64,000 bases of DNA from Candidatus Gastranaerophilales bacterium HUM_1 (GTDB lineage: Bacteria > Cyanobacteriota > Vampirovibrionia > Gastranaerophilales > Gastranaerophilaceae): NCBI GenBank assembly GCA_002103105.1, contig DAAY01000004.1, forward strand, positions 27,746 through 91,745. The letters are read 5' to 3'. Below are positions 1 through 64,000 of the stretch, in pieces. Within the stretch, counting starts at the first letter, position 1; each line of letters opens with the position of its first letter. A model generated the notes under the pieces. It was not told the DNA's origin. It was given only the letters and a program-made list of their open reading frames with translations, and ran no database searches. The position numbers were made by a program, and so were the translations under genes.

Positions 1-1149
1 GTTCTTGATATTACTATCTGTAACGAGTTTTAATGCAGAAATTTTGTCGTTTTGGGTTAAATTATTTCTCTCTTTTAATGCTTCAATTGCTTTCAGTACA
101 AGCGTTTGGTTTGTTGCATTAAATAGTAAATTCCTTATTTTGTCAGTTGAAGTTGTTAAATCAATTGCCGTAAACACAAAAGGGCTGTTTTCTGAAATTT
201 CTTCTTCAATTATTTGAGAAGCTTTTACTTTACTCAAAAGTTTTTTAATTTCAAATATCTCTTGCTTCACTTCTTTCGTTTCATCGAATAGGTATTCATC
301 ATTTTCTGTTAACGTTTCAAACTTTTCTTTTGCGTTAAGCAAAACAACTGCTGATTCAGATGTTGGAGCTTCAGACAATAGCATTTCAAGTATTTCATAT
401 AGCTGAAAATCAAATACTTGTCCTAGTCCTAAGATTTCACCTAATCCGTTTATTATTTGGTTTAAAACTATTAATCCATCTGTTTTATTGGTTTTTAGTA
501 ATTCAAATAAATTTGACAAATAAGGGATTTCTCCTGCAATATTTTCTGGCATAGCAGATGTTTTCATTGCTTTAATTATTTCTTCTGTTGCTTTTTTATC
601 TCCGTAAGATACAAGGAATTTTACTCCATCAAGTTTTTCAAATTCGTCGTTGGATTTTAATTTTTCTAAGGCAACATTGAATATTTCTTCATCTTTCAAA
701 AGAGCGAGGGTAGAAGCACAGTTTGCTCCTAAACAGCTATTTTCGCTAAAAGCATTTGCTCTCAAGAATTCTAAAGCAAGTGGATCTTGAATGTATGAGA
801 AAAACTTTGCACAGTATGTTTTTTCATCTTCTGTTCCGTTTTTAAATATTTCAAGCATTTTATCTGTTAAATCTTCATCTGCAAAGTTTGCAAGTGTAGA
901 AACAATAAATTCTTCATATGATGGAGAATAATAGCCCAAAAATTCAATTAGGTTTTGATAATTTTTTTCATTACAATTTTTAACAAGTCGTTTTGCGACA
1001 TTTTGTTTAACAAAATCAAATAAAAAATCATCGTTATCAACTAATTCTTTAAATAGTTCAATATCTGGCTTATTTATAACATCAAAAGCCACAGGTTCAA
1101 AATCACGAGGATTTTTGCCCGTTAATTTTTTCAATCTATCGCTACTCAT
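1..1149 (-). CDS. hypothetical alpha-helical repeat protein; C-terminus runs off the window
   Basis: Not in the ORF track because no stop lies in the window. ATG at 1149-1147 (MSSDRLKKLTGKNPRDFEPVAFDV...). I checked plus-strand triplets 1-1149 in this frame and found no tta/cta/tca, so 383 codons are open. Leu/Glu/Lys-rich helical composition, no catalytic motif recognised. Confidence 0.5.
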   Translation of the reverse strand, partial: MSSDRLKKLTGKNPRDFEPVAFDVINKPDIELFKELVDNDDFLFDFVKQNVAKRLVKNCNEKNYQNLIEFLGYYSPSYEEFIVSTLANFADEDLTDKMLEIFKNGTEDEKTYCAKFFSYIQDPLALEFLRANAFSENSCLGANCASTLALLKDEEIFNVALEKLKSNDEFEKLDGVKFLVSYGDKKATEEIIKAMKTSAMPENIAGEIPYLSNLFELLKTNKTDGLIVLNQIINGLGEILGLGQVFDFQLYEILEMLLSEAPTSESAVVLLNAKEKFETLTENDEYLFDETKEVKQEIFEIKKLLSKVKASQIIEEEISENSPFVFTAIDLTTSTDKIRNLLFNATNQTLVLKAIEALKERNNLTQNDKISALKLVTDSNIKN

Positions 1150-1165
1150 AAAAGAGATACCTTTA

Positions 1166-1765
1166 TTAGTCTAAGTAGAATACTGTAATAACTTTGTGGC
1201 CTTCTTCTGCGTATTGAACAGCATTATGAAGGGTTTTACTTGTGTGAGATAAGAAACAAATCAATTGATTACATTCATCAATAATCTCACGGTTACAAAT
1301 TCTAGAGGCATCAGCAAGAGTCATCATTGCTCTATCAGCGTGTTCAATGATGTTAGGAACACCAATTAATTGGTCTTGAACATCGCTAGGTTGTTGACCG
1401 ATAGTTTGAGGTAAAACAACGCTAAGTTTATCTGGGTTAGCTTTCATTGCACCACGAATAGCAGCAGCGTTTGTACCAGAAGAACCACCAGAAGTAATAA
1501 TTGTATTTCCTTGCATAACAAGAGCTGTTGCAAGAGTTTCAATCATTTGCTGATGAGTGATAGGAAGATTACGGCTTCCGATGATAGCAATCTTTTTAGC
1601 TGATTGTTTGATTGTAGCTAATTCCATTGCCAATTCATCCACTGTGTTTGGAGCATCTGATTTAACAGTATCCATGTCTTCATCAATAGGCACAACTATT
1701 GATTTTTGAATATCGTCTCCAGCATCGCTTGAATTTAAAATAATTTCCTTATCACTTTCTGTCAT
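1166..1765 (-). CDS. DprA/Smf-like Rossmann (SLOG) domain protein, short stand-alone form
   Basis: IAIIGSRNLP...IITSGGSSGTNAAAIRGAM...SVVLPQ resembles the DprA Rossmann core. At 199 aa it lacks the flanking DprA domains. Confidence 0.5.
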   Translation of the reverse strand: MTESDKEIILNSSDAGDDIQKSIVVPIDEDMDTVKSDAPNTVDELAMELATIKQSAKKIAIIGSRNLPITHQQMIETLATALVMQGNTIITSGGSSGTNAAAIRGAMKANPDKLSVVLPQTIGQQPSDVQDQLIGVPNIIEHADRAMMTLADASRICNREIIDECNQLICFLSHTSKTLHNAVQYAEEGHKVITVFYLD

Positions 1766-1850
1766 TTTTTCATTTACCTTCTAATTGCATTAATTACGTT
1801 TTTTGATTATGCTAATTATATCATATTTTTTTTTATTTGGGAAGAGGGTC

Positions 1851-4406
1851 ATGCAAAATCTATTAGAAAATCTTAATAAGGAGCAAGTTGAAGCTGTTAA
1901 AACTACAAAAGGACCTTTGTTGATTTTAGCAGGAGCAGGTTCTGGAAAAACAAAAGTTCTTACTACTCGTATTGCTTATATGATTCAAAACGGAGTAAGA
2001 CCTAGAAATATATTAGCCGTTACATTTACCAATAAAGCCGCTAAGGAAATGAAAGAACGTATCGGAAAAATTATTGGAGAAGATACGGTTAAATATATGT
2101 GGGTAGGTACATTCCACGGCATTTGTGGTCGTATTTTGAGAGAAAATATTGACAAATACAACACTGCAACTGGCAAAAATTTGGATAAAAATTTTACGAT
2201 TTATGATGATTCTGATACAAATCAAATTATTACAAGAGCTATCAAAAAGCTAAATTTAGATGATAAGGTTTATCAAACAAAGTTAGTAAAATCTGTAATT
2301 TCAAATGCGAAAAACAAAATGCAAGATGCGACGACATTTGCAACATTTGCGAGAGATTTTAAATCTCAAAAAATAGCTTCTGTTTATGAAGAATATGAAA
2401 AAACTCTAAATGCAAATAATGCAATAGACTTTGACGATATGTTGATGCTGACGGTTAAGTTGTTAGAACAAAATGAAGAAGTTCGTCAGCAATATTACGA
2501 CAGATTTCAACATATTATGGTCGATGAGTACCAAGATACAAACTTGGCTCAGTATAAATTAGTAAATATGCTATATACTAACTTGAAATCTGAAATTCCA
2601 GAATCTCGTTCATTGTGTGTTGTAGGTGATGTTGACCAATCAATCTATTCTTGGCGTGGTGCGGATTTTACTATCATCATGAATTTCCAAAAAGATTATA
2701 AAAATACAAAACTAATTAAATTGGAACAAAATTACCGTTCAACTGCTCATATTCTGAATGCAGCAAATTCTGTAATTGAAAATAATGATGAACGTTTGGA
2801 TAAAGTTTTGTATTCAAATAAGGGTGAAGGTGAAAAATTAAGCTATTATATTGCGGATGATGAAGCCGATGAAGCAAATTATATTGTGAGTAATATAAGA
2901 CGTACCGCAGGCGGGAATTATAATAAATTTGCAATTCTTTATAGAACAAATAATCAATCCCGTGCGTTAGAAGAAGCTTGTATGGCAACAGGTTTGCCAT
3001 ATAGAATTTACGGTGGAACAAAGTTCTATGATAGGGCAGAAGTTAAAACTGTTTTGTGTTATTTAAAATTAATAAATAATACCAATGATTCTCAGAGTTT
3101 GCGTCGTGTAATAAATATTCCAAAACGTGGAATTGGTGATACGACAATGCAAAATTTGACAAAATTCGCAAATGAAAGAGATATTAGCCTTTATGAAGCA
3201 ATAAAAATTTGTGAACAATCAGAGTTAAATTCTAAAACTCAATCAAAATTAAAAGATTTTGCAAATTTGATTTTGAAATTCCAACAAGCAAAAGACTCTT
3301 ATACATTGAAAGAGTTTGTAACTTTGGTTATTGAAAAATCTGGTTATTTAGCAGAATTACAAGCTAAGGCTGCGACTGATCCAGAATTTCAAGATGATAT
3401 AAACAACTTGCAAGAACTTGTTAACGTTGCAGAAGAATTTGTTCCAGAGGAAGAAGATAATATCTTGGGTGAATTTTTGCAACAAGTAGCATTGGTATCA
3501 GACCTTGACTCAATGGAAGAGGAAACCAATAATATTACGATGATGACTCTTCATGCCGCTAAAGGTTTGGAATTTCCTGTTGTTTTTATTGCTGGGATGG
3601 ATGAAGGAATTTTCCCTTCTCAAAGAACTCTTCAAGTTCCGTCTGAGGTAGAAGAGGAACGTCGTTTGATGTATGTAGGGATAACAAGAGCAGAAGAAAA
3701 GTTATATCTTGTATCCGCAAAACGTCGTCAAACGTGGGGTGAATATAGATATTATAACCCTTCTCGATTTATTGAAGAAATTCCTCAAAACTTGATAGAA
3801 TCTTCAGAATCTATGGGTGGAGGAGATTCATCATCCTCAACATTCAGAAGTGCTGTGTCAAGAGCGAAGGCTAATTCTGCAAAATCAGATAGTGATGGTT
3901 ATATTAAACCTTCTTCTGGGTTCGGTGCTAATTTTGTAGCTCCTCAAAGAAAAGGTTTGGCAAGTGGAGGAAGAACTCACTCTACATCTTCTTCATCCTC
4001 TTCTAGTTATGGCTCAAATTCGTCATATTCAAAATCATCGTATTCAAAACCTGTTTCAAATAGAACTCCGCATAGAGCAATGGTTGTCAAGTCTGCAATA
4101 AACAAAAAACGCCAAGAAGAAGCAAGACGTGCAGCTGGTTCTGATGCAATTAATGCTCTTCGCAAAATGTCAGCTCAACGTCAAAATGAAAGAAAGTTAG
4201 CAGAAGAACGTGAAATTCAGAGAAAAGCTGCTCCTGTAATCGATGATGTTTTTGAAGTTGGACAAAGAGTTTTCCATGGACAAATGGGTATAGGACATAT
4301 TACAGATGTCATGAATATTGGCGAAAGTATTATGTACACTATTGATTTTGGTGCAAAAGGCAAAAAAGCCATGGATGCAACTTATGCAAAATTGAAAAAG
4401 TTTTAG
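1851..4406 (+). CDS. pcrA: ATP-dependent DNA helicase PcrA/UvrD family
   Basis: Motifs AGAGSGKT, VDEYQDTN, VGDVDQSIYSWRGA, LEQNYRST, TLHAAKGLEFPVVF, MYVGITRA. Start moved from 1803 to ATG 1851 (MQNLLENLNKEQ), which is preceded by purine-rich GAAGAGGG. A Ser-rich linker precedes a small C-terminal domain. Confidence 0.9.
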   Translation: MQNLLENLNKEQVEAVKTTKGPLLILAGAGSGKTKVLTTRIAYMIQNGVRPRNILAVTFTNKAAKEMKERIGKIIGEDTVKYMWVGTFHGICGRILRENIDKYNTATGKNLDKNFTIYDDSDTNQIITRAIKKLNLDDKVYQTKLVKSVISNAKNKMQDATTFATFARDFKSQKIASVYEEYEKTLNANNAIDFDDMLMLTVKLLEQNEEVRQQYYDRFQHIMVDEYQDTNLAQYKLVNMLYTNLKSEIPESRSLCVVGDVDQSIYSWRGADFTIIMNFQKDYKNTKLIKLEQNYRSTAHILNAANSVIENNDERLDKVLYSNKGEGEKLSYYIADDEADEANYIVSNIRRTAGGNYNKFAILYRTNNQSRALEEACMATGLPYRIYGGTKFYDRAEVKTVLCYLKLINNTNDSQSLRRVINIPKRGIGDTTMQNLTKFANERDISLYEAIKICEQSELNSKTQSKLKDFANLILKFQQAKDSYTLKEFVTLVIEKSGYLAELQAKAATDPEFQDDINNLQELVNVAEEFVPEEEDNILGEFLQQVALVSDLDSMEEETNNITMMTLHAAKGLEFPVVFIAGMDEGIFPSQRTLQVPSEVEEERRLMYVGITRAEEKLYLVSAKRRQTWGEYRYYNPSRFIEEIPQNLIESSESMGGGDSSSSTFRSAVSRAKANSAKSDSDGYIKPSSGFGANFVAPQRKGLASGGRTHSTSSSSSSSYGSNSSYSKSSYSKPVSNRTPHRAMVVKSAINKKRQEEARRAAGSDAINALRKMSAQRQNERKLAEEREIQRKAAPVIDDVFEVGQRVFHGQMGIGHITDVMNIGESIMYTIDFGAKGKKAMDATYAKLKKF

Positions 4407-4466
4407 ACCTAACGAGTTTTGTGGGAGATACTTATCTGTATGACGATTGCGAGAATATAAACAAAT

Positions 4467-4549
4467 GTCGAAGTGGTGGAATTGGCAGACACGCACGATT
4501 CAGGTTCGTGTAGCGAAAGCTATTGAGGGTTCGAGTCCCTTCTTCGACA
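4467..4549 (+). tRNA. tRNA-Leu (anticodon CAG), class II with long variable arm, no encoded CCA
   Basis: Manual cloverleaf: acceptor GTCGAAG/CTTCGAC, D stem GTG/CAC, anticodon stem CACGA/TCGTG with loop TTCAGGT, variable arm TAGC-GAAA-GCTA, T arm GAGGG-TTCGAGT-CCCTT, discriminator A. Confidence 0.85.
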
Positions 4550-4591
4550 TTTTTCTAATTAATGCAAAAAGCTTATTCTTGGAACTCTCAC

Positions 4592-4620
4592 TTAAGTTTT
4601 TCTTGTTGAGAAAAACTTAA
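4592..4620. terminator. AT-rich 12-bp-stem hairpin between tRNA-Leu and the convergent autotransporter gene
   Basis: TTAAGTTTTTCT-tgttg-AGAAAAACTTAA. No clean T tract on either side, so terminator function is uncertain. Confidence 0.3.
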
Positions 4621-4691
4621 CGGTTCAGCCGACTACTCGGCATACCTTCCTTGTACGGCTCGAATTTCACATTCTCGCCTACAATCAGGCA

Positions 4692-4710
4692 GAGTCCCTT
4701 CTTCGACATT
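4692..4710 (+). repeat. 19-bp direct repeat of the tRNA-Leu 3' end (att-like scar)
   Basis: GAGTCCCTTCTTCGACATT at 4692-4710 is identical to 4533-4551 (T-loop to discriminator plus 2 nt). The sequence 5' of the second copy does not match the tRNA. Confidence 0.7.
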
Positions 4711-4790
4711 ACTTCTCTTGAAAAATTTTAAAAAGTTGGAAGGGTTTAGGTGACAGTAAAATCAGTCCTTTCCCAGTCATAACTTTTCAA

Positions 4791-7700
4791 CTACTTCATT
4801 GACAAAGATTTCAAAACTGTTTTAGAGCCAATATGTTGAAATTCCTTCACTTCTTGAGTTTTTTTATTTGAAGTAGTTGTTTTTTTAATTTGGGAAGCAT
4901 TCGCTTTAGGAGTTTTGTTAGATTTTGGACTAAACCAATCAAATGTATAGTTCAAGCCTAGTTGGAAGCCAACACCTGTTCTACCACCATTTCTAAATAC
5001 GATTTGGAAGAACGAGTTCAATCTATCTTTCCATGTTTTAGTTACACCTAAGCCATATTGAATATATCCGTGTTCCATTTTTACACTTGCTAAATCAACA
5101 TTTCCTGCTCTACCACCAACTTGCTCATTGATGTTATACATATATTGGAATGTTGCATATACACTCCACGTTTCTTTTGCATAAATAAAGTTCATTCCAG
5201 GAGCGACGTTAATTCCATTCAACAATCCAGAATTCATACTCATAGAACCAAAATCCGTTCCCCAATTTTGACGACCGAAAATATTATATGACATAAATGC
5301 TGTTGGTTGGATAGTGAAATGCTTAGTTGGATGGAAGTTGTAAGCTAATTTTGCAGCAGTACCAGCGAACCAATTCCCTGCTCTATCTGTATTCCCAGCA
5401 ACAGACATTTCATTATTATATCCTCCGCCATAAGCAACAACAGAACCAATGAAATCATTTTTCATAAATGTTCCCATCAAGCCACCTTGACCGCCGTTTT
5501 GATACATCCCAACACCATTAAATGTTTGGTGAGCACCATTATAGCCAATATAAGCTGTTGGCATTAATCTCCAACCATGTTTCAATTTGATAACAGGGAA
5601 ATCTGCACCAACTAATGAACCATATGAATTATTACCGACTTTTAATCCTTGAGTTAAGGACAAGTTTTCAAAGTTTACATATGATTTATACCACAATCCA
5701 CCATCTTCCTTTTTATATTGATAAGGTGCAAATTGAGGAAGTGTTGAGGCATAAATATTAGCATTTTTACTTTGAGCTAATAATCTTTCGCTATCAAGTG
5801 TCACGTGATTTAACAACATATCGTCAATCATCAATTGATTGTTGAAAGACGCCAAAGTTGCAACTTGCCCTCTAAATACTTGAGGATTGTAACGAGTCAT
5901 ATTGGAGGTGTACCAACCGCCACCAGCTGATTGAAGATTATAATAACCTATTGGAGTAAAAATTTCTTTATCTGTTGAAGTAAAATTAACCTTATCATTA
6001 ATTGAATTTGCATCAAATACTCTAATTTTGAACTGTCTATCTATTGGGGCAAGACCAATAAAATTAAAATCAGCAACATTCAATGTTCCATTTGTATTTG
6101 AGGTTAAATTATTGATAATAAAAGCATCTCCAACTTTATTTCGTCCATCAATATCGATAGAAAGGTTGTTCTTGCCTTCAACAATCATATCATTTGAAAT
6201 CTGATATTTGTTTAATACACTGTTCATTGCATTTAATGCTGAATTATTTGTCATATTCAAATCACTTAAAAAGAAATGATTATCTGCAACACCACTACCA
6301 ATATTTAATGCAGAACCATTTTTAATTTCAACCGTTCCGCCTAAAATATAACTATCTTTCCCATCAATAGTAATATTTGAGTTGTTATCAAATATTGAAA
6401 CGCCTTTATTTTGTTGCAACATTCCACCAAAAGCAGAATTATTTACATTATCAGTTTTCAAAATTCCATCGAGTTCATTCTTAATCAAACCATTCCATTT
6501 ATCATTAGAGTCAAGATTAAATTCTGCACCATTACTAATTTCAACAGTTGCTCCTTTTTGAATATCAACAGAAACAGCTTGTGCAATGTTACTTGGTGAT
6601 TTGATGTTTATATAAGAATTTTTTAACAAGTTTAAGTTTCCGCTTGTAGCAATCAAATCGCCAGTCATTGTAGAATTAGTACTTTTAGTCCTTTCATAAT
6701 TTAAAGTACCCCCAGCTAATGAAACTTCACCATTCCAAATATCATTATCTCCAATAGTTACCCAGCCATTATCTGTAATTTGTAATTTTGAATTTGAATC
6801 AATATTTGTTTCAACACTACTATTGATAAAACTATCTTTTCCAACAGTAAATGTAGAATTTTCTAGCATTAATTTTCCGCTATTAGCTTGGAATATTCCA
6901 TTAGAGGATGCAAAATCTTTAACTGTTAAAGTTCCATCAGTAAGAAGAACTCCGCCCTTAGAAGCCCAATCAGTATTTGCACCCAATGTTACATCTCCGC
7001 CACGAACAGCCAACAATACATCATCTTTAATTTTTACTGTTGTTGCTTCTTTTATCACATCTCCTGCAGAAGCAGTCAATCTTCCACTAATAATATCTAT
7101 AGTTCCACCATTAGCAAAAATTCCACCATTTGAAGTCAAACCATCAATTGTCAAAGTTCCACTTCCAACGGTATTTTCATCTCCGATAGAAATATTTCCA
7201 GCCCAAATATCATTATTATCAAGAGTTATACTTCCACCGTTTAATTTAATTTCTCCCTTTGAGTTAATATTCACTAAAGAGTCTTTTTTAATATAACTAT
7301 TGCTATTCAACGACAAAGAAGCCTTATTAACATTTCCGATGTTCAATGAACCTTTTTCTACTTTCAATGTACTATTGTAATTCTTCAACGTATTCCAATT
7401 TAAAACACCATCCGCAATTGTTGTTTCACCTCCAAAGAATGTTGAAGAAGCATTGACATCAGTTTGACCTGATTCTTGAGTATAAGTTCCTGTATAACCA
7501 GAATTATCCGCATTTAAAATTAAAGTTCCTTTATTTTTTATTTCGCTAGTTGCATTTTCACTACTAATACTTCCATTTAATATATTAGTGCCACTAAAAT
7601 CAGCGAAAGAGTCATTTGCCATATATATCGTATCAGTAGATTGTTTAAATTCTGTTTGGTTTAAACTTATATTCCCTGCGTTATAAATTGCACCACCTTT

Positions 7701-8684
7701 TCCACCATCATTAGTTTTGTTACCATCAAATGTTGTATTAGAGATTGTTAGGTTCTTAATCCCATTATAAATCGCCCCACCGTTATTTGCAGTGTTATTT
7801 GTAAATGTACTATTAATTATATTGCTGGTTATATTCCCTTTTTCATAAGCAATAGCTCCTCCATCAGATTCAGATTGATTGCCGTTAAAAGTTGCATGAT
7901 CCAAATTAAGGGTTACATTACCAGTGCCACCAGTGTCACCAGTTGTAACATCAATTGCACCACCATAACCAGTAGATTTATTTTCTGTAAAAGTTGTATG
8001 TTTTATCTCAATTTTAAAATCTGATGGTCCTAGATTATTAACTCCGATAGCTCCACCAGTTTTATTTGTATGGTTTGATTCAAAAAGAGAACCACTTATA
8101 TTTAAAGTATTATCTCCTACCTGCCCAGAAGATCCATAAACATATATAGCACCTCCGTTATTCTTAGCACTATTACTGGTTTCAGTAGAATTCTTAGTAA
8201 AAGTAGAATTTTTAATAGTCGTAGAAACAGCATTTCCCTTTGTCGCAACAAGAGCCATAGCTCCACCACCAACAGCGTTTTTAGTTTGTGCTTTATTATT
8301 ATTAAATGTTACATTGTCAAGAGTTAACGTACCCTCATTATACATTGCTCCGCCCCAACTCGAACCGTGTTGAATAGTATCCAATGTAATGTTGTTTAAT
8401 GTAAGTGCTGTATTTTTTTGGACGTCAAAAGCGAGAGTAGGACTTGTATATTTTTTATTCTCACCCAAAATTGTAACAGATGTTGGAGTATTCTTTCCTA
8501 TTTGGATACGATCATCAGCTGATATATCACCACCCAATTTTACAGTAACAGAAGAATCCGTTGCATTTTTTAGGGCATCTTTTAATCCGCCAAAATCAGT
8601 AATTACATCTTCTGCCAATACAATTTGCGTACTTAATACCATCGCAACAGAAATTGCAATCAATTTAATCTTTTTATTATTCAT
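4791..8684 (-). CDS. autotransporter outer-membrane protein with Pmp-type (GGAI / FxxN) passenger repeats
   Basis: Signal peptide MNNKKIKLIAISVAMVLSTQIVLAED. Repeated GGAIY/GGAIG/GGAID/GGAIA with FTKN/FESN/FTEN/FNGN/FTNN/FDGN. C-terminal beta-barrel ends ...GVGFQLGLNYTF and is followed by a 49-aa Lys/Thr/Ser tail. Confidence 0.85.
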   Translation of the reverse strand: MNNKKIKLIAISVAMVLSTQIVLAEDVITDFGGLKDALKNATDSSVTVKLGGDISADDRIQIGKNTPTSVTILGENKKYTSPTLAFDVQKNTALTLNNITLDTIQHGSSWGGAMYNEGTLTLDNVTFNNNKAQTKNAVGGGAMALVATKGNAVSTTIKNSTFTKNSTETSNSAKNNGGAIYVYGSSGQVGDNTLNISGSLFESNHTNKTGGAIGVNNLGPSDFKIEIKHTTFTENKSTGYGGAIDVTTGDTGGTGNVTLNLDHATFNGNQSESDGGAIAYEKGNITSNIINSTFTNNTANNGGAIYNGIKNLTISNTTFDGNKTNDGGKGGAIYNAGNISLNQTEFKQSTDTIYMANDSFADFSGTNILNGSISSENATSEIKNKGTLILNADNSGYTGTYTQESGQTDVNASSTFFGGETTIADGVLNWNTLKNYNSTLKVEKGSLNIGNVNKASLSLNSNSYIKKDSLVNINSKGEIKLNGGSITLDNNDIWAGNISIGDENTVGSGTLTIDGLTSNGGIFANGGTIDIISGRLTASAGDVIKEATTVKIKDDVLLAVRGGDVTLGANTDWASKGGVLLTDGTLTVKDFASSNGIFQANSGKLMLENSTFTVGKDSFINSSVETNIDSNSKLQITDNGWVTIGDNDIWNGEVSLAGGTLNYERTKSTNSTMTGDLIATSGNLNLLKNSYINIKSPSNIAQAVSVDIQKGATVEISNGAEFNLDSNDKWNGLIKNELDGILKTDNVNNSAFGGMLQQNKGVSIFDNNSNITIDGKDSYILGGTVEIKNGSALNIGSGVADNHFFLSDLNMTNNSALNAMNSVLNKYQISNDMIVEGKNNLSIDIDGRNKVGDAFIINNLTSNTNGTLNVADFNFIGLAPIDRQFKIRVFDANSINDKVNFTSTDKEIFTPIGYYNLQSAGGGWYTSNMTRYNPQVFRGQVATLASFNNQLMIDDMLLNHVTLDSERLLAQSKNANIYASTLPQFAPYQYKKEDGGLWYKSYVNFENLSLTQGLKVGNNSYGSLVGADFPVIKLKHGWRLMPTAYIGYNGAHQTFNGVGMYQNGGQGGLMGTFMKNDFIGSVVAYGGGYNNEMSVAGNTDRAGNWFAGTAAKLAYNFHPTKHFTIQPTAFMSYNIFGRQNWGTDFGSMSMNSGLLNGINVAPGMNFIYAKETWSVYATFQYMYNINEQVGGRAGNVDLASVKMEHGYIQYGLGVTKTWKDRLNSFFQIVFRNGGRTGVGFQLGLNYTFDWFSPKSNKTPKANASQIKKTTTSNKKTQEVKEFQHIGSKTVLKSLSMK

Positions 8685-9024
8685 AATATCCTCAAATTCC
8701 AGCCTACAAGTTTATTAATTTTATTATAAACAGAAACCTTTAACAATATTTTGATAAAGTTTTGTTAAAAAAAATATATAAATTTTTAGCGGATAGAACT
8801 GTTATTATAGAAAGACATATTTTCAGCTTTCAAAGTTCCTTCATTATAGATAGCTCAGCCCCATTTGGAAGATTTAACATCCTTAATAAGTAAGAGTATT
8901 CCTAATATTTAACTCCGTCCCTGGCTGAACATCAAAAAGAGCCTCCTTCGGTGTAATACCCAAAGACAAACCATTGGAATCCAAAATAGATTTAACAAAA
9001 ATTAAGAAATAAATGGGTAAATGC

Positions 9025-9408
9025 TTATTCCTCTGAGGAACAATGAATATTACTGAACTTCCAACCACCATCTCGAAGAACAATAAATTGAGTTTCTCGC
9101 CCTTCTGTATGAATTTCATCATTTGTATCTTTCATCATTGCAAAAAAATCCCAACGGAATTCTAAAAATGCCGTATTACCATAATATTTTATCATTATGT
9201 CTTTTATTTTAAAATTCCTATTTGAAAAATTTGTACTCATTCGCCCCAAGCGAAAATGCTCAACTATCTCATCAAATCCAATAGCATACCCCCTAGGATG
9301 GATAAACGATATTGAACCCTCTCGATCCCATATTTCTCTAAAAAGTTTTTCATCAGAAGTATTAACTGATTCGATATATGATTTTAGTAAATCATCAATT
9401 CTTTCCAT
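9025..9408 (-). CDS. SnoaL/NTF2-like (DUF4440-type) small protein
   Basis: 127 aa. The pattern DEKLFREIWD...ISFIHPRG...FRWDF...TQFIVLRDGGWK is typical of NTF2-fold SnoaL-like proteins. Confidence 0.55.
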   Translation of the reverse strand: MERIDDLLKSYIESVNTSDEKLFREIWDREGSISFIHPRGYAIGFDEIVEHFRLGRMSTNFSNRNFKIKDIMIKYYGNTAFLEFRWDFFAMMKDTNDEIHTEGRETQFIVLRDGGWKFSNIHCSSEE

Positions 9409-9434
9409 AATTCCAGTTTATCATAAATAAACAT

Positions 9435-9456
9435 AAAGACCCTAAATAGGGTCTTT
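9435..9456. terminator. hairpin AAAGACCCT-aaat-AGGGTCTTT downstream of the small charged protein gene
   Basis: 9-bp stem seen directly. It lies between two minus-strand genes, with a moderately T-rich tail on the minus strand. Confidence 0.5.
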
Positions 9457-9469
9457 AGTGTGAATGAAA

Positions 9470-9664
9470 TCATTCATCTTCTTTTTTCTCTTTGTGTTCT
9501 GCTAGTTTTTCATCTAGTTTTTCTTTTGCTTCATGTGCCTTTTCTTTTAACTCTTCAGCACCTTCTTTTATATCTTCTTTGAGTTCGCAAGCTTTTTCCT
9601 TAACTTTTTCCGCTGTATCGTGAAGTTTTTCCTTCATTGTTTTTTTATCGTCATCTTCGTGCAT
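9470..9664 (-). CDS. small highly charged Lys/Glu-rich helical protein (stress/LEA- or CsbD-like composition)
   Basis: Start moved to MHEDDDKK (ATG 9664) because AAAGGAG lies 8 nt upstream. 64 aa of KEKxxE repeats. Confidence 0.5.
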   Translation of the reverse strand: MHEDDDKKTMKEKLHDTAEKVKEKACELKEDIKEGAEELKEKAHEAKEKLDEKLAEHKEKKEDE

Positions 9665-9776
9665 AATTTTAACTCCTTTCGTTTTGTTCAATATTATTAT
9701 TTACGAAGATTTAAAAATTTTTATGCGAAAAATGGGTAATAAAAAAAATAAAAATTTGAAGATAATAATTATTAAA

Positions 9777-9809
9777 CCCTCTCCCTTAATCCCTCTCCAT
9801 CGGAGAGGG
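9777..9809 (+). repeat. solo REP-like element CCCTCTCCC-TTAAT-CCCTCTCC-ATC-GGAGAGGG
   Basis: 8-bp GC-rich stem with a 3-nt loop, preceded by a direct copy of the 5' arm. Near-identical elements occur at 48046-48077 and 56215-56248. Confidence 0.7.
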
Positions 9810-9824
9810 AAATTTCTTTTAAAC

Positions 9825-9856
9825 AATGCCCCTCGTCAAAATTGACGAGGGGCATT
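9825..9856. terminator. strong hairpin AATGCCCCTCGTCAA-aat-TGACGAGGGGCATT
   Basis: 14-bp stem followed on the plus strand by GTAAGTTTTTT. It lies downstream of the minus-strand serpin-like gene, and the minus-strand tail is not T-rich. Confidence 0.5.
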
Positions 9857-9928
9857 GTAAGTTTTTTATTCTCTAAACGTTTCAGATAGAAAGGCTGAAA
9901 CACGTTCAGCATGACTATTTACAACAGA

Positions 9929-11029
9929 TTAATTTCTACCTGTTTTGTTCAAAGTTTCAACATCAGCTACCTTCATAGCGTAATATGGAGTTTTTTGACC
10001 TTTTTCTGTTAAGAACAATACAAAATTATCAGTAAAGTAGAATTGACGACCATTATCTGGACGAAGCGAAGTCATTCTTACAGCAACAGCCGCTTCACTT
10101 TTTAATTTAACACCTTCATTATTCATTTTGAAATCTACTGTTTCAATTGAACGGTCAATTCTGAAATTTGTTCTTCTAATATCTCGACCTTCTACTTCTG
10201 GGAAGTTTGTTTCTTGATACAAGCTAATTTCTGGAATGATTAACTCATCATCTTTAACAAATTTTCTATTTCCATGATATTTTGAAGTTTTTTCCTTCAT
10301 TTCTGAATAATATTTCAAGAATGTTTTATCATCATTTGTTCTATACAAAATAACTTCATCCTTATCTTTTGTGAATAATTTAACAGCAAAATCTTCAGAA
10401 TTATTATAGAACAACACTCTTACATTCTTATATAACTTTTTATTACTTGATTCGTTTATGCCAAAATATTGAGCATTATAATTGTAATTTTTTGCAAATG
10501 GAGCTTCTGCAAGTTTGTCAAACGCTTGTAAAAATTTAAAATCTTTTTTCAACATTGCATAAACAAATAATTTTTGAGAATCTTTTGCCCAATCGAATGA
10601 ATCTAAAATATCACTGGTTTCATTAAACTTTTCTTTTATGCCTTTTTCAATTTCCTTTTTCAATTCTGGGGAAACTGTTCCATATTTTGTATAATAAGCA
10701 TTTTCACTAACATTTGATTTTTTGAAAGATTGTTTATTTAATTCCTTAACTACTTTTGGAGTATCTCCAACAAAACGAATAGGTCCATATATAATATTAT
10801 CCATCAATTCGTTCCAAACAAGTTGAAAAGTTCCCACCCAAATTCTATTTTGAGCCTTACTTTCAACAGACATTGTTGGAAGAATTTCTATTGGTTTTAC
10901 AGTTTCTACGGATTCTGTTTGCTCAACTTTAACCTCTGATTGCTCGAGTTTGTTTTTTTTGTCAGATGCAACAACAGGCAAACTTGCAAGAAGAACCGCT
11001 AAAACACCTAAAGCTAATAACTTTTTCAT
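9929..11029 (-). CDS. secreted serpin-like protein
   Basis: Signal peptide MKKLLALGVLAVLLASLPVVAS. The C-terminal IETVDFKMNNEGVKLKSEAAVAVRMTSLRP...RQFYFTDNFVLFLTEKGQKTPYYAMKVADV matches the serpin hinge (EG.eAaAat), reactive loop and F.adrPFlF pattern. The N-terminal half is not diagnostic. Confidence 0.5.
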   Translation of the reverse strand: MKKLLALGVLAVLLASLPVVASDKKNKLEQSEVKVEQTESVETVKPIEILPTMSVESKAQNRIWVGTFQLVWNELMDNIIYGPIRFVGDTPKVVKELNKQSFKKSNVSENAYYTKYGTVSPELKKEIEKGIKEKFNETSDILDSFDWAKDSQKLFVYAMLKKDFKFLQAFDKLAEAPFAKNYNYNAQYFGINESSNKKLYKNVRVLFYNNSEDFAVKLFTKDKDEVILYRTNDDKTFLKYYSEMKEKTSKYHGNRKFVKDDELIIPEISLYQETNFPEVEGRDIRRTNFRIDRSIETVDFKMNNEGVKLKSEAAVAVRMTSLRPDNGRQFYFTDNFVLFLTEKGQKTPYYAMKVADVETLNKTGRN

Positions 11030-11409
11030 TTTTTTCTCCTTCTATCAATATTTAACATTTTAAAAAAACTTTTTAAAAACCCACCTGCCGTATTCTTGTG
11101 AAGAATAGGAGCAGATTCATAGAAATTTTTATAGTTTTCTATAATATTTTGAGGCAAAGATTCCCCTTTTTCAAGGGTATAAGACAAAAATTCAATATAA
11201 TCATCCTGCTCTTCTTTATACAAAGCATCACGATTTCTTAAATCTTCATCAGCTTCATAGTGAATTAAAGCATGATACGCCGCAACAAGACTCTCATCCT
11301 CTGTATCTTTTGGATAAGCAAGCATAGCTTCCCTAACACAAAGCTGACCAACCCGCACAAGCCTCAATAGCCGTGCTACTTTTTGTCTATCTTCAATATT
11401 TTCAGACAT
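11026..11409 (-). CDS. hypothetical cytoplasmic protein, 127 aa
   Basis: Tightly packed between the BlaI-like gene (4-nt gap) and the serpin-like gene (4-nt overlap). No motif recognised. Confidence 0.5.
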   Translation of the reverse strand: MSENIEDRQKVARLLRLVRVGQLCVREAMLAYPKDTEDESLVAAYHALIHYEADEDLRNRDALYKEEQDDYIEFLSYTLEKGESLPQNIIENYKNFYESAPILHKNTAGGFLKSFFKMLNIDRRRKK

Positions 11410-11413
11410 AACG

Positions 11414-11758
11414 TTATTTTACAAGAAGTTCTGACATTTCTCGTTCAACAAACTTTACCATGTCAGCATAATCACCATTAAAGAAATTATCTGTAAATTC
11501 CTTTAACATATCTAAAGCCATCTCTCTTTTATCCATAGTAGCTTTATAGAAAAACTTCTTTCCAACCTTATAACGAACTAAAATACTCTTAGATACCAAT
11601 CTATCCATAACGGTTTTGATTGTTGTATAAGCTCTTTCTACACCATTTGAAGAAAGTTCATCTACAACATCTTGAATAGAAATATCTACATCTTCGTCTG
11701 TGGCAGTTAAATTCCAAAACGTATTTAAAATTTCAATTTCTAAAGAGCCGCAAACCAT
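11414..11758 (-). CDS. BlaI/MecI/CopY-family winged-helix transcriptional repressor
   Basis: LEIEILNTFW...ISIQDVVDEL....ERAYTTIKTVMDRLVSKSILVRYKVGKKFFYKATMDKRE follows the penicillinase-repressor family pattern. GGAGGAAA RBS upstream. Confidence 0.75.
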   Translation of the reverse strand: MVCGSLEIEILNTFWNLTATDEDVDISIQDVVDELSSNGVERAYTTIKTVMDRLVSKSILVRYKVGKKFFYKATMDKREMALDMLKEFTDNFFNGDYADMVKFVEREMSELLVK

Positions 11759-11782
11759 GATTTCCTCCTGTAACTGTCAACT

Positions 11783-11851
11783 ATTACTATAATTGTAATA
11801 TAAAAACTTTAGATTTCAATAGCTGTTACATAATATTTACAAATCTGTAAA
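11783..11851 (-). promoter_or_regulatory. two TACA/TGTA-type dyads upstream of the BlaI-like gene (candidate operators)
   Basis: ATTAC-N7-GTAAT at 11783-11799 and the perfect dyad TTTACA-AATC-TGTAAA at 11836-11851. BlaI/MecI operators are TACA/TGTA dyads. Confidence 0.35.
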
Positions 11852-11854
11852 ATA

Positions 11855-13015
11855 CTAAAAATCCATATTCATAAAATCTTCTGATTTTTTGTAATCTTTT
11901 TTGCTAGAGCGAACTTTTGCGTTCTTTTTCTTGGTTTTTTCTGGAATTGAACGATAAGCATTATCCAACGAAACCTTTGCAATTACTTCTTTTGTTCTTC
12001 TATCAAAGAACGTCAACCAAAATTTTCTATTGATATTATCGACAGCAAATGACACATTTGCAACAATTTTATCCCCAGGTCTGATTTGACGAAACATAAG
12101 TTTTGTATCCCCAAAAATAGATGGACTAAATTTTGCGTTGTAATCATTCATCAAAACCATGTCAAAACCTGAAAGAGTCTTGTCAGACATATTTGAAATC
12201 AACACAGATAAAGTAATCGTATTAACCTCTCCGAAAGGATCTTTCTCATGTTTAATATTATTTATATTAACTGTCAAACCATCATAATGAACTTCTTCTT
12301 GTTTCAAAGCTTCTTCTTTATAAACTGGCAAGTCAACTTGAGTATTTATTTTTACCTTAATTTCATCCCCAGGAGCAATCATTACATGATTTCCTTTTCT
12401 AATTAAAGCAACACCAAGACCAGCAACTCCTCCAATTGCAGCACCTCCAGCCAAAGTATAACCTTGAGAAGCAATCGCAGCTTCTAAACCTAACCAATTT
12501 AGAGCCATTAAACCGCCGACTGCTCCACCAGCAACAGTATAACCAACATCTTGAGCAACTATTTTTGCTCCCGCAGTAATTGGGTGAAGCTTGGTTGTCA
12601 TTTGACCTTCAATAGGAATCTCTCTGCCATCTGGAGTAACTAAATAATCAAAAGACAAAGACATTGATGCTTCACGCCCCAAACGTGTTGGTTCGGTTGT
12701 TCCAGTCAATTTGCCATGAGCAACAGTTCCCTTTGGGATAATAATCCCTTTGTCGCCATAAACATCAGATGTTACCTCTGCAAAAAATTCATCTCCTTCC
12801 ACAGAAATAGAAGAATCTAATACTTGAGATACCGTCATATTTATTACATCTTTGCGATTTAGTGATTCAACTTTTCCAGTAAAAATGTCATCTTGCGTTT
12901 GCTTATATTCACTTGACTCTGATACAGAACCTTTCAACGGCTCTGCAACTGACAGCAAAGTAAAATTCATAAAGCAAATCATTATTGATAATATAAAACT
13001 AGCAATCTTCTTCAT
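11855..13015 (-). CDS. exported membrane protein with a TrbI/VirB10-like beta region and a glycine-zipper segment
   Basis: Start moved to MKKIASFILSIMICF (ATG 13015). GDEFFAEVTSDVYGDKGIIIPKGTVAHGKLTG...LGREASMSLSFDYLVTPDGREIPIEG weakly resembles TrbI/VirB10 C-terminal domains. GGAVGGLMALNWLGLEAAIASQGYTLAGGAAIGGVAGLGVAL is a Gly-zipper. Confidence 0.5.
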   Translation of the reverse strand: MKKIASFILSIMICFMNFTLLSVAEPLKGSVSESSEYKQTQDDIFTGKVESLNRKDVINMTVSQVLDSSISVEGDEFFAEVTSDVYGDKGIIIPKGTVAHGKLTGTTEPTRLGREASMSLSFDYLVTPDGREIPIEGQMTTKLHPITAGAKIVAQDVGYTVAGGAVGGLMALNWLGLEAAIASQGYTLAGGAAIGGVAGLGVALIRKGNHVMIAPGDEIKVKINTQVDLPVYKEEALKQEEVHYDGLTVNINNIKHEKDPFGEVNTITLSVLISNMSDKTLSGFDMVLMNDYNAKFSPSIFGDTKLMFRQIRPGDKIVANVSFAVDNINRKFWLTFFDRRTKEVIAKVSLDNAYRSIPEKTKKKNAKVRSSKKDYKKSEDFMNMDF

Positions 13016-13054
13016 GACAAAATTATACAACACAATTAAAAGATAGAGCAAATG

Positions 13055-14620
13055 TTAATCTTTTTGTTCTTCAACTTCTTGTGCCATCTCTTCAATAAAA
13101 TTGTTTACTTTTGCAGGTTCAAAACATGAACAAGAATTCCAAATCAATGTTGGTCTAGGCTCAGTCAACAAAGGACTTGGAAATTCATTATGGCATTTAC
13201 CTTTCAACATATTAGTTGAACCATCTGGACAAGACGTAAACATTGAGCAACAGCTACAAATTTTCAAGATTAAACCATAATCTTCCATTTTTGATTTCAA
13301 TTGTTGCAAAGCATCAATCATTCTCAAATGAGATGAAGTAGTATATTTTTTATTTTTATAAATAAATCTAATTTTTGACAAACCACTTTCTGTTGAAATA
13401 AATTCTAACTTACAAGCTCTATCACCATGTTTTGTCTGTACCATAACATCAATAGAAAGTTTATCGACCTCTCTATCTGTATTCGCACCCAGTTTCTTTA
13501 GTAACACTCTTACTGGAGGGAAATTCTTAACAATGTGACAGATTGAGTAAATTGGATACAACATTAATAGCATTATTTCTTTGAAATTTAATTTTGCATT
13601 TACTAAACTCAAAGCAAAAATTGCTATCAAAACAAACGCAGTAAAAATCACCACGCTACATTTCACAATAAATTGACAATGATATGAATACGCTATTAAT
13701 AATGCATAAATGGCAATCAATGTCCAACAATTAGGATTTAACAATGAACAAATATGTTCAATATAATTAAAATTAACGTTTTTTAAATTTTTAAAATTAT
13801 TTTTCAATAAATTAAAGCGTTTTGTTAATCTTGGCTTTTTAAATGAACAATCTTGCCCAAGAATGAAAGATTGAATATTAGGATTATAAACGCATTTGTG
13901 TCCTGTTTGTGATAACAACAAACTAAATTCTAATTCTGAATTAATATCTTTAAAATTAATATCTTCAGCATCTTCCAATGCAGATTTTTTTATTATAAAT
14001 AAGCCAGAATCAACATTTGTAGCCAACCCTAACAAAGAACGAGATTGTTTGAAGAAATTAGCTTGATATTTTTTATAAACAGCTTTAATCCTATCTACTA
14101 TATCTAAATTTTCTCTATTGATATTCAATTCGCCAGTAACAGCATCATATTTTTTTAATGCCGCATTAGCCAATGTTAAAAATTCTGGAGCAATCCTTCT
14201 AGTACTATCAATAAACACATAGGCATCAATAGTTTCATCTTTTTTAAGTTCTTCTAAAAGCATTGATACGGCTTTGTTTTTGCCCAAAGTACCAACATCT
14301 TGAATATTTACAACATGTACGAAATTGTCATTTTCAAAAATCTTTTCAGAACCGTCATTACAATCATCCAAAACAGCATAGACCTTGAAATCAGCAAGAG
14401 GATAATCTTGCATCTTCAATTCTTCAACAAGTTCTTCCAAGCACTCTTTATGATTATGGCTATATATTATTACAGCAAAACTCGCTTTTGAATCATCATA
14501 TCTTGAATATTTTCTTTCGATAAAAAATGGTCTGTCTTTCAAGTTGCGAATAGACAAAATCAAAAGATACAATGAATAAACTAATACGTATAAATAAAGT
14601 AGATATAATATAAATTCCAT
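13055..14620 (-). CDS. family 2 glycosyltransferase, polytopic membrane type, with Cys-rich C-terminal domain
   Basis: N-terminal TM helix, FAVIIYSHNH...VLDDCNDGS...VFIDSTRR GT-A signature, several TM helices. C-terminal about 150 aa has CSCCSMFTSCPDGS...CHNE...CSCF. Confidence 0.7.
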   Translation of the reverse strand: MEFILYLLYLYVLVYSLYLLILSIRNLKDRPFFIERKYSRYDDSKASFAVIIYSHNHKECLEELVEELKMQDYPLADFKVYAVLDDCNDGSEKIFENDNFVHVVNIQDVGTLGKNKAVSMLLEELKKDETIDAYVFIDSTRRIAPEFLTLANAALKKYDAVTGELNINRENLDIVDRIKAVYKKYQANFFKQSRSLLGLATNVDSGLFIIKKSALEDAEDINFKDINSELEFSLLLSQTGHKCVYNPNIQSFILGQDCSFKKPRLTKRFNLLKNNFKNLKNVNFNYIEHICSLLNPNCWTLIAIYALLIAYSYHCQFIVKCSVVIFTAFVLIAIFALSLVNAKLNFKEIMLLMLYPIYSICHIVKNFPPVRVLLKKLGANTDREVDKLSIDVMVQTKHGDRACKLEFISTESGLSKIRFIYKNKKYTTSSHLRMIDALQQLKSKMEDYGLILKICSCCSMFTSCPDGSTNMLKGKCHNEFPSPLLTEPRPTLIWNSCSCFEPAKVNNFIEEMAQEVEEQKD

Positions 14621-14675
14621 ATTTTAATCCTCGTTTCTATAATCTTAATAAAAACCAAGATAAATTTCAAATTTT

Positions 14676-15260
14676 TTAAATATCTAAATGAATTGCACCT
14701 TGTCTAAAGATTCTCAATTCGTTATTCATAACCCCAACAACTGTTGATTCTAGCCCCTTTGCGACATATCCATAATCTTCAATTATTAAATCCGCAAGAC
14801 CAGACATATTTTCTAAAGCTTGTTCATAAGTTTTAGCAGAAGGTTGGTGTGAAAGGTTTGCACTTGTGGTCGCTAAAACATGCCCAGGAATAATTTCACA
14901 AATTTCTCGAAAAACTTCATTATCAGGAACTCTTATTCCAACAGTCGGCATAGAGGAAGTTATATAATCTGGAGTATTCTCACTTTTATCAGTCACAATT
15001 GTCAATGCTCCAGGGAAATATTTCTTTATTAATATCTGTCCAATTTTTGGAATCGGTTTAACGTAGTCAAGCAAAGGATAAATGTCATTAGACATTAAAA
15101 TTAAAGGTTTTTGAGCCTCTCTTTTCTTTATTTCATAAATCTTTTTGACAGCAGATTCATTATTAGGAAGGCAACCTAACCCCCAAACAGTATCCGTAAC
15201 ATATGCAATTACTCCACCATTAGTCAAAACATTTATAATTTCATCTTTATTTTTTAACAT
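14676..15260 (-). CDS. tsaC: L-threonylcarbamoyladenylate synthase (YrdC/TsaC type)
   Basis: 194 aa single YrdC domain: GGVIAYVTDTVWGLGC...KKREAQKPLILM...ALTIV...VGIRVPDN...TSANLSHQP. Confidence 0.8.
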   Translation of the reverse strand: MLKNKDEIINVLTNGGVIAYVTDTVWGLGCLPNNESAVKKIYEIKKREAQKPLILMSNDIYPLLDYVKPIPKIGQILIKKYFPGALTIVTDKSENTPDYITSSMPTVGIRVPDNEVFREICEIIPGHVLATTSANLSHQPSAKTYEQALENMSGLADLIIEDYGYVAKGLESTVVGVMNNELRIFRQGAIHLDI

Positions 15261-15387
15261 AATATAATCCTCGCTATTTTTATTTAATATATTACCATAT
15301 AAAACAGAATAAATAACGGGTTGACAATTTTGAAAACATCATTATTATAAAGATAAAGGTATTATAGAAACAAGAAGGATTTATATT

Positions 15388-15951
15388 ATGGCTTCATCAG
15401 GTGCATCAATAATCACAAATATTTCGTCTGGACTATCAAATACATATGCTTATCTTGCATCACTTTATCCACAGGACGGAGTGACTTATAAAAATATCAC
15501 AGCAGCAAGAAACGACCAAACAAATTATTTAACACTAAATCAATCTTTTGCATCTTATTTACAAAACAATTTTTCAACAATAGATAAAGATGGAGATGGA
15601 AAAATTAGTGCTGATGAAATGAACAAAATGACTAATACAATTTCTACATCAGGAGTTTCAAGGGAAGAGTTATCTCAACTTGCAGCTTCTGGCACCTATT
15701 CTAGCGAAATGATTTCTAAAATCCTAGAAAACTTTGACGAAATGGACACAAACCACGACGGAAGAGTAACAAGTGCAGAAATTTCTAGTTACACTTTTTC
15801 TTGCAACAAACAAGAAATGATAGATGAAGATAACTACAAAAAAGCAACAAATATGTCACTATTTTACGGAGATGACAATTCTTCAACTGACGTATCAAGT
15901 TACAGTATTTTGAGTTACAAATACAAGAACTTTACAAACTCAAAAAATTAA
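15388..15951 (+). CDS. EF-hand calcium-binding domain protein
   Basis: Two canonical loops, DKDGDGKISADE and DTNHDGRVTSAE. The remainder is Ser/Thr/Asn-rich. Confidence 0.65.
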   Translation: MASSGASIITNISSGLSNTYAYLASLYPQDGVTYKNITAARNDQTNYLTLNQSFASYLQNNFSTIDKDGDGKISADEMNKMTNTISTSGVSREELSQLAASGTYSSEMISKILENFDEMDTNHDGRVTSAEISSYTFSCNKQEMIDEDNYKKATNMSLFYGDDNSSTDVSSYSILSYKYKNFTNSKN

Positions 15952-15956
15952 ATAAA

Positions 15957-17321
15957 TTACTTTCCGATACAAAAATGATCAAAAATATTGTTCAAAATAT
16001 CGTCAGTAATTACTTCACCTGTAATTTCATCCAAAGATAAAAGAGCTGACTTCAAATCGATATAAATCATATCTTGAAGTTCGCCTAGTTCAGCTGCATC
16101 TAAAGCTCTTTTTAGACTCAATTTACATCGTTCAAGGCATCCCTGTTGACGTTTATTTGTAATAAATTCAGTATCTTCAAGAGAAAATTGGCAAATTATG
16201 CCTTTCATCTTTGCTTTCAAATCATCTAAACCATCTTTTGAATAAGTAGAAAGTTTAGCCGTATTAGGAAATACTTCCTTAAATTCTCCCGACTTTAGCA
16301 AATCAATTTTATTAGCGACAACAATATGAGTTTTATCTTTAATAATATCGTAAATCTGAGAATCCTCATCAGTTAAACCAACAGATGAATCATACAAAAA
16401 CAAAATCAAATCAGCATCTTTTGCCGATTGTTTTGAATACTCAATACCGATTTCTTCAACCTTATCAATATTTTCATCTTCTCTAATCCCAGCGGTATCA
16501 ATTAAGGTAACGGCAACACCAAGATCAATGTTTTCTTTAATCACATCTCTTGTTGTGCCTGCAATATCAGTAACAATTGCTCTATCTAAATTCAACAAAG
16601 CGTTGAATAAAGAAGATTTTCCAACATTTGGACGACCAACTATCGCAACTTTAACTCCTTGCCTTAAAATATCAGAAGATTTAGCACAGTCTAAAATTTT
16701 ATCAATTTCTTTAATAGAATGTTTAAACCTCTCTACCAAATACGAATATTCTGGTTCAGCAACATCCTCGGGGAAATCAATTCCAGCCACAATTCTAGAT
16801 GCGGTTTCAAAAATTTCTCCCTTTATCTCATTTATTTTATTTGCTAAAACACCAGACAAATTTTTTGCAGATTGAATTGCAAAATTTGAAGTCTTTGCGT
16901 GAATCAAATCATCAACAGCTTCAGCTTGAGATAAATCTAACTTTTTATTCAAGAATGCTCGTTTAGTAAACTCTCCACGTTCAGCCATTCTTGCACCATT
17001 TTTAAGCACAACATCAAGAATATTTTGAACAACATTTATACCGCCGTGACATTGAATTTCAATTACATCTTCGCCAGTATAACTGTTTGGATTTTTGAAT
17101 GGAAGGATGATAACTTCATCAATTTTTGTATCTCCATCAACAACCCAACCGTGACAAATTTTTCCAACGGGGAAATTATTTTTATCGGTAATTTTTTTCG
17201 CTATCTCAAAACTTTTATCGCCAGAAATACGAATAACCCCAACTCCACCAGTTCCAATTGGAGTAGAAATAGCTGCTATTGTTTCAAATTCTTGTGTTAT
17301 ATTCATAACATCATTATACAC
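15957..17321 (-). CDS. mnmE: tRNA modification GTPase MnmE
   Basis: G domain GRPNVGKSSLFNALL, DIAGTTRD, DTAGIR, NKIDL, and the C-terminal FCIGK motif. The start could instead be the second Met (MNITQEF, 17306). Confidence 0.9.
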   Translation of the reverse strand: MYNDVMNITQEFETIAAISTPIGTGGVGVIRISGDKSFEIAKKITDKNNFPVGKICHGWVVDGDTKIDEVIILPFKNPNSYTGEDVIEIQCHGGINVVQNILDVVLKNGARMAERGEFTKRAFLNKKLDLSQAEAVDDLIHAKTSNFAIQSAKNLSGVLANKINEIKGEIFETASRIVAGIDFPEDVAEPEYSYLVERFKHSIKEIDKILDCAKSSDILRQGVKVAIVGRPNVGKSSLFNALLNLDRAIVTDIAGTTRDVIKENIDLGVAVTLIDTAGIREDENIDKVEEIGIEYSKQSAKDADLILFLYDSSVGLTDEDSQIYDIIKDKTHIVVANKIDLLKSGEFKEVFPNTAKLSTYSKDGLDDLKAKMKGIICQFSLEDTEFITNKRQQGCLERCKLSLKRALDAAELGELQDMIYIDLKSALLSLDEITGEVITDDILNNIFDHFCIGK

Positions 17322-17353
17322 AAAAAACAGAATTTACCCTTATAATAAAAAAA

Positions 17354-17377
17354 AGCTATGTACTGAGGTGCATAGCT
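17354..17377 (-). terminator. minus-strand intrinsic terminator immediately upstream of mnmE
   Basis: On the minus strand AGCTATGCAC-ctca-GTACATAGCT is followed by T9. No annotated minus-strand gene lies upstream of it. Confidence 0.5.
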
Positions 17378-17570
17378 GTTGATTAGGGATATGTGTATCT
17401 TAGTCTCTAAGGAGTATATTGTTATATTATCATTTTCATTTTATTTGTAATCATACAAACTAATGAGATTTTATAATATCAATTGAATTTTTAAAAAAGT
17501 AAATAATCTTTACTCTTTGAGAATTTTTGATATAATGTAGGTATTCAATAGACGAAGGGAGATGAAGAGA

Positions 17571-18059
17571 ATGAAAAAATCTACAGCAGTTACTTTAGGA
17601 CTTTTAATTGCATTAGTTGCTGGTATGTCTTGTGTCTTTGCAGCAGAATTTACAAAATTCTCATCTAAATTTATAAAGAATTTTAAAGATTGTGATGCTT
17701 ACGAAGAATCCATCGTATCTGAATATGAAGGAAAACAATTCACAACCAACAGAAAAATTATCGGATGGCGTAATAGTTTTTGTAAATATCAAGAAACAAT
17801 TAAATCTCCAGACGACGAATACCAATTGAATTGTTCTTTTTCAAACCTACAAGTTGATGAATTGTATGAATCAATGAAGGATAGAGCCAAAGAACCACAA
17901 AAATACGATTTGGATATTTTCTCTGAGCAAACAGATAAAAAAGGTCAAACTAAATACGTTGTTGTTGGAAGCCAAACAATTAAAGGAAATAAAGCATACA
18001 TTACTTGGGCAAAATACCAAAACAACCCTTATTTCTGTAAACCTCAAAAAATCAAATAA
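17571..18059 (+). CDS. secreted hypothetical protein
   Basis: Signal peptide MKKSTAVTLGLLIALVAGMSCVFA. AAGGGAG RBS fits ATG 17571 better than ATG 17562. TGaTATAAT extended -10 at 17528-17536. Confidence 0.55.
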   Translation: MKKSTAVTLGLLIALVAGMSCVFAAEFTKFSSKFIKNFKDCDAYEESIVSEYEGKQFTTNRKIIGWRNSFCKYQETIKSPDDEYQLNCSFSNLQVDELYESMKDRAKEPQKYDLDIFSEQTDKKGQTKYVVVGSQTIKGNKAYITWAKYQNNPYFCKPQKIK

Positions 18060-18087
18060 TAAATATTAAATGTTTAATATAAAAAAA

Positions 18088-18114
18088 ATGGACACCTTCA
18101 TTGAAGATGTCCAT
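18088..18114. terminator. bidirectional intrinsic terminator
   Basis: ATGGACAcCTTCA-t-TGAAGaTGTCCAT flanked by an A8 run upstream and a T5 run downstream, between convergent genes. Confidence 0.65.
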
Positions 18115-18132
18115 TTTTCATTAACTTAGAAT

Positions 18133-18990
18133 TTATGCTTTTGCATCAACTTTAGTTTCTGGTTTTACTCCTTGTGCTTCTTGAGCCTTTTGAGCCTTTT
18201 TATCATGGAAGTAATTACCAATCCAGTTAGCTGGTTTCATTACAAGTACAGGAACTAGATATCTATAAACCATACCGAATACGAACAATGATTTCATTGC
18301 TGACAAACCATCTATCTGATGAGTGATTTTTATATCTTTTAATACATCAAGATTAAAATCTCGAATATTAGAGTATGATTGGTTACCTAATTCTTGAAGA
18401 AGTTTTTGACCTTCTTTTGAATCTGGTTTAACATGTTTATACCATTCTTTCATCATGATTTTCAAATTCTTAGGATCCCAATCTCCAAAAATTTCAGTTT
18501 TCTTTGATGCTGGATTATTATTTAGATAATTTGCAACAGCTCTTGTGGTTGCATTATTACATTTCTTTGCTAACCAGCCATCTAGACCATAAGCACATCC
18601 AGTAGAAATTAACCAAGTTAACCCATCGTTAATCGCTAAAGTCTTGCGTTTTTCTGGGTCCAATTTATCATTTTCTAATGTTTTTACAACATACATACCA
18701 GAAATTAAAGTTGAACCTAACGCTGACATATGTGCCGTCATATTATTCCATTTTGGGCTATTTGTATGGTCAACAATAAACTTTGCAACTTTACTTTTAT
18801 AAAATCTTTTGTAGTAATTATTTGCAAGCCATTCAGTAAATTTACCGTACAAGCCTTCTGAAGCTTTTTCAGTTGCGGCAGTAGCCACGCTTGCTACACC
18901 TGTAAATTTTGGTTGAGCAACTGTTCTTTGGTTTGTTACATAAGCTCTTTTAGGAGTATTGTTATAATTTTGAATTGAACTAATTTGCAT
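18133..18990 (-). CDS. hypothetical membrane protein (paralogue-like partner of 18990-19778)
   Basis: N-terminus MQISSIQNY...KFTGV, hydrophobic segments, Lys-rich tail. TAATG stop/start overlap with the upstream gene. Confidence 0.55.
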   Translation of the reverse strand: MQISSIQNYNNTPKRAYVTNQRTVAQPKFTGVASVATAATEKASEGLYGKFTEWLANNYYKRFYKSKVAKFIVDHTNSPKWNNMTAHMSALGSTLISGMYVVKTLENDKLDPEKRKTLAINDGLTWLISTGCAYGLDGWLAKKCNNATTRAVANYLNNNPASKKTEIFGDWDPKNLKIMMKEWYKHVKPDSKEGQKLLQELGNQSYSNIRDFNLDVLKDIKITHQIDGLSAMKSLFVFGMVYRYLVPVLVMKPANWIGNYFHDKKAQKAQEAQGVKPETKVDAKA

Positions 18991-19778
18991 TATTCTTTTC
19001 CTCCTTGAACTTCTTTAAATACAGGGCTATTTACCAAGTTTTTAGAATAATCATTCGTTGGTTGCTGTGTTTGTTGTTGAACAGGAGCAGAGTCCTTTTT
19101 CTTTCCTTTTTCCATATGGAAAACATATTTCAAAATTGGAGGGATTAAAGCAATTGTTAACATTGCTTTTGGAATACCTAATACGATTGAATCCATTGCA
19201 AATTTTGCAATATCACTTAACTTTTTATATGCCTTTGATTTTTCAAGACGTCTTTTACCTATTGATTCAACACCAAATAGCTTTTCTAAGCCTTTTAGAT
19301 ATTTTTCTGGATTGCTACTAATTTTTTTATACGCAGAACCAAATGGAGCCATCACAATTGAAGCAACAATAAATCCGATAACAGCGGATGATATTGCGTG
19401 AGATGCAGCGTATATACCATCTTCTCTATCTTTCTTACCCGTTGTTGCTAAATTTGTTGCAGGTCTTAAAACACCTGCGGCAACAAGAGAAACTAAACCC
19501 GCCCCTATCGGACCTTGAGTTCTAAATATTTCACGTAACTTTTCAAATTTCTTTGAACCAGAAATTTTATCCCAAGTACTTTTGCCTAAGTTTTCGAAAA
19601 CATCAGCGGCAGCCCCGTTTTTCCCTCCGGTAAAGCTGCCGCTATAATATCCTCTATTCACATTTTTTTTGTCACACACGTCCGCACTCTTATTCTCTGC
19701 TCCGTTCTCCAGCCCGTACTTTGGCTTATGCTTGAGCATGACACCTGCGGAATAATTTCTAATTGAGTCTATATTCAT
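18990..19778 (-). CDS. hypothetical membrane protein
   Basis: Start moved to MNIDSIRNY (ATG 19778, AAGGTG RBS). SFTGG motif, three hydrophobic segments, Gln/Lys-rich tail. Confidence 0.55.
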   Translation of the reverse strand: MNIDSIRNYSAGVMLKHKPKYGLENGAENKSADVCDKKNVNRGYYSGSFTGGKNGAAADVFENLGKSTWDKISGSKKFEKLREIFRTQGPIGAGLVSLVAAGVLRPATNLATTGKKDREDGIYAASHAISSAVIGFIVASIVMAPFGSAYKKISSNPEKYLKGLEKLFGVESIGKRRLEKSKAYKKLSDIAKFAMDSIVLGIPKAMLTIALIPPILKYVFHMEKGKKKDSAPVQQQTQQPTNDYSKNLVNSPVFKEVQGGKE

Positions 19779-19920
19779 TTCACACCTTATAATAAAATAA
19801 TGAGTCTTACTGTACATGTATTTTAAATCAAAGGAAAATAAAATTTGTTATATAGTTACGAAAATGTTACAATTAATTTTATTAAAAAAGAGAAGGCTTA
19901 AACCTCCCTCTTTTTTTAAC

Positions 19921-21942
19921 TTAAGAACACCCCGAATATCCACAATTCAAACAAATAAAACATCCTTCCGCCATTTGAATTTCGTTTCCACATTCTGGAC
20001 ATTTTATTGTTTTAATTTCACCAGTCGGGTTGTATTCTTCCCTATCCTCTTCAACTTTTGGTTCTAAGTTCTTTTCTATTGGTTTTATTTCAATTTTTGG
20101 TTCTTTTTTCTTGGTATCAAGATTCATCGGCTGGAACTGTCGAGAATTATTACGGTAAACAGTAATTCCCTTTAAATTATTTTTATATGCCAATATATAA
20201 ACCTCTTTTATATCCTCTCTTGTTGCGGATTCAACAAAATTAACAGTTTTAGAAACCGCATTATCAACATGCAACTGAAAAGCGGCTTGCATTTTTACAT
20301 GCCAGTATGGAGCGACATCATGTGCAGTAACAAAAATACGTTTTATCTCATTCGGAACACCTTCGACATGGGAAAGTGAACCATCTTTTGCAATTTGTGC
20401 CATCAAATTATCAGAATATAAATTGTGAGAAAGCATGTAATCTTTAAATATCGGATTAACCTCAAGCATTTCAGTTCCATCCATTATAAGTCTTGAAAAA
20501 ACAAGTCCAAACAAAGGTTCTACTCCGCCAGAAGCTCCAGCAATCATAGAAATTGTACCAGTTGGAGCTATACATGTAGTCGTTGCATTTCTCAATCCAT
20601 ATTTTTGGATATCTGAATCTAATTTTGCCCACATATCATCCGAAATTTTCCCAGCAGATTTTCCTTTGAATTTGTTAAACAAATAATTAGGCCGATCATA
20701 AATACTGCCTTTGAAATTGTTAAAACGACCTCGTTCCTTCGCTAGCTCTATTGATTCTGATTTTGAAATATAATCAATAAATTCCATAACTTGTCCAGCA
20801 AGTTTCGTTCCTTCTTCTGAGCTATAAGAAATTCCAGCTTTCATTAACATATCCGCCCAACCCATTACTCCTAAGCCAATTTTTCGGTTATTACTAACTA
20901 GTTCAGATATTTGAGGTAATGGGTACTTATTAACTTCAATTACATTATCCAAAAATCGCATTGCTGTTCTTACGGTCTTTTCTAATAAATCCCAATCTAC
21001 ATTCATAGAACCATTTTCTTCTTTCATCATCAAACCAAGATTTATTGACCCAAGATTACAAGCTTCATAAGGAAGTAGGGGAACTTCACCACACGGATTT
21101 GTAGATTCAATTGCACCAATCAATGGAGTAGGATTATCTGCATTCATATTATCAATAAATACAACCCCAGGTTCTCCATTTCTCCAAGCACAATCGACAA
21201 TTAAATCGAAAACATCTTTAGCACACATCCTTCCAACAACTTCATTGTTTTGCGGATTTACAAGGTCATAATCTTCGCCTTTTAAATATGCATCCATAAA
21301 TTTATCTGTTATCGCAACAGAAATATTAAAATTGTTTAATTTATCATTATCAGATTTACAATTAATAAATTCTATTATATCAGGATGGTCAACTCTCAAA
21401 ATTCCCATATTTGCACCTCTACGAGTTCCACCTTGTTTAACAGCTTCTGTTGCTGCATTAAATACTTCCATAAAAGATACTGGGCCAGAAGAAACACCCA
21501 TTGTTGATTTAACCACGCTATTTTTAGGTCTTAATCGAGAAAAAGAGAACCCTGTACCCCCACCAGATTGATGAATTAACGCAGTATTCTTTATTGTTTC
21601 AAAAATTCCTTCTAAACTGTCTTCTACGGGAAGAACAAAACACGCAGCTAATTGCCCCAATTCTCGACCCGCATTCATTAAAGTTGGAGAATTTGGCATA
21701 AAAAAACGATGAGTTATTGCATCATAAAACCTCTTAGAAAGTTGATTAACTTCTTCTTGTGACTTTCCAAAATTCAAATCACCTTTCGCAATAGTTTCTG
21801 CCACTCTCTTAAACATATCAGATGGAGTTTCAGTACAATTTCCGTCTTTATCACGTTTTAAATATCGTTTTTCTAAAACTTTAATTGCATTTTCTGAAAA
21901 GTTTAAATTTTTATTTGAATTTTCTAACACATTAACCTCCAA
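19921..21942 (-). CDS. nrdJ: adenosylcobalamin-dependent ribonucleoside-diphosphate reductase (class II)
   Basis: MPNSPTLMNAG, active-site TNPCGEVPLLPYEACNLGSINL, C-terminal zinc ribbon CPECGNE...CLNCGYSGCS. Confidence 0.9.
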   Translation of the reverse strand: MEVNVLENSNKNLNFSENAIKVLEKRYLKRDKDGNCTETPSDMFKRVAETIAKGDLNFGKSQEEVNQLSKRFYDAITHRFFMPNSPTLMNAGRELGQLAACFVLPVEDSLEGIFETIKNTALIHQSGGGTGFSFSRLRPKNSVVKSTMGVSSGPVSFMEVFNAATEAVKQGGTRRGANMGILRVDHPDIIEFINCKSDNDKLNNFNISVAITDKFMDAYLKGEDYDLVNPQNNEVVGRMCAKDVFDLIVDCAWRNGEPGVVFIDNMNADNPTPLIGAIESTNPCGEVPLLPYEACNLGSINLGLMMKEENGSMNVDWDLLEKTVRTAMRFLDNVIEVNKYPLPQISELVSNNRKIGLGVMGWADMLMKAGISYSSEEGTKLAGQVMEFIDYISKSESIELAKERGRFNNFKGSIYDRPNYLFNKFKGKSAGKISDDMWAKLDSDIQKYGLRNATTTCIAPTGTISMIAGASGGVEPLFGLVFSRLIMDGTEMLEVNPIFKDYMLSHNLYSDNLMAQIAKDGSLSHVEGVPNEIKRIFVTAHDVAPYWHVKMQAAFQLHVDNAVSKTVNFVESATREDIKEVYILAYKNNLKGITVYRNNSRQFQPMNLDTKKKEPKIEIKPIEKNLEPKVEEDREEYNPTGEIKTIKCPECGNEIQMAEGCFICLNCGYSGCS

Positions 21943-22070
21943 TCTGGATTATATTAATATTTTTGCCATTAATCATACATGCTAAAAACCGTTAATCTTG
22001 TCCTAATTCTATCACAAAACACTATCCAAATTGACAATACATTTAACTCTTTTTGTGATATTCTAAAAGC

Positions 22071-23915
22071 ATGACATGGAGAGGTTTTAGGGTTTTATTA
22101 ATAACGTTATTTTTGATTGCACTAACTTGTAAAGCGTGCTTAGTTAAAGATGTTCCGCCTAAGAAAAAAACTTTTACGCAAGAACAATCGCAACTTACAA
22201 CAATAAAATACCCCTCACCTAAAAATGTTACAATAAAAGGAACTGATTACTTAGAATCTCAAGCTCCTATTGGAACTTTCGGAGGGGAATTGGTTTCCTC
22301 AACCATAGGAGAAGGACCAAAAACATTCAATCCATTTAACTGTAAAGATAACATTTCCGCTCTAATGTCTGGAATTATGTATGATGGACTTCTTTCTTCT
22401 GACCCAATGACAGGTCAACCGACCCCAAAACTTGCAAAATCATTCTCCATTTCTCCAGATGGAACAACATATACAATCAAACTTCGTCACGGAATAAAAT
22501 GGTCTGATGGAAAACCAATAACAGCGGATGACGTTGTTTTCACGTGGAATGATATTATTTTTGCAGGACTTGGAGATACATCTACAAGGGACTCTATTGT
22601 TATTGATAATAAATTACCAACAGTAAGAAAAATTGACAATTACACAGTTGAATTTATTACTCCAAAACCATTTGCACCTTTTGTAAGAATGCTATCAACT
22701 CCAATTGCTCCTAAACACATATTCATGCCCGCAGTCAAAAAAGGAAATACTTATTTTGATTCATTCTTATCTACAAACACAAAACCAAAAGACTTTGTTG
22801 TTTCTGGAGCGTTTAAATTAAAAGAATATGTTCCAGCTCAACGTGTTGTTTTTGAAAGAAATCCTAACTATTATGAAATAAATACCAAACAACAAAAGCT
22901 TCCATATTTAGATAAACTGGTTTACTTAATTGTAGGAGATTTGAATAACGAAGTTTTAAAATTTGAAGCAAAAGAATTAGATGTTATTTCACTACAAGGC
23001 TCAAAAGTAGCAAGATATAAATCACTAGAGCCTCATTCGGATTTCAAATTATACAATCTTGGACCTGATACTGGAACAATGTATCTATCAATGAATTTAA
23101 ATAACCGAAAAGATAACAAGGGAAAATATTACGTAAATACTGATAAACAAACTTGGTTTCAAGATTTGAACTTTAGAACCGCAGTTGACTATGCAATAGA
23201 CAGAAAAAATATGGTTCTAAATATTGCAAATGGTATTGGAGCTCCTTTGTTTACTCCAGAAAGTTTAAATTCAATTTATTTGAACAAAAATTTAAAACCA
23301 TATGATAAGAATTTAGACAAATCAAAAGAGCTTCTGAAAAAATCTGGATTCTATCTTGATAAAAAGGGAAAACTATATGACAAACACGGACACAGAGTAG
23401 AATTTGATTTATATACTAATGCAGGAAATACAGAAAGAGAAGCCATCGGTGTTATGGTAAAACAAGACCTTGAAGATTTAGGGATGAAAGTAAACTTTAA
23501 ACCAATTGAATTCAACTCTCTTGTTAACAAACTAGTAAGTACATATGACTGGGATATGGTTATTATGGGACTTACAGGTTCTCCGCTAGAACCAAACGGA
23601 GGGAAAAATGTTTGGTTGTCAGATGGAAGACTACATATGTTCAACCAACGAAATCCACAAGAAGGGAAAGCTAAAATTCTCCCTTGGGAAAAAGAACTAG
23701 ATTACCTATATACCCAAGGAGCATTAGCTACAAAATTTGAAGATAGAAAAAAATATTATGATAAATATCAAGAAATTGTCTATAAAGAAAAACCGATGAT
23801 TTATATTTATTCACCAATAAGAATTGTCGCTCTTAGAAATAAATTCAAAAATATTTATCCTTCTAGCTTGGGCGGTATTACTCATAATATTGAAGAAATA
23901 TACATAGGAGAATAA
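22071..23915 (+). CDS. ABC transporter substrate-binding protein, family 5 (peptide/nickel, OppA/DppA-like)
   Basis: 614 aa with an N-terminal hydrophobic anchor. Family-5 SBP patterns (KLAKSFSISPDGTTYTIKLRHGIKWSDGKPITADDVVFTW, NPNYY). Confidence 0.85.
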   Translation: MTWRGFRVLLITLFLIALTCKACLVKDVPPKKKTFTQEQSQLTTIKYPSPKNVTIKGTDYLESQAPIGTFGGELVSSTIGEGPKTFNPFNCKDNISALMSGIMYDGLLSSDPMTGQPTPKLAKSFSISPDGTTYTIKLRHGIKWSDGKPITADDVVFTWNDIIFAGLGDTSTRDSIVIDNKLPTVRKIDNYTVEFITPKPFAPFVRMLSTPIAPKHIFMPAVKKGNTYFDSFLSTNTKPKDFVVSGAFKLKEYVPAQRVVFERNPNYYEINTKQQKLPYLDKLVYLIVGDLNNEVLKFEAKELDVISLQGSKVARYKSLEPHSDFKLYNLGPDTGTMYLSMNLNNRKDNKGKYYVNTDKQTWFQDLNFRTAVDYAIDRKNMVLNIANGIGAPLFTPESLNSIYLNKNLKPYDKNLDKSKELLKKSGFYLDKKGKLYDKHGHRVEFDLYTNAGNTEREAIGVMVKQDLEDLGMKVNFKPIEFNSLVNKLVSTYDWDMVIMGLTGSPLEPNGGKNVWLSDGRLHMFNQRNPQEGKAKILPWEKELDYLYTQGALATKFEDRKKYYDKYQEIVYKEKPMIYIYSPIRIVALRNKFKNIYPSSLGGITHNIEEIYIGE

Positions 23916-23922
23916 AAAATAA

Positions 23923-24894
23923 GTGGAAGCTTTCAAATATATAATAAAAAGAATACTTCAAACAATACCATTACTCATAATGGTATCATTGATTAGCTTT
24001 TTTATAATTAGATTATCTCCTGTTGATCCATTAGCAGAATTAAAGTTAAACCCTTCTGTTTCACCAGCAACAGTAGAAAGAGAACGTCAACGACTAGGTT
24101 TAGATAAGCCAATAATAGTTCAATATGGGAAGTGGGCTTGTTCCTTTGTTCAAGGGGATTTAGGCGTAACATCAACAGGCGAAAAAGTAAGTCAAAAATT
24201 AAAAGAAAGAATTCCTAACACACTACTTTTAACTTCTATTGTAATTCTCTTAACGTGGCTAGTTGGAGTTCCCCTAGGAATTATTGCCGCCGTAAATTGG
24301 AAAACACCTTTTGACAGGATATTAACAGTTCTTACAAGTATCGGAATGGCAATACCATCATTTTTCTTTGCAGTTTTATTGTTAATTTTTGCGGTTAAAA
24401 CAGGATGGTTCCCTATTGGAGGACTAACAAGTCCAAACTTTGCAGATATGAGTTTTATCGGGAAATTATGGGATATAACCCATCACTTAATCCTTCCTGT
24501 AATTGTACTCTTCACAATCTCTCTTGCAGGATTACAAAGACAAATGAGAGCAAATATGCTTGATGTTTTGGATAGCGATTACGTAAAATTTGCAAGGGCA
24601 AAAGGGCTTTCAGAATTTTCTGTAATATATAAACACGCACTCAGAAATGCAATAAATCCAATGATAACTTTACTAGGCTTTGAATTTGCAGGATTATTAA
24701 GTGGTGCAGCTTTAACAGAATATGTTTTTCAATATCCAGGACTCGGAAGACTGATTCTTGAAGCCGTTATGAAATCAGATATAAATTTAGTTATGGCATC
24801 ATTGATGATGGGTGCTATTATGCTTGTACTTGGAAATTTAATTGCGGATATACTTCTTATCATCACAGATCCGAGAATTAGGGTGAAATCATGA
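23923..24894 (+). CDS. ABC transporter permease (OppB/DppB-like)
   Basis: GTG start. N-terminal IIKRILQTIPLLIMVSLISFFI and the EAA-loop region DYVKFARAKGL are typical. Confidence 0.85.
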   Translation: MEAFKYIIKRILQTIPLLIMVSLISFFIIRLSPVDPLAELKLNPSVSPATVERERQRLGLDKPIIVQYGKWACSFVQGDLGVTSTGEKVSQKLKERIPNTLLLTSIVILLTWLVGVPLGIIAAVNWKTPFDRILTVLTSIGMAIPSFFFAVLLLIFAVKTGWFPIGGLTSPNFADMSFIGKLWDITHHLILPVIVLFTISLAGLQRQMRANMLDVLDSDYVKFARAKGLSEFSVIYKHALRNAINPMITLLGFEFAGLLSGAALTEYVFQYPGLGRLILEAVMKSDINLVMASLMMGAIMLVLGNLIADILLIITDPRIRVKS

Positions 24895-25958
24895 TTAAAG
24901 AAGTTTTAAAACAATTATGGAAAGACAAATTTGCAAGAATCGCACTCATTGTACTTGGGATAATTTATCTTGCTTTGTTTTTAGCAGATTTTATCGCACC
25001 ATACACAAAAGATTTTTCGGATAGAACAATGGCTTATGTCCCTCCTTCTAAAATTTTCACCATTGACGAAACTGGACATATTTCAAAACCATATACATAT
25101 AATTATATAAGAGATTTCAATTCTCAAACCTTAGAAATTGAATACAATTTAGACCGAAGCAAAAAACATTACGTTAAATTTTTTGCACAAGGTCAACCTT
25201 ACAAATTTTTAGGACTAATTCCAATGAAAAGACATCTTATCACAACAGATTCAGATGGAAGATTATTTCTCCTTGGAACAGATATTAATGGGCGAGATGT
25301 TTTTTCTAGAATCCTCTTTGGAGGAAGAATTTCTATGACCATCGGATTTTTAGCCTTATTTGTTTTATTTCCGATTGGACTATTGTACGGAGGAATTTCT
25401 GGCTACTTTGGTGGAAAAGTAGATATGCTGATGATGAGATTTGCAGAAGCAGTTATGTCAATTCCTAGCTTTTATTTACTGATAATTCTTGCATCTATCC
25501 TTCCTTCTGGAATGACCAGTACTCAAAGATTTTTGCTGATTGTAATCATTTTGGCTCTAATCGGTTGGGCAGGATTTGCAAGAGTTGTTAGAGGGATGGT
25601 TTTATCTATAAAAGGCCAAGAATATATTCAAGCTGCACAATCTATCGGAGCTTCTAAAATGAGAATTATCATTAAACATATCCTTCCTCAAACAACCAGT
25701 TTTGTAATTGTGGCAATGACATTATCAATTCCTTCGTATATTTTATCAGAATCAGGATTGAGCTTTTTGGGACTAGGAATTCAACAACCAGATGCAAGTT
25801 GGGGGAATATGTTGAAAGAAGCACAAGAATTCACAAATATTTTGTATCGACCTTGGCTTTTAACTCCAGGATTCTTAATTTTTGTATCAGTTTTGGCATT
25901 TAACCTAATCGGTGATACCATAAGAGATGTTTTAGACCCACAAAGCAAAGTTAGATAA
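24891..25958 (+). CDS. ABC transporter permease (OppC/DppC-like)
   Basis: 4-nt overlap with the preceding permease gene. LLGTDINGRDVFSRILFGGRISM and QEYIQAAQSIGAS are hallmark OppC/DppC segments. Confidence 0.85.
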   Translation: MIKEVLKQLWKDKFARIALIVLGIIYLALFLADFIAPYTKDFSDRTMAYVPPSKIFTIDETGHISKPYTYNYIRDFNSQTLEIEYNLDRSKKHYVKFFAQGQPYKFLGLIPMKRHLITTDSDGRLFLLGTDINGRDVFSRILFGGRISMTIGFLALFVLFPIGLLYGGISGYFGGKVDMLMMRFAEAVMSIPSFYLLIILASILPSGMTSTQRFLLIVIILALIGWAGFARVVRGMVLSIKGQEYIQAAQSIGASKMRIIIKHILPQTTSFVIVAMTLSIPSYILSESGLSFLGLGIQQPDASWGNMLKEAQEFTNILYRPWLLTPGFLIFVSVLAFNLIGDTIRDVLDPQSKVR

Positions 25959-25973
25959 TAAGCAGAGGAAAAA

Positions 25974-26714
25974 ATGGAAGTAAATTTAGAACATTTAACA
26001 CACATAATAAACCTTGATTATATGCTAAGAATCCTAATCGCAGTAATTTTTGGTTTTTGTATTGGATTAGAAAGAGAATTAACAAATAAATATGCAGGAT
26101 TAAGAACCCATATATTAGTGTGTCTTGGAGCTTGTGTATTTACACTTATTTCTATATATGGTTTTCCAACTTTCGCTCCTGGGGATAATGTTCTTATCGA
26201 CCAAGCAACAGGGATTAGGGATACATCTCGTGTTGCCGCTCAAATTGTAACAGGTATCGGTTTTATTGGTGCAGGTACGGTATTAAGAAATGGGCCAATT
26301 GTACTTGGATTAACAACAGCAGCTACCCTATGGATTGCCGCAAGTATCGGTATGGCATGTGGTGCGGGAATGTTCGAAATTGCATTTGCAGGAACATTGC
26401 TTTCTATCTTAACTCTTGTGTCTATCAGAGTTTTTGAAAGAAAAGTTTTACCAAACAGCACAAAAAGAACTAAAAGAGTTAAACTTGTAATTGTTTGCCA
26501 AAATCAATTTGCAAACAAAATTCACGAATATATCATTGAAAAGTATCAAGATATTAGCGAACTTTCAAAAAAACAACTAAAAGCAGATGAAAATAGTACA
26601 AAAATCACTTGTGTTATGGATATAATTTCAAGAAAACCAATCAAAGATTTATACAAATCCTTCCAGACTTTAGATGGAATTGATTCTATTTCAATACAAG
26701 AAACTATTGATTGA
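25974..26714 (+). CDS. MgtC/SapB family membrane protein
   Basis: GLERELTNKYAGLRTHILVCLGACVFT...AAQIVTGIGFIGAGTVL...GLTTAATLWIAASIGMACGAG, plus a soluble C-terminal domain. Confidence 0.75.
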   Translation: MEVNLEHLTHIINLDYMLRILIAVIFGFCIGLERELTNKYAGLRTHILVCLGACVFTLISIYGFPTFAPGDNVLIDQATGIRDTSRVAAQIVTGIGFIGAGTVLRNGPIVLGLTTAATLWIAASIGMACGAGMFEIAFAGTLLSILTLVSIRVFERKVLPNSTKRTKRVKLVIVCQNQFANKIHEYIIEKYQDISELSKKQLKADENSTKITCVMDIISRKPIKDLYKSFQTLDGIDSISIQETID

Positions 26715-26785
26715 TAGTGCTTTACATTGAGGTTGGTTTAAGATAATATTACATAGAATATAAGTTTTTTAAGGGAGAATTAAAG

Positions 26786-27496
26786 TTGAAATATAAAAGA
26801 ATTTTGCTAAAAATTAGCGGAGAAGCATTATTAGGAGAACAACAATTTGGAATCGACCAAGCTCCAGTGAAAATGATTGCTAATGAAATCAAAAAAGTTA
26901 CAGAAGAAGGAGCTCAAGTTGCCGTTGTAGTAGGTGGCGGAAACATCTTCAGAGGGATGAGAAACAGTGCAAAACTTGGAATGGATCAAGCTTCTGGGGA
27001 TTATGTTGGAATGCTTGCTACTGTAATGAACGCTATTGCATTGCAAAGTGCTTTAACTCAAATTGATGTACCTTGTAGAGTTCAAACAGCAATTACAATG
27101 AACCAAATTGCAGAACCATATATTCGCCATAGAGCAATTAGACACCTTGAAAAAGGTAGAGTTGTAATCTTTGCAGCTGGTACAGGAAACCCATTCTTCA
27201 CTACCGATACAGCAGCAGCTCTTAGAGCATCTGAAATCAATGCAGAAGCTATGCTTATGGCTAAAAATGGTGTTGACGGGGTTTATACAGATGATCCTAA
27301 TACAAATTCAGAAGCTAAAAAACTTGATAAAATCACTTATGACGATATTATCAAAAACGGATTAAAAGTTATGGATACCTCCGCTTGTGCATTATGTAAA
27401 CAAAACAACATTCCTATCGTTGTATTTGATTTCAAAAAACAAGATGGAATTAAAGAAATCCTAAATGGTAAAGAAATAGGAACATACATTAATTAG
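26786..27496 (+). CDS. pyrH: UMP kinase
   Basis: TTG start. [55 protein letters not shown]. Confidence 0.9.
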
Positions 27497-27523
27497 TTAA
27501 TAGACAGACGAAAGAGGTAAGAA

Positions 27524-28090
27524 ATGTCAGAATCTTTAGATGAATTATTTTTATTCGGTGAAGAAAAAATGGAAAAAGCTGTTGCCCAGCTTCAAAAAGA
27601 ATTTGGTTCTATCCGTTCTGGAAGAGCAAACCCAGGAATTTTAGACAAAGTTCTTGTTGAATATTATGGTGCTCCAACTCCATTAAGACAAATGTCACAA
27701 GTATCAGTTCAAGACGGTACAACTCTTGTTATTACGCCATATGACAAGACTATTATGAAAGAAATTGAAAAAGCTATTATTAAGGCTGAAATCGGTATCA
27801 CTCCAAACAGCGATGGTATTTGTATCAGACTTCCTTTCCCTCCTCTAACAGAAGATAGAAGAAGAGAAATTGCTAAAGACGTAAAAAAACTTGGTGAAGA
27901 TGCTAAAGTTGCAGTTAGAAACATCCGTCGTGATATGACTGACAACCTTAAAAAACTTGAAAAAAGTGAAAATCTTCCAGAAGATATGGTAAAAGACAAC
28001 CAAGATAAAATCCAAAAATTGACAGACAAATATACAGCAAACATTGACAATGCAGTTTCTGTTAAAGAAAAAGAGGTTATGACAGTATAA
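27524..28090 (+). CDS. frr: ribosome recycling factor
   Basis: 188 aa. SIRSGRANPGILD, ITPNSDG..IRLPFPPLTEDRRREIAK, VRNIRRD. Confidence 0.9.
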   Translation: MSESLDELFLFGEEKMEKAVAQLQKEFGSIRSGRANPGILDKVLVEYYGAPTPLRQMSQVSVQDGTTLVITPYDKTIMKEIEKAIIKAEIGITPNSDGICIRLPFPPLTEDRRREIAKDVKKLGEDAKVAVRNIRRDMTDNLKKLEKSENLPEDMVKDNQDKIQKLTDKYTANIDNAVSVKEKEVMTV

Positions 28091-28977
28091 TGATTAATTT
28101 AGGCTTGAATAAAAACGCAACAAGAATGCTTACAGGATTTGCGATGGGTACACTTGTTATGCTATGTATTATTTTAGGGGATTTGGCTCTATTAATAATG
28201 CTTGCTGTAATGCTAATCTTTGGTTCAAAAGAATATGTTAAAATGCTAAACCACAAAGGTTTTTATCCAAGTTTAAAAGTTATTTATTTTACAGAAGCGA
28301 TTTTAGCATCCGTAGTATATTTCAAAAGAGTTGACCTTGTTGCAATAACACTTACAATTTGTGCAATGTGCTCGTTTATGTGGGTTTTATTCAGAGGACG
28401 CCAACCATACATCGCCAATGTTGCAACAACACTTCTGGGGATGGTATATTGCGGATGGTTCCCGCTTCATTTAATCTTTTTAAGAGATTTATCTTGTGCA
28501 AAATATGACAGCGGTCTAGCATTTGTCGTCTTGATGTTTACATCTATTTTATTAACAGATGTTGGGGCATACTACATCGGAACAAAATTTGGGAAGCACA
28601 AATTAGCACCAGTAATTAGCCCAAATAAAACAATTGAAGGTTCAATTGGGGGGATATTCTTTGCAGTTCTAGGAGCCTTGGTTATTTGGCTATATATGAA
28701 AACTTTATTATTAATTGATATTCATTGGTATATTGCAGTTTGTGGAGCTTTAATTTCAACGATTTTTGCCCAAATTGGTGATTTATGCGAATCTCTAATC
28801 AAGCGTGATGCTGGAGTTAAAGATTCTGGAAATAGTCTTCCTGGACACGGTGGATTTTTAGATAGAACTGACAGTTTTATCCTTACAATTCCAATTATGT
28901 ACTACTTCTGCAAATGTTTTGTGTTCCAAACTGAATGGATACATACACTAACTCACTTTGTGAAAGGATTATTCTAA
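28090..28977 (+). CDS. cdsA: phosphatidate cytidylyltransferase
   Basis: Signature SLIKRDAGVKDSGNSLPGHGGFLDRTDS in a polytopic membrane protein. The ATG overlaps the frr stop. Confidence 0.8.
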   Translation: MINLGLNKNATRMLTGFAMGTLVMLCIILGDLALLIMLAVMLIFGSKEYVKMLNHKGFYPSLKVIYFTEAILASVVYFKRVDLVAITLTICAMCSFMWVLFRGRQPYIANVATTLLGMVYCGWFPLHLIFLRDLSCAKYDSGLAFVVLMFTSILLTDVGAYYIGTKFGKHKLAPVISPNKTIEGSIGGIFFAVLGALVIWLYMKTLLLIDIHWYIAVCGALISTIFAQIGDLCESLIKRDAGVKDSGNSLPGHGGFLDRTDSFILTIPIMYYFCKCFVFQTEWIHTLTHFVKGLF

Positions 28978-29660
28978 TGAAATCTGTTGCAGATATTTTT
29001 GGAATAGAAACAATTACAAAAGATGCTTATCGATACGCATTAACTCATTCTTCTTTCACAAAAGAAAAAGAGTTGCCATACAATGAATGTTACGAAAGAC
29101 TTGAGTTTTTGGGAGATGCAGTTTTGAAATTAACAATTTCAGACGTGTTATTTAAGATGTTTCCAGATTTTCAAGAGGGGCAATTATCTAAAATTAGAAG
29201 TATCGTTGTATCAGATAACACGTTAGCAGATATTGCAAAGAAAAACGGATTACAAGACCTTATAATAATGAGCAAACACGAAGAAAAACAAGGATGCAGA
29301 AAGCTTAATTCAATCTGTGCTTGTGCTTTTGAAGCAACCCTTGGAGCTTATTATTTAGACGGGAAATACAAAGAATTAGAAACGTATATTGCAAAAACAT
29401 TCACACCATATATCAATGATGTGAAAGACCACTTTGAAAAATTTAATGCAAAAGCAATTTTACAAGAATACACTCAAGGAAAAACAAAAAACACCCCAGT
29501 ATATACTGTTTTACGAGAATTAGGACCTGAGCATAAAAAAGAATTTGAAATCGAAGTAAAATATAATGATGAAGTTCTTGCAGTAGAAAGAGGGCTTTCC
29601 AAAAAAGAAGCTGAACAAAAATGTGCATATTCTGCGTGCAAAAAATTAGGAATTATCTAA
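28977..29660 (+). CDS. rnc: ribonuclease III
   Basis: ERLEFLGDAVL catalytic signature and C-terminal dsRBD. Start moved to MKSVADIFG (ATG 28977 in a TAATG overlap with the cdsA stop). Confidence 0.85.
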   Translation: MKSVADIFGIETITKDAYRYALTHSSFTKEKELPYNECYERLEFLGDAVLKLTISDVLFKMFPDFQEGQLSKIRSIVVSDNTLADIAKKNGLQDLIIMSKHEEKQGCRKLNSICACAFEATLGAYYLDGKYKELETYIAKTFTPYINDVKDHFEKFNAKAILQEYTQGKTKNTPVYTVLRELGPEHKKEFEIEVKYNDEVLAVERGLSKKEAEQKCAYSACKKLGII

Positions 29661-29661
29661 A

Positions 29662-30309
29662 ATGGCAAAAATTATCGTTTCTCCATCTATTTTATCAGCA
29701 GATTTTGCAAACCTTGAACGAGATATAAAACTTGTTGAACGGAATGGAGCAGATTGGATTCACGTAGATGTGATGGATGGACATTTCGTACCTAATATTA
29801 CGATTGGAATACCTGTTGTAAAATCGATAAAAAAAGTTACAACATTGCCACTGGATGTGCATTTGATGATTGAAAATTCAGAAAAATATATTGAAGATTT
29901 TGCAAATGCAGGAGCAGACATTTTAACATTCCACTATGAAGCAGTAAAAAAAGAAAATATAAAACCACTCATAACTAAAATTAAGAACTTAGGAGTAAAA
30001 GCGGGATTATCAATTAAACCTAAAACTCAACCTGAAGAAATTCTAGAATTTTTACCAGATTTAGATTTAGTTCTTGTTATGACAGTAGAGCCAGGGTTTG
30101 GAGGTCAAAAATTTATGGCTGATTGTGCTGAAAAGATTAAAATAATTAAACAGCACGCTACCCAAAATTTATTTATCCAAGTTGATGGTGGAATTAACGC
30201 AGAAACAGGGAAAACATGCACAAAATATGGAGCAAACTCTCTTGTTGCGGGAAGTTATATCTACAAAGCAGAAAATATCAAAGAAGCAATCTCAAGCCTT
30301 AAACATTAG
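29662..30309 (+). CDS. rpe: ribulose-phosphate 3-epimerase
   Basis: PSILSADF, HVDVMDGHFVPN, LDVHLM, MTVEPGFGGQKF, VDGGIN. Confidence 0.9.
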   Translation: MAKIIVSPSILSADFANLERDIKLVERNGADWIHVDVMDGHFVPNITIGIPVVKSIKKVTTLPLDVHLMIENSEKYIEDFANAGADILTFHYEAVKKENIKPLITKIKNLGVKAGLSIKPKTQPEEILEFLPDLDLVLVMTVEPGFGGQKFMADCAEKIKIIKQHATQNLFIQVDGGINAETGKTCTKYGANSLVAGSYIYKAENIKEAISSLKH

Positions 30310-31447
30310 CACCATCAACATACTGACCTTCTCGAATTTTCTTTTTCAAGATTTCATCCAAACTTGCAGTCTGATTATTTGCTAAATCAGTTTTGTCACT
30401 ATTTGAAGTTGAATTATTTTGAGTTTTTCCTGCTTCTTGGCTATTTGAATCTGAATTTTCATCAGAGCCAGCTTCACCTTTCAAAACTGGAGCCGCAGCA
30501 ACGCCAGTTTTTGATTGAACTTGAATTTTAAAACTTGATGCTGTTGATTTATTCGCATTATTAATATCAAGAGTCTCATTTTGTAAATTTAAAGTATTAT
30601 CAGAGGCATCAACAGCACTATTACCAGCGTTAATAGTTGTTTTAGCGATTGGCATATAATAAAATATGCCCATTAAGCCACTTCTTTTCGCAACATCCAT
30701 CAACTCATTACCAACAGTAACAGTTTCTCCTCCAAAATCAAGAGCAGAATCAATAGTTGGAGTTTGAGCATTAATTAAGGAATCAAAACCAATCAAGTTC
30801 GCTTCTGTTGCAGAAATTTCTGATTGACCTTGAGTTCCCATTTTCTGCAATTCTTGTTGTAATCTATTTATTTTTGCGAAAGTAGATTTGTCGCTTTTAT
30901 CTTCATTTATTTTTGAAACTTCATTTTTAAATTCATTTTGAGTTTGTTCCGCTTTAGCAAGAAGCTCATCCATATAACTTTCTAATTCTTGAATTTCATT
31001 TACAGAAGCATCCTGAGCATCCGAAATTATACTAGCAGATTCATTCACCGCCTTACGTCCAGCATTACTATCGGAGGTAAAAGAAATAGCCTGATCAACA
31101 AGACTTACTCCATCTTGTTGTAGCTGTTCTCTTTTTGTTTGAGCCTCAGTTTTATTTGTTTCCTCAGTCGTTGTATCACCAGATTCGTCAACTGGAGCCG
31201 TTTCTTCGGTATTTTCAGATGCCACATCAGAGGTATTAGTTGAAGTTTCAACAGAGGACGAAGATGTAGCCTTTTCATATGTTGTCACATCGTCAGAATA
31301 TATAGAATTGACAAAATTCTGAGCCCATTGAATATATTGGCTCGGAACATCAACTCCTTGTTCTTGATATTTAATTATCTGATTTGCCGTTAACCTCCGC
31401 CAATCAATTTGGCGAGGAGATATAGCTTCTATTCGTGATACGTCCAT
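30299..31447 (-). CDS. hypothetical Ser/Thr/Asn/Glu-rich protein with central coiled coil
   Basis: 382-aa ORF, no signal peptide or known motif. Its 3' end overlaps the convergent rpe stop by 11 nt. Confidence 0.5.
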   Translation of the reverse strand: MDVSRIEAISPRQIDWRRLTANQIIKYQEQGVDVPSQYIQWAQNFVNSIYSDDVTTYEKATSSSSVETSTNTSDVASENTEETAPVDESGDTTTEETNKTEAQTKREQLQQDGVSLVDQAISFTSDSNAGRKAVNESASIISDAQDASVNEIQELESYMDELLAKAEQTQNEFKNEVSKINEDKSDKSTFAKINRLQQELQKMGTQGQSEISATEANLIGFDSLINAQTPTIDSALDFGGETVTVGNELMDVAKRSGLMGIFYYMPIAKTTINAGNSAVDASDNTLNLQNETLDINNANKSTASSFKIQVQSKTGVAAAPVLKGEAGSDENSDSNSQEAGKTQNNSTSNSDKTDLANNQTASLDEILKKKIREGQYVDGANV

Positions 31448-31601
31448 AGTAAACCCTTGTTTTTTAAATATATATACGGAATAAAATATAAAATCTTTAG
31501 CCCCTAAGAGAAAATGTTAACAAATTTTACGTTCATCTATTAAAGGGATATAATTTTACAAATTAGGAGTATAATAGAAAAGCAAGAAAAGAGGATTTAT
31601 C

Positions 31602-31985
31602 ATGGTTGATTACAAAGAATTGATGGATAAAGCAATAGAAGTTTCTAAAAACGCTTACGTTCCTTATTCCCATTTTCCCGTTGGAGCTTGTGTTTTAACA
31701 ACGTCAGGAAAAACATACTGTGGATGCAATTTTGAGAACGGAAGCTATGGACTAACAATTTGTGCAGAAAGAAACGCTATTGGCAGTGCAATTGCCGATG
31801 GAGAAAAAAAGATTAAGGCTATTGCAATTTATTCCCCAAAAATGAATAAGTGTATGCCTTGCGGAGCTTGCAGACAAGTTATAGCAGAATTCGCAGAATC
31901 AGATACGGTTGTACTTCAAAAAATTGGAGAAGAAATTCGTCCATATACAATAAACGAACTTCTTCCAGAAACATTTGTTTTATAA
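31602..31985 (+). CDS. cdd: cytidine deaminase
   Basis: 127 aa. CAERNAI and PCGACRQ zinc-binding motifs. Confidence 0.85.
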   Translation: MVDYKELMDKAIEVSKNAYVPYSHFPVGACVLTTSGKTYCGCNFENGSYGLTICAERNAIGSAIADGEKKIKAIAIYSPKMNKCMPCGACRQVIAEFAESDTVVLQKIGEEIRPYTINELLPETFVL

Positions 31986-31987
31986 AA

Positions 31988-32221
31988 ATGTATATTTTAG
32001 AACTTTTATTTAACGCATTCAAAAATAAAAAAATCAAAAAACAAACTTATGACCCAATGGAAATAACAGGTACAGAATTGGAAGAAGATTCTGATGAGTG
32101 TGAACATCTTTTTCTCCCTCTTGATTCTTCAAACGAATACTTTGCCTGTAAGTATTGCGGTCTGGTCGTACCAAAAGAAAAACTTAAAAATAAAAACATC
32201 TTTGAAAATAAATCATTCTAA
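31988..32221 (+). CDS. possible small protein, 77 aa, with CxH...CxxC
   Basis: ATG 31988 lies 2 nt after the cdd stop. The longer track ORF (31850) overlaps cdd out of frame, so it is trimmed. No SD sequence. Confidence 0.3.
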   Translation: MYILELLFNAFKNKKIKKQTYDPMEITGTELEEDSDECEHLFLPLDSSNEYFACKYCGLVVPKEKLKNKNIFENKSF

Positions 32222-32289
32222 TAGAAACTCGGAGAATTAAAAAACTTCTTTCACTTAGTAAAACTACTAAAAAGAAAGGAGTTTTTATT

Positions 32290-32574
32290 ATGAAAAATTT
32301 AGGTGAAACAATTAACAACATAATGGAAGAAAATTCAAGCAATAGAATTCTTATATTGACAAACCATTTACAAATAGTAGGGACTATCCATGAATACAAA
32401 AACAAATGCGAAAATTGCCACAATTGTCTAATCGCACTTAAAAATGTAAAAATCGCACGCATTGAGGATCTTTTGAACTGCGAAGAAAGTTGTGAATGTA
32501 ACTTACACATATTTAAAGAATACGATTGGTTTAATATCTGTGTAGATGCAATTGTCGGATTTTCAATAATTTAG
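32290..32574 (+). CDS. small Cys-rich hypothetical protein, 94 aa
   Basis: Good AAAGGAG RBS. CENCHNC and CEESCEC motifs. Followed by a strong terminator. Confidence 0.4.
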   Translation: MKNLGETINNIMEENSSNRILILTNHLQIVGTIHEYKNKCENCHNCLIALKNVKIARIEDLLNCEESCECNLHIFKEYDWFNICVDAIVGFSII

Positions 32575-32582
32575 GAATTAAA

Positions 32583-32614
32583 AAAGGTGTTCTGATTTCT
32601 TTCAGAACACCTTT
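32583..32614. terminator. bidirectional intrinsic terminator
   Basis: AAAGGTGTTCTGA-tttctt-TCAGAACACCTTT with A/T runs on both sides, between the convergent 32290 gene and rpsU. Confidence 0.7.
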
Positions 32615-32632
32615 TAAATTTATTATTAAATC

Positions 32633-32806
32633 TTACACTTTTCTCTTACGAGCAGCTTCAGATTTATGTTTTCTTTTAACGCTAGGTTTTTCATATCTTT
32701 CACGTTTTTTAACTTCTGAAAGAATGCCAGCTTTTTGAATTTTTTTCTTAAAACGTCTCAAAGCACTTTCAATGCTTTCGTTTTCGCCAACTTTAACTTC
32801 TGCCAT
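32633..32806 (-). CDS. rpsU: 30S ribosomal protein S21
   Basis: Hand translation of the minus strand: [57 protein letters not shown] (57 aa). GGTGGTGA RBS. Below the ORF-track length cut-off. Confidence 0.85.
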
Positions 32807-32846
32807 TTATATTTTCACCACCTTTATAGCTTATTGTTATGTACCT

Positions 32847-32875
32847 AGTATAATATAAAAGCCTGAAAATAGCAA
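32847..32875 (-). promoter_or_regulatory. sigma70-type promoter for rpsU
   Basis: On the minus strand: TTGCTA, 17-nt spacer, TATACT, about 40 nt upstream of the rpsU ATG. Confidence 0.4.
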
Positions 32876-33008
32876 CTTTTGCCTGTTTTGTTAACAATTG
32901 TTACAGACAAATCCTAAAAAGTTATTTCTTCTGCTAATAAATAAAAACCTTGAAGTAAATATTCTCCAAGATTTTTATTCTAACTAGTCAATATTTTAAT
33001 AATTATGA

Positions 33009-33260
33009 CTATCTACCTCTAAAATAGTCACAAATCAACTTCTCTTGTCGAGGAAGCAAATGTTTAATACGATTCACCAATGAATTATTTTGTAAATCAT
33101 CAAGTTGTTTTTTTAAAATTGCTTTTTCCAATAACATTTTGTTGTACAAATCTGAACACACTTCACTCTTATCAATATGTACTTTCAATTTCGCCAGTTG
33201 TAATTCCTTTTCACGAATAGATGCAATAAGTTTTCGTTTCACCTTGAATAAACCTCTCAT
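33009..33260 (-). CDS. doubtful small coiled-coil ORF, 83 aa
   Basis: No SD sequence. The C-terminal LLPRQEKLICDYFRGR resembles the start of a sigma region-4/HTH segment that then stops, so it may be a gene remnant. Confidence 0.25.
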   Translation of the reverse strand: MRGLFKVKRKLIASIREKELQLAKLKVHIDKSEVCSDLYNKMLLEKAILKKQLDDLQNNSLVNRIKHLLPRQEKLICDYFRGR

Positions 33261-33324
33261 ATATCACATTATTAGAATAAACTGTTCTGACAAATTTAAA
33301 ATCAACTTTTTAGGTGATTTTGAA

Positions 33325-33873
33325 CTATACGTTCAATAAATCATACTCATAACCGAGTTTTAAAGCTTCAACATTTTTTGGAATTAAGTGCTTTCTATGA
33401 GGCGGAATCACATTATACAAAGCTTTTTCGAGAGTTTCTAAAGAAACCAATCCACAAGCTTTAGCTAATAAACCTAATGCAAGTATATTAGACATTTTAA
33501 TATTTCCCAACTTTTCCTCAGCCATTTGAGTTATTGGAGCGAATACATAATTTATATCATCTCTTTTTTGAATTTTTTCCGCTAAAGAAGTGTTCACGAT
33601 GATAGTCCCACCAGCTCTTACAATTGGCGTAAATTTATCAAATGAAGCTTGATTTAAAACAATAATATAATCAGCATGAGATTTTTGAACAGCACTTACT
33701 TCTTCATCAGCCATTGAAATAGAACAATTTACTGTTCCTCCTCTCATCTCTGCACCATAAGAAGGATACCAAGTAACTTTTTTATCATCAAGCATAAAAG
33801 CATTTGCTAAAACTTCCCCAGCAAGCAAAACGCCTTGTCCGCCAAATCCTGCAATTATAAAATCTTTTTCCAT
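33325..33873 (-). CDS. 2-oxoacid:ferredoxin oxidoreductase, gamma subunit
   Basis: IIAGFGGQGVLLAG...YPSYGAEMRGG is typical of the gamma subunit. Last gene of a delta-alpha-beta-gamma operon (OorDABC/KorDABC order). Confidence 0.8.
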   Translation of the reverse strand: MEKDFIIAGFGGQGVLLAGEVLANAFMLDDKKVTWYPSYGAEMRGGTVNCSISMADEEVSAVQKSHADYIIVLNQASFDKFTPIVRAGGTIIVNTSLAEKIQKRDDINYVFAPITQMAEEKLGNIKMSNILALGLLAKACGLVSLETLEKALYNVIPPHRKHLIPKNVEALKLGYEYDLLNV

Positions 33874-33884
33874 AATTTTTATCC

Positions 33885-34640
33885 TTAATTATTATTTTCT
33901 GTTATATCTTTATAAACACCAGGTTTAAATACTTCCATCATCTCATTTTTTACTCTGTCATGAGCTTTTTCTGGAGTCATTCTCCAATTTGTTGGACAAC
34001 TTGAAAGAATTTCTACAAAACCAAAGCCTAAACCTTTTTCTTGAGCTTCAAAAGCTTTTCGAATAGCTTGTTTTGCTTTTCTAATATTTGGAACAGAATC
34101 CAATGAAACTCTTGCACTGTAAGCAGTACCATCACACATTGCGATATGTTCTGCAATCTTAATTGGATAGCCATAGTATGGAACATTTCTACCTGTTGGA
34201 GAAGTTGTTGTTACTTGACCTAACAATGTTGTTGGTCCAAGCTGACCACCTGTCATACCATAAGTTGTGTTGTTGATACAGATAGCAGTAATTTTTTCAC
34301 CTCTCAATGCAGCGTGCATACTTTCAGCCAAACCAATTGATGCAAAGTCCCCATCACCAGAATATGTAAATACACATTTTTCTGGTTTTGCTCTTTTTAC
34401 ACCAGTTGCAACAGCTAAAGCTCTACCATGAGGAGCTTCAATTGAATCAACATTGATGAAATCATAAATTGTAACAGAACAACCAATAGAAGTTGCTGCA
34501 ATTGTATTTTCAGTTAAACCCATTTCATCCAAAACTTCTGCAACCAATCTTACGGCTACACCGTGATCACATCCAGGACAAAATGTATATTTTGCATCTT
34601 TTTTCAAAGATTTTGGTAATTTAAAAACTTGAGTTTCCAT
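33885..34640 (-). CDS. 2-oxoacid:ferredoxin oxidoreductase, beta (TPP-binding) subunit
   Basis: FCPGCDHG, SGDGDFASIG, NNTTYGMTGGQ thiamine-diphosphate motifs. Confidence 0.85.
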   Translation of the reverse strand: METQVFKLPKSLKKDAKYTFCPGCDHGVAVRLVAEVLDEMGLTENTIAATSIGCSVTIYDFINVDSIEAPHGRALAVATGVKRAKPEKCVFTYSGDGDFASIGLAESMHAALRGEKITAICINNTTYGMTGGQLGPTTLLGQVTTTSPTGRNVPYYGYPIKIAEHIAMCDGTAYSARVSLDSVPNIRKAKQAIRKAFEAQEKGLGFGFVEILSSCPTNWRMTPEKAHDRVKNEMMEVFKPGVYKDITENNN

Positions 34641-35704
34641 TATAATAACCCCTCCACTTTAGCTGCAATTTCTTCAGGAGCAGGAGGAGTTCCAACCCCT
34701 TTATGAAGTAATTCTACTGGAACTTTACCATTCACAGCCAATCTAACATCATTGACCATTTGTCCCATATTAACCTCTACAACTACAAACTTTTTAGTTG
34801 TTTGAGCCAATTCTTGTAATCTCTTATTTGGGAATGGGAACAATGTAATAGGTCTAAATGTTCCAGCCTTGATACCTTTTTGTCTTAGCATTTTTGCTGC
34901 TGTTCTAACATTTCTTGAAGTTGAACCGAAACTTACTAATACAACATCAGCGTCTTCTGTTCCTATTTCTTCCCATTCTGTTTCTTTTTCTTCAATTTCA
35001 GCATATTTCTTGTACAAATTGTCTAAAAATTCACATTGTTTATCCGCTAATGGAGCATAAGAACGAATTATACGAGCATCCCGCCCTTTTGCACCAGTTA
35101 AACACCAAGAAGAATTATCTATCTCTGGATATGGATAAGGCTTGAATTCAACAGGCTCCATCATTTGTCCTAACAAACCATCCGCCAAAAGAACAGTTGG
35201 GTTTTGGTATTTGTGAGCCAAATAAAATGCCTTGTATGTCAAATCAACACATTCTTGAACAGTAGATGGAGCAAGAACGATAAGTTTGTAATCTCCATTT
35301 CCACCACCTTTTGTAGCTTGGAAATAATCTCCTTGAGAAGGGTAAATATTTCCCAACCCTGGACCACCTCTCATAACGCTAACTAATACGATAGGTAATC
35401 TATCAGATGTTGCATATGACAAAGCTTCTTGCATAAGAGATACTGCACAAGAGGATGAAGAAGACATTGCTTTTACACCTGTTGAGCATGCACCCAATGT
35501 CATATTGATTGCCGCAAGTTCACTTTCGGCTGAAACATACGCTCTGCCAAGTTCTTGCATTTTGCCACTCATAAATTCTCCGATTTCACTCTGCGGAGTG
35601 ATAGGATAACCAAAATAGCACTGACATCCAGCTAATACAGCAGCATTTGCTATTGCATAGTTACCTTTCATTAAAACTTTTTTACCTGTTAAACATTCAA
35701 CCAT
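34640..35704 (-). CDS. 2-oxoacid:ferredoxin oxidoreductase, alpha subunit
   Basis: MKGNYAIANAAVLAGCQCYFGYPITPQSEI and the downstream SAESELAAINMTLGA pattern. Confidence 0.85.
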   Translation of the reverse strand: MVECLTGKKVLMKGNYAIANAAVLAGCQCYFGYPITPQSEIGEFMSGKMQELGRAYVSAESELAAINMTLGACSTGVKAMSSSSSCAVSLMQEALSYATSDRLPIVLVSVMRGGPGLGNIYPSQGDYFQATKGGGNGDYKLIVLAPSTVQECVDLTYKAFYLAHKYQNPTVLLADGLLGQMMEPVEFKPYPYPEIDNSSWCLTGAKGRDARIIRSYAPLADKQCEFLDNLYKKYAEIEEKETEWEEIGTEDADVVLVSFGSTSRNVRTAAKMLRQKGIKAGTFRPITLFPFPNKRLQELAQTTKKFVVVEVNMGQMVNDVRLAVNGKVPVELLHKGVGTPPAPEEIAAKVEGLL

Positions 35705-35710
35705 ATAATA

Positions 35711-35923
35711 TTATCCTTTATAAACCTCTGTTATAGCCAAATCTGGACATCTTGTTGCACACATTGCACAACCTAAACATTCATGATTTGGATCACAAAA
35801 TTCAACAACTCTATCGCCTAACTTGTTAGTTTTTTCACTAATCTTAATCAAATTTTTCGGGCATTCTTTTATACATAAGTAACATGATTTGCACTTGTTT
35901 TCATCAATTACTATTCGGCTCAT
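35711..35923 (-). CDS. 2-oxoacid:ferredoxin oxidoreductase, delta (4Fe-4S ferredoxin) subunit
   Basis: Start moved to MSRIVIDENKCKSCYLC (GAAAGAGGGG RBS). Two Cys clusters, CKSCYLCIKECP and CLGCAMCATRCP. Confidence 0.75.
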   Translation of the reverse strand: MSRIVIDENKCKSCYLCIKECPKNLIKISEKTNKLGDRVVEFCDPNHECLGCAMCATRCPDLAITEVYKG

Positions 35924-36097
35924 TGTATCCCCTCTTTCAAATCTATTCCTCAAAAACATTTTAACACTAATACTAAAATTGAATAACTTATTTGTTTTAT
36001 TCTTAACATTTGTAATAAATACACGTAATAAAATTTACTAAATTATCTATGCTTGGTAAGATTAAATTGTAGGGATATATATTTTAAGGACTAAGAA

Positions 36098-39000
36098 ATG
36101 GCTCAAGAATTAGAATTAATTGTTGATTTACTAAAGGAGATGAAGAGAGTTAATAGCACTAACATGGAGGGTTTTGACCGTTTGCTTGCAAATATTAGCA
36201 ACAGACTTGATTCTCTCGATGGGAACGTTGCTTCTGCCGAATTATTAAAAGCTTATTTGGGAGAATTAACAAAGAAAGTAGAAGAAAAATATTCTACAAC
36301 AATAACTAAATTTTCGGATATAGAACAAGCTTTGAGATCAATATTCTTAGACCAGCAAGAGCATGTCCGCAATAAAGACATGAAAGAATTGTTCGATATT
36401 TTTTCTAAGAACATGAATGGATTCTACACAGAAGCAAAACAACAAAAAGCCCTACTCTCTGGAATTGAATCTAGATTATCAGACTTGAGCAACAATAAAT
36501 CAGATAAAGAAGACATTCTTAGAACTATAACCCTACTTAGAAATGATTTTGAAAACCTTAACCATGCCTACAAAAATACAATTGACGAAGTTAATTCAAA
36601 CTTAAAAGGAATCTTAACAAATCTGATTAAGATGGATCAAACTGCAATTAATACAGAAATGAAGGAACAGCTAGATATCCTTTACAAAGCAACAAGCGAT
36701 ATTGTAAACGTTCTAAAAGCAATTGATGAAAAAGATGCACAAATTGAAAAGGTTTTGGCAAACGTTGCAACAAGCGAAAACTTAAAAATCGCTCAAGGAG
36801 TTTTAGACTCAATAATTGAAAAAACAATAGATATTTCATCATCTATTGGAAATCTTGCAGACAAAAAAGATATTGAGGGACTTCAAGCGGCTGCTGTTAT
36901 TATGAACAACAAACTTGATGAAACCTCAACAAAAGAAGATTTTTCAAAAATTAACCTTAAAACAGAATCCTTACTAACTCAAACAGAAGAAGTTAAACAA
37001 ACACTAGCAGACGTTACGAAAAATATTGAAAAACTTCCAAATACAACTCAACTTGAAGAAGCTTTGGCTGGAATTTTTCAAGATACAAAAAAACTTCAAG
37101 AAGATATAGAATCTGCAAATATAAAAAACGAAGTAAATAGCATTGAAGAAAAGGTAAACTCATTAACAGACGAACTAACCACTGTAAAAAACATTATTGA
37201 AGATATAAGTGAAATATTAACTTCAAAAATCCTTTCTTCAATTGAACAAATATCATTTGAAAATGAAGTATATGATATTAAAGAACATGTGTCAAACATG
37301 GTTGCTCAATTACCTCAAAAAGAAGACATTGAAAGAATTCTAGAAGAACATCATGCTCATAACAAAGCTCTTAACTCTATTTTAGAAAAAACTGATGTTA
37401 TCCAAGATAAGTTAGATAACCTTCCAACGCACCAAGATATGGAAATTCTTAACAACAATCAACTTGGACTTATTGAAAACCTTCAAGCCGTTGCGACAAA
37501 AGAAGATTTTGAAGCGTTATCTACGAAATCAGATAATCTTGAAGAAAAATTAGAGAACCTAAATTTTGATAACGAATTTGAAAACATTTACGATAAAACA
37601 TCTTCCATTGAAGAATGGCTAGAAAAGTCAAAAATCAAAGAAAAGACAGAGGAAATAACTGAAAAATTAGAAGCAAAATCAGAACAGAAAGATTTGCTAG
37701 AGCTTTTAAACTTGACTAAAAATATAATTAAAGAACTTGAAGAACTATCTGAAAACGCAGATGTAAAAAAAGTTAATAGAACTGTTGCAGATATTTACCA
37801 AATGATTGATGAATTAAAGACAGACTTGATGAACACTCAAGAAATGCACAATGATTCAATCATAGTACAACTTTCTGAATTGCAAAAAACAATTTCAAAT
37901 GTAGTAACAGCGGAAGAATTTTCAAAATTCATCGATGAACTCAAAGATTTTATTCAAAGAATTTTAAACCATACAGAAAAATTAGCATCTGATTTTGGAG
38001 ATGTTAAAAAATTGCAAGATGATATCATATTTAAACTTGATAATATTGATATTTCTAACATTGAAAACACAATTCAGAAAAATATTGAATCAGCATCTAG
38101 CAATTTGAAACAAACAATTGAAAAAAAACATGAAGATTTATCAGAAAAAGTTTCAAATATTGATACAAAACTGATTACTATTTCTGAATATCTAAACAAC
38201 GGAATTAAGCTAGACGATGCAACTTTAAAAACAACTATCAAAGAAATTCGTGAAATTCTTCAAAATAAAAAATCTAGTTTTGATAATATAGAAAAGGATA
38301 CAAATAGTGTTGTTGAGGACGTTCATAAATATGTTAACGAAATCAAAAATTTATTAGGTTCTTCAAATAAAGATATTTCAAACGACGTAAAGGAAAAATT
38401 AACAAACCTAGAAAATCTCATTGTTAGCTATAAAGCTTTCAATGAAAATCATTTTGAAAAAATTCTTGATAGACTTAGTGCTTATGAAAACCTTGCAGGA
38501 GCAACCAGTCTTCCTTCTAGTGAAATTGCTGGTTCAATTTCAGAATTGGGCGAAATTAAAGACCAAATTATTCAACTTGGAGAAACCTTTAATTCTTTGA
38601 CAAAAGTTGAAAATATTACAGACAAAGATATTTCCTCATTCATTTCAGATAAATTGAATGAACTTGGCGAAAATTTAAACGAATTATCTAACAATGTGGA
38701 AAATGGAATTCAACAAGGTTTTGCATATAATGCCGAGCTTATTGAAGAAAAAACAACAATTATTCTTGGATTTATCAAAGAACTTCGTCATGCCAGCACT
38801 GAAGATATTGATTTGTTTGAAAGATTAACTGTTACAGACAACAAATTAATGGATTTGCAACAGGAATTAGAACTAATTAATACTGACGTTATTAATGGAT
38901 TAACTTCTAAAACAACAACTTTAATTGAAGAACTAGCTCCAATTAAAGAATTGATTAGAGTCCTAAAACAAAATAACGATCAAATAACAAAACAAGAAGT

Positions 39001-41995
39001 GCATGAAAAACTTACCGATTTGCACGACTCAATCCATGAGGATTTAACCAACAATCCTAAAATTACAAGAACTTCTTATGAAAATTTTGAAAACACATAT
39101 GACAAAATTTCTGAAAGATTAACCTCAACAGAAAATAATTTGAGAGATTTTATCTTAGGAGATGTTGATTCTATAATAATTAAAATTGATTCTCTAAAAA
39201 CCGAATTAGAAGACCAACTAAATAGAATTGCTCCTCCAGATGCTGCTCATATGGCAGAATTCCACAAATTTATTGATGAAATAAATGTTTTCAAACAAGA
39301 ACAAAAAGATTTACTAGCAAATACAGCAGAAGACATCAAAACATCTCTTGCTGAAAAGATGGAAGACCAACACGACGAAATAAAATCTCTTTTGACTGTT
39401 GCCGTTAACAATGAAGAAATCATCAATGCAATTGAAGATTTAAAAAAATGTTTCAAATCACGAATTAAAGCACTTGCAGAAAATAAAGAAGAAGAAAAAT
39501 CTGATGAATTTGCAACAAATGAATTTGAGGAAGCTTTTGAAGAAAATACCAAAACCGCTCAAGTTATTGCTGATATTAAACAAGACTTCAACAGATTTTC
39601 GGATTTAATTAATGATTTGTCTGGAGAAAATCCAGAAATAGAGGACGTTCTAAATACTATTAAAAACAAAATCGACACAATTACTATTGTTAGACCCGAA
39701 AAAAATGACGATGAGAATTTAACAGATTTTGACATTATAAGAGATGAAAATGATGAAGAACCTCTAGAAGAAAATATTGAAACAATTATCGGAGAAAACA
39801 ATTTTGACTTCATCAAAGCATTTGACTTGTTAAAACAAGATATTACAAAACTTCGTACAGACGTAGAAAAAGCAATTCCTCAAGATGGGAATAAACCCGC
39901 AATTTCTTCTCTATCTTCAATTCCAAAACTTGGAAATGACAATCTATTAATTAATCTTAATAACAAAATTGATGATTTATCTAAAGAACTTAATAAAGAT
40001 TGGCTTGAAGAAATCAAGGGATACATTGCAGGTAGTGAAATTCAGTCAATGTTAGAAGATATTAGTGGAAAAATTGACATACTTACGCTAACAGATAATT
40101 CTGAATGGATTGAGGACATCAAAAATACCCTTCAAAATTTAAACACATCAGAGATTTCTGGAGAACCAAATAAAGAAATCCAAGAGATGCTTAAATTGAT
40201 AAGTCAAAAAATTGATATTTTGGCATCTTCAGACGATTACGAACTTATTGAAGATGTTAGAGATTCAATTGAAACCTCAGAAGAAATTAAAGAAACATTA
40301 AATCTTCTAGATAAAAAAGTAGATATTATTGCAACGTCAAATAACAACGAGGAAATTGAAGATATTCAAGATTCCTTAGAAAATATTGAATCTAAAATCG
40401 ATATTATTTCTCAAACTGACAACACTGAAAGTTTTGATGATATTCAAAACTCTTTAGAAAATATTGAATCTAAAATCGATATTATTTCTCAAACTGACAA
40501 CACTGAAAATTTTGATGATATTCAAAATTCTTTAGAGAATATTGAATCAAAAATTGATATAATTTCTCAATCTGAGGACAGTACAACTTTAGAAGAAATT
40601 GATAATTTGAAACATCAACTTACAAATTTAAGTGAAAAAGTTGATATTGTTGCTCAAACTGATTATTCAAACGATTTGGACGAAATCAGAGATTATATTT
40701 ATGGATTAGAAGACAAGCTTTCAGATATTTATACAAAAACAAAACCTATTGAAGAAAACGTTAGAAAACTATCAGCGTCAGATGCAAAATTAACATCAAT
40801 GCTTGAAACTCTTAATCACAAAATTGATGAGATATTTACAAATAACAATGCAAATTCTCAAAAAGAGTTTGAAGACATTAAGCATTTAATCTTCGCTCAA
40901 TCTGATTTTATCAAGAACTTTGAGAATAATAGCAAAACAGAAGCTTTCAAGAAATGTTTGAAAGAGTTAACTCTAGAAGTCAACAACTTAAACATAAATT
41001 CTCACACCGAAACAAAACAAGTTCAAAAATCATTGAAAGAAATGAAAGAATCAATCATGGCAGCAGTTGTAACCATTTTCAACCAAGTTTCTTTCATTGA
41101 AGAATCCGAAGATATTAAAGATTTTGTAGAAGAACGTACAGACGAAATCAATCAAAACTTGGAAGAAGTTACAAAACAATTGAAACAAATCACAAGTTCA
41201 ACTGATGAAACTGATTACAACTACTCTATGCAAGATATTGAATCTGATTTAGCGAAACTTAGATTGGCTCTTAATGAACTTCAAAATAATGAACTTGAAA
41301 ATCAATCAAGTGAACTTGCAAATATTGCAGATAATGTCTATAGAATCACTTCAACCGTTGAAGAACTTCAAAATTCAATGACTCAAGATGAAATAAAAGA
41401 TATTAAATCTGAAATTTTTACCTTGAGAGAACAAACTCAAAAGATTTTAGCTTCGTCTGATGAATCGTATAATGCAATCAATACTGGACTTGAAGGCTTT
41501 AGTAAAGTTATTACAAATCACTTAACTGATAAAGTCGATAAAGTTACTGAAATGTTAGAAAAATCCTCTGTATCTGATAAAGTTATGCGTCAAGCTCTTA
41601 TCTATATGGGAGAATGGATTGATTCAGCAAGCGAAAGTATTGATAAAATTTCATCAAATGCTGAAGAAATTGTTGATGTTAAAAATACAATTGAGAAATT
41701 GAAAAAAGAAATCCCAGAACAAACAGATATTTTAAATTCAATAGAAGAAAAGTTTGATGAACAACAAGAAAGATTAAGTTACTTTGAAAAACAAATATCT
41801 AAACTTGGAAATCTTGAAGAAAAATTTGAACAACAAGAAGAAAGAATTGATAGATTAGAAATGACAATTGAAAAAATCCTTTCTGCGGTCGAAGATATTG
41901 ATGATTCAAAAGTAAACAAGAAAATCGATAAACTAGACAAACAATTAGCAAAACTAAGTATTAATATAGAGAAACTAACAGCATATGTTGACTGA
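36098..41995 (+). CDS. giant acidic coiled-coil protein, 1965 aa
   Basis: Single uninterrupted ORF. Glu/Lys/Asn/Ile/Leu/Asp-rich with very few Gly/Pro/aromatics, no signal peptide or TM segment, heptad-like periodicity throughout, internal tandem repeats. Confidence 0.7.
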   Translation: MAQELELIVDLLKEMKRVNSTNMEGFDRLLANISNRLDSLDGNVASAELLKAYLGELTKKVEEKYSTTITKFSDIEQALRSIFLDQQEHVRNKDMKELFDIFSKNMNGFYTEAKQQKALLSGIESRLSDLSNNKSDKEDILRTITLLRNDFENLNHAYKNTIDEVNSNLKGILTNLIKMDQTAINTEMKEQLDILYKATSDIVNVLKAIDEKDAQIEKVLANVATSENLKIAQGVLDSIIEKTIDISSSIGNLADKKDIEGLQAAAVIMNNKLDETSTKEDFSKINLKTESLLTQTEEVKQTLADVTKNIEKLPNTTQLEEALAGIFQDTKKLQEDIESANIKNEVNSIEEKVNSLTDELTTVKNIIEDISEILTSKILSSIEQISFENEVYDIKEHVSNMVAQLPQKEDIERILEEHHAHNKALNSILEKTDVIQDKLDNLPTHQDMEILNNNQLGLIENLQAVATKEDFEALSTKSDNLEEKLENLNFDNEFENIYDKTSSIEEWLEKSKIKEKTEEITEKLEAKSEQKDLLELLNLTKNIIKELEELSENADVKKVNRTVADIYQMIDELKTDLMNTQEMHNDSIIVQLSELQKTISNVVTAEEFSKFIDELKDFIQRILNHTEKLASDFGDVKKLQDDIIFKLDNIDISNIENTIQKNIESASSNLKQTIEKKHEDLSEKVSNIDTKLITISEYLNNGIKLDDATLKTTIKEIREILQNKKSSFDNIEKDTNSVVEDVHKYVNEIKNLLGSSNKDISNDVKEKLTNLENLIVSYKAFNENHFEKILDRLSAYENLAGATSLPSSEIAGSISELGEIKDQIIQLGETFNSLTKVENITDKDISSFISDKLNELGENLNELSNNVENGIQQGFAYNAELIEEKTTIILGFIKELRHASTEDIDLFERLTVTDNKLMDLQQELELINTDVINGLTSKTTTLIEELAPIKELIRVLKQNNDQITKQEVHEKLTDLHDSIHEDLTNNPKITRTSYENFENTYDKISERLTSTENNLRDFILGDVDSIIIKIDSLKTELEDQLNRIAPPDAAHMAEFHKFIDEINVFKQEQKDLLANTAEDIKTSLAEKMEDQHDEIKSLLTVAVNNEEIINAIEDLKKCFKSRIKALAENKEEEKSDEFATNEFEEAFEENTKTAQVIADIKQDFNRFSDLINDLSGENPEIEDVLNTIKNKIDTITIVRPEKNDDENLTDFDIIRDENDEEPLEENIETIIGENNFDFIKAFDLLKQDITKLRTDVEKAIPQDGNKPAISSLSSIPKLGNDNLLINLNNKIDDLSKELNKDWLEEIKGYIAGSEIQSMLEDISGKIDILTLTDNSEWIEDIKNTLQNLNTSEISGEPNKEIQEMLKLISQKIDILASSDDYELIEDVRDSIETSEEIKETLNLLDKKVDIIATSNNNEEIEDIQDSLENIESKIDIISQTDNTESFDDIQNSLENIESKIDIISQTDNTENFDDIQNSLENIESKIDIISQSEDSTTLEEIDNLKHQLTNLSEKVDIVAQTDYSNDLDEIRDYIYGLEDKLSDIYTKTKPIEENVRKLSASDAKLTSMLETLNHKIDEIFTNNNANSQKEFEDIKHLIFAQSDFIKNFENNSKTEAFKKCLKELTLEVNNLNINSHTETKQVQKSLKEMKESIMAAVVTIFNQVSFIEESEDIKDFVEERTDEINQNLEEVTKQLKQITSSTDETDYNYSMQDIESDLAKLRLALNELQNNELENQSSELANIADNVYRITSTVEELQNSMTQDEIKDIKSEIFTLREQTQKILASSDESYNAINTGLEGFSKVITNHLTDKVDKVTEMLEKSSVSDKVMRQALIYMGEWIDSASESIDKISSNAEEIVDVKNTIEKLKKEIPEQTDILNSIEEKFDEQQERLSYFEKQISKLGNLEEKFEQQEERIDRLEMTIEKILSAVEDIDDSKVNKKIDKLDKQLAKLSINIEKLTAYVD
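40361..40580 (+). repeat. in-frame 78-bp tandem repeat (about 2.8 copies) inside the giant gene
   Basis: Units start at 40361, 40439 and 40517, encoding DIQ(D/N)SLENIESKIDIISQTDNTE(S/N)FD. Flanked by more diverged repeats of the same 25-26-aa pattern (..IEDI...L..I..KIDI....D...). Confidence 0.85.
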
Positions 41996-43367
41996 TAATT
42001 TGATAAAAGAATTGAATAAAGCACTACCGAAAGAAAATATACTCTCAGATGAAGCAGAACGGTATGTTTATTCTTTTGATGCGTCAAATAATCAACAAAA
42101 TAAAGCTCTTCCCGATGCGGTTGTATTTGTTGAAAATATTGAACAAGTGCTAAAAGTCGTAAAAATTGCAAACGAACAAATGACACCTATAATTTGTAGA
42201 GGGGCGGGAACAAATACCGTTGGAGCCTGTGTTCCAACACACGGAGGGATTGTTCTAAATTTCTCTAAAATGAATAAAATTTTAGAAATAAATCCAGAAA
42301 ATATGACCGCAAGAGTTCAACCTGGAGTTGTCGTTGGGGATTTACAAAAAGCAGTAGAAAAACAAGGACTTTTTTATCCTCCAGACCCATCAAATCTTAA
42401 AATTTCAACAATTGGGGGCAGTATTGCACAAAATTCAGCAGGGGCAAGATGCTTTAAATACGGAGCAACAAAAGATTACATAATTGATATGCTTGTTGTT
42501 ATGGCTAACGGAGAACTCATACGAACAGGTTCTAATACCATTAAAAATGCCACTGGCTACAATTTAGGAAGTATTTTCATTGGTTCTGAAGGGACTCTTG
42601 GAATTGTTGTTGAAGCAACGATTAAATTAATTCCCAAACCAGAAGAAACACAAGTAATTATGGCATATTTTGATACCGTAGAAGATTCAATTTATGCCGT
42701 TAATAAAATCATCGAAAAACAAGTTTTTCCTGCAACGATTGACTTTATGGACAAAAATGCAATCCAAACAGTAGAAAAATTTTATCCAACAGGATTACTT
42801 TGTGATAAAGAATCGGCATTAATTATTGAATTAGATGGTTACAACACTGAAATATCAAGACAAAGAGAAACTATTTGCGAAATTCTTAGGACAAACAATG
42901 CCGCAAACATTCAATATTCTCGAACAAAAGAAGAAGCAGAACATATTTGGGCAGCAAGACGTTCTTCTATGGCTGCTTGTACAAAACTCAAGCCGAATGT
43001 AACAACAGACGACATTATTGTTCCTCGTTCAAATCTTGCAAAACTGGTTAAAGGTGTCCAAGATATTTGTACAAGACACAATCTTACAGTTTGCCTTGTT
43101 GGACATGTTGGAGATGGCAGTGTTCATCCTCAAATACCTATTGACTACAACAATAAAGATGAATACAAACATTATAAAATTGCGAAATCCGAAATTTACC
43201 AACTAACAGCAAGACTTGGAGGAATTATTTCTGGAGAACACGGAATAGGTTTAGAAAAAAAAGCTTACATTTCTCAAGTTGTTGATGGAGGAGCGTTAGG
43301 TTATATGCGACAAATCAAAAAAATCTTTGACCCTAAAAATATCCTCAACCCATACAAAATTTTCTAA
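41985..43367 (+). CDS. FAD-linked oxidase (GlcD / D-lactate dehydrogenase family)
   Basis: PCMH-type FAD-binding domain (ICRGAGTNTVGACVP, GGSIAQNSAG, GSEGTLGIVVEATIKL) and C-terminal GEHGIGLEK. The ATG overlaps the end of the giant gene by 11 nt. Confidence 0.8.
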   Translation: MLTDNLIKELNKALPKENILSDEAERYVYSFDASNNQQNKALPDAVVFVENIEQVLKVVKIANEQMTPIICRGAGTNTVGACVPTHGGIVLNFSKMNKILEINPENMTARVQPGVVVGDLQKAVEKQGLFYPPDPSNLKISTIGGSIAQNSAGARCFKYGATKDYIIDMLVVMANGELIRTGSNTIKNATGYNLGSIFIGSEGTLGIVVEATIKLIPKPEETQVIMAYFDTVEDSIYAVNKIIEKQVFPATIDFMDKNAIQTVEKFYPTGLLCDKESALIIELDGYNTEISRQRETICEILRTNNAANIQYSRTKEEAEHIWAARRSSMAACTKLKPNVTTDDIIVPRSNLAKLVKGVQDICTRHNLTVCLVGHVGDGSVHPQIPIDYNNKDEYKHYKIAKSEIYQLTARLGGIISGEHGIGLEKKAYISQVVDGGALGYMRQIKKIFDPKNILNPYKIF

Positions 43368-43610
43368 TTATAGAGAAAACGTCAATAATTCGGACAAATT
43401 AACTCCTAATGCCTCCGCAATTTTTACCAATGTAGAATATTTTGGGTCAATAGTTCCGCATTCAATACGACTAATTGTTCTTGTCGTCAATCCTGTTTTC
43501 AAAGACAAATCCAATTGAGATAAGCCCTGTTTGCTTCTCTCATATTTAATCTTATATCCCAATTTCAAAAAATCTGCCTTATCCATTTCATTATGATATA
43601 TTATTGACAA
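43368..43610 (-). CDS. XRE-family helix-turn-helix transcriptional regulator
   Basis: 80 aa. IKYERSKQGLSQLDLSLKTGLTTRTISRIECGTIDPKYSTLVKIAEALGV is a classic Cro/C1 HTH. Confidence 0.7.
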   Translation of the reverse strand: MSIIYHNEMDKADFLKLGYKIKYERSKQGLSQLDLSLKTGLTTRTISRIECGTIDPKYSTLVKIAEALGVNLSELLTFSL

Positions 43611-43674
43611 AAATTAAGCGATATACTATACTTACTTTATTAGACATAAAGTATATATTATAGTAAGGTTTTAT

Positions 43675-44367
43675 ATGAAGAAAATTAGAGCATTCACACT
43701 TGCAGAAGTACTAATTACCATTGGAATAATAGGAGTTGTCGCAGCAATGACAATTCCAAATCTTCTAACAAAAATGGATAGAGATAAAAAAATTGCAACA
43801 GTTCGAAAAGCTCAATCAATTCTAAGCCAAGCAATAAAACTATCGACAATTGACAATGAAGATTATGAAGCTTGGGATACAAGCCTACCTCCAAGGGAAT
43901 ATTTGGACAAATATTACACCCCATACATGAAAGTTATTGCATATTGCGACACATATGCAAAGTGCAACTATAAAAGTGCGGATCCATGGTCCAGATACAA
44001 TGGAAGTAATTCATATATTGGATTTAACGCATATAGCAGAATTCCAATATTTACTCTCGATGGAATTTTATATTCAATTTCCCAAACAGGAGGAAGCAAT
44101 GATCAAGATGACAATGGAATTTATGATTTTAACTATATTGGCTCAAATGGTGTTTTTATCGATGTAAACGGACCTAAGAAACCTAACAGATTTGGAAATG
44201 ATGTTTTCATGCTAGTAAGAAACCAAGATGGCTCTGTTATGCCTTTAGGCTATAACCTTCCTGATAGCAAAATTAATCAAGATTGCTCCAAACAAGGAAA
44301 ATGCTTATATTGTGCAGAAAAATTAAGAAGAAATGGATGGAAATCAACTAACAATTATCCTTGGTAA
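43675..44367 (+). CDS. prepilin-type N-terminal cleavage/methylation domain protein (pilin/pseudopilin-like)
   Basis: MKKIRA|FTLAEVLITIGIIGVVAAMTIPNLL with Glu at +5. The C-terminal region has four Cys. Confidence 0.75.
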   Translation: MKKIRAFTLAEVLITIGIIGVVAAMTIPNLLTKMDRDKKIATVRKAQSILSQAIKLSTIDNEDYEAWDTSLPPREYLDKYYTPYMKVIAYCDTYAKCNYKSADPWSRYNGSNSYIGFNAYSRIPIFTLDGILYSISQTGGSNDQDDNGIYDFNYIGSNGVFIDVNGPKKPNRFGNDVFMLVRNQDGSVMPLGYNLPDSKINQDCSKQGKCLYCAEKLRRNGWKSTNNYPW

Positions 44368-44454
44368 AATCCAACCAAACTCGCAAACTTGAAAACCGTT
44401 TATCCTTGTGTTATCCTTATCTTGCTAAAAATTTTTTAAAGAAAGAAGGCTAAA

Positions 44455-45918
44455 ATGTCAGAAGTAAGAGTAAGAATTGCACCATCCCCAAGTGGTAATT
44501 TACACATCGGGACTGCAAGAACTGCACTGTTTAACTATTTATTCGCTAAAAAAATGGGCGGAAAATTCATATTAAGAATTGAAGATACTGATGCTGAAAG
44601 AACTTCTCAAGAATATATTGATAACATTTTTGACAGTTTGAAAGCTTTAGGTCTAAATTGGGACGAAGGTCCAGATGTTGGTGGTCCTTATGGTCCATAT
44701 ACTCAATCTCAAAGATTTGATATTTATCCAAAATATGTTCAACAACTTCTAGATTCTGGATTTGCTTATGAATGTTTCTGTACTCCAGAAGAACTTGAAC
44801 AAGAAAAAGAAGAAGCAACTAAGGCGAAAAAACCTTATGTTTATTCTAAAAAATGCGAAAACCTAACAGAAGAAGAAAAAGCAAAATTGAGAGCAGAAGG
44901 AAGAAAACCGGCAATCAGATTCAATATCGCTAAAGCTCAAAAAGCTTTTCACGATTCTTCTATTTTAAAATTTGACGATGTTGTTAAAGGTGAATTACAT
45001 ATGGATACAGACCTATTAGGCGACTTTGTAATTCAAAAATCAAACGGAGCACCAACTTACAACTTTGCAGTTGTAATTGACGATGCGTTGATGAAAATTT
45101 CTCACGTAATACGTGGAGAAGACCATATCTCTAATACATACAAACAAATTTTAATCTTTGAAGCTTTAGGTTTTGAAGTTCCTAAATTTGGACACTTAGG
45201 AATGATTTTAGCACCAGATAGAAGCAAATTGTCAAAACGTCACGGTGCAACAGCTGTTTCTGATTTCGTTAAACAAGGTTACTTAACAGATGCATTGATT
45301 AACTTTGTTGCGTTATTAGGATGGTCACCATCTGATGGTGAAGAAATTAAGTCAGTTGATGAAATCGCAAAAGATTTCAGACTTAATGAAATTTCTTCTT
45401 CTAACTCAATTTTTGAATATGATAAATTGAAATGGATGAACAGCCACTATATCAAAATGCTTCCAATGGAAGAATTGAAAGAAAGATTGAAACCATATTT
45501 ATCTCAATACAATTTGGATGAATTGACAGATGCTCAATACACAAAAATGGTTGAAATCACAAGAGAACCATTAACATTACTTTCAGATATTACAGATGCT
45601 GTTCCATATTTCTTTGGAAAAGATGTTCATATTGACGAAGAAACTCAAACAAAAACTCTTGATACTGAAGTATCACAAAACGTATTGAAAGACTTCGTTC
45701 CAAAAGCTCAAACTTGGGATTGGACAGACGAAAATATTCACGAAAAATTGGCTGATTTCAGAGCTGAATGGAAAGAAAAAGGTGTTAAACCAAAAGTTAC
45801 AATGTGGGCAATCAGAGCAGCAATAACAGGTAGAACTTGTGGTGCTGATATGGTTGGTATTCTTGATATTTTAGGAAAAGAAACATCTTTATACAGAGCT
45901 CAAAAAGCTATCAAGTAA
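44455..45918 (+). CDS. gltX: glutamate--tRNA ligase
   Basis: RIAPSPSGNLHIGTARTALFNY (HIGH) and KLSKRHG (KMSKS) motifs. Confidence 0.9.
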   Translation: MSEVRVRIAPSPSGNLHIGTARTALFNYLFAKKMGGKFILRIEDTDAERTSQEYIDNIFDSLKALGLNWDEGPDVGGPYGPYTQSQRFDIYPKYVQQLLDSGFAYECFCTPEELEQEKEEATKAKKPYVYSKKCENLTEEEKAKLRAEGRKPAIRFNIAKAQKAFHDSSILKFDDVVKGELHMDTDLLGDFVIQKSNGAPTYNFAVVIDDALMKISHVIRGEDHISNTYKQILIFEALGFEVPKFGHLGMILAPDRSKLSKRHGATAVSDFVKQGYLTDALINFVALLGWSPSDGEEIKSVDEIAKDFRLNEISSSNSIFEYDKLKWMNSHYIKMLPMEELKERLKPYLSQYNLDELTDAQYTKMVEITREPLTLLSDITDAVPYFFGKDVHIDEETQTKTLDTEVSQNVLKDFVPKAQTWDWTDENIHEKLADFRAEWKEKGVKPKVTMWAIRAAITGRTCGADMVGILDILGKETSLYRAQKAIK

Positions 45919-45942
45919 AACATTACAACAATAATAAAACTC

Positions 45943-45979
45943 AAAAGAACCAAATCTAAATTTTAGACTTGGTTCTTTT
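45943..45979 (+). terminator. intrinsic terminator of gltX
   Basis: AAAAGAACCAAATCTAAA-t-TTTAGACTTGGTTCTTTT followed by T residues. Confidence 0.7.
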
Positions 45980-46090
45980 TTTAAGTGAATTGTGACGAAA
46001 TGTAAACATTTTCCTTTAATCTTTAAAGTTTTGATTACAAAATGTCGTTAACAATTATGCGGTTACGAAAAAGAAAAGAGGTAAAAAAAT

Positions 46091-46312
46091 ATGGAATTTA
46101 AGTTCAATGACTCAACATTATGGGAACACAAAGAAAATTGTGACAGAGAAGCAAACTCCTATATGATTTTATCAAAATCAGATGATGTCAAAGATGTTGA
46201 CATTCAGAATATAATTCAAATTGTCGATGAATCAGGCGAAGAAGTAAGTTGTACTTATGACAAATTCGTTGAGATTTTTGACAATGAAGGACTTGCTGGA
46301 TTTATAATGTAA
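46091..46312 (+). CDS. small acidic hypothetical protein, 73 aa
   Basis: AAGAGG RBS 8 nt upstream and its own terminator downstream. No motif recognised. Confidence 0.4.
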   Translation: MEFKFNDSTLWEHKENCDREANSYMILSKSDDVKDVDIQNIIQIVDESGEEVSCTYDKFVEIFDNEGLAGFIM

Positions 46313-46335
46313 AATAGCTGAAATATGAAAATAGC

Positions 46336-46362
46336 AAAGAGTCACCCGATGGTGACTCTTTT
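46336..46362 (+). terminator. intrinsic terminator
   Basis: AAAGAGTCACC-cgat-GGTGACTCTTT followed by T. Confidence 0.6.
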
Positions 46363-46421
46363 AGATTAATCATAATATTATCTTTACATCTAAACTTAGT
46401 AATTTATGATATTATATTTGT

Positions 46422-47357
46422 ATGGGAAATTTCAAACACTATACCGTAATGAAAAATGAAGCTGTTGATGCTTTGGACTGTAAAGATGGTCTTATATACG
46501 TTGACTGCACTCTCGGAGGAGGAGGACACAGCGAACTCATCTTAAAAAGAATTCAGCCAAATGGAAAATTAATTGCGTTTGACATTGATCAAGATGCAAT
46601 TGATGCAGCATCTGAAAGACTTAAAGATTATAAAAACTTAACAATAGTAAAAAGTTCTTATACAAACATTAAACAAGTACTAAAAGATTTAGGTATAGAA
46701 AAAATCACAGGCGGAATTTTGTTTGATCTAGGAGCATCATATCACCAATTAACAAAACAAGAACGAGGTTTTTCTTTTTCAAAAGAAGCTCCTCTTGATA
46801 TGAGATTCAATATGGATTCTGATTTTTCAGCATATGATATTGTCAATGGATATTCCGAAGAAGAATTAGTAAAAATCTTTTCAGAATACGGAGAAGAAAG
46901 ATTTTCAAAAAGAATTGCAAAAGCGATTGTCGAAAAAAGAAAAATTAAACCTCTTCAAACTACAACTGAATTAGCAGAACTAATTGTAAATTCAACACCA
47001 AGAGTTAAAACCTCTATACATCCCGCAACAAGGGTATTTCAAGCTATTAGGATTGAAGTAAACCACGAGTTACAAAATGTTAAAAACACATTAAATGATG
47101 TATTGGATTTATTAGACTTTGGTGCTATAATAAGTGTAATAAGTTTTCACTCTTTAGAGGATAGAGTAGTGAAACAGACATTCAAGTATTATTCTACTCG
47201 TTGCCATTGCGAAAAGAATCAAATGATTTGTCATTGTCCACCTCCAGCTTTGGAGTTGATAAACAAAAAACCGATAATGGCATCAGAAGAAGAAGTACAA
47301 GAAAATCCACCTTCAAGAAGTGCAAAGTTAAGAATTGCAAGGTGTATCAAAAAGTAA
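46422..47357 (+). CDS. rsmH: 16S rRNA (cytosine1402-N4)-methyltransferase
   Basis: HYTVMKNEAVDAL, DCTLGGGGHS, FDLGASYHQL, ISFHSLEDRVVK, NPPSRSAKLR. Confidence 0.9.
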   Translation: MGNFKHYTVMKNEAVDALDCKDGLIYVDCTLGGGGHSELILKRIQPNGKLIAFDIDQDAIDAASERLKDYKNLTIVKSSYTNIKQVLKDLGIEKITGGILFDLGASYHQLTKQERGFSFSKEAPLDMRFNMDSDFSAYDIVNGYSEEELVKIFSEYGEERFSKRIAKAIVEKRKIKPLQTTTELAELIVNSTPRVKTSIHPATRVFQAIRIEVNHELQNVKNTLNDVLDLLDFGAIISVISFHSLEDRVVKQTFKYYSTRCHCEKNQMICHCPPPALELINKKPIMASEEEVQENPPSRSAKLRIARCIKK

Positions 47358-47395
47358 GAGCAATATCAGAAGTTTATTGGTAGGTAGTTTAGGGA

Positions 47396-47881
47396 ATGAT
47401 TTATAATACAGCGAGAGTAAAAATTGAAGAAAAAGATGAGTTACTTTATCAGGGAAGTAACTACACTTCTAATCCTGTTAAAGAAGAGAATTCTGTCATT
47501 GAAGGTTCTTTTTATCAAGCAAAACCGATGACAATTCGTGAAATGGTAACAAGAAAGATTAACAAATCTCTTTGTTGCTGTTTAATGATTACAATTGCGA
47601 TTACTTTTGTTAGTTATTATATCGCAATGAACTACGAAGCAAAAATGAATAATCTTGATAATGAAATAGTAAGATTAAACGCTGAAAATCAAGATTTACA
47701 AGCAGAATTAGATAAATATAAATCATTCAATAATGTAGATAGTAAAATTGGAGAATATAATCTTCTTCAAAAAGCGGATAAAGTTATTGAAGTTACAGCT
47801 TTAAATAATACAAATAAAAAATCAGTAATTAATACAACTAAAACAGCTTCAAGCGGTTTTAACTGGGCTATTGGTTACTAG
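47396..47881 (+). CDS. FtsL-like bitopic cell-division protein (position-based call)
   Basis: Single TM helix (CCCLMITIAITFVSYYIAM) followed by a coiled coil (NLDNEIVRLNAENQDLQAELDKYK). Directly downstream of rsmH, as in dcw clusters. Confidence 0.5.
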   Translation: MIYNTARVKIEEKDELLYQGSNYTSNPVKEENSVIEGSFYQAKPMTIREMVTRKINKSLCCCLMITIAITFVSYYIAMNYEAKMNNLDNEIVRLNAENQDLQAELDKYKSFNNVDSKIGEYNLLQKADKVIEVTALNNTNKKSVINTTKTASSGFNWAIGY

Positions 47882-47900
47882 TATTAAAAAACAATTTGTC

Positions 47901-47937
47901 AAAACAGACCTTGAGTGAAATTTCTCAAGGTCTGTTT
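47901..47937 (+). terminator. intrinsic terminator
   Basis: AAAACAGACCTTGAG-tgaaattt-CTCAAGGTCTGTTTT followed by a T run. Confidence 0.7.
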
Positions 47938-48045
47938 TTTTATTAAATACTTAAAATATGCCTAAAAGAAAAGAAGAATTATCTTTTGAGGAAAAAGCTA
48001 AAAAGTGCTATTTCTCTTTTGAAAGATGGGCTCATTCATATAAAA

Positions 48046-48077
48046 CCCCTCTCCCTAACCCTCTCCCTCGGAGAGGG
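48046..48077 (+). repeat. solo REP-like element CCCCTCTCCC-TAA-CCCTCTCC-CTC-GGAGAGGG
   Basis: Same architecture as 9777-9809 and 56215-56248. Confidence 0.7.
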
Positions 48078-48310
48078 AAATAAATTCAACACTTACTTAA
48101 CAAAAACGAAGTATATCTAGCTTAATGCGTACTATTTAAACATCCAATTACCAAAGAATAAAACAGAATTTTAAAAATTATTACAAGTTTTAAAATACTT
48201 TTGAATGAAAAATACCATACTTTAGTATGAATTTTTTAAATTTAGACTAAAGTTATTAAAATTTATGCCGTAAATATAAATAAGAAGGCATGTATCAAAA
48301 AGGAAAAATT

Positions 48311-49546
48311 ATGGATAAAGAAGAGAAAAAGCAAACAGGAGTTTCATTATTCGGACAATCTGAATATTTAGTTGGAAGTGATCCGATAGAAGAAATGTTT
48401 GCATTAAACCTTGGAGATTTTATATCTGAAAATTTGATTTCAGAAGATTTAGCAAAAAAAATCAGCTCAAAATCAAATAAAAAAGAACGTCTTAAAAACC
48501 AATTGAAAGAATTAACAGACATATATTCTTCAAAGAATACTCTTTGCGTGCTTAATTTTTCTAGCAATGAAGAAACTGCTATCTACACATCTATTGCAAA
48601 ATCAATTGTGCAAATGATTGAAGTAGAAACTTGCAGAATTTATCTTGTTAAAGATGGAAACAAATTAGTTCTAACTGGAAATTCAACAGATAATGAACAG
48701 CATTGCAATATTGAACTAGACGAACTTACGCATAATGAACTTATTGAAAAAGACGGATTTACATATATTCCAATGAGAAGTTCATCTGTACCAGTTGGTG
48801 TTATTGAAATTTTGACAGAACGCAAATTAGACGAAGATTTTCTAGAACTTGTAATGAATATTGCCAACCTTCTTGGAACAACAATTACATTACAAAACGA
48901 AATTGAACACACAAATAAATTAATCGATAATGAATCTAGTGAATTTGAACTAAAACAAGCAAGAGCAGAATTGACAGCTCTAATCGGTGATTTATGCGAT
49001 TATCAACAAAACTTTGTAGAAGCATTAGCAAATGCAGTTGACAAAAAAGGTCAATACACAGTTTCTCATTCAAGAAATACAGCAAAACTTGCTAGAGGAA
49101 TTTGTAAAAAATTAGGATTAAACGAAAAAACAACCGATTTAATTTACTATGCAGGATTATTGCAAAATATCGGGAAAATTACACTTCCAGAAAAGATTTT
49201 TGCTAATAATGGGAAATTATCTCCAGAAGAATTGCAGAAAATCAAAAACCATACTAATGTTGGTGTAAACTTGCTAATGAATATAAACTTCTTATCAGAA
49301 GTTGTACCTTACATCACTTATCAAACAGAAAGAGTTGATGGTTCTGGAACTCCAGAAGGATTGAAAGGTCAATCAATTCCTCTAGGTTCAAGAATTATTG
49401 CAACAGCAGATGCGTACTCTGCAATGACATCCGACAGACCATACAGAAAAGCAATGGACTCAGAAAAAGCAATTGAAATTATCAAATCAGAAGCTGGAAT
49501 AAAATGGGATAAAGATGTCGTTAACGCTTTAACTCAGATTGTTTAA
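48311..49546 (+). CDS. GAF domain protein with a degenerate HD-GYP domain
   Basis: HD-GYP scaffold is recognisable (HSRNTAKLA...LLQNIGK...HTNVG...YQTERVDGSGTPEGL...IATADAYSAMTSDRPYRKA), but HD is QN, HHE is YQTE and GYP is GTP. Start moved to MDKEEKK (AAAGGA RBS). Confidence 0.75.
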   Translation: MDKEEKKQTGVSLFGQSEYLVGSDPIEEMFALNLGDFISENLISEDLAKKISSKSNKKERLKNQLKELTDIYSSKNTLCVLNFSSNEETAIYTSIAKSIVQMIEVETCRIYLVKDGNKLVLTGNSTDNEQHCNIELDELTHNELIEKDGFTYIPMRSSSVPVGVIEILTERKLDEDFLELVMNIANLLGTTITLQNEIEHTNKLIDNESSEFELKQARAELTALIGDLCDYQQNFVEALANAVDKKGQYTVSHSRNTAKLARGICKKLGLNEKTTDLIYYAGLLQNIGKITLPEKIFANNGKLSPEELQKIKNHTNVGVNLLMNINFLSEVVPYITYQTERVDGSGTPEGLKGQSIPLGSRIIATADAYSAMTSDRPYRKAMDSEKAIEIIKSEAGIKWDKDVVNALTQIV

Positions 49547-49570
49547 TAAATACTATTGAATTAAGAGAAA

Positions 49571-49603
49571 AAGAGAAAAATCTTTTACCAAGATTTTTCT
49601 CTT
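49571..49603. terminator. bidirectional intrinsic terminator
   Basis: AAGAGAAAAATCTT-ttacc-AAGATTTTTCTCTT with flanking A and T runs, between convergent genes. Confidence 0.7.
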
Positions 49604-49631
49604 TTTGAAGAACTTATTTAACATTTACTTA

Positions 49632-50717
49632 TTAATTCATTGACTTTGTTTCAATAAATTCCGTATTTGGAGAATAAGAACCTTCTTGTTGATTCATATT
49701 CAACTTATTCACGATACTTGCACGTTTTTTGCGGAACAACATATCAACAAACGCTTCCAAACGAGTAACAAAACCAGCTTCACCAGTTTGTTCATCTATC
49801 GTCAAATTCAATAACGGTTTGTTAAATTGTTTTGCTCGTCTAGTAATTCTTTCTACCATCAATGAATCTGGACCACAACCAAACGCTGTAATAGTAATAA
49901 CACCATCAACTTTATTATCTTTCAAATAGTGTCCAGCACTACCAGTCATTTCATCTTCATTTGCCCAGTATTTTTCATTTCCTAAACTTGCAATACCTTC
50001 ATCTAACTGCTCAGCAGATAATTGAAGAGATGTGCAAACTTTTACATCCATCTTTTCAAGTTTATCGAAAATCTTCATACAAACACGTTCGTCATAAATG
50101 TTATAACCATGACCAACTAAAGCAATTGAAATTGGATATTCTTTTGTAGTGTTAGAAATAACAACTTTTCCTTGCAAAGCATAACTAAGAGCTTTTGAAT
50201 AAGGAAGTCCAGATTTTGTCATTACATAGAAATTGTTGTAACATCTCCAACCAGCTTTTGAAGCTCGTTTGATAACATTCATATCTGTAATACCAAAAGG
50301 TCTAACAGCTTCTGACAAGAAATGATACAGACCTTGATTTTTTTCTGATTTATCCAAAGTTGCTTCAATCATCGTAAAAGGTTGTTTTACAACATTTCTC
50401 ACTAAATCTGGCAACCCTCTAATTTTTGAACAATTGTATATTTTGTTATCAACAGATTGTAAAGAAGGAACAAGAATCTTATCTACGCCCTTGTTGATTA
50501 AATTCAAAATATGTCCGATATAAACTTTAATTGGCAAACAAGTTTCAGTAACAACCAAAGCCGCACCATCAGACATAGTTTGCTTTGTAGTTACATCTGA
50601 CAAAACTATCTTAATTCCTAAATCATTAAAAAATCCATAATAGAATGGATAATTATTGTAAAAAGACATTGCACGAGGAATGCCGATTACCTTTTCTTCA
50701 CATTTTGAATTTGTCAT
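49632..50717 (-). CDS. acyl-CoA dehydratase activase-related protein (DUF2229 type)
   Basis: VIGIPRAMSFYNNYPFYYGFFNDLGIKIVLSDVTTKQTMSDGAALVVTETCLPIKVYIGHILNL matches the family N-terminus as I remember it. Start moved to MTNSKCEEK (ATG 50717); the track start is a TTG. Confidence 0.7.
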   Translation of the reverse strand: MTNSKCEEKVIGIPRAMSFYNNYPFYYGFFNDLGIKIVLSDVTTKQTMSDGAALVVTETCLPIKVYIGHILNLINKGVDKILVPSLQSVDNKIYNCSKIRGLPDLVRNVVKQPFTMIEATLDKSEKNQGLYHFLSEAVRPFGITDMNVIKRASKAGWRCYNNFYVMTKSGLPYSKALSYALQGKVVISNTTKEYPISIALVGHGYNIYDERVCMKIFDKLEKMDVKVCTSLQLSAEQLDEGIASLGNEKYWANEDEMTGSAGHYLKDNKVDGVITITAFGCGPDSLMVERITRRAKQFNKPLLNLTIDEQTGEAGFVTRLEAFVDMLFRKKRASIVNKLNMNQQEGSYSPNTEFIETKSMN

Positions 50718-51080
50718 GCTATTTATCCCTAATATAATTCTACTATATTTATAATAGCTCAAAAAAATATTTTTTGTCAGCTAAATCAATATTATTTACG
50801 TTAGTTTATATATTTTAGTTAATTAACTCTATAAGCCAATAAATTGATTAGTCCGTTTCTAGAAAAAAGTAAATAGGATCAAATTCCCATCCCAAGAGAG
50901 AAAGAAGAAAGGGAGATTGAATTAATTTTTAAATTTAAATTAATATTTCTTAACAATTAAGCAATAAAAAGGCAATTTTATATATCTAAAATACTTTATT
51001 AGTATATAAGGAATATCTAGGATATATTTTTTACAGGAACAGGATACACAATTTAAGAGAAATCAATGGGAGGACAACGA

Positions 51081-51320
51081 ATGGGCGTTGGTGCTGATGA
51101 TTACATCGATAAGATGCTAGTACAAAAATATCAAGAAGAACGTGTTGATAATCACGACAACATGGAATCAATGGTCGATCCAAACAAAATGTTAGAAGCT
51201 ATGAATGATTACGCTGCAACAGTTCGTAACATGATGGAGCTTAGACAAAGATTGAACATTGCTTGTTATGCAATAAATGCAAGAACTGCTAGATACCAAA
51301 AATCTTTGGGACAGCGATAA
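51081..51320 (+). CDS. small hypothetical protein, 79 aa
   Basis: GGGAGGA RBS 7 nt upstream of ATG 51081 (MGVGADDYIDK). No motif recognised. Confidence 0.4.
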   Translation: MGVGADDYIDKMLVQKYQEERVDNHDNMESMVDPNKMLEAMNDYAATVRNMMELRQRLNIACYAINARTARYQKSLGQR

Positions 51321-51381
51321 AAAGTTTTGTGTCTAATTGTGCCTATTTGAGATAGAATAAGGTAAACAAGGAGACAACACC

Positions 51382-51951
51382 ATGGGAAAAATTATCCTAG
51401 GTTCTTCATCTCCCAGAAGAGCCGATATTCTGAAAAAACTAAAATTGGATTTTGAAATCATTCCGTCTTCTTATGTGGAACCACATGACCAGACGGATTT
51501 CTCTTATGCTTACGTTGAAAATTTAGCTTACAACAAAGCTCTTTACGTAGCAAAAGAATTACACCCAGAAAAACATCTTGTTCTTGGGGCAGACACAATC
51601 GTTGTAATAGATAACAAAATTCTTGGAAAACCTAAAGATTACGCAGAAGCAACAAAAATGTTACACGAACTATCTGGCAAAACTCATTTTGTCGTTACTG
51701 CAACTTCTATAATTGATTCTCAAACAATGACCTCAAAAACGAAATCAACCACAACTTATGTAACATTCAACAATCTAACTGAAGAACAAATTGATTATTA
51801 CATCTCTAATTTCAAACCGTTTGACAAAGCTGGCTCATATGGAATCCAAGAACTTCCAGAAGGATTTGTAAAATCCGTGGAAGGCGAATTAGATAACGTA
51901 ATTGGGCTTCCTTCAAAAACAGTTTTAGAACTCTTAAAACATTTTGAATAA
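51382..51951 (+). CDS. maf: Maf-like nucleoside triphosphate pyrophosphatase
   Basis: IILGSSSPRRADIL, GADTIVVIDNKILGKP, KAGSYGIQE. Confidence 0.85.
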   Translation: MGKIILGSSSPRRADILKKLKLDFEIIPSSYVEPHDQTDFSYAYVENLAYNKALYVAKELHPEKHLVLGADTIVVIDNKILGKPKDYAEATKMLHELSGKTHFVVTATSIIDSQTMTSKTKSTTTYVTFNNLTEEQIDYYISNFKPFDKAGSYGIQELPEGFVKSVEGELDNVIGLPSKTVLELLKHFE

Positions 51952-51958
51952 CAACGTT

Positions 51959-51985
51959 AAAGGCTGACAAATTATGTCAGCCTTT
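51959..51985. terminator. intrinsic terminator between convergent maf and the response-regulator gene
   Basis: AAAGGCTGACA-aatta-TGTCAGCCTTT followed by a T run. Confidence 0.7.
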
Positions 51986-52019
51986 TTTTGGTTAATGAAT
52001 AATAAACACATAAAGTAAA

Positions 52020-52694
52020 TTAGACCATTCCCTCTTTTACCGCTTTAACCGCAGCTTGAACTCTATCGTTAACACACATCTTTTGTAAAATTGAACAAAC
52101 ATGAGCTTTAGCGGTGTGAACACTTACAATTAATTCTTTTGCAATTTCAGTATTACTTTTACCAGCGACAAGATGTTTCAAAACCTCACATTCTCTCTCT
52201 GTTAAAGGAATTCTTGCATGGTCAGACATTTTTGAACCAGTAATAGCAGAATTATCAACTTTGGGAATAGACTTTAATGCCATATTCGCAACAACAGAAT
52301 CAATCCAACACACACCTTGATGAACATCTCGAATTACATCTGCTAATTTTGAAGGATCAATATCTTTCAAACAATACGCATTTGCACCAGAACTCAATGC
52401 TGCAAGAACTTCTTCTTCTCTATCGTGAGAAGTCAAAGCAATAATTTTTATATCCTTTGAAAATTCTCTAATTTTAGCCGTAGCTTCAATCCCATTCATT
52501 GTAGGCAAACCCAAATCCATCAACACAACATCTGGCTGAAGTTTTTGAATTTGTTTAATTCCATCTATTGCATTTTCGCATTCTGCAACAACTTTTATAT
52601 CAGGATTAGAATTCAATGCACATCGCAATCCTACACGAGTTAATTTAAAATCTTCTACGATTATTACTGAAATTTGTTCTTGCTTAGTTTCCAT
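52020..52694 (-). CDS. NarL/LuxR-family response regulator
   Basis: Receiver domain (VIIVEDF...PDVVLMDLGLP...ALTSH) plus LuxR HTH (LTERECEVLKHLVAGKSNTEIAKELIVSVHTAKAHVCSILQKM). No adjacent histidine kinase gene. Confidence 0.85.
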   Translation of the reverse strand: METKQEQISVIIVEDFKLTRVGLRCALNSNPDIKVVAECENAIDGIKQIQKLQPDVVLMDLGLPTMNGIEATAKIREFSKDIKIIALTSHDREEEVLAALSSGANAYCLKDIDPSKLADVIRDVHQGVCWIDSVVANMALKSIPKVDNSAITGSKMSDHARIPLTERECEVLKHLVAGKSNTEIAKELIVSVHTAKAHVCSILQKMCVNDRVQAAVKAVKEGMV

Positions 52695-52854
52695 AATTGA
52701 TTCTCCATTGTCTTGTTGGCGTTAACATCTTTATCCAACAATTTCAATTTAGTACTTTAACTTCAAGATACTATTACCTAGTTAGCTAATATTAAAATCT
52801 TTACAATTCAAAAATTTTCTTATGGTATAATCTTTATATAATAGGGAGATATTT

Positions 52855-55149
52855 ATGTTTAAATTTTTATTTGCGAAGAAAGAGCAGCACTCTGCAATTA
52901 CAGAAGCTGAACTAAACAAAGTTTATTCAGAATTAAAAAAGGCATATCCAGCCGATAATATTCCAGAAATCAGGAAGAAATATTTGTCAATGCATATTCA
53001 AAAATATGGATACTTAACATATTCCTTCCAAAAAGCTCTTGATGAATTAACAAATGAAGAAACATTATTTGCACTAGAAGAAAAGTGGAAGCAAAATAAC
53101 ACATTCAAAAATGGAGAATTTACATTCAAACCTAATCAAATCAGCCCTCTTGCAAGAAACCACGAAAAAAATTCTGATTGGTTCAAAAAAGAAGGTCATG
53201 ACATCAAATTGATTAACCTTGCCGCACTTGGCAATGGAAACAAATCAGAGGAAACTGGAAAATTTTTCGACTGGTTGAAACAACTTCTAATTCTCCCAAC
53301 AGGGTGTATTGAAAATAAAATTTATAACACAACAATCTACCTAATCCCATTCCACCCAAGAGAATTCGGATGTGCTTATCTTCCAAAAAGTAGCGAAGTA
53401 AGCGAAAAATTAAAAGATAAACATGTTGAAGAATTAACTGGGATGAATGCTAAACAACAATTGCAAACATTTATATATCTTGCACAATTAGCAGGACACC
53501 CAGTAATTTACGATATCCTTCCTCAAACAGGAAGATTTTCAAAATTTGTACTAGCAAACCCACAAGTTGCACGCTGGTACGACATTACCGAATTACAAAA
53601 ACAATTAATGAATAAAATCAATGAAGTGGCAGAATTTTTGTCAAAAGACCACGACTCAGACGATATTCAAATTGTTAAAGATATTTATATACAAAGACTT
53701 CAAGGAAATTCTGGTGACTTAAGTCCCGCATTCCAAGAATTGTACAACAGTTTCGACGGAATTATGATTGAACACAAAAAAACTTTCTCAAACGCAATGC
53801 TTGAAAGAAGTTATCAATTGAAAATTCAAAAAAGAGTTAAAGAACTTGTTGCCAAAATTCACGGATTTAAAAACGATAAAAAACAACTTGAAGAAAAAGA
53901 CATTATAAAACAACTCGATACAATTCAAGCATTGATGACAGAAGGATTATGGCCAGCACCAGGCGGAGCGTGGTGTTCAGCTGGCGTTCCAATTTATGAC
54001 GGAATGAGCGAATGTGGAGGATACCCAACCTTCAAACACTACGATTTCAAAGGTGATGATGTTACTGCTCTAGCAAACCTTGACTGTCAAACCCCATATT
54101 ACTTCGTAAATCTTGAAAATGGAAAATTCAACGAAGATGTTATTGAACTATTTATCAATAGCATGAAACAACTACAACAAGATTATAACTTTGATGGATT
54201 TAGAGTTGACCACATCGACCACATTGTGGATGAAGTTTCTGAACAAAATGGAAGACCAATAAGTTACAGAGCTCCTCGATACGTTTTGAATAAATTAAAT
54301 ACTGCAATGAAAAAGAAATTCCCTTATTTTGCAACACTTGCAGAATACATGTTATGGGATAACTTCTATAAAGAATACCACCAAGACATGAAATTTGATG
54401 TATTGTGGGGAAATGATATTATTTCACAATTTGATAAAACTCCAGAAAGAATATCAGAAGATAACCAAAACTTATCAAACTACAATACAAAATTCAAAAA
54501 AGGTAACATGTTATCTATTTTAAAAACATATAATAACCAAGATGGAGAATTTCATTGTATAGACCAGTACCCAGCACAATTGGGAGAACAGGGAGCGTTG
54601 TACAAATGGGCAAAATATAAACTTCTTCCAGGGGGTAAATTTGCACAAAGACCAATGATGTACGTAGATGGCGACGAAAGTTTTACTCAAGGTGGAATTG
54701 AATACACTATTGGCGAAGAAGTTGCGATGAAACGAGCTAATAACGAAGACTTCTATACAAAATTTGATGCAATTGATAGATTTGTAAAAAGTAATAATGT
54801 TATTACTGGTGGAGAAGCTCAAATTATTGTAGATGATGAAGACGGTTATAGTGCTTGGTTAATAACAAGAGAGCCGTTAAGAAAAGCTTTTTTGGTTGTA
54901 TCAAACCATAAATACCCAACAGAAAAAGTGACAAAAACAGCCGCAACAGGAGAATCATATAAAGAAATTGTTGAAGGTTATACAATTTTTGATAAAGAAA
55001 TTCCAATCCCTGGAGATTACACGTTAAAATATGAATATTCACTAAACGAAAAAAACTATGAAGCAAGAGAAATCGAGCATACAGATAGACTTCATTTTGA
55101 AAAAATCGAACCAAGTGAATTTAGGATATTTGAACTTGAACGAGGCTAG
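52855..55149 (+). CDS. alpha-amylase-family (GH13-like) protein, specificity unknown
   Basis: FDGFRVDHIDHIVDE resembles GH13 conserved region II (GFRxDxxxH with the nucleophile Asp). The rest was not assignable by eye. Confidence 0.45.
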   Translation: MFKFLFAKKEQHSAITEAELNKVYSELKKAYPADNIPEIRKKYLSMHIQKYGYLTYSFQKALDELTNEETLFALEEKWKQNNTFKNGEFTFKPNQISPLARNHEKNSDWFKKEGHDIKLINLAALGNGNKSEETGKFFDWLKQLLILPTGCIENKIYNTTIYLIPFHPREFGCAYLPKSSEVSEKLKDKHVEELTGMNAKQQLQTFIYLAQLAGHPVIYDILPQTGRFSKFVLANPQVARWYDITELQKQLMNKINEVAEFLSKDHDSDDIQIVKDIYIQRLQGNSGDLSPAFQELYNSFDGIMIEHKKTFSNAMLERSYQLKIQKRVKELVAKIHGFKNDKKQLEEKDIIKQLDTIQALMTEGLWPAPGGAWCSAGVPIYDGMSECGGYPTFKHYDFKGDDVTALANLDCQTPYYFVNLENGKFNEDVIELFINSMKQLQQDYNFDGFRVDHIDHIVDEVSEQNGRPISYRAPRYVLNKLNTAMKKKFPYFATLAEYMLWDNFYKEYHQDMKFDVLWGNDIISQFDKTPERISEDNQNLSNYNTKFKKGNMLSILKTYNNQDGEFHCIDQYPAQLGEQGALYKWAKYKLLPGGKFAQRPMMYVDGDESFTQGGIEYTIGEEVAMKRANNEDFYTKFDAIDRFVKSNNVITGGEAQIIVDDEDGYSAWLITREPLRKAFLVVSNHKYPTEKVTKTAATGESYKEIVEGYTIFDKEIPIPGDYTLKYEYSLNEKNYEAREIEHTDRLHFEKIEPSEFRIFELERG

Positions 55150-55161
55150 TGACTAGCCTCG
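55141..55161 (+). terminator. hairpin overlapping the stop codon of the GH13-like gene
   Basis: CGAGGCTAG-tga-CTAGCCTCG followed by TTTCC. Confidence 0.55.
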
Positions 55162-55177
55162 TTTCCGATATTTTCTG

Positions 55178-55725
55178 CCTCTCCTTGAGGAGATAGCTAT
55201 CTTTTCCTTCTCTCTTTGGGAAGAAAGAGTGGAATTTCATCATTGTTCATTCCTCCCCGAGGGGGAGGCTAGGAGAGGGGTTGAACAGAACAAGGAACAC
55301 ATTGAAGAATTAAATACTCAATGGACCACCTCACCCTTCCCTCTCCTCAAGGAGAGGGATATTTGTTCCTTCTCTCTTTGAAAGAAAGAGTGGAATTTCA
55401 TCATTGTTCATTCCTCTCCGTGGGAGAGAACTATTTATTCCTTCTCCCTTGGGAGAAGGTTAGGATGAGGGGTTATTAAACAGAACAAGGAACACATTGA
55501 AGAATCAAATACTCAATGGACCACCTCACCCTTCCCTCTCCTCAAGGAGAGGGCTATTTGTTTCTTCACCCGAGAAAAAGTATCAACCCAAAATACAAAT
55601 ACGTTATTCTGAGCAAAGCGAAAAACCCCAAGCCTAACGTGCTCAACAAAACCCTTCATTCAAACCGTCCGCCTTAGGATAATTATTTCCCCCTCTCCTT
55701 GAGGAGAGGGGTAGGGGTGAGGTGG
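55178..55725. repeat. mosaic hairpin-module array R1 (REP/BIME-like)
   Basis: Two units of about 160-195 bp, then a 205-bp segment bounded by inverted module-A copies (55521-55553 and 55691-55725). Modules are A (CCACCTCACCC..CCCTCTCC-TCAA-GGAGAGGG), B, C and D as defined in the findings. Confidence 0.85.
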
Positions 55726-55750
55726 AAGCTCTTACGCATTTTACACTAAC

Positions 55751-55795
55751 CTACTTATCCCAAAAAACTTCTTGCAACTGCAAATAAACACCCAT
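55751..55795 (-). pseudogene. 3'-terminal fragment of a DUF559 endonuclease gene
   Basis: The minus strand reads MGVYLQLQEVFWDK-TAG, compared with GVYLHLQEVFGDK-TAG at the end of the intact gene (57997-58341). The same 25-bp spacer and inverted module A lie downstream, and homology ends at about 55795. Confidence 0.6.
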
Positions 55796-56134
55796 CAAAA
55801 TCACCCAAAAGAATTAAATATATTAACAAAAATTAAGCAAAATAAAGAAAAACCAAAATTTATTTACAAATAGTTACAATCCCTTAAACACTCGTCACAC
55901 AATACATTCAGCCTTATCAAAACGAACAATCTAATCCAAAAGAATTAATTTTTTAAAATTAATGTTATCTCACTAGTAAATTTGGGTTTAATAAAATTGT
56001 AAAGCGATGAGGATTACTTACATTTTGAGAATTCGAGAAGTTATAAATACTGAATAGGATATTAAAAGTTTGGGATACAATTCAAAATACTGAAGAGTAT
56101 CCCGTTGCGGTTTTCAAATGTCGTTTGGGACATA

Positions 56135-56440
56135 AAAGCAACCCCTCTAAAAATCCAAGCAAACACGTCATTCTGAACAAAGCAAAGCATCTCAAGCTTA
56201 GGTCCAGAGGCCAACCCCTCTCCCTAGCCCTCTCCCCATCGGAGAGGGAACAAGAGGTAAAGCTAATCAAACCTCAATCTCTCACTGAACTCAGAAAAAC
56301 AATTCCTTCTCCTTGGGGACACCAGCTGAACCGACGAAACGAAGTGAGTCGAGTGAAACTGCGTACCGTATGGCTGAAGGTTAAGATGAGGGGATAACCC
56401 AAACACAACTCCTCTCCGAGGGAGAGGTTGGGAGAGGGGA
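56135..56440. repeat. mosaic hairpin-module array R2 (more diverged)
   Basis: Contains a diverged D unit (CACGTCATTCTGAACAAAGCAAAGCATCTCAAGCTTAGG), the 33-nt element at 56215-56248, GAAGGTTAAGATGAGGGG, and a B-like CTCCTCTCCGAGGGAGAGGTTGGGAGAGGGG at 56409-56439. Confidence 0.65.
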
Positions 56441-56516
56441 CAACAGGACAACAACAAACAAAACCCACAACAAACGGCAAGAAACCCCGATATTTCAAGC
56501 AAAATCATCCAAACGG

Positions 56517-56545
56517 TTGACAGACTTTAAAAAAAATAGTAATAT
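56517..56545 (+). promoter_or_regulatory. sigma70-type promoter of the pilin gene
   Basis: TTGACA (56517-56522), 17-nt spacer, TAATAT (56540-56545), about 55 nt upstream of ATG 56603. Confidence 0.45.
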
Positions 56546-56602
56546 AATCGTTATGTAAAGCGTATGTTATAGTTTTATTTTAAAAAGAAAGGCGAAAAGA
56601 TT

Positions 56603-57379
56603 ATGACAAAAAGATTCGGTTTTACTTTGGCAGAAGTTTTGATCACATTAGGTATCATTGGTGTAGTTGCTGCCATGACTATCCCAACATTGATTGCTAA
56701 TACTAACTCAGCAAAATTTAGATCACAATTTAAGAAAACATTATCAACATTGAACCAAGCAGGTTTGATGGCTCAAGCACAATACGATTTTGACTATGCT
56801 GGTGCTGATACAGCTTGTAAAGAAGCAACAGGTGGTACTGAAAACCCAGAAGATATGATGTCATTCTGTTCATTATTGAACGGTACATTGACTGGTCACA
56901 CTTATGTTGGTAAACCATCAAAACTAAAAAGAGCTAACTCTGGAGCTACTAGTGCTGACAAAGCAACAACTTACTCTATCAACAAGGCTACGACTGGTTT
57001 CACATATACTTTAGCTGCTGGTTCTCATGATGAAATGATTGCTTACCAATTAGCAGATGGTTCAATCGTCGCATTCCCAGCAACAGCTACTGGTTGTACT
57101 CTTGAATTAGGTAAACAAGTTACAGCTAAAACATTAGGAGAGACTCCATTGAATGGATGTATTGGTTTCATCGACGTAAACGGTACAACATTACCTAACA
57201 AAGAAGTTACTTGTGGTACTGCTGCAACTTCTGGTATAGCATCAACAAAAGTTGAAACACCTTGTACTGTTAAAAACGATGCTAAACACATGACAGACGT
57301 ATTCCCAGTAGTATTCCACGATGCAACAGTAGAACCAGCATCAGATGCTGCTAAATATGTATTAACATCAGCTAAATAG
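56603..57379 (+). CDS. prepilin-type N-terminal cleavage/methylation domain protein, candidate major type IV pilin
   Basis: MTKRFG|FTLAEVLITLGIIGVVAAMTIPTLI (Gly -1, Phe +1, Glu +5). Cys pairs in the C-terminal half. Codon choice (GGT, GCT, ACT, GTT) and the strong promoter and terminator suggest high expression. Confidence 0.8.
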   Translation: MTKRFGFTLAEVLITLGIIGVVAAMTIPTLIANTNSAKFRSQFKKTLSTLNQAGLMAQAQYDFDYAGADTACKEATGGTENPEDMMSFCSLLNGTLTGHTYVGKPSKLKRANSGATSADKATTYSINKATTGFTYTLAAGSHDEMIAYQLADGSIVAFPATATGCTLELGKQVTAKTLGETPLNGCIGFIDVNGTTLPNKEVTCGTAATSGIASTKVETPCTVKNDAKHMTDVFPVVFHDATVEPASDAAKYVLTSAK

Positions 57380-57418
57380 TTAGTTTGATATAAAAACTTT
57401 TTAATTTAAAAGCTTTTG

Positions 57419-57449
57419 ATAGTGGAGATGTAATCTCCACTATTTTTTT
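57419..57449 (+). terminator. intrinsic terminator of the pilin gene
   Basis: ATAGTGGAGAT-gta-ATCTCCACTAT followed by T6. Confidence 0.75.
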
Positions 57450-57494
57450 GTAATTATGAGCTTTAATGTTTTTTTTAGAACTTGTTCAACATCA

Positions 57495-57971
57495 TTCCTC
57501 CCCTAGGGGGAGGCTAGGAGAGGGGTTGATTTTATAAATATACTCATCTCAAATTTTTATCATTCCAAACAAATCCAACTTGTTTTATATTTAATTTTAT
57601 TCTACTCATGACCTCTATTCAGAATAACCCTCTCCCTCCCCCTCTCCCTTGGAGAGGGGTTGAACAGAACAAGAAATATGTTGAAGAATTAAATACTCAA
57701 TGGTCCACCTCACCCTTCCCTCTCCTCAAGGAGAGGGATATTGCTTCTTCTCCCTTTGAAAGATGTCATTTCATCATTGTTCCTTCCTCTCCGAGGGAGA
57801 GGGGATATTTGTTTATTCACCTGAAAAAGAAGTATCAACCCAAAATGCAAATACGTTATTCTGAGCGAAGCAAAAAAAACCAAGCCTAACGTGCTCAACA
57901 AAACCCTCCATTCGAACCTTCAGCCTTGAGATTTTCCCTCTCCTTGAGGAGAGGGGGTAGGGGTGAGGTGG
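57495..57971. repeat. mosaic hairpin-module array R3, forming the 3' flank of the DUF559 gene
   Basis: Module B at 57495-57529, CCCCTCTCC-ctt-GGAGAGGGG near 57640, C-A at 57662-57737, an extra hairpin module of about 65 bp, a D unit at about 57819-57930, and inverted A at 57936-57971. Confidence 0.85.
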
Positions 57972-57996
57972 AATCTCTTACGCATTTTACATTAAC

Positions 57997-58341
57997 CTAC
58001 TTATCCCCAAACACTTCTTGCAAATGCAAATATACACCCTCAAAATTATTATCTATTTCATTATTCCAAAACCTTATAACCCTAAATCCTTTTGATTGTA
58101 AATATTTTGTTCTTTCATTATCTAATTCTATCTCTTCTGGTTCGTTATGCTGGCCTCCATCAATCTCTATGATTACTTTGTATTCTAGACACACAAAATC
58201 AACAATATAATCTCCAATATTATATTGCCTTTTAAATTTTAACCCTTGAAAGTTTCTATTTCTCAATAAAGACCAGAGTTTTAACTCTTGTTTTGTTTGG
58301 TTTTGGCGTAATTTTTGAATAAGGAACTTATATTTATTCAT
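57997..58341 (-). CDS. DUF559 endonuclease-domain protein (Vsr / PD-(D/E)xK-like fold)
   Basis: QELKLWSLLRNRNFQGLKFKRQYNIGDYIVDFVCLEYKVIIEIDGGQHNEPEEIELDNERTKYLQSKGFRVIRFWNNEI is the DUF559 pattern. Start set to ATG 58341 (the track start 58347 is a TTG). TAG stop at 57997-57999. Confidence 0.8.
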   Translation of the reverse strand: MNKYKFLIQKLRQNQTKQELKLWSLLRNRNFQGLKFKRQYNIGDYIVDFVCLEYKVIIEIDGGQHNEPEEIELDNERTKYLQSKGFRVIRFWNNEIDNNFEGVYLHLQEVFGDK

Positions 58342-58388
58342 AGCCAAATTTTAACATAAAGAAACTTAAATTCTTTGCGTTTAATTAT

Positions 58389-58765
58389 CCACCTCACCTA
58401 ACCTCTCCTCAAGGAGAGGGATATTGCGTATTCTCTCTTTGGAAAGTGCCATCTCTTCTTTGTACCTTATTCTCCTTTGGGAAAGAACTATTTATACCTT
58501 CTCCCGAGGGAGAAGGTTAGGATGAGGGGTTGAATAGAACAAGGAGTACGTTGAAGAATTAAATACCCAATGGTACACCTCACCCTTCCCTCTCCTCAAG
58601 GAGAGGGATATTGCGTATTCTCTCTTTGGAAAGTGTCATCTCTCCTTTGTACCTTGTTCTCCTTTTGGAAAGTGTCATCTCTCCTTTGTACCTTGTTCTC
58701 CTTTTGGAAAGAACTATTTATACCTTCTCCCGAGGGAGAGGTTAGGTGAGGGATATTTATTTCTT
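58389..58765. repeat. mosaic hairpin-module array R4, forming the 5' flank of the DUF559 gene
   Basis: Module A at 58389-58420 and 58576-58607, module C at 58532-58573, CTTCTCCCGAGGGAGAAGGTTAGGATGAGGGG at about 58498, and a 39-bp tandem duplication GGAAAGTGTCATCTCTCCTTTGTACCTTGTTCTCCTTTT at about 58628-58705. Confidence 0.85.
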
Positions 58766-58849
58766 CACGAAAGATTATTCTTTACATCTTTTCAAAAAAA
58801 TGAATTTGATGTATAATACTATCAAGCTTTGTTTAAAAAGGAGAAAGAA

Positions 58850-59692
58850 ATGGGATATAAAATTTTATCTAAAAAAGAAATCTGTCCGAACCAATTTGAA
58901 ATCTCTATCGATGCACCTTATGTCGTTAGAAACGCTCAAGCTGGACAATTCATAATTTTCAGAGTTGAAGAAGAAGGCGAAAGAGTTCCTCTTACTATCG
59001 CTGATGTTGATAAAGAAAACGGAATTCTTACTATCGTTTATATGGCAGTAGGTCATTCTACTAAAAAACTTGCTCAACTTGAAGTTGGAGATGAACTTCT
59101 TGACATCGTTGGACCTCTTGGAAAACCAACTGATATTAAAAAATATGGTACTGCCGTTTGTGTTGCTGGTGGTTACGGTGCTGCACCTTGTTATCTAATC
59201 TCTAAAGCTCTTAAAGATGCTGGTAACAAAGTTTACATGATTGCAGGTGCAAGAACTAAAGACTTATTATTCTGGGAAGATAAAATGAAAGATGCTTGTA
59301 CTGAATTATACCTAACAACTGATGATGGCTCTTATGGTATTAAAGGTTTTGGTACAACAGTTCTTCAAGAAATTATCGACAGAGAAAAAGTTGACTACGT
59401 AATTGCTGTTGGTCCTATGCCAATGATGAGAGCAGTTGCAAACCTTACAAAAGACAAAGGTATCTACACTGAAGCTAGCATGAACCCTATTATGGTTGAT
59501 GGTACTGGAATGTGCGGAGCTTGCAGAGTTACTGTTGGCGGTGAAACAAAATTCGCTTGCGTTGATGGCCCAGACTTTGATGCTCACAAAATCGATTTTG
59601 ATGAAGTTATTAACAGAACAAGAATTTACAAAGACCAAGAACGCAAACGTTGCGAAGGTTGTAACTTGTTAAAACAAGCAGAGAAAGTATAG
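58850..59692 (+). CDS. sulfide/dihydroorotate dehydrogenase-like FAD/NAD-binding protein (NfnA / PyrK-like, 2Fe-2S)
   Basis: Start moved to MGYKILSKKE (AAGGAGAAA RBS). FIIFRV..GERVPLTIAD, VAGGYGAAPCY, and the C-terminal MVDGTGMCGACRVTVGGETKFACVDGP cluster. Confidence 0.8.
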   Translation: MGYKILSKKEICPNQFEISIDAPYVVRNAQAGQFIIFRVEEEGERVPLTIADVDKENGILTIVYMAVGHSTKKLAQLEVGDELLDIVGPLGKPTDIKKYGTAVCVAGGYGAAPCYLISKALKDAGNKVYMIAGARTKDLLFWEDKMKDACTELYLTTDDGSYGIKGFGTTVLQEIIDREKVDYVIAVGPMPMMRAVANLTKDKGIYTEASMNPIMVDGTGMCGACRVTVGGETKFACVDGPDFDAHKIDFDEVINRTRIYKDQERKRCEGCNLLKQAEKV

Positions 59693-59706
59693 GAGAATAG
59701 GTAATT

Positions 59707-59898
59707 ATGGGTAAAAATGATATTCCTGTATGTCCATTAGTTAGTATCGGTTCTGGTATCGATATGGTTTGCAGTCAGACAAAATGTGCTTGGTATGTTC
59801 CAAGTGTTCAAAAATGTTCTATGTATTTGTTAGCTTACAATGCATTATTAGATGCTAATGCTAAGCAAAGAGCAGCTAAACAACAGCAACAACACTAA
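59707..59898 (+). CDS. small Cys-containing hypothetical protein, 63 aa
   Basis: TAGGAG RBS. Four Cys (C9, C22, C27, C37) and a Gln/Ala/Lys tail. Fills the gap between the NfnA-like gene and etfB. Confidence 0.35.
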   Translation: MGKNDIPVCPLVSIGSGIDMVCSQTKCAWYVPSVQKCSMYLLAYNALLDANAKQRAAKQQQQH

Positions 59899-59907
59899 TT
59901 GGTATAT

Positions 59908-60708
59908 ATGAAAATAGCGTTATGTATAAAACAAGTTCCAGATACCACGGATATTCGTTGGACGGAACATAATACAATTCAAAGAGAAGGGGTTGAGAGT
60001 ATAATCAATCCTTTCGACGTTTACGCAACAGAATTTTGTTTGAAAATAAAGAAACTTCATCCTAATACGGAAATTACTGCTTTCACAATGGGACCAGCTC
60101 AAGCAGAATCAATGTTACGTAAAGTTATGGCTTTAGGGGTTGATAATGCAGTTTTAATCTCTGATAAAAAATTTGCAGGCTCTGACACCTACGCAACTGG
60201 TTTGACAATTTCCAGAGCTATACGAACTGCATTACCCGATTTCGATTTGATTGTATGTGGACAATTTGCAGTAGATGGAGATACAGCACAAACTGGACCA
60301 AATATTGCAAACTTCTTAAATCTTCCGCAAGTTACTTTTGTAAAAGATTTTAAGTCGTTAGAAAACAAAAATCTAACAATCTCAAGAGAAATGGAAGATG
60401 GTATTGAAACCGTTAGGGTTGAACTTCCAGCTTTAGTTTGTGTTATGCAAAATAATTTTGAACCTCAAAGACCAAAAATTAACGGAATAATTTCTGCAAA
60501 TAAAAAAGAAATTAAAAAATTATCAATGGAAGATATTGGGTTGTCGCCAGAAAAAACAGGACTTAAAGGTTCTCCAACATACGTTAGCAAAGCGTTCAGA
60601 AACATTACAACACACAATGCACAAAAATTTAAAATGAATCTTGCTGACAGTGTTAATCTTTTAGAAGAAAAATTAAAATCTTTGGAGGTTCTAAATAATG
60701 CCGAATAA
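59908..60708 (+). CDS. etfB: electron transfer flavoprotein, beta subunit
   Basis: MKIALCIKQVPDT..., INPFD, LISDKKFAGSDTYATG, CGQFAVDGDTAQTGP. Start moved to ATG 59908. Confidence 0.85.
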   Translation: MKIALCIKQVPDTTDIRWTEHNTIQREGVESIINPFDVYATEFCLKIKKLHPNTEITAFTMGPAQAESMLRKVMALGVDNAVLISDKKFAGSDTYATGLTISRAIRTALPDFDLIVCGQFAVDGDTAQTGPNIANFLNLPQVTFVKDFKSLENKNLTISREMEDGIETVRVELPALVCVMQNNFEPQRPKINGIISANKKEIKKLSMEDIGLSPEKTGLKGSPTYVSKAFRNITTHNAQKFKMNLADSVNLLEEKLKSLEVLNNAE

Positions 60709-61702
60709 TGAAAACTCTGGAATTTTAATTTATGCACAACTCACAAGAGAAGAATACATTCACACCGTATTTTTTGAGCTAGTGGATAAAGCAAAAGAAT
60801 TAGCTCAAAAACTCAGAGGAACTGAAGTTAAAGCCGTTTTAATTTCTCGTCCACATTTGATTGACTCATTCAAAGAATCTTTTCAAAATATGGGATTAAG
60901 CAAGGTTTATTACTTTGAATCTGAAGAATTAAAAGAATATTCAACCGAATATCACTCAAAACTAATTGTTGATTTAGTTCAAAATATTAAACCCGAAATT
61001 TTACTAATCGGAGCAACTAATCAAGGGCGAGATTTAGCTCCCAGAGTTGCCAGTGCATTGGGAACAGGTTTAACGGCGGACTGTACAGGATTAGATATTA
61101 ATGAAAAAGGACAACTTGCAGCCACTCGACCAACTTTCGGAGGTCAACTTATGGCAACAATCCTTTGCAAAAATTACCCACAGATGGCTACCGTAAGACC
61201 TAATGTATTTAAAGTTAACTCTGTATCAGACCAAGCAAATACTGAATTTATTCCTTGCCCTACCAATATTATAGGAATGAAAAAACACATTCAATTATTA
61301 TCATTCCAACGCACGGTTGAAAATGTTATAAATGACTTAGATAGTGCTGAAATTATTGTTGCAGGAGGAAAAGGACTAAAAAATTCAAAAGGTTTTGAAT
61401 TATTAAAAGATTTTGCAGACTCTTTGGGAGGTACAATCGCAGCAACAAGAGGAGCAGTAGAAATGGGGCTTGCAACTCCAACGATTCAAGTTGGTCAAAC
61501 TGGGAAAACAGTACACCCGAAAGTTTATATAGCTTGTGCGATTTCTGGAGCAATTCAACACACCGTAGGAATGACTGATTCCGATTATATTATTGCTATT
61601 AATAACGATGAATCAGCCCCTATTTTTGATATTGCGGATTGTGGTATTGTTGGAGATGTTTTTGAAATTTTGCCAGAATTTATCAAAAGAAATCGAAAAT
61701 AA
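60698..61702 (+). CDS. etfA: electron transfer flavoprotein, alpha subunit
   Basis: GRDLAPRVASALGTGLTADCT, IVAGGKGL, PKVYIACAISGAIQHTVGM, IIAINNDESAPIF. 11-nt overlap with etfB. Confidence 0.85.
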   Translation: MPNNENSGILIYAQLTREEYIHTVFFELVDKAKELAQKLRGTEVKAVLISRPHLIDSFKESFQNMGLSKVYYFESEELKEYSTEYHSKLIVDLVQNIKPEILLIGATNQGRDLAPRVASALGTGLTADCTGLDINEKGQLAATRPTFGGQLMATILCKNYPQMATVRPNVFKVNSVSDQANTEFIPCPTNIIGMKKHIQLLSFQRTVENVINDLDSAEIIVAGGKGLKNSKGFELLKDFADSLGGTIAATRGAVEMGLATPTIQVGQTGKTVHPKVYIACAISGAIQHTVGMTDSDYIIAINNDESAPIFDIADCGIVGDVFEILPEFIKRNRK

Positions 61703-61750
61703 ATACCTTTTTAACTTGCAACAACAACCTAAAAAAAGTATAATAGAACT

Positions 61751-62728
61751 ATGATAAAAATAAGAAGATTAACGTGTTTTGACCATCCAAAATTAAAAAA
61801 GCTTATTTCGTATCTCTGCACAGACGACAACGACAAATTGGCAAAATCATTAGCAGAAGAACCAATTGGATTTCTTAATGCAATGTTGCCGTTAAAACTT
61901 AAGTTTAAATCTGAATCATTTATTTTGATAGATAAACACGAAATTCTAGGGCTAATTACAACAGTTCGAACTCCAGGAAACCCATATAAAATAAATATTA
62001 CAAGACTCATTTTTAAAGACAATATGTACGAAATCGGGAAAGGTCTTGTTAAATATATTATGGAAAAATTTGGAGAAAAAGGAGCAACGTCTTTTACTGT
62101 AACAATTGATGAATGCCACGATGAATTATTTAATCTTTTTATAAATGGTTGTGGTTTTAGGCAATGTGCATCAGAAACATTGTGGAAAATAGAAAAACCA
62201 ACACCTCAAAAACCTCATCTACACTGGCGATATGCTCAAAATTCTGATTCAAAAGATATTGCACAAATGTATAATGATGAAGTTTTAAATATTTATAAAC
62301 CATCACTTATTAGACAGCCCCAAGAATTTCAAGCTCCAATTTTTGGAGGTTTTTGTGATTATTATAAAACAAGATATTTAATTGAAGAATGCGAAAAAAT
62401 TCTCGGATATTTTTCAATTACAACAAGCGATAATCTGAATTATATTCTAGATATTACAACCAACAGCGGTTACGACTTTGAATATTCCGAAATAATAAAT
62501 GTTATGCTATGTGAAATTGCGAGAAAAAAACGTGCTTTTTATCCACTAGTAAAACAAAAAAAATATATTAAAAATGCTGATAAATTAGGAGAATATTTAA
62601 AATCTCAAAATTATAACCCTATCCAAACACAACAAATTTTAGTCAAAGATTATTACAAGCCAGTGAAAGAAGAAGCTTCTGATTGGAAAGTTTTCATCCT
62701 AGGGGAAAACCAAATCACAACGAATTAG
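61751..62728 (+). CDS. hypothetical protein with an N-terminal GNAT-like segment
   Basis: ILGLITTVRTPGNPYKINITRLIFKDNMYEIGKGLVKYIMEKFGEKGATSFTVTIDECHDELFNLFINGCGFRQ loosely follows the acetyltransferase beta4-alpha3-beta5 pattern. Confidence 0.4.
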   Translation: MIKIRRLTCFDHPKLKKLISYLCTDDNDKLAKSLAEEPIGFLNAMLPLKLKFKSESFILIDKHEILGLITTVRTPGNPYKINITRLIFKDNMYEIGKGLVKYIMEKFGEKGATSFTVTIDECHDELFNLFINGCGFRQCASETLWKIEKPTPQKPHLHWRYAQNSDSKDIAQMYNDEVLNIYKPSLIRQPQEFQAPIFGGFCDYYKTRYLIEECEKILGYFSITTSDNLNYILDITTNSGYDFEYSEIINVMLCEIARKKRAFYPLVKQKKYIKNADKLGEYLKSQNYNPIQTQQILVKDYYKPVKEEASDWKVFILGENQITTN

Positions 62729-62790
62729 TATCCGACAACTAGCAATAAAAACCTCTTCGTGATACCATAATGTGATAGAAAGAAATCGAG

Positions 62791-63822
62791 GTGGATATGG
62801 ATAATCTAAAAATTTATCTTGATAAAGATATTAATCAAGAGCTTATTAAGTCTAAAAAAATTGCGGTAATTGGATTTGGTTCTCAAGGCTACGGGCAATC
62901 AATGAACCTTAAAGATTCTGGATGTGATGTTGTTTTAGGACTTAGATTAGGCGGTAAATCAGACGAGAAAGCAAAAAAATACGGTTTTAAAACAATGTCA
63001 ATTGAAGATGCCGTAAAATATGCTGACATTGTTCAAATTCTAATTCCTGATGAATTACAAGCCGAAGTTTACGAAAAACAAATCAAACCAAACATGAGAG
63101 CTGGACAATATTTAATGTTTTCTCACGGATTTAATATTCACTACAAAAAAATTGTTGCACCTAAGGATATTAACGTAATTATGGTTGCCCCTAAAGGTCC
63201 AGGACATACTGTTAGAAGCCAATATGTTGAAGGAAAAGGTGTACCTTCTTTAATTGCTATCTACCAAGACCCAACAGGTGATTCTAAAGAAGTATCTTTG
63301 TCATATGCATCTGCAATTGGAGCTGGCAGAGCAGGAATTATTGAAACTACTTTTAAAGAGGAAACAGAAACAGATTTATTTGGAGAACAAGCTGTAATCT
63401 GCGGAGGTGTTTCAGCCTTGATGAAAGCTGGTTTTGAAGTTTTAACAGAAGCTGGATATTCTCCATATATGGCATACTTTGAAGTTCTACACGAAATGAA
63501 ATTAATTATTGACCTTGTAAATCAAGGCGGTTTAGCTGATATGAGATATTCAATTTCTAATACCGCTGAATATGGTGATATGACTAGAGGTCCAAAAGTT
63601 ATAGGTGAAGCATCGAAAAACGCAATGAGAGAAATCTTGAAAGAAATTCAATCAGGAAAATTTGCAGATGAATTTACGAATGAAATGCACTCTGGTTGCG
63701 AAACATTCAATAAATTGAGAAAAGAAAATGCAAACCACCCAATAGAAAAAGTCGGAGAAGAAATTCGTTCTTCTTTCGTTTGGGGCAATGATGACAAAAT
63801 TATAGATAGAAACAAAAACTAA
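62791..63822 (+). CDS. ilvC: ketol-acid reductoisomerase
   Basis: KIAVIGFGSQGYGQSMNLKDSG, FSHGFNIHY, MVAPKGPGHTVR, LFGEQAVICGG. The start is either GTG 62791 or ATG 62797. Confidence 0.9.
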   Translation: MDMDNLKIYLDKDINQELIKSKKIAVIGFGSQGYGQSMNLKDSGCDVVLGLRLGGKSDEKAKKYGFKTMSIEDAVKYADIVQILIPDELQAEVYEKQIKPNMRAGQYLMFSHGFNIHYKKIVAPKDINVIMVAPKGPGHTVRSQYVEGKGVPSLIAIYQDPTGDSKEVSLSYASAIGAGRAGIIETTFKEETETDLFGEQAVICGGVSALMKAGFEVLTEAGYSPYMAYFEVLHEMKLIIDLVNQGGLADMRYSISNTAEYGDMTRGPKVIGEASKNAMREILKEIQSGKFADEFTNEMHSGCETFNKLRKENANHPIEKVGEEIRSSFVWGNDDKIIDRNKN

Positions 63823-63861
63823 GACTTTCACTAACTTGAAATTATTATAAAGGAAGAAAAA

Positions 63862-64000
63862 ATGTTCAATACAGAAGATACATACGAAGTTGTTATATTT
63901 TCAATCGGAGACACAAAAGCTGGGACTAAAATGGGTAAATTACAGCTCAAAAATACAGTAGATAATTCCGTTTTAAACTGTATTTTATGGGAAGAAACAC
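63862..64000 (+). CDS. 5' part of a gene running off the window (possibly an OB-fold/YhaM-like protein)
   Basis: AAGGAAG RBS. MFNTEDTYEVVIFSIGDTKAGTKMGKLQLKNTVDNSVLNCILWEET resembles the N-terminal OB fold of YhaM-type proteins, but only 46 codons are visible. Confidence 0.3.
   Translation, partial: MFNTEDTYEVVIFSIGDTKAGTKMGKLQLKNTVDNSVLNCILWEET

Follow-up and report, generated by a model that had tools for sequence, protein, structure and literature searches.

A DUF559 gene framed by inverted BoxC/TM-type triplex-motif repeats in a human-gut Melainabacterium: a candidate nuclease-repeat partnership

BoxC/PIT/TM repeats, known since 1992, are found in hundreds of bacterial genomes, where their sequence is strikingly conserved and their loci are unstable. 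DUF559, the family that includes E. coli YcjD, is among the most widespread of the uncharacterised nuclease families. In published work, BoxC/PIT/TM elements are strictly intergenic and multi-copy, often form inverted ('palindromic') pairs and vary between strains (Bergler 1992; Hoyne and Maher 2000; PMC4666352). CD and NMR show that single-stranded TMECO forms a triplex in vitro, but neither in duplex DNA nor in vivo did Holder et al. detect a stable one (PMC4666352). Between E. coli strains, TM/BoxC loci show unusual instability. A mobility gene was never found, and the published work, in which DUF559 is not mentioned, describes neither an associated gene nor a mobility function (PMC4666352). 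In the literature searched, we found no report of a link between DUF559 and BoxC/TM.

The closest described partnership of a gene with dispersed repeats is REPIN-RAYT (Bertels and Rainey 2011, PMC3116915). A nuclease- or transposase-like gene is flanked there by inverted hairpin repeats, the repeat is dispersed in many intergenic copies, typically inverted doublets, each gene lineage has its own cognate repeat variant, and the gene is single-copy and vertically inherited. The locus described here resembles it in the flanking and dispersed repeats and in the cognate variants, and its gene is probably inherited vertically. RAYT, however, is an HUH Y1 transposase acting on single-stranded REP hairpins with a conserved GTAG, whereas our protein lacks the HUH Y1 domain and is a 114-aa predicted Vsr-fold nuclease; unlike REP, our repeat adds a mirror-image block (triplex or G-rich). 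A second comparison is offered by the homing endonucleases, selfish genes with presence/absence polymorphism such as that found at our site. One of them, the EDxHD enzyme I-Bth0305I of a group I intron, falls into one cluster with DUF559 and Vsr (cluster 58; PMC3424549).

Anatomy of the cassette and class of its arms

The DNA analysed, a 64-kb stretch from a human-gut Melainabacterium (the window), contains a DUF559 gene between two inverted repeats of 32-36 nt (Table 1). The coordinates, arm sequences and distances of 25 nt and 47 nt given in an initial annotation were all recovered from the window sequence. On the gene's sense strand, the upstream arm runs in BoxC/TM-type order (pyrimidine arm, loop, purine arm, spacer, mirror-image G block), and the downstream arm consists of a C block followed by the hairpin. 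When one arm is reverse-complemented, the two are identical in the hairpin part (19 nt) and the GGTGAGGTGG block (10 nt), and differ solely in a linker of 3-7 nt. The distances of the arms from the gene are identical in 11/11 strains, with the upstream arm at the same position in each, and the count of extra repeat units outside the arms varies. The arm variant with a CCTACC linker was found only beside a DUF559 3' end, here and at 55691-55726.

Table 1. Features of the cassette and its surroundings (positions in the window; dot, no strand assigned)
Feature	Position	Strand	Sequence or remark
Downstream (left) arm	57936-57971	+	CCCTCTCCTTGAGGAGAGGGGGTAGGGGTGAGGTGG; parsed as CCCTCTCC-TTGA-GGAGAGGGG / GTA / GGGGTGAGGTGG; motif of the upstream arm on the opposite strand
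Trailer, 25 nt	57972-57996	-	stop codon to downstream arm; invariant in 11 strains
DUF559 gene, 114 aa + stop	57997-58341	-	CTA 57997-57999 and CAT 58339-58341 on + strand
Leader, 47 nt	58342-58388	-	ATG to upstream arm
Extended -10 element	58348-58356	-	TGTTAAAAT; begins 15 nt before ATG
Upstream (right) arm	58389-58420	-	CCACCTCACCTAACCTCTCCTCAAGGAGAGGG; gene's sense (minus) strand: CCCTCTCC-TTGA-GGAGAGG / TTA / GGTGAGGTGG
Gene-less mosaic repeat array	58421-58757	.	outside upstream arm; unit number varies between strains
Triplex modules in array	58497-58527, 58578-58607, 58724-58751
39-nt tandem duplication	58618-58711		within array
Gene-less doublet, paralogue-2 (type B) arms	57495-57662	+	CCTCCCC-TAG-GGGGAGG-CTA-GGAGAGGGG, ~100 nt, then CCCTCTCCC-TCC-CCCTCTCCC-TTGG-AGAGGGG
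Block common to neighbouring intergenic region 55530-55690	57782-57935	.
Second, truncated cassette 3' copy	55530-55801	-	intergenic, 2.2 kb away; 87% identity to 57782-58046; DUF559 C-terminal remnant, trailer, downstream arm 55691-55726, adjoining block
13-codon DUF559 C-terminal remnant	55754-55792		GVYLQLQEVFWDK*

The initial annotation had treated the arms as copies of a local 'module A'; by sequence, they are instead members of the known BoxC/PIT/TM class of intrastrand-triplex motifs, with the same architecture, a near-identical core and a spacer of 1-4 nt. In order to score modules objectively, we used a detector that requires a Y arm, an R arm and a third block antiparallel to R (stems of 6-15, loops of 1-6) and accepts G.G-C, A.A-T or T.A-T triads. 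It reported 17 triplex modules in the window and none in 20 shuffles, and all triads of the upstream arm (7/7) and the downstream arm (9/9) were triplex-compatible. Across DUF559 flanks, the third block was a mirror rather than a direct repeat by 50 to 15. The modules are intergenic, multi-copy and present in both orientations. In E. coli K-12, the BoxC element between fabI and ycjD reads CCCCTCGCCCC-TCT-GGGGAGAGGG-TTA-GGGTGAGGGG, and this BoxC, CCCCTCGCCCCTCTGGGGAGAGGGTTAGGGTGAGGGG, is similar to the CCCTCTCCTTGAGGAGAGGGGGTAGGGGTGAGGTGG arm of the window. When E. coli genomes were searched with a synthetic doublet of 81 nt, the median was 35 matching places in each. E. coli ycjD itself has only a degenerate downstream arm, plus BoxC nearby. 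Unlike the published elements, those of the window frame a nuclease gene in fixed orientation and, in this low-GC genome, are embedded in mosaic units of ~145-190 nt.

The open reading frame encodes a full-length DUF559 domain (PF04480, E=3e-39, 133.7 bits with the cut-off at 20.6, covering positions 6-105 of the 109 in the profile), and the nearest solved structure is 3HRL (E=1.3e-22). Its only profile matches were DUF559, MTES_1575 and Vsr, and D48, E59, D61 and H65, an acidic/His core of the form D...ExDG..H, are invariant between paralogues. Sequence comparison thus makes it a predicted nuclease with a Vsr-like fold of the PD-(D/E)xK superfamily, the superfamily and fold of Vsr, I-Bth0305I, YcjD and 3HRL. 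Our profile searches bear out the earlier description of a Vsr-like protein with no recombinase, as no HUH, DDE or serine/tyrosine recombinase was matched. Since its score against NCBIfam PRK09767 (107 bits) lies under the equivalog cut-off of 218, the protein is not a YcjD equivalog. The matches to Vsr and to phage homing-endonuclease families were weak, and a search with PADLOC for membership of defence systems gave marginal matches only. Unlike Vsr, the gene has no adjacent cytosine methyltransferase, and unlike I-Bth0305I it lies outside any intron or intein. In databases, the protein is annotated as 'DNA (cytosine-5-)-methyltransferase'.

The layout of the cassette can thus be given as a triplex arm, its own extended -10 promoter, the DUF559 gene and an inverted triplex arm. 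The promoter bears on the idea that the arms are cis-regulatory elements of the gene, their abundance elsewhere being unrelated: the 5' and 3' ends of the mRNA might pair, the C block might cover the ribosome-binding site, or a hairpin might stabilise or insulate the transcript. A Shine-Dalgarno-like G block does lie 5-9 nt before the predicted start in some loci of the candidate phyla radiation (L065, L073, L084), the 3' UTR contains the downstream arm, and the related Whalefall-1 motif is classed as RNA by Rfam. However, with an extended -10 element at -15 in the leader, the mRNA is expected to start inside the arms and to be leaderless or nearly so. A TGnTAnAAT element occurs at -15/-16 in 27/59 small DUF559 genes, so that, in these as in the window, the transcript would begin at the ATG or beside it, past the upstream arm. 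This fixed internal element disfavours pairing between the ends of the mRNA; RNA pairing would also leave the mirror-image third block unexplained, and purine-motif triplexes are absent in RNA. Moreover, there are thousands of solo modules and gene-less doublets with nothing to regulate, and earlier work, as cited in PMC4666352, describes PIT/BoxC elements without promoter or terminator activity. The arms themselves have no T-run, and a simple terminator scan flagged other hairpins but neither of the arms. We consider a cis-regulatory role improbable.

No known RNA family accounts for the arms either. Whalefall-1 (RF01762) matched all seven module-A copies at 18-25 bits (best 25.0) against a gathering score of 37, and its second stem-loop is missing from them. 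The Whalefall-1 consensus has a CUCUCC-UUGG-GGAGAG hairpin, an inserted 24-nt hairpin and then AGGGUGAGG; a similar insertion was also seen in alphaproteobacterial and some viral DUF559 flanks. Weinberg et al. (2010, PMC2864571) described the family, from whale-fall metagenomes only, as a non-coding RNA and linked it neither to DUF559 nor to BoxC. On 20 related loci, Rfam reported nothing at gathering score except two tRNA genes in one locus (L034).

Oriented framing of DUF559 across lineages

Module A is present in seven copies in the window, in the order + + - + - [gene] + +. With seven copies of mixed orientation, inverted nearest neighbours are expected by chance in about 40% of cases, so the window alone could not tell the arrangement from abundant repeats that happen to oppose each other around an unrelated small gene. 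We therefore rely on other genomes, where the inverted flanks that the initial annotation asked for were found. A flanking inverted-repeat score of at least 30 was reached by 28/59 small DUF559 genes vs 1/275 control ORFs (0.4%; Mann-Whitney p=3e-17). Among 80 DUF559-anchored loci, all 38 G-to-C module pairs spaced 338-632 nt enclosed DUF559, always on the strand of the upstream G-type module (38/38), and no other gene was enclosed by such pairs. In most high-scoring pairs, the upstream arm ends 2-50 nt before the ATG (some up to ~100 nt) and the downstream arm begins 0-20 nt past the stop (some up to ~80 nt). The arrangement recurs in many species of Gastranaerophilales and in Saccharibacteria, Doudnabacteria, Alphaproteobacteria and unnamed lineages. 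The recurrence and the fixed orientation and distances, set against the control ORFs, leave the chance reading with next to no likelihood, and the inverted framing is not a random orientation of abundant repeats.

A check in the opposite direction was made with 0.78 Mb of metagenome DNA (120 loci) selected only for GGAGAGGGTTAGGGTGAGG. It contained four DUF559 genes, 4/4 of them within ~110 nt of a module, one of which (L203) occupies precisely the interval from a G block to a C block. Module pairs in this DNA enclosed no complete gene of any other kind. Neighbouring module pairs were inverted in 59 cases vs 14 in the same orientation. No DUF559 was found in 120 module-selected viral/proviral loci (1.13 Mb). 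In an independent survey of programmed inversions (PMC9881135), the genes picked out for their flanking inverted repeats showed a 14-fold enrichment of 'DUF559 domain-containing protein'. An invertible switch, suggested by this enrichment, was rejected, as neither paralogue (see below) showed orientation polymorphism in 20 strains.

These counts do not all point the same way. Of the small DUF559 genes, no more than roughly one half to two thirds have both arms, and most modules lie far from any DUF559 gene; both facts count against a partnership, and the second means that a putative enzyme would have to act in trans. The scarcity of DUF559 near modules is expected if the modules are autonomous recombination-prone or structure-forming repeats and DUF559 is a host nuclease (for repair, defence or another purpose) that has nothing to do with them. 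Its small gene would be captured, duplicated and lost between modules time and again, as these provide homology for recombination. Such a passive association, for which the instability of TM loci in E. coli with no known enzyme (PMC4666352) and the age and synteny of the gene also speak, seems to us rather unlikely. It leaves unexplained why DUF559 is the sole enclosed gene, why gene and arms keep a fixed orientation in 38/38 G-to-C pairs, and why short arm-to-start and arm-to-stop distances are conserved in distant phyla.

Paralogue exchange, gene-less derivatives and mobility

Among 10 strains picked by a neighbouring protein, the window's site (locus 1) carried paralogue 1 in 6/10, paralogue 2 in 1/10 and no gene in 3/10. 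The unit is thus not constant at orthologous positions: both presence/absence polymorphism at a fixed site between close relatives, of the homing type, and replacement by a paralogue were seen. Paralogue 2 at this site is 65% identical to the window gene and has its own matching arms, GGAGAGGGG/CCCTCTCCCC as compared with GGTGAGGTGG/CCACCTCACC for paralogue 1, and these specific sets hold in the window species and in orthologues of other species. A matching arm pair for each paralogue is hard to explain by passive capture amid frequent recombination. The paralogue-2 arm-gene-arm unit shows 98% identity over 458 nt between locus 1 (L092) and locus 2 (L100), which are separate intergenic regions. 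On neither side does the homology reach past the outer arm edge, in support of the earlier proposal that the gene and its two hairpin-bearing inverted repeats form a discrete unit.

Remnants of cassettes were found around the gene. DUF559 fragments persist at both loci; in the block at 57782-57935, the 5' part of a paralogue-2-like DUF559 gene survives in decayed form on the + strand, in convergent orientation to the resident gene, and 16 codons of this fragment are intact in strains L007, L008, L093 and L096. The doublet at 57495-57662 retains the paralogue-2 cassette stubs TTGATTTTAT and ATTCAGAATAA, and the spacer of another doublet (L107) resembles leader and trailer stubs with a score of 36.5 vs 23 +/- 4 for shuffles; for the window's own gene-less spacers the corresponding values were 16.5 vs 16.8, which is not significant. 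Gene-less inverted doublets are far commoner than gene-carrying ones. The cassette can be regarded as the gene-carrying member of a family in which gene-less single modules and inverted doublets, dispersed through intergenic DNA, are far more numerous.

Gene-carrying and internally deleted gene-less forms with the same terminal inverted repeats recall MITEs and the autonomous transposons related to them. On a transposon reading, whether classical cut-and-paste or IS200/IS605-like, the mobile unit would be 485 bp long, with the terminal inverted repeats as transposase binding sites, and the stem-loops in these repeats, the MITE-like gene-less derivatives and the common arm-to-arm unit at two loci are in its favour. 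Yet no target-site duplication was found at the outer repeat edges of any copy examined, including the gene-less L091, L097 and L094 compared with the window. These three strains show hybrid-module junctions in place of clean empty sites; judged from the junctions, the gene-less sites arose through repeat-repeat recombination rather than by clean excision. The paralogues of one genome share 58-65% identity and are not near-identical copies, and the 114-aa Vsr-fold protein has no HUH, DDE or serine/tyrosine recombinase domain. Unlike MITEs, the copies have no transposase family and are mosaic rather than uniform. As target-site duplications, clean empty sites and near-identical copies, expected of IS200/IS605 elements, classical TIR transposons or MITEs, were not found, we regard the transposon reading as very improbable. 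The initial annotation had compared the geometry both to RAYT genes framed by REPs and to IS200/IS605 ends: the former likeness, in the inverted repeats, stands, while the latter falls with the Vsr-fold protein, which excludes the chemistry of an HUH Y1 transposase.

Recent movement of the window's gene, as a multi-copy element newly transposed, was likewise ruled out. An orthologue 86% identical occupies the same site in a sister species with synteny kept; dN/dS between the two is 0.13-0.14, indicating purifying selection, and dS of the gene (~0.5-0.6) is similar to that of the neighbouring gene. Retention of synteny over such a dS also speaks against a transposon. These comparisons indicate that the gene is an old, syntenic, functional resident.

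The hybrid modules at deleted sites are what repeat-repeat recombination on a passive association predicts; ordinary homologous recombination explains these junctions, so that a dedicated nuclease is not needed for them. The duplication of the 3' part of paralogue 1 reaches 150 nt past the arm, which also fits passive capture. That neither target-site duplications, near-identical multi-copy genes nor clean empty sites were found, and that the window's gene has kept one site since before the sister species diverged, counts against an active partnership as well.

A proposed partnership of nuclease and repeat

Weighing these observations, we favour, with a probability of roughly 0.55, a partnership of REPIN/RAYT-like or homing-like kind, in which a Vsr-fold nuclease is paired with triplex-motif repeats. 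We infer that DUF559 binds or cuts the modules, that modules and cassettes spread by recombination or gene conversion, and that the nuclease itself may move the repeats. DUF559 would recognise modules as an inverted pair, or as a single-strand hairpin or triplex, and would nick or cut beside them. Recombinational repair templated by another copy could then lead to copying, deletion or exchange of modules, doublets and the gene-bearing unit. The outcome would be a long-lived, mostly vertical nuclease gene that maintains a population of short repeats. By an alternative analogy, DUF559 may act as a free-standing homing endonuclease, with the doublet as its split target.

On a wider scale, DUF559 becomes a candidate for the enzyme partner that BoxC/TM repeats have lacked for 30 years. 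We put forward, tentatively and as somewhat short of an even chance, that the pan-bacterial BoxC/PIT/TM repeats are acted on in trans by small DUF559 proteins, the enzymes so far missing, and that the two together form a new, selfish or commensal class of elements in which the nuclease drives copying and turnover of the repeats by break-induced recombination. The oriented, phylum-spanning association of DUF559 with BoxC joins two open problems in a single hypothesis that can be tested, namely that YcjD/DUF559 binds or cuts BoxC. Should it hold, REPIN-RAYT would gain a mechanistically different counterpart as a second relationship between a repeat and a domesticated nuclease, a source of intergenic instability would be explained, and the methyltransferase annotation of the window protein in databases would be corrected. 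Such a DUF559-BoxC system would be independent of REPIN-RAYT and convergent with it, extending from Proteobacteria to Melainabacteria and the candidate phyla radiation.

DUF559 gene and the repeats that frame it

The 114-aa protein encoded by the resident DUF559 gene (paralogue 1) matched the Pfam DUF559 profile over its whole length in a profile search (E=3e-39), with weaker matches to Vsr and MTES_1575, and among solved structures 3HRL is the closest (E=1e-22). NCBI records of the exact protein (DAA82617.1, HAS93461.1) are labelled 'DNA (cytosine-5-)-methyltransferase'. No methyltransferase domain is present in the 114 residues; the label is a mis-annotation, whose source is probably the association with Vsr.

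The gene lies between two inverted copies of module A, its arms, and the sequence agrees exactly with the positions and distances described in the initial annotation. The hairpin (CCCTCTCC-TTGA-GGAGAGG) and the GGTGAGGTGG block are both reverse-complementary between the two arms, with a short linker as the sole difference. The window holds seven copies of module A in mixed orientation, in two neighbouring intergenic regions, so that the inverted pair could be a product of chance when judged on the window alone.

Each arm consists of a pyrimidine arm, a 3-4-nt loop, a complementary purine arm, a 2-4-nt spacer and a G-rich block, which mirrors the purine arm but allows T in place of A (GGAGAGGG-nnn-GGGTGAGG). 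By this structure the arms are potential intrastrand triplex (PIT) or 'TM' motifs, a class that first came to notice in E. coli under the name BoxC (PMC4666352). In E. coli K-12, the canonical BoxC of the fabI-ycjD interval reads CCCCTCGCCCCTCTGGGGAGAGGGTTAGGGTGAGGGG, and an 81-nt synthetic consensus doublet (an inverted module pair without a gene) was found at a median of 35 places per genome in the 5426 E. coli genomes searched. A triplex-module detector, which required a hairpin and a mirror block with at most one incompatible triad, returned 17 modules in the window vs none in 20 shuffles, and both cassette arms were perfect (9/9 and 7/7 triads). In DUF559 flanks from other genomes, the third block was better described by the mirror model in 50 cases and by a direct repeat in 15. 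Two triplex-type modules stand alone in unremarkable intergenic DNA, a long way from every DUF559 gene; each adjoins an intrinsic terminator, yet is separate from it.

The motif has no Rfam family of its own. All seven module-A copies matched Rfam Whalefall-1 below threshold (18-25 bits vs a gathering score of 37), whose consensus has the same hairpin and AGGGUGAGG block but a second hairpin inserted between them. This is the layout of variants from Alphaproteobacteria (comparison loci L066, L079) and a viral contig (L354), which carry an extra GC-rich hairpin inside the spacer between purine arm and G block, e.g. GGCCGCCAAAGGCGGCC. The shared layout points to Whalefall-1 as a branch of the BoxC/TM family.

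Table. Features of the window discussed in the text
Feature	Position	Strand	Remark
DUF559 gene (paralogue 1)	57997-58341	minus	345-nt ORF, 114 aa
Downstream arm	57936-57971		25 nt past stop codon
Upstream arm	58389-58420		47 nt before ATG
Remnant of paralogue 1, locus 2	55754-55792		within 55530-55801
Solitary triplex-type module	9778-9810		
Solitary triplex-type module	48051-48080		
Tandemly duplicated 39-nt unit	58618-58711		within repeat unit
(G)TCATTCTGAGCGAAGC(GAAGAATCC) motif	55606-55619		
(G)TCATTCTGAGCGAAGC(GAAGAATCC) motif	56170-56183		
(G)TCATTCTGAGCGAAGC(GAAGAATCC) motif	57858-57871		
Prepilin-motif protein gene	56603-57379		258 aa, between two repeat-rich regions

Framing of other DUF559 genes and gene-less modules

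For comparison, the two paralogues of the HUM_1 species were used as queries against species-representative genomes in a single scan, which gave 80 DUF559-anchored loci; relatives of the query are over-represented among them. The idea that conserved inverted modules would recur around DUF559 genes of relatives was borne out, at short distances from start and stop. Small DUF559 genes elsewhere are preceded by a hairpin and G-block module and followed by its reverse complement, in Gastranaerophilales (many species), Saccharibacteria, Doudnabacteria, Alphaproteobacteria and unnamed lineages. In most high-scoring pairs, 2-50 nt separate the upstream module from the ATG and 0-20 nt separate the stop from the downstream module; at the extreme (L047), these gaps shrink to 2 nt and 1 nt, and the inverted repeat is 41 nt long and near-perfect. 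When upstream flanks were locally aligned with reverse-complemented downstream flanks, 28 of 59 small DUF559 genes reached the threshold score of >=30; of 275 control ORFs at these loci, one did (p=3e-17). The triplex detector gave 38 G-to-C module pairs at a spacing of 338-632 nt. A DUF559 gene lies inside all 38, and in each case it shares its strand with the G-type module. Chance orientation is a weaker explanation.

Arm sequences vary by lineage (GGGAAGG..GGATGGG, GGGGAGG..GGAGGGG and others), and within one cassette (gene plus both arms) they usually remain complementary; the mirror relation is retained. The 123-aa DUF559 subfamily of Melainabacteria MAGs (L014, L017, L024) has different, longer arms with extra hairpins and the upstream C-rich block outermost; in L017 they form an inverted repeat of 59 nt (score 98). 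DUF559 lineages thus differ in how their arms are built. At L034, a two-armed cassette (gene 468-809) sits between tRNA genes at 93-173 and 1000-1081. The ycjD ORF of E. coli K-12 (L228, NC_000913.3, 1351000-1351860) enters a degenerate module (CACCCTCTCCC-TGAA-AGAGCGAGGG), beyond which come a decayed tandem repeat of the last ~20 ycjD codons plus module and, ~150 nt further on, the canonical BoxC. The E. ruysiae orthologue (L062) retains a fuller C-block-plus-hairpin module.

An exact search of metagenome contigs with GGAGAGGGTTAGGGTGAGG, made without DUF559 as bait, returned at least 120 loci from organisms of 32-71% GC. Among the matches listed, modules were mostly solitary or in inverted doublets with 9-175-nt spacers, and neighbouring pairs were inverted in 59 cases vs 14 in the same orientation. 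These matches contained four DUF559 genes in 0.78 Mb, all four within ~110 nt of a module, and no complete gene other than DUF559 enclosed by a module pair. At L203, the DUF559 gene occupies exactly the 346 nt between G block and C block. Among viral and proviral contigs, none of the 120 loci listed for this sequence had a DUF559 gene. Judging from this scarcity in module-selected metagenome and viral loci, gene-carrying cassettes are a small minority of the module population, just as RAYT-flanking REPs are a minority among REPs. Some loci from soil and other metagenomes (L109, 2537-3013; L132, 2625-2944) have 8-10 hairpin units arrayed in tandem, with a C-type module at one end and a G-type module at the other, so arrays can grow inside a doublet.

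Strain variation, age and expression

The exact protein and its neighbours were found on hundreds of human-gut metagenome contigs, deposited as Candidatus Gastranaerophilales bacterium HUM_1 or Cyanobacteria bacterium UBA10660. In ten strains with the identical protein, arm-to-start and arm-to-stop distances were unchanged and the count of extra repeat units outside the arms varied; intergenic lengths were 178-688 nt upstream and 341-1019 nt downstream. A further ten strains were selected solely by an identical neighbouring DHODB-like protein. At locus 1, the intergenic site of paralogue 1, six of them had this gene, one (L092) had the 116-aa paralogue 2 (65% identical) in opposite orientation, and three had no DUF559 gene, with intergenic length down to 369 nt. 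At locus 2, the neighbouring intergenic region 2.2 kb away, some strains have paralogue 2 and others a 13-codon 3' remnant of paralogue 1, which still has the trailer and arm seen at locus 1. The resident gene is followed downstream by what is left of a paralogue-2-like gene, a decayed 5' fragment that still spans 16 codons in some strains.

Paralogue 2 is framed by an arm pair particular to it, CCTCCCC-GAGG-GGGAGG-CTA-GGAGAGGGG upstream and CCCTCTCCCC-TAC-CCCTCTCCC-TTGG-AGAGGGG downstream, the latter overlapping the stop codon, and its orthologues in other species have the same arm type. Its unit at locus 1 of L092 and at locus 2 of another strain, L100, is 98% identical over 458 nt; the similarity starts just outside the upstream hairpin and runs to the final base of the downstream one. 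Bounded by the arms in this way, the identity is direct evidence that an arm-to-arm unit was placed at two different intergenic sites.

The gene-less sites, which the initial annotation envisaged as empty sites, have hybrid modules at their junctions, as expected from repeat-repeat recombination, and are not clean excisions. Target-site duplications, sought at the outer repeat edges, were visible neither at gene-less sites nor at paralogue-2 units. Of the transposon-like or RAYT-like unit first proposed, the likeness to REPIN-RAYT stands, while a classical transposon becomes a weaker explanation.

A sister-species orthologue, 86% identical, occupies the same site, with the upstream arm and downstream C block conserved. 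Between the two genes dN/dS was 0.13 and dS 0.60, with a dS of 0.47 for the neighbouring gene. The shared site, low dN/dS and neighbour-like dS indicate that the gene is a long-established resident, passed on vertically and kept by purifying selection. An extended -10 element (TGTTAAAAT) begins 15 nt ahead of the ATG, as in 27 of the 59 small DUF559 genes. Its position implies a leaderless transcript that would start inside the arms. Such a start speaks against an mRNA function for the upstream arm, and arms as regulatory elements are a weaker explanation.

Several other features of these regions were noted. The duplicated 39-nt unit (TTGGAAAGTGTCATCTCTCCTTTGTACCTTGTTCTCCTT) is missing from L002, an otherwise near-identical strain, and exemplifies how repeat arrays have changed very recently. 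The (G)TCATTCTGAGCGAAGC(GAAGAATCC) motif, a short hairpin (ATTCT...AGAAT), occurs three times in the window vs 0.13 expected and also in the locus-1 intergenic regions of L091, L092 and L094, always within repeat-rich intergenic regions; in the window it adjoins the break point of the decayed DUF559 5' fragment. Many of the spurious 'VILSEAKNL'-type ORFs of various phyla stem from similar sequences. The 258-aa protein has a prepilin-type N-terminal methylation motif, and a second prepilin-motif gene nearby is present or absent between strains (L001/L010 around 18890-19585).

Nuclease and repeats as proposed partners

The locus is a gene-carrying member of a triplex-motif repeat family. Cognate flanking repeats, many gene-less derivatives, recombination-type turnover and a Vsr fold make a nuclease-repeat partnership the most economical explanation, and on comparative evidence we put the probability that the DUF559 nuclease acts on the modules at roughly 0.55. 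A nuclease gene with cognate repeats on both sides and gene-less derivatives around it is, together with the turnover, the picture of REPIN-RAYT systems (PMC3116915). The same picture would be expected of a free-standing homing endonuclease, were the doublet its target; in this version the inverted doublet would be split by the nuclease's own gene. The DUF559 fold groups structurally with Vsr and with the homing endonuclease I-Bth0305I (PMC3424549), and DUF559 weakly matches phage homing endonucleases. The main rival, that recombination-prone repeats passively took up an unrelated nuclease gene, appears rather unlikely to us: it leaves unexplained why DUF559 alone is enclosed, in fixed orientation, with arms abutting the gene and with arm pairs specific to each paralogue.

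Both the repeat class BoxC/PIT/TM and the protein family DUF559 are already known, and Holder et al. never found mobility functions near TM sites (PMC4666352). Through a link between the two, two old questions, one on the repeats and one on the protein family, become jointly testable. No such link was found in the open-access literature searched (DUF559, ycjD, BoxC, intrastrand triplex). Its sole indirect trace there is a survey of programmed inversions, in which 'DUF559 domain-containing protein' was 14-fold enriched among genes flagged by flanking inverted repeats, an enrichment left undiscussed (PMC9881135).
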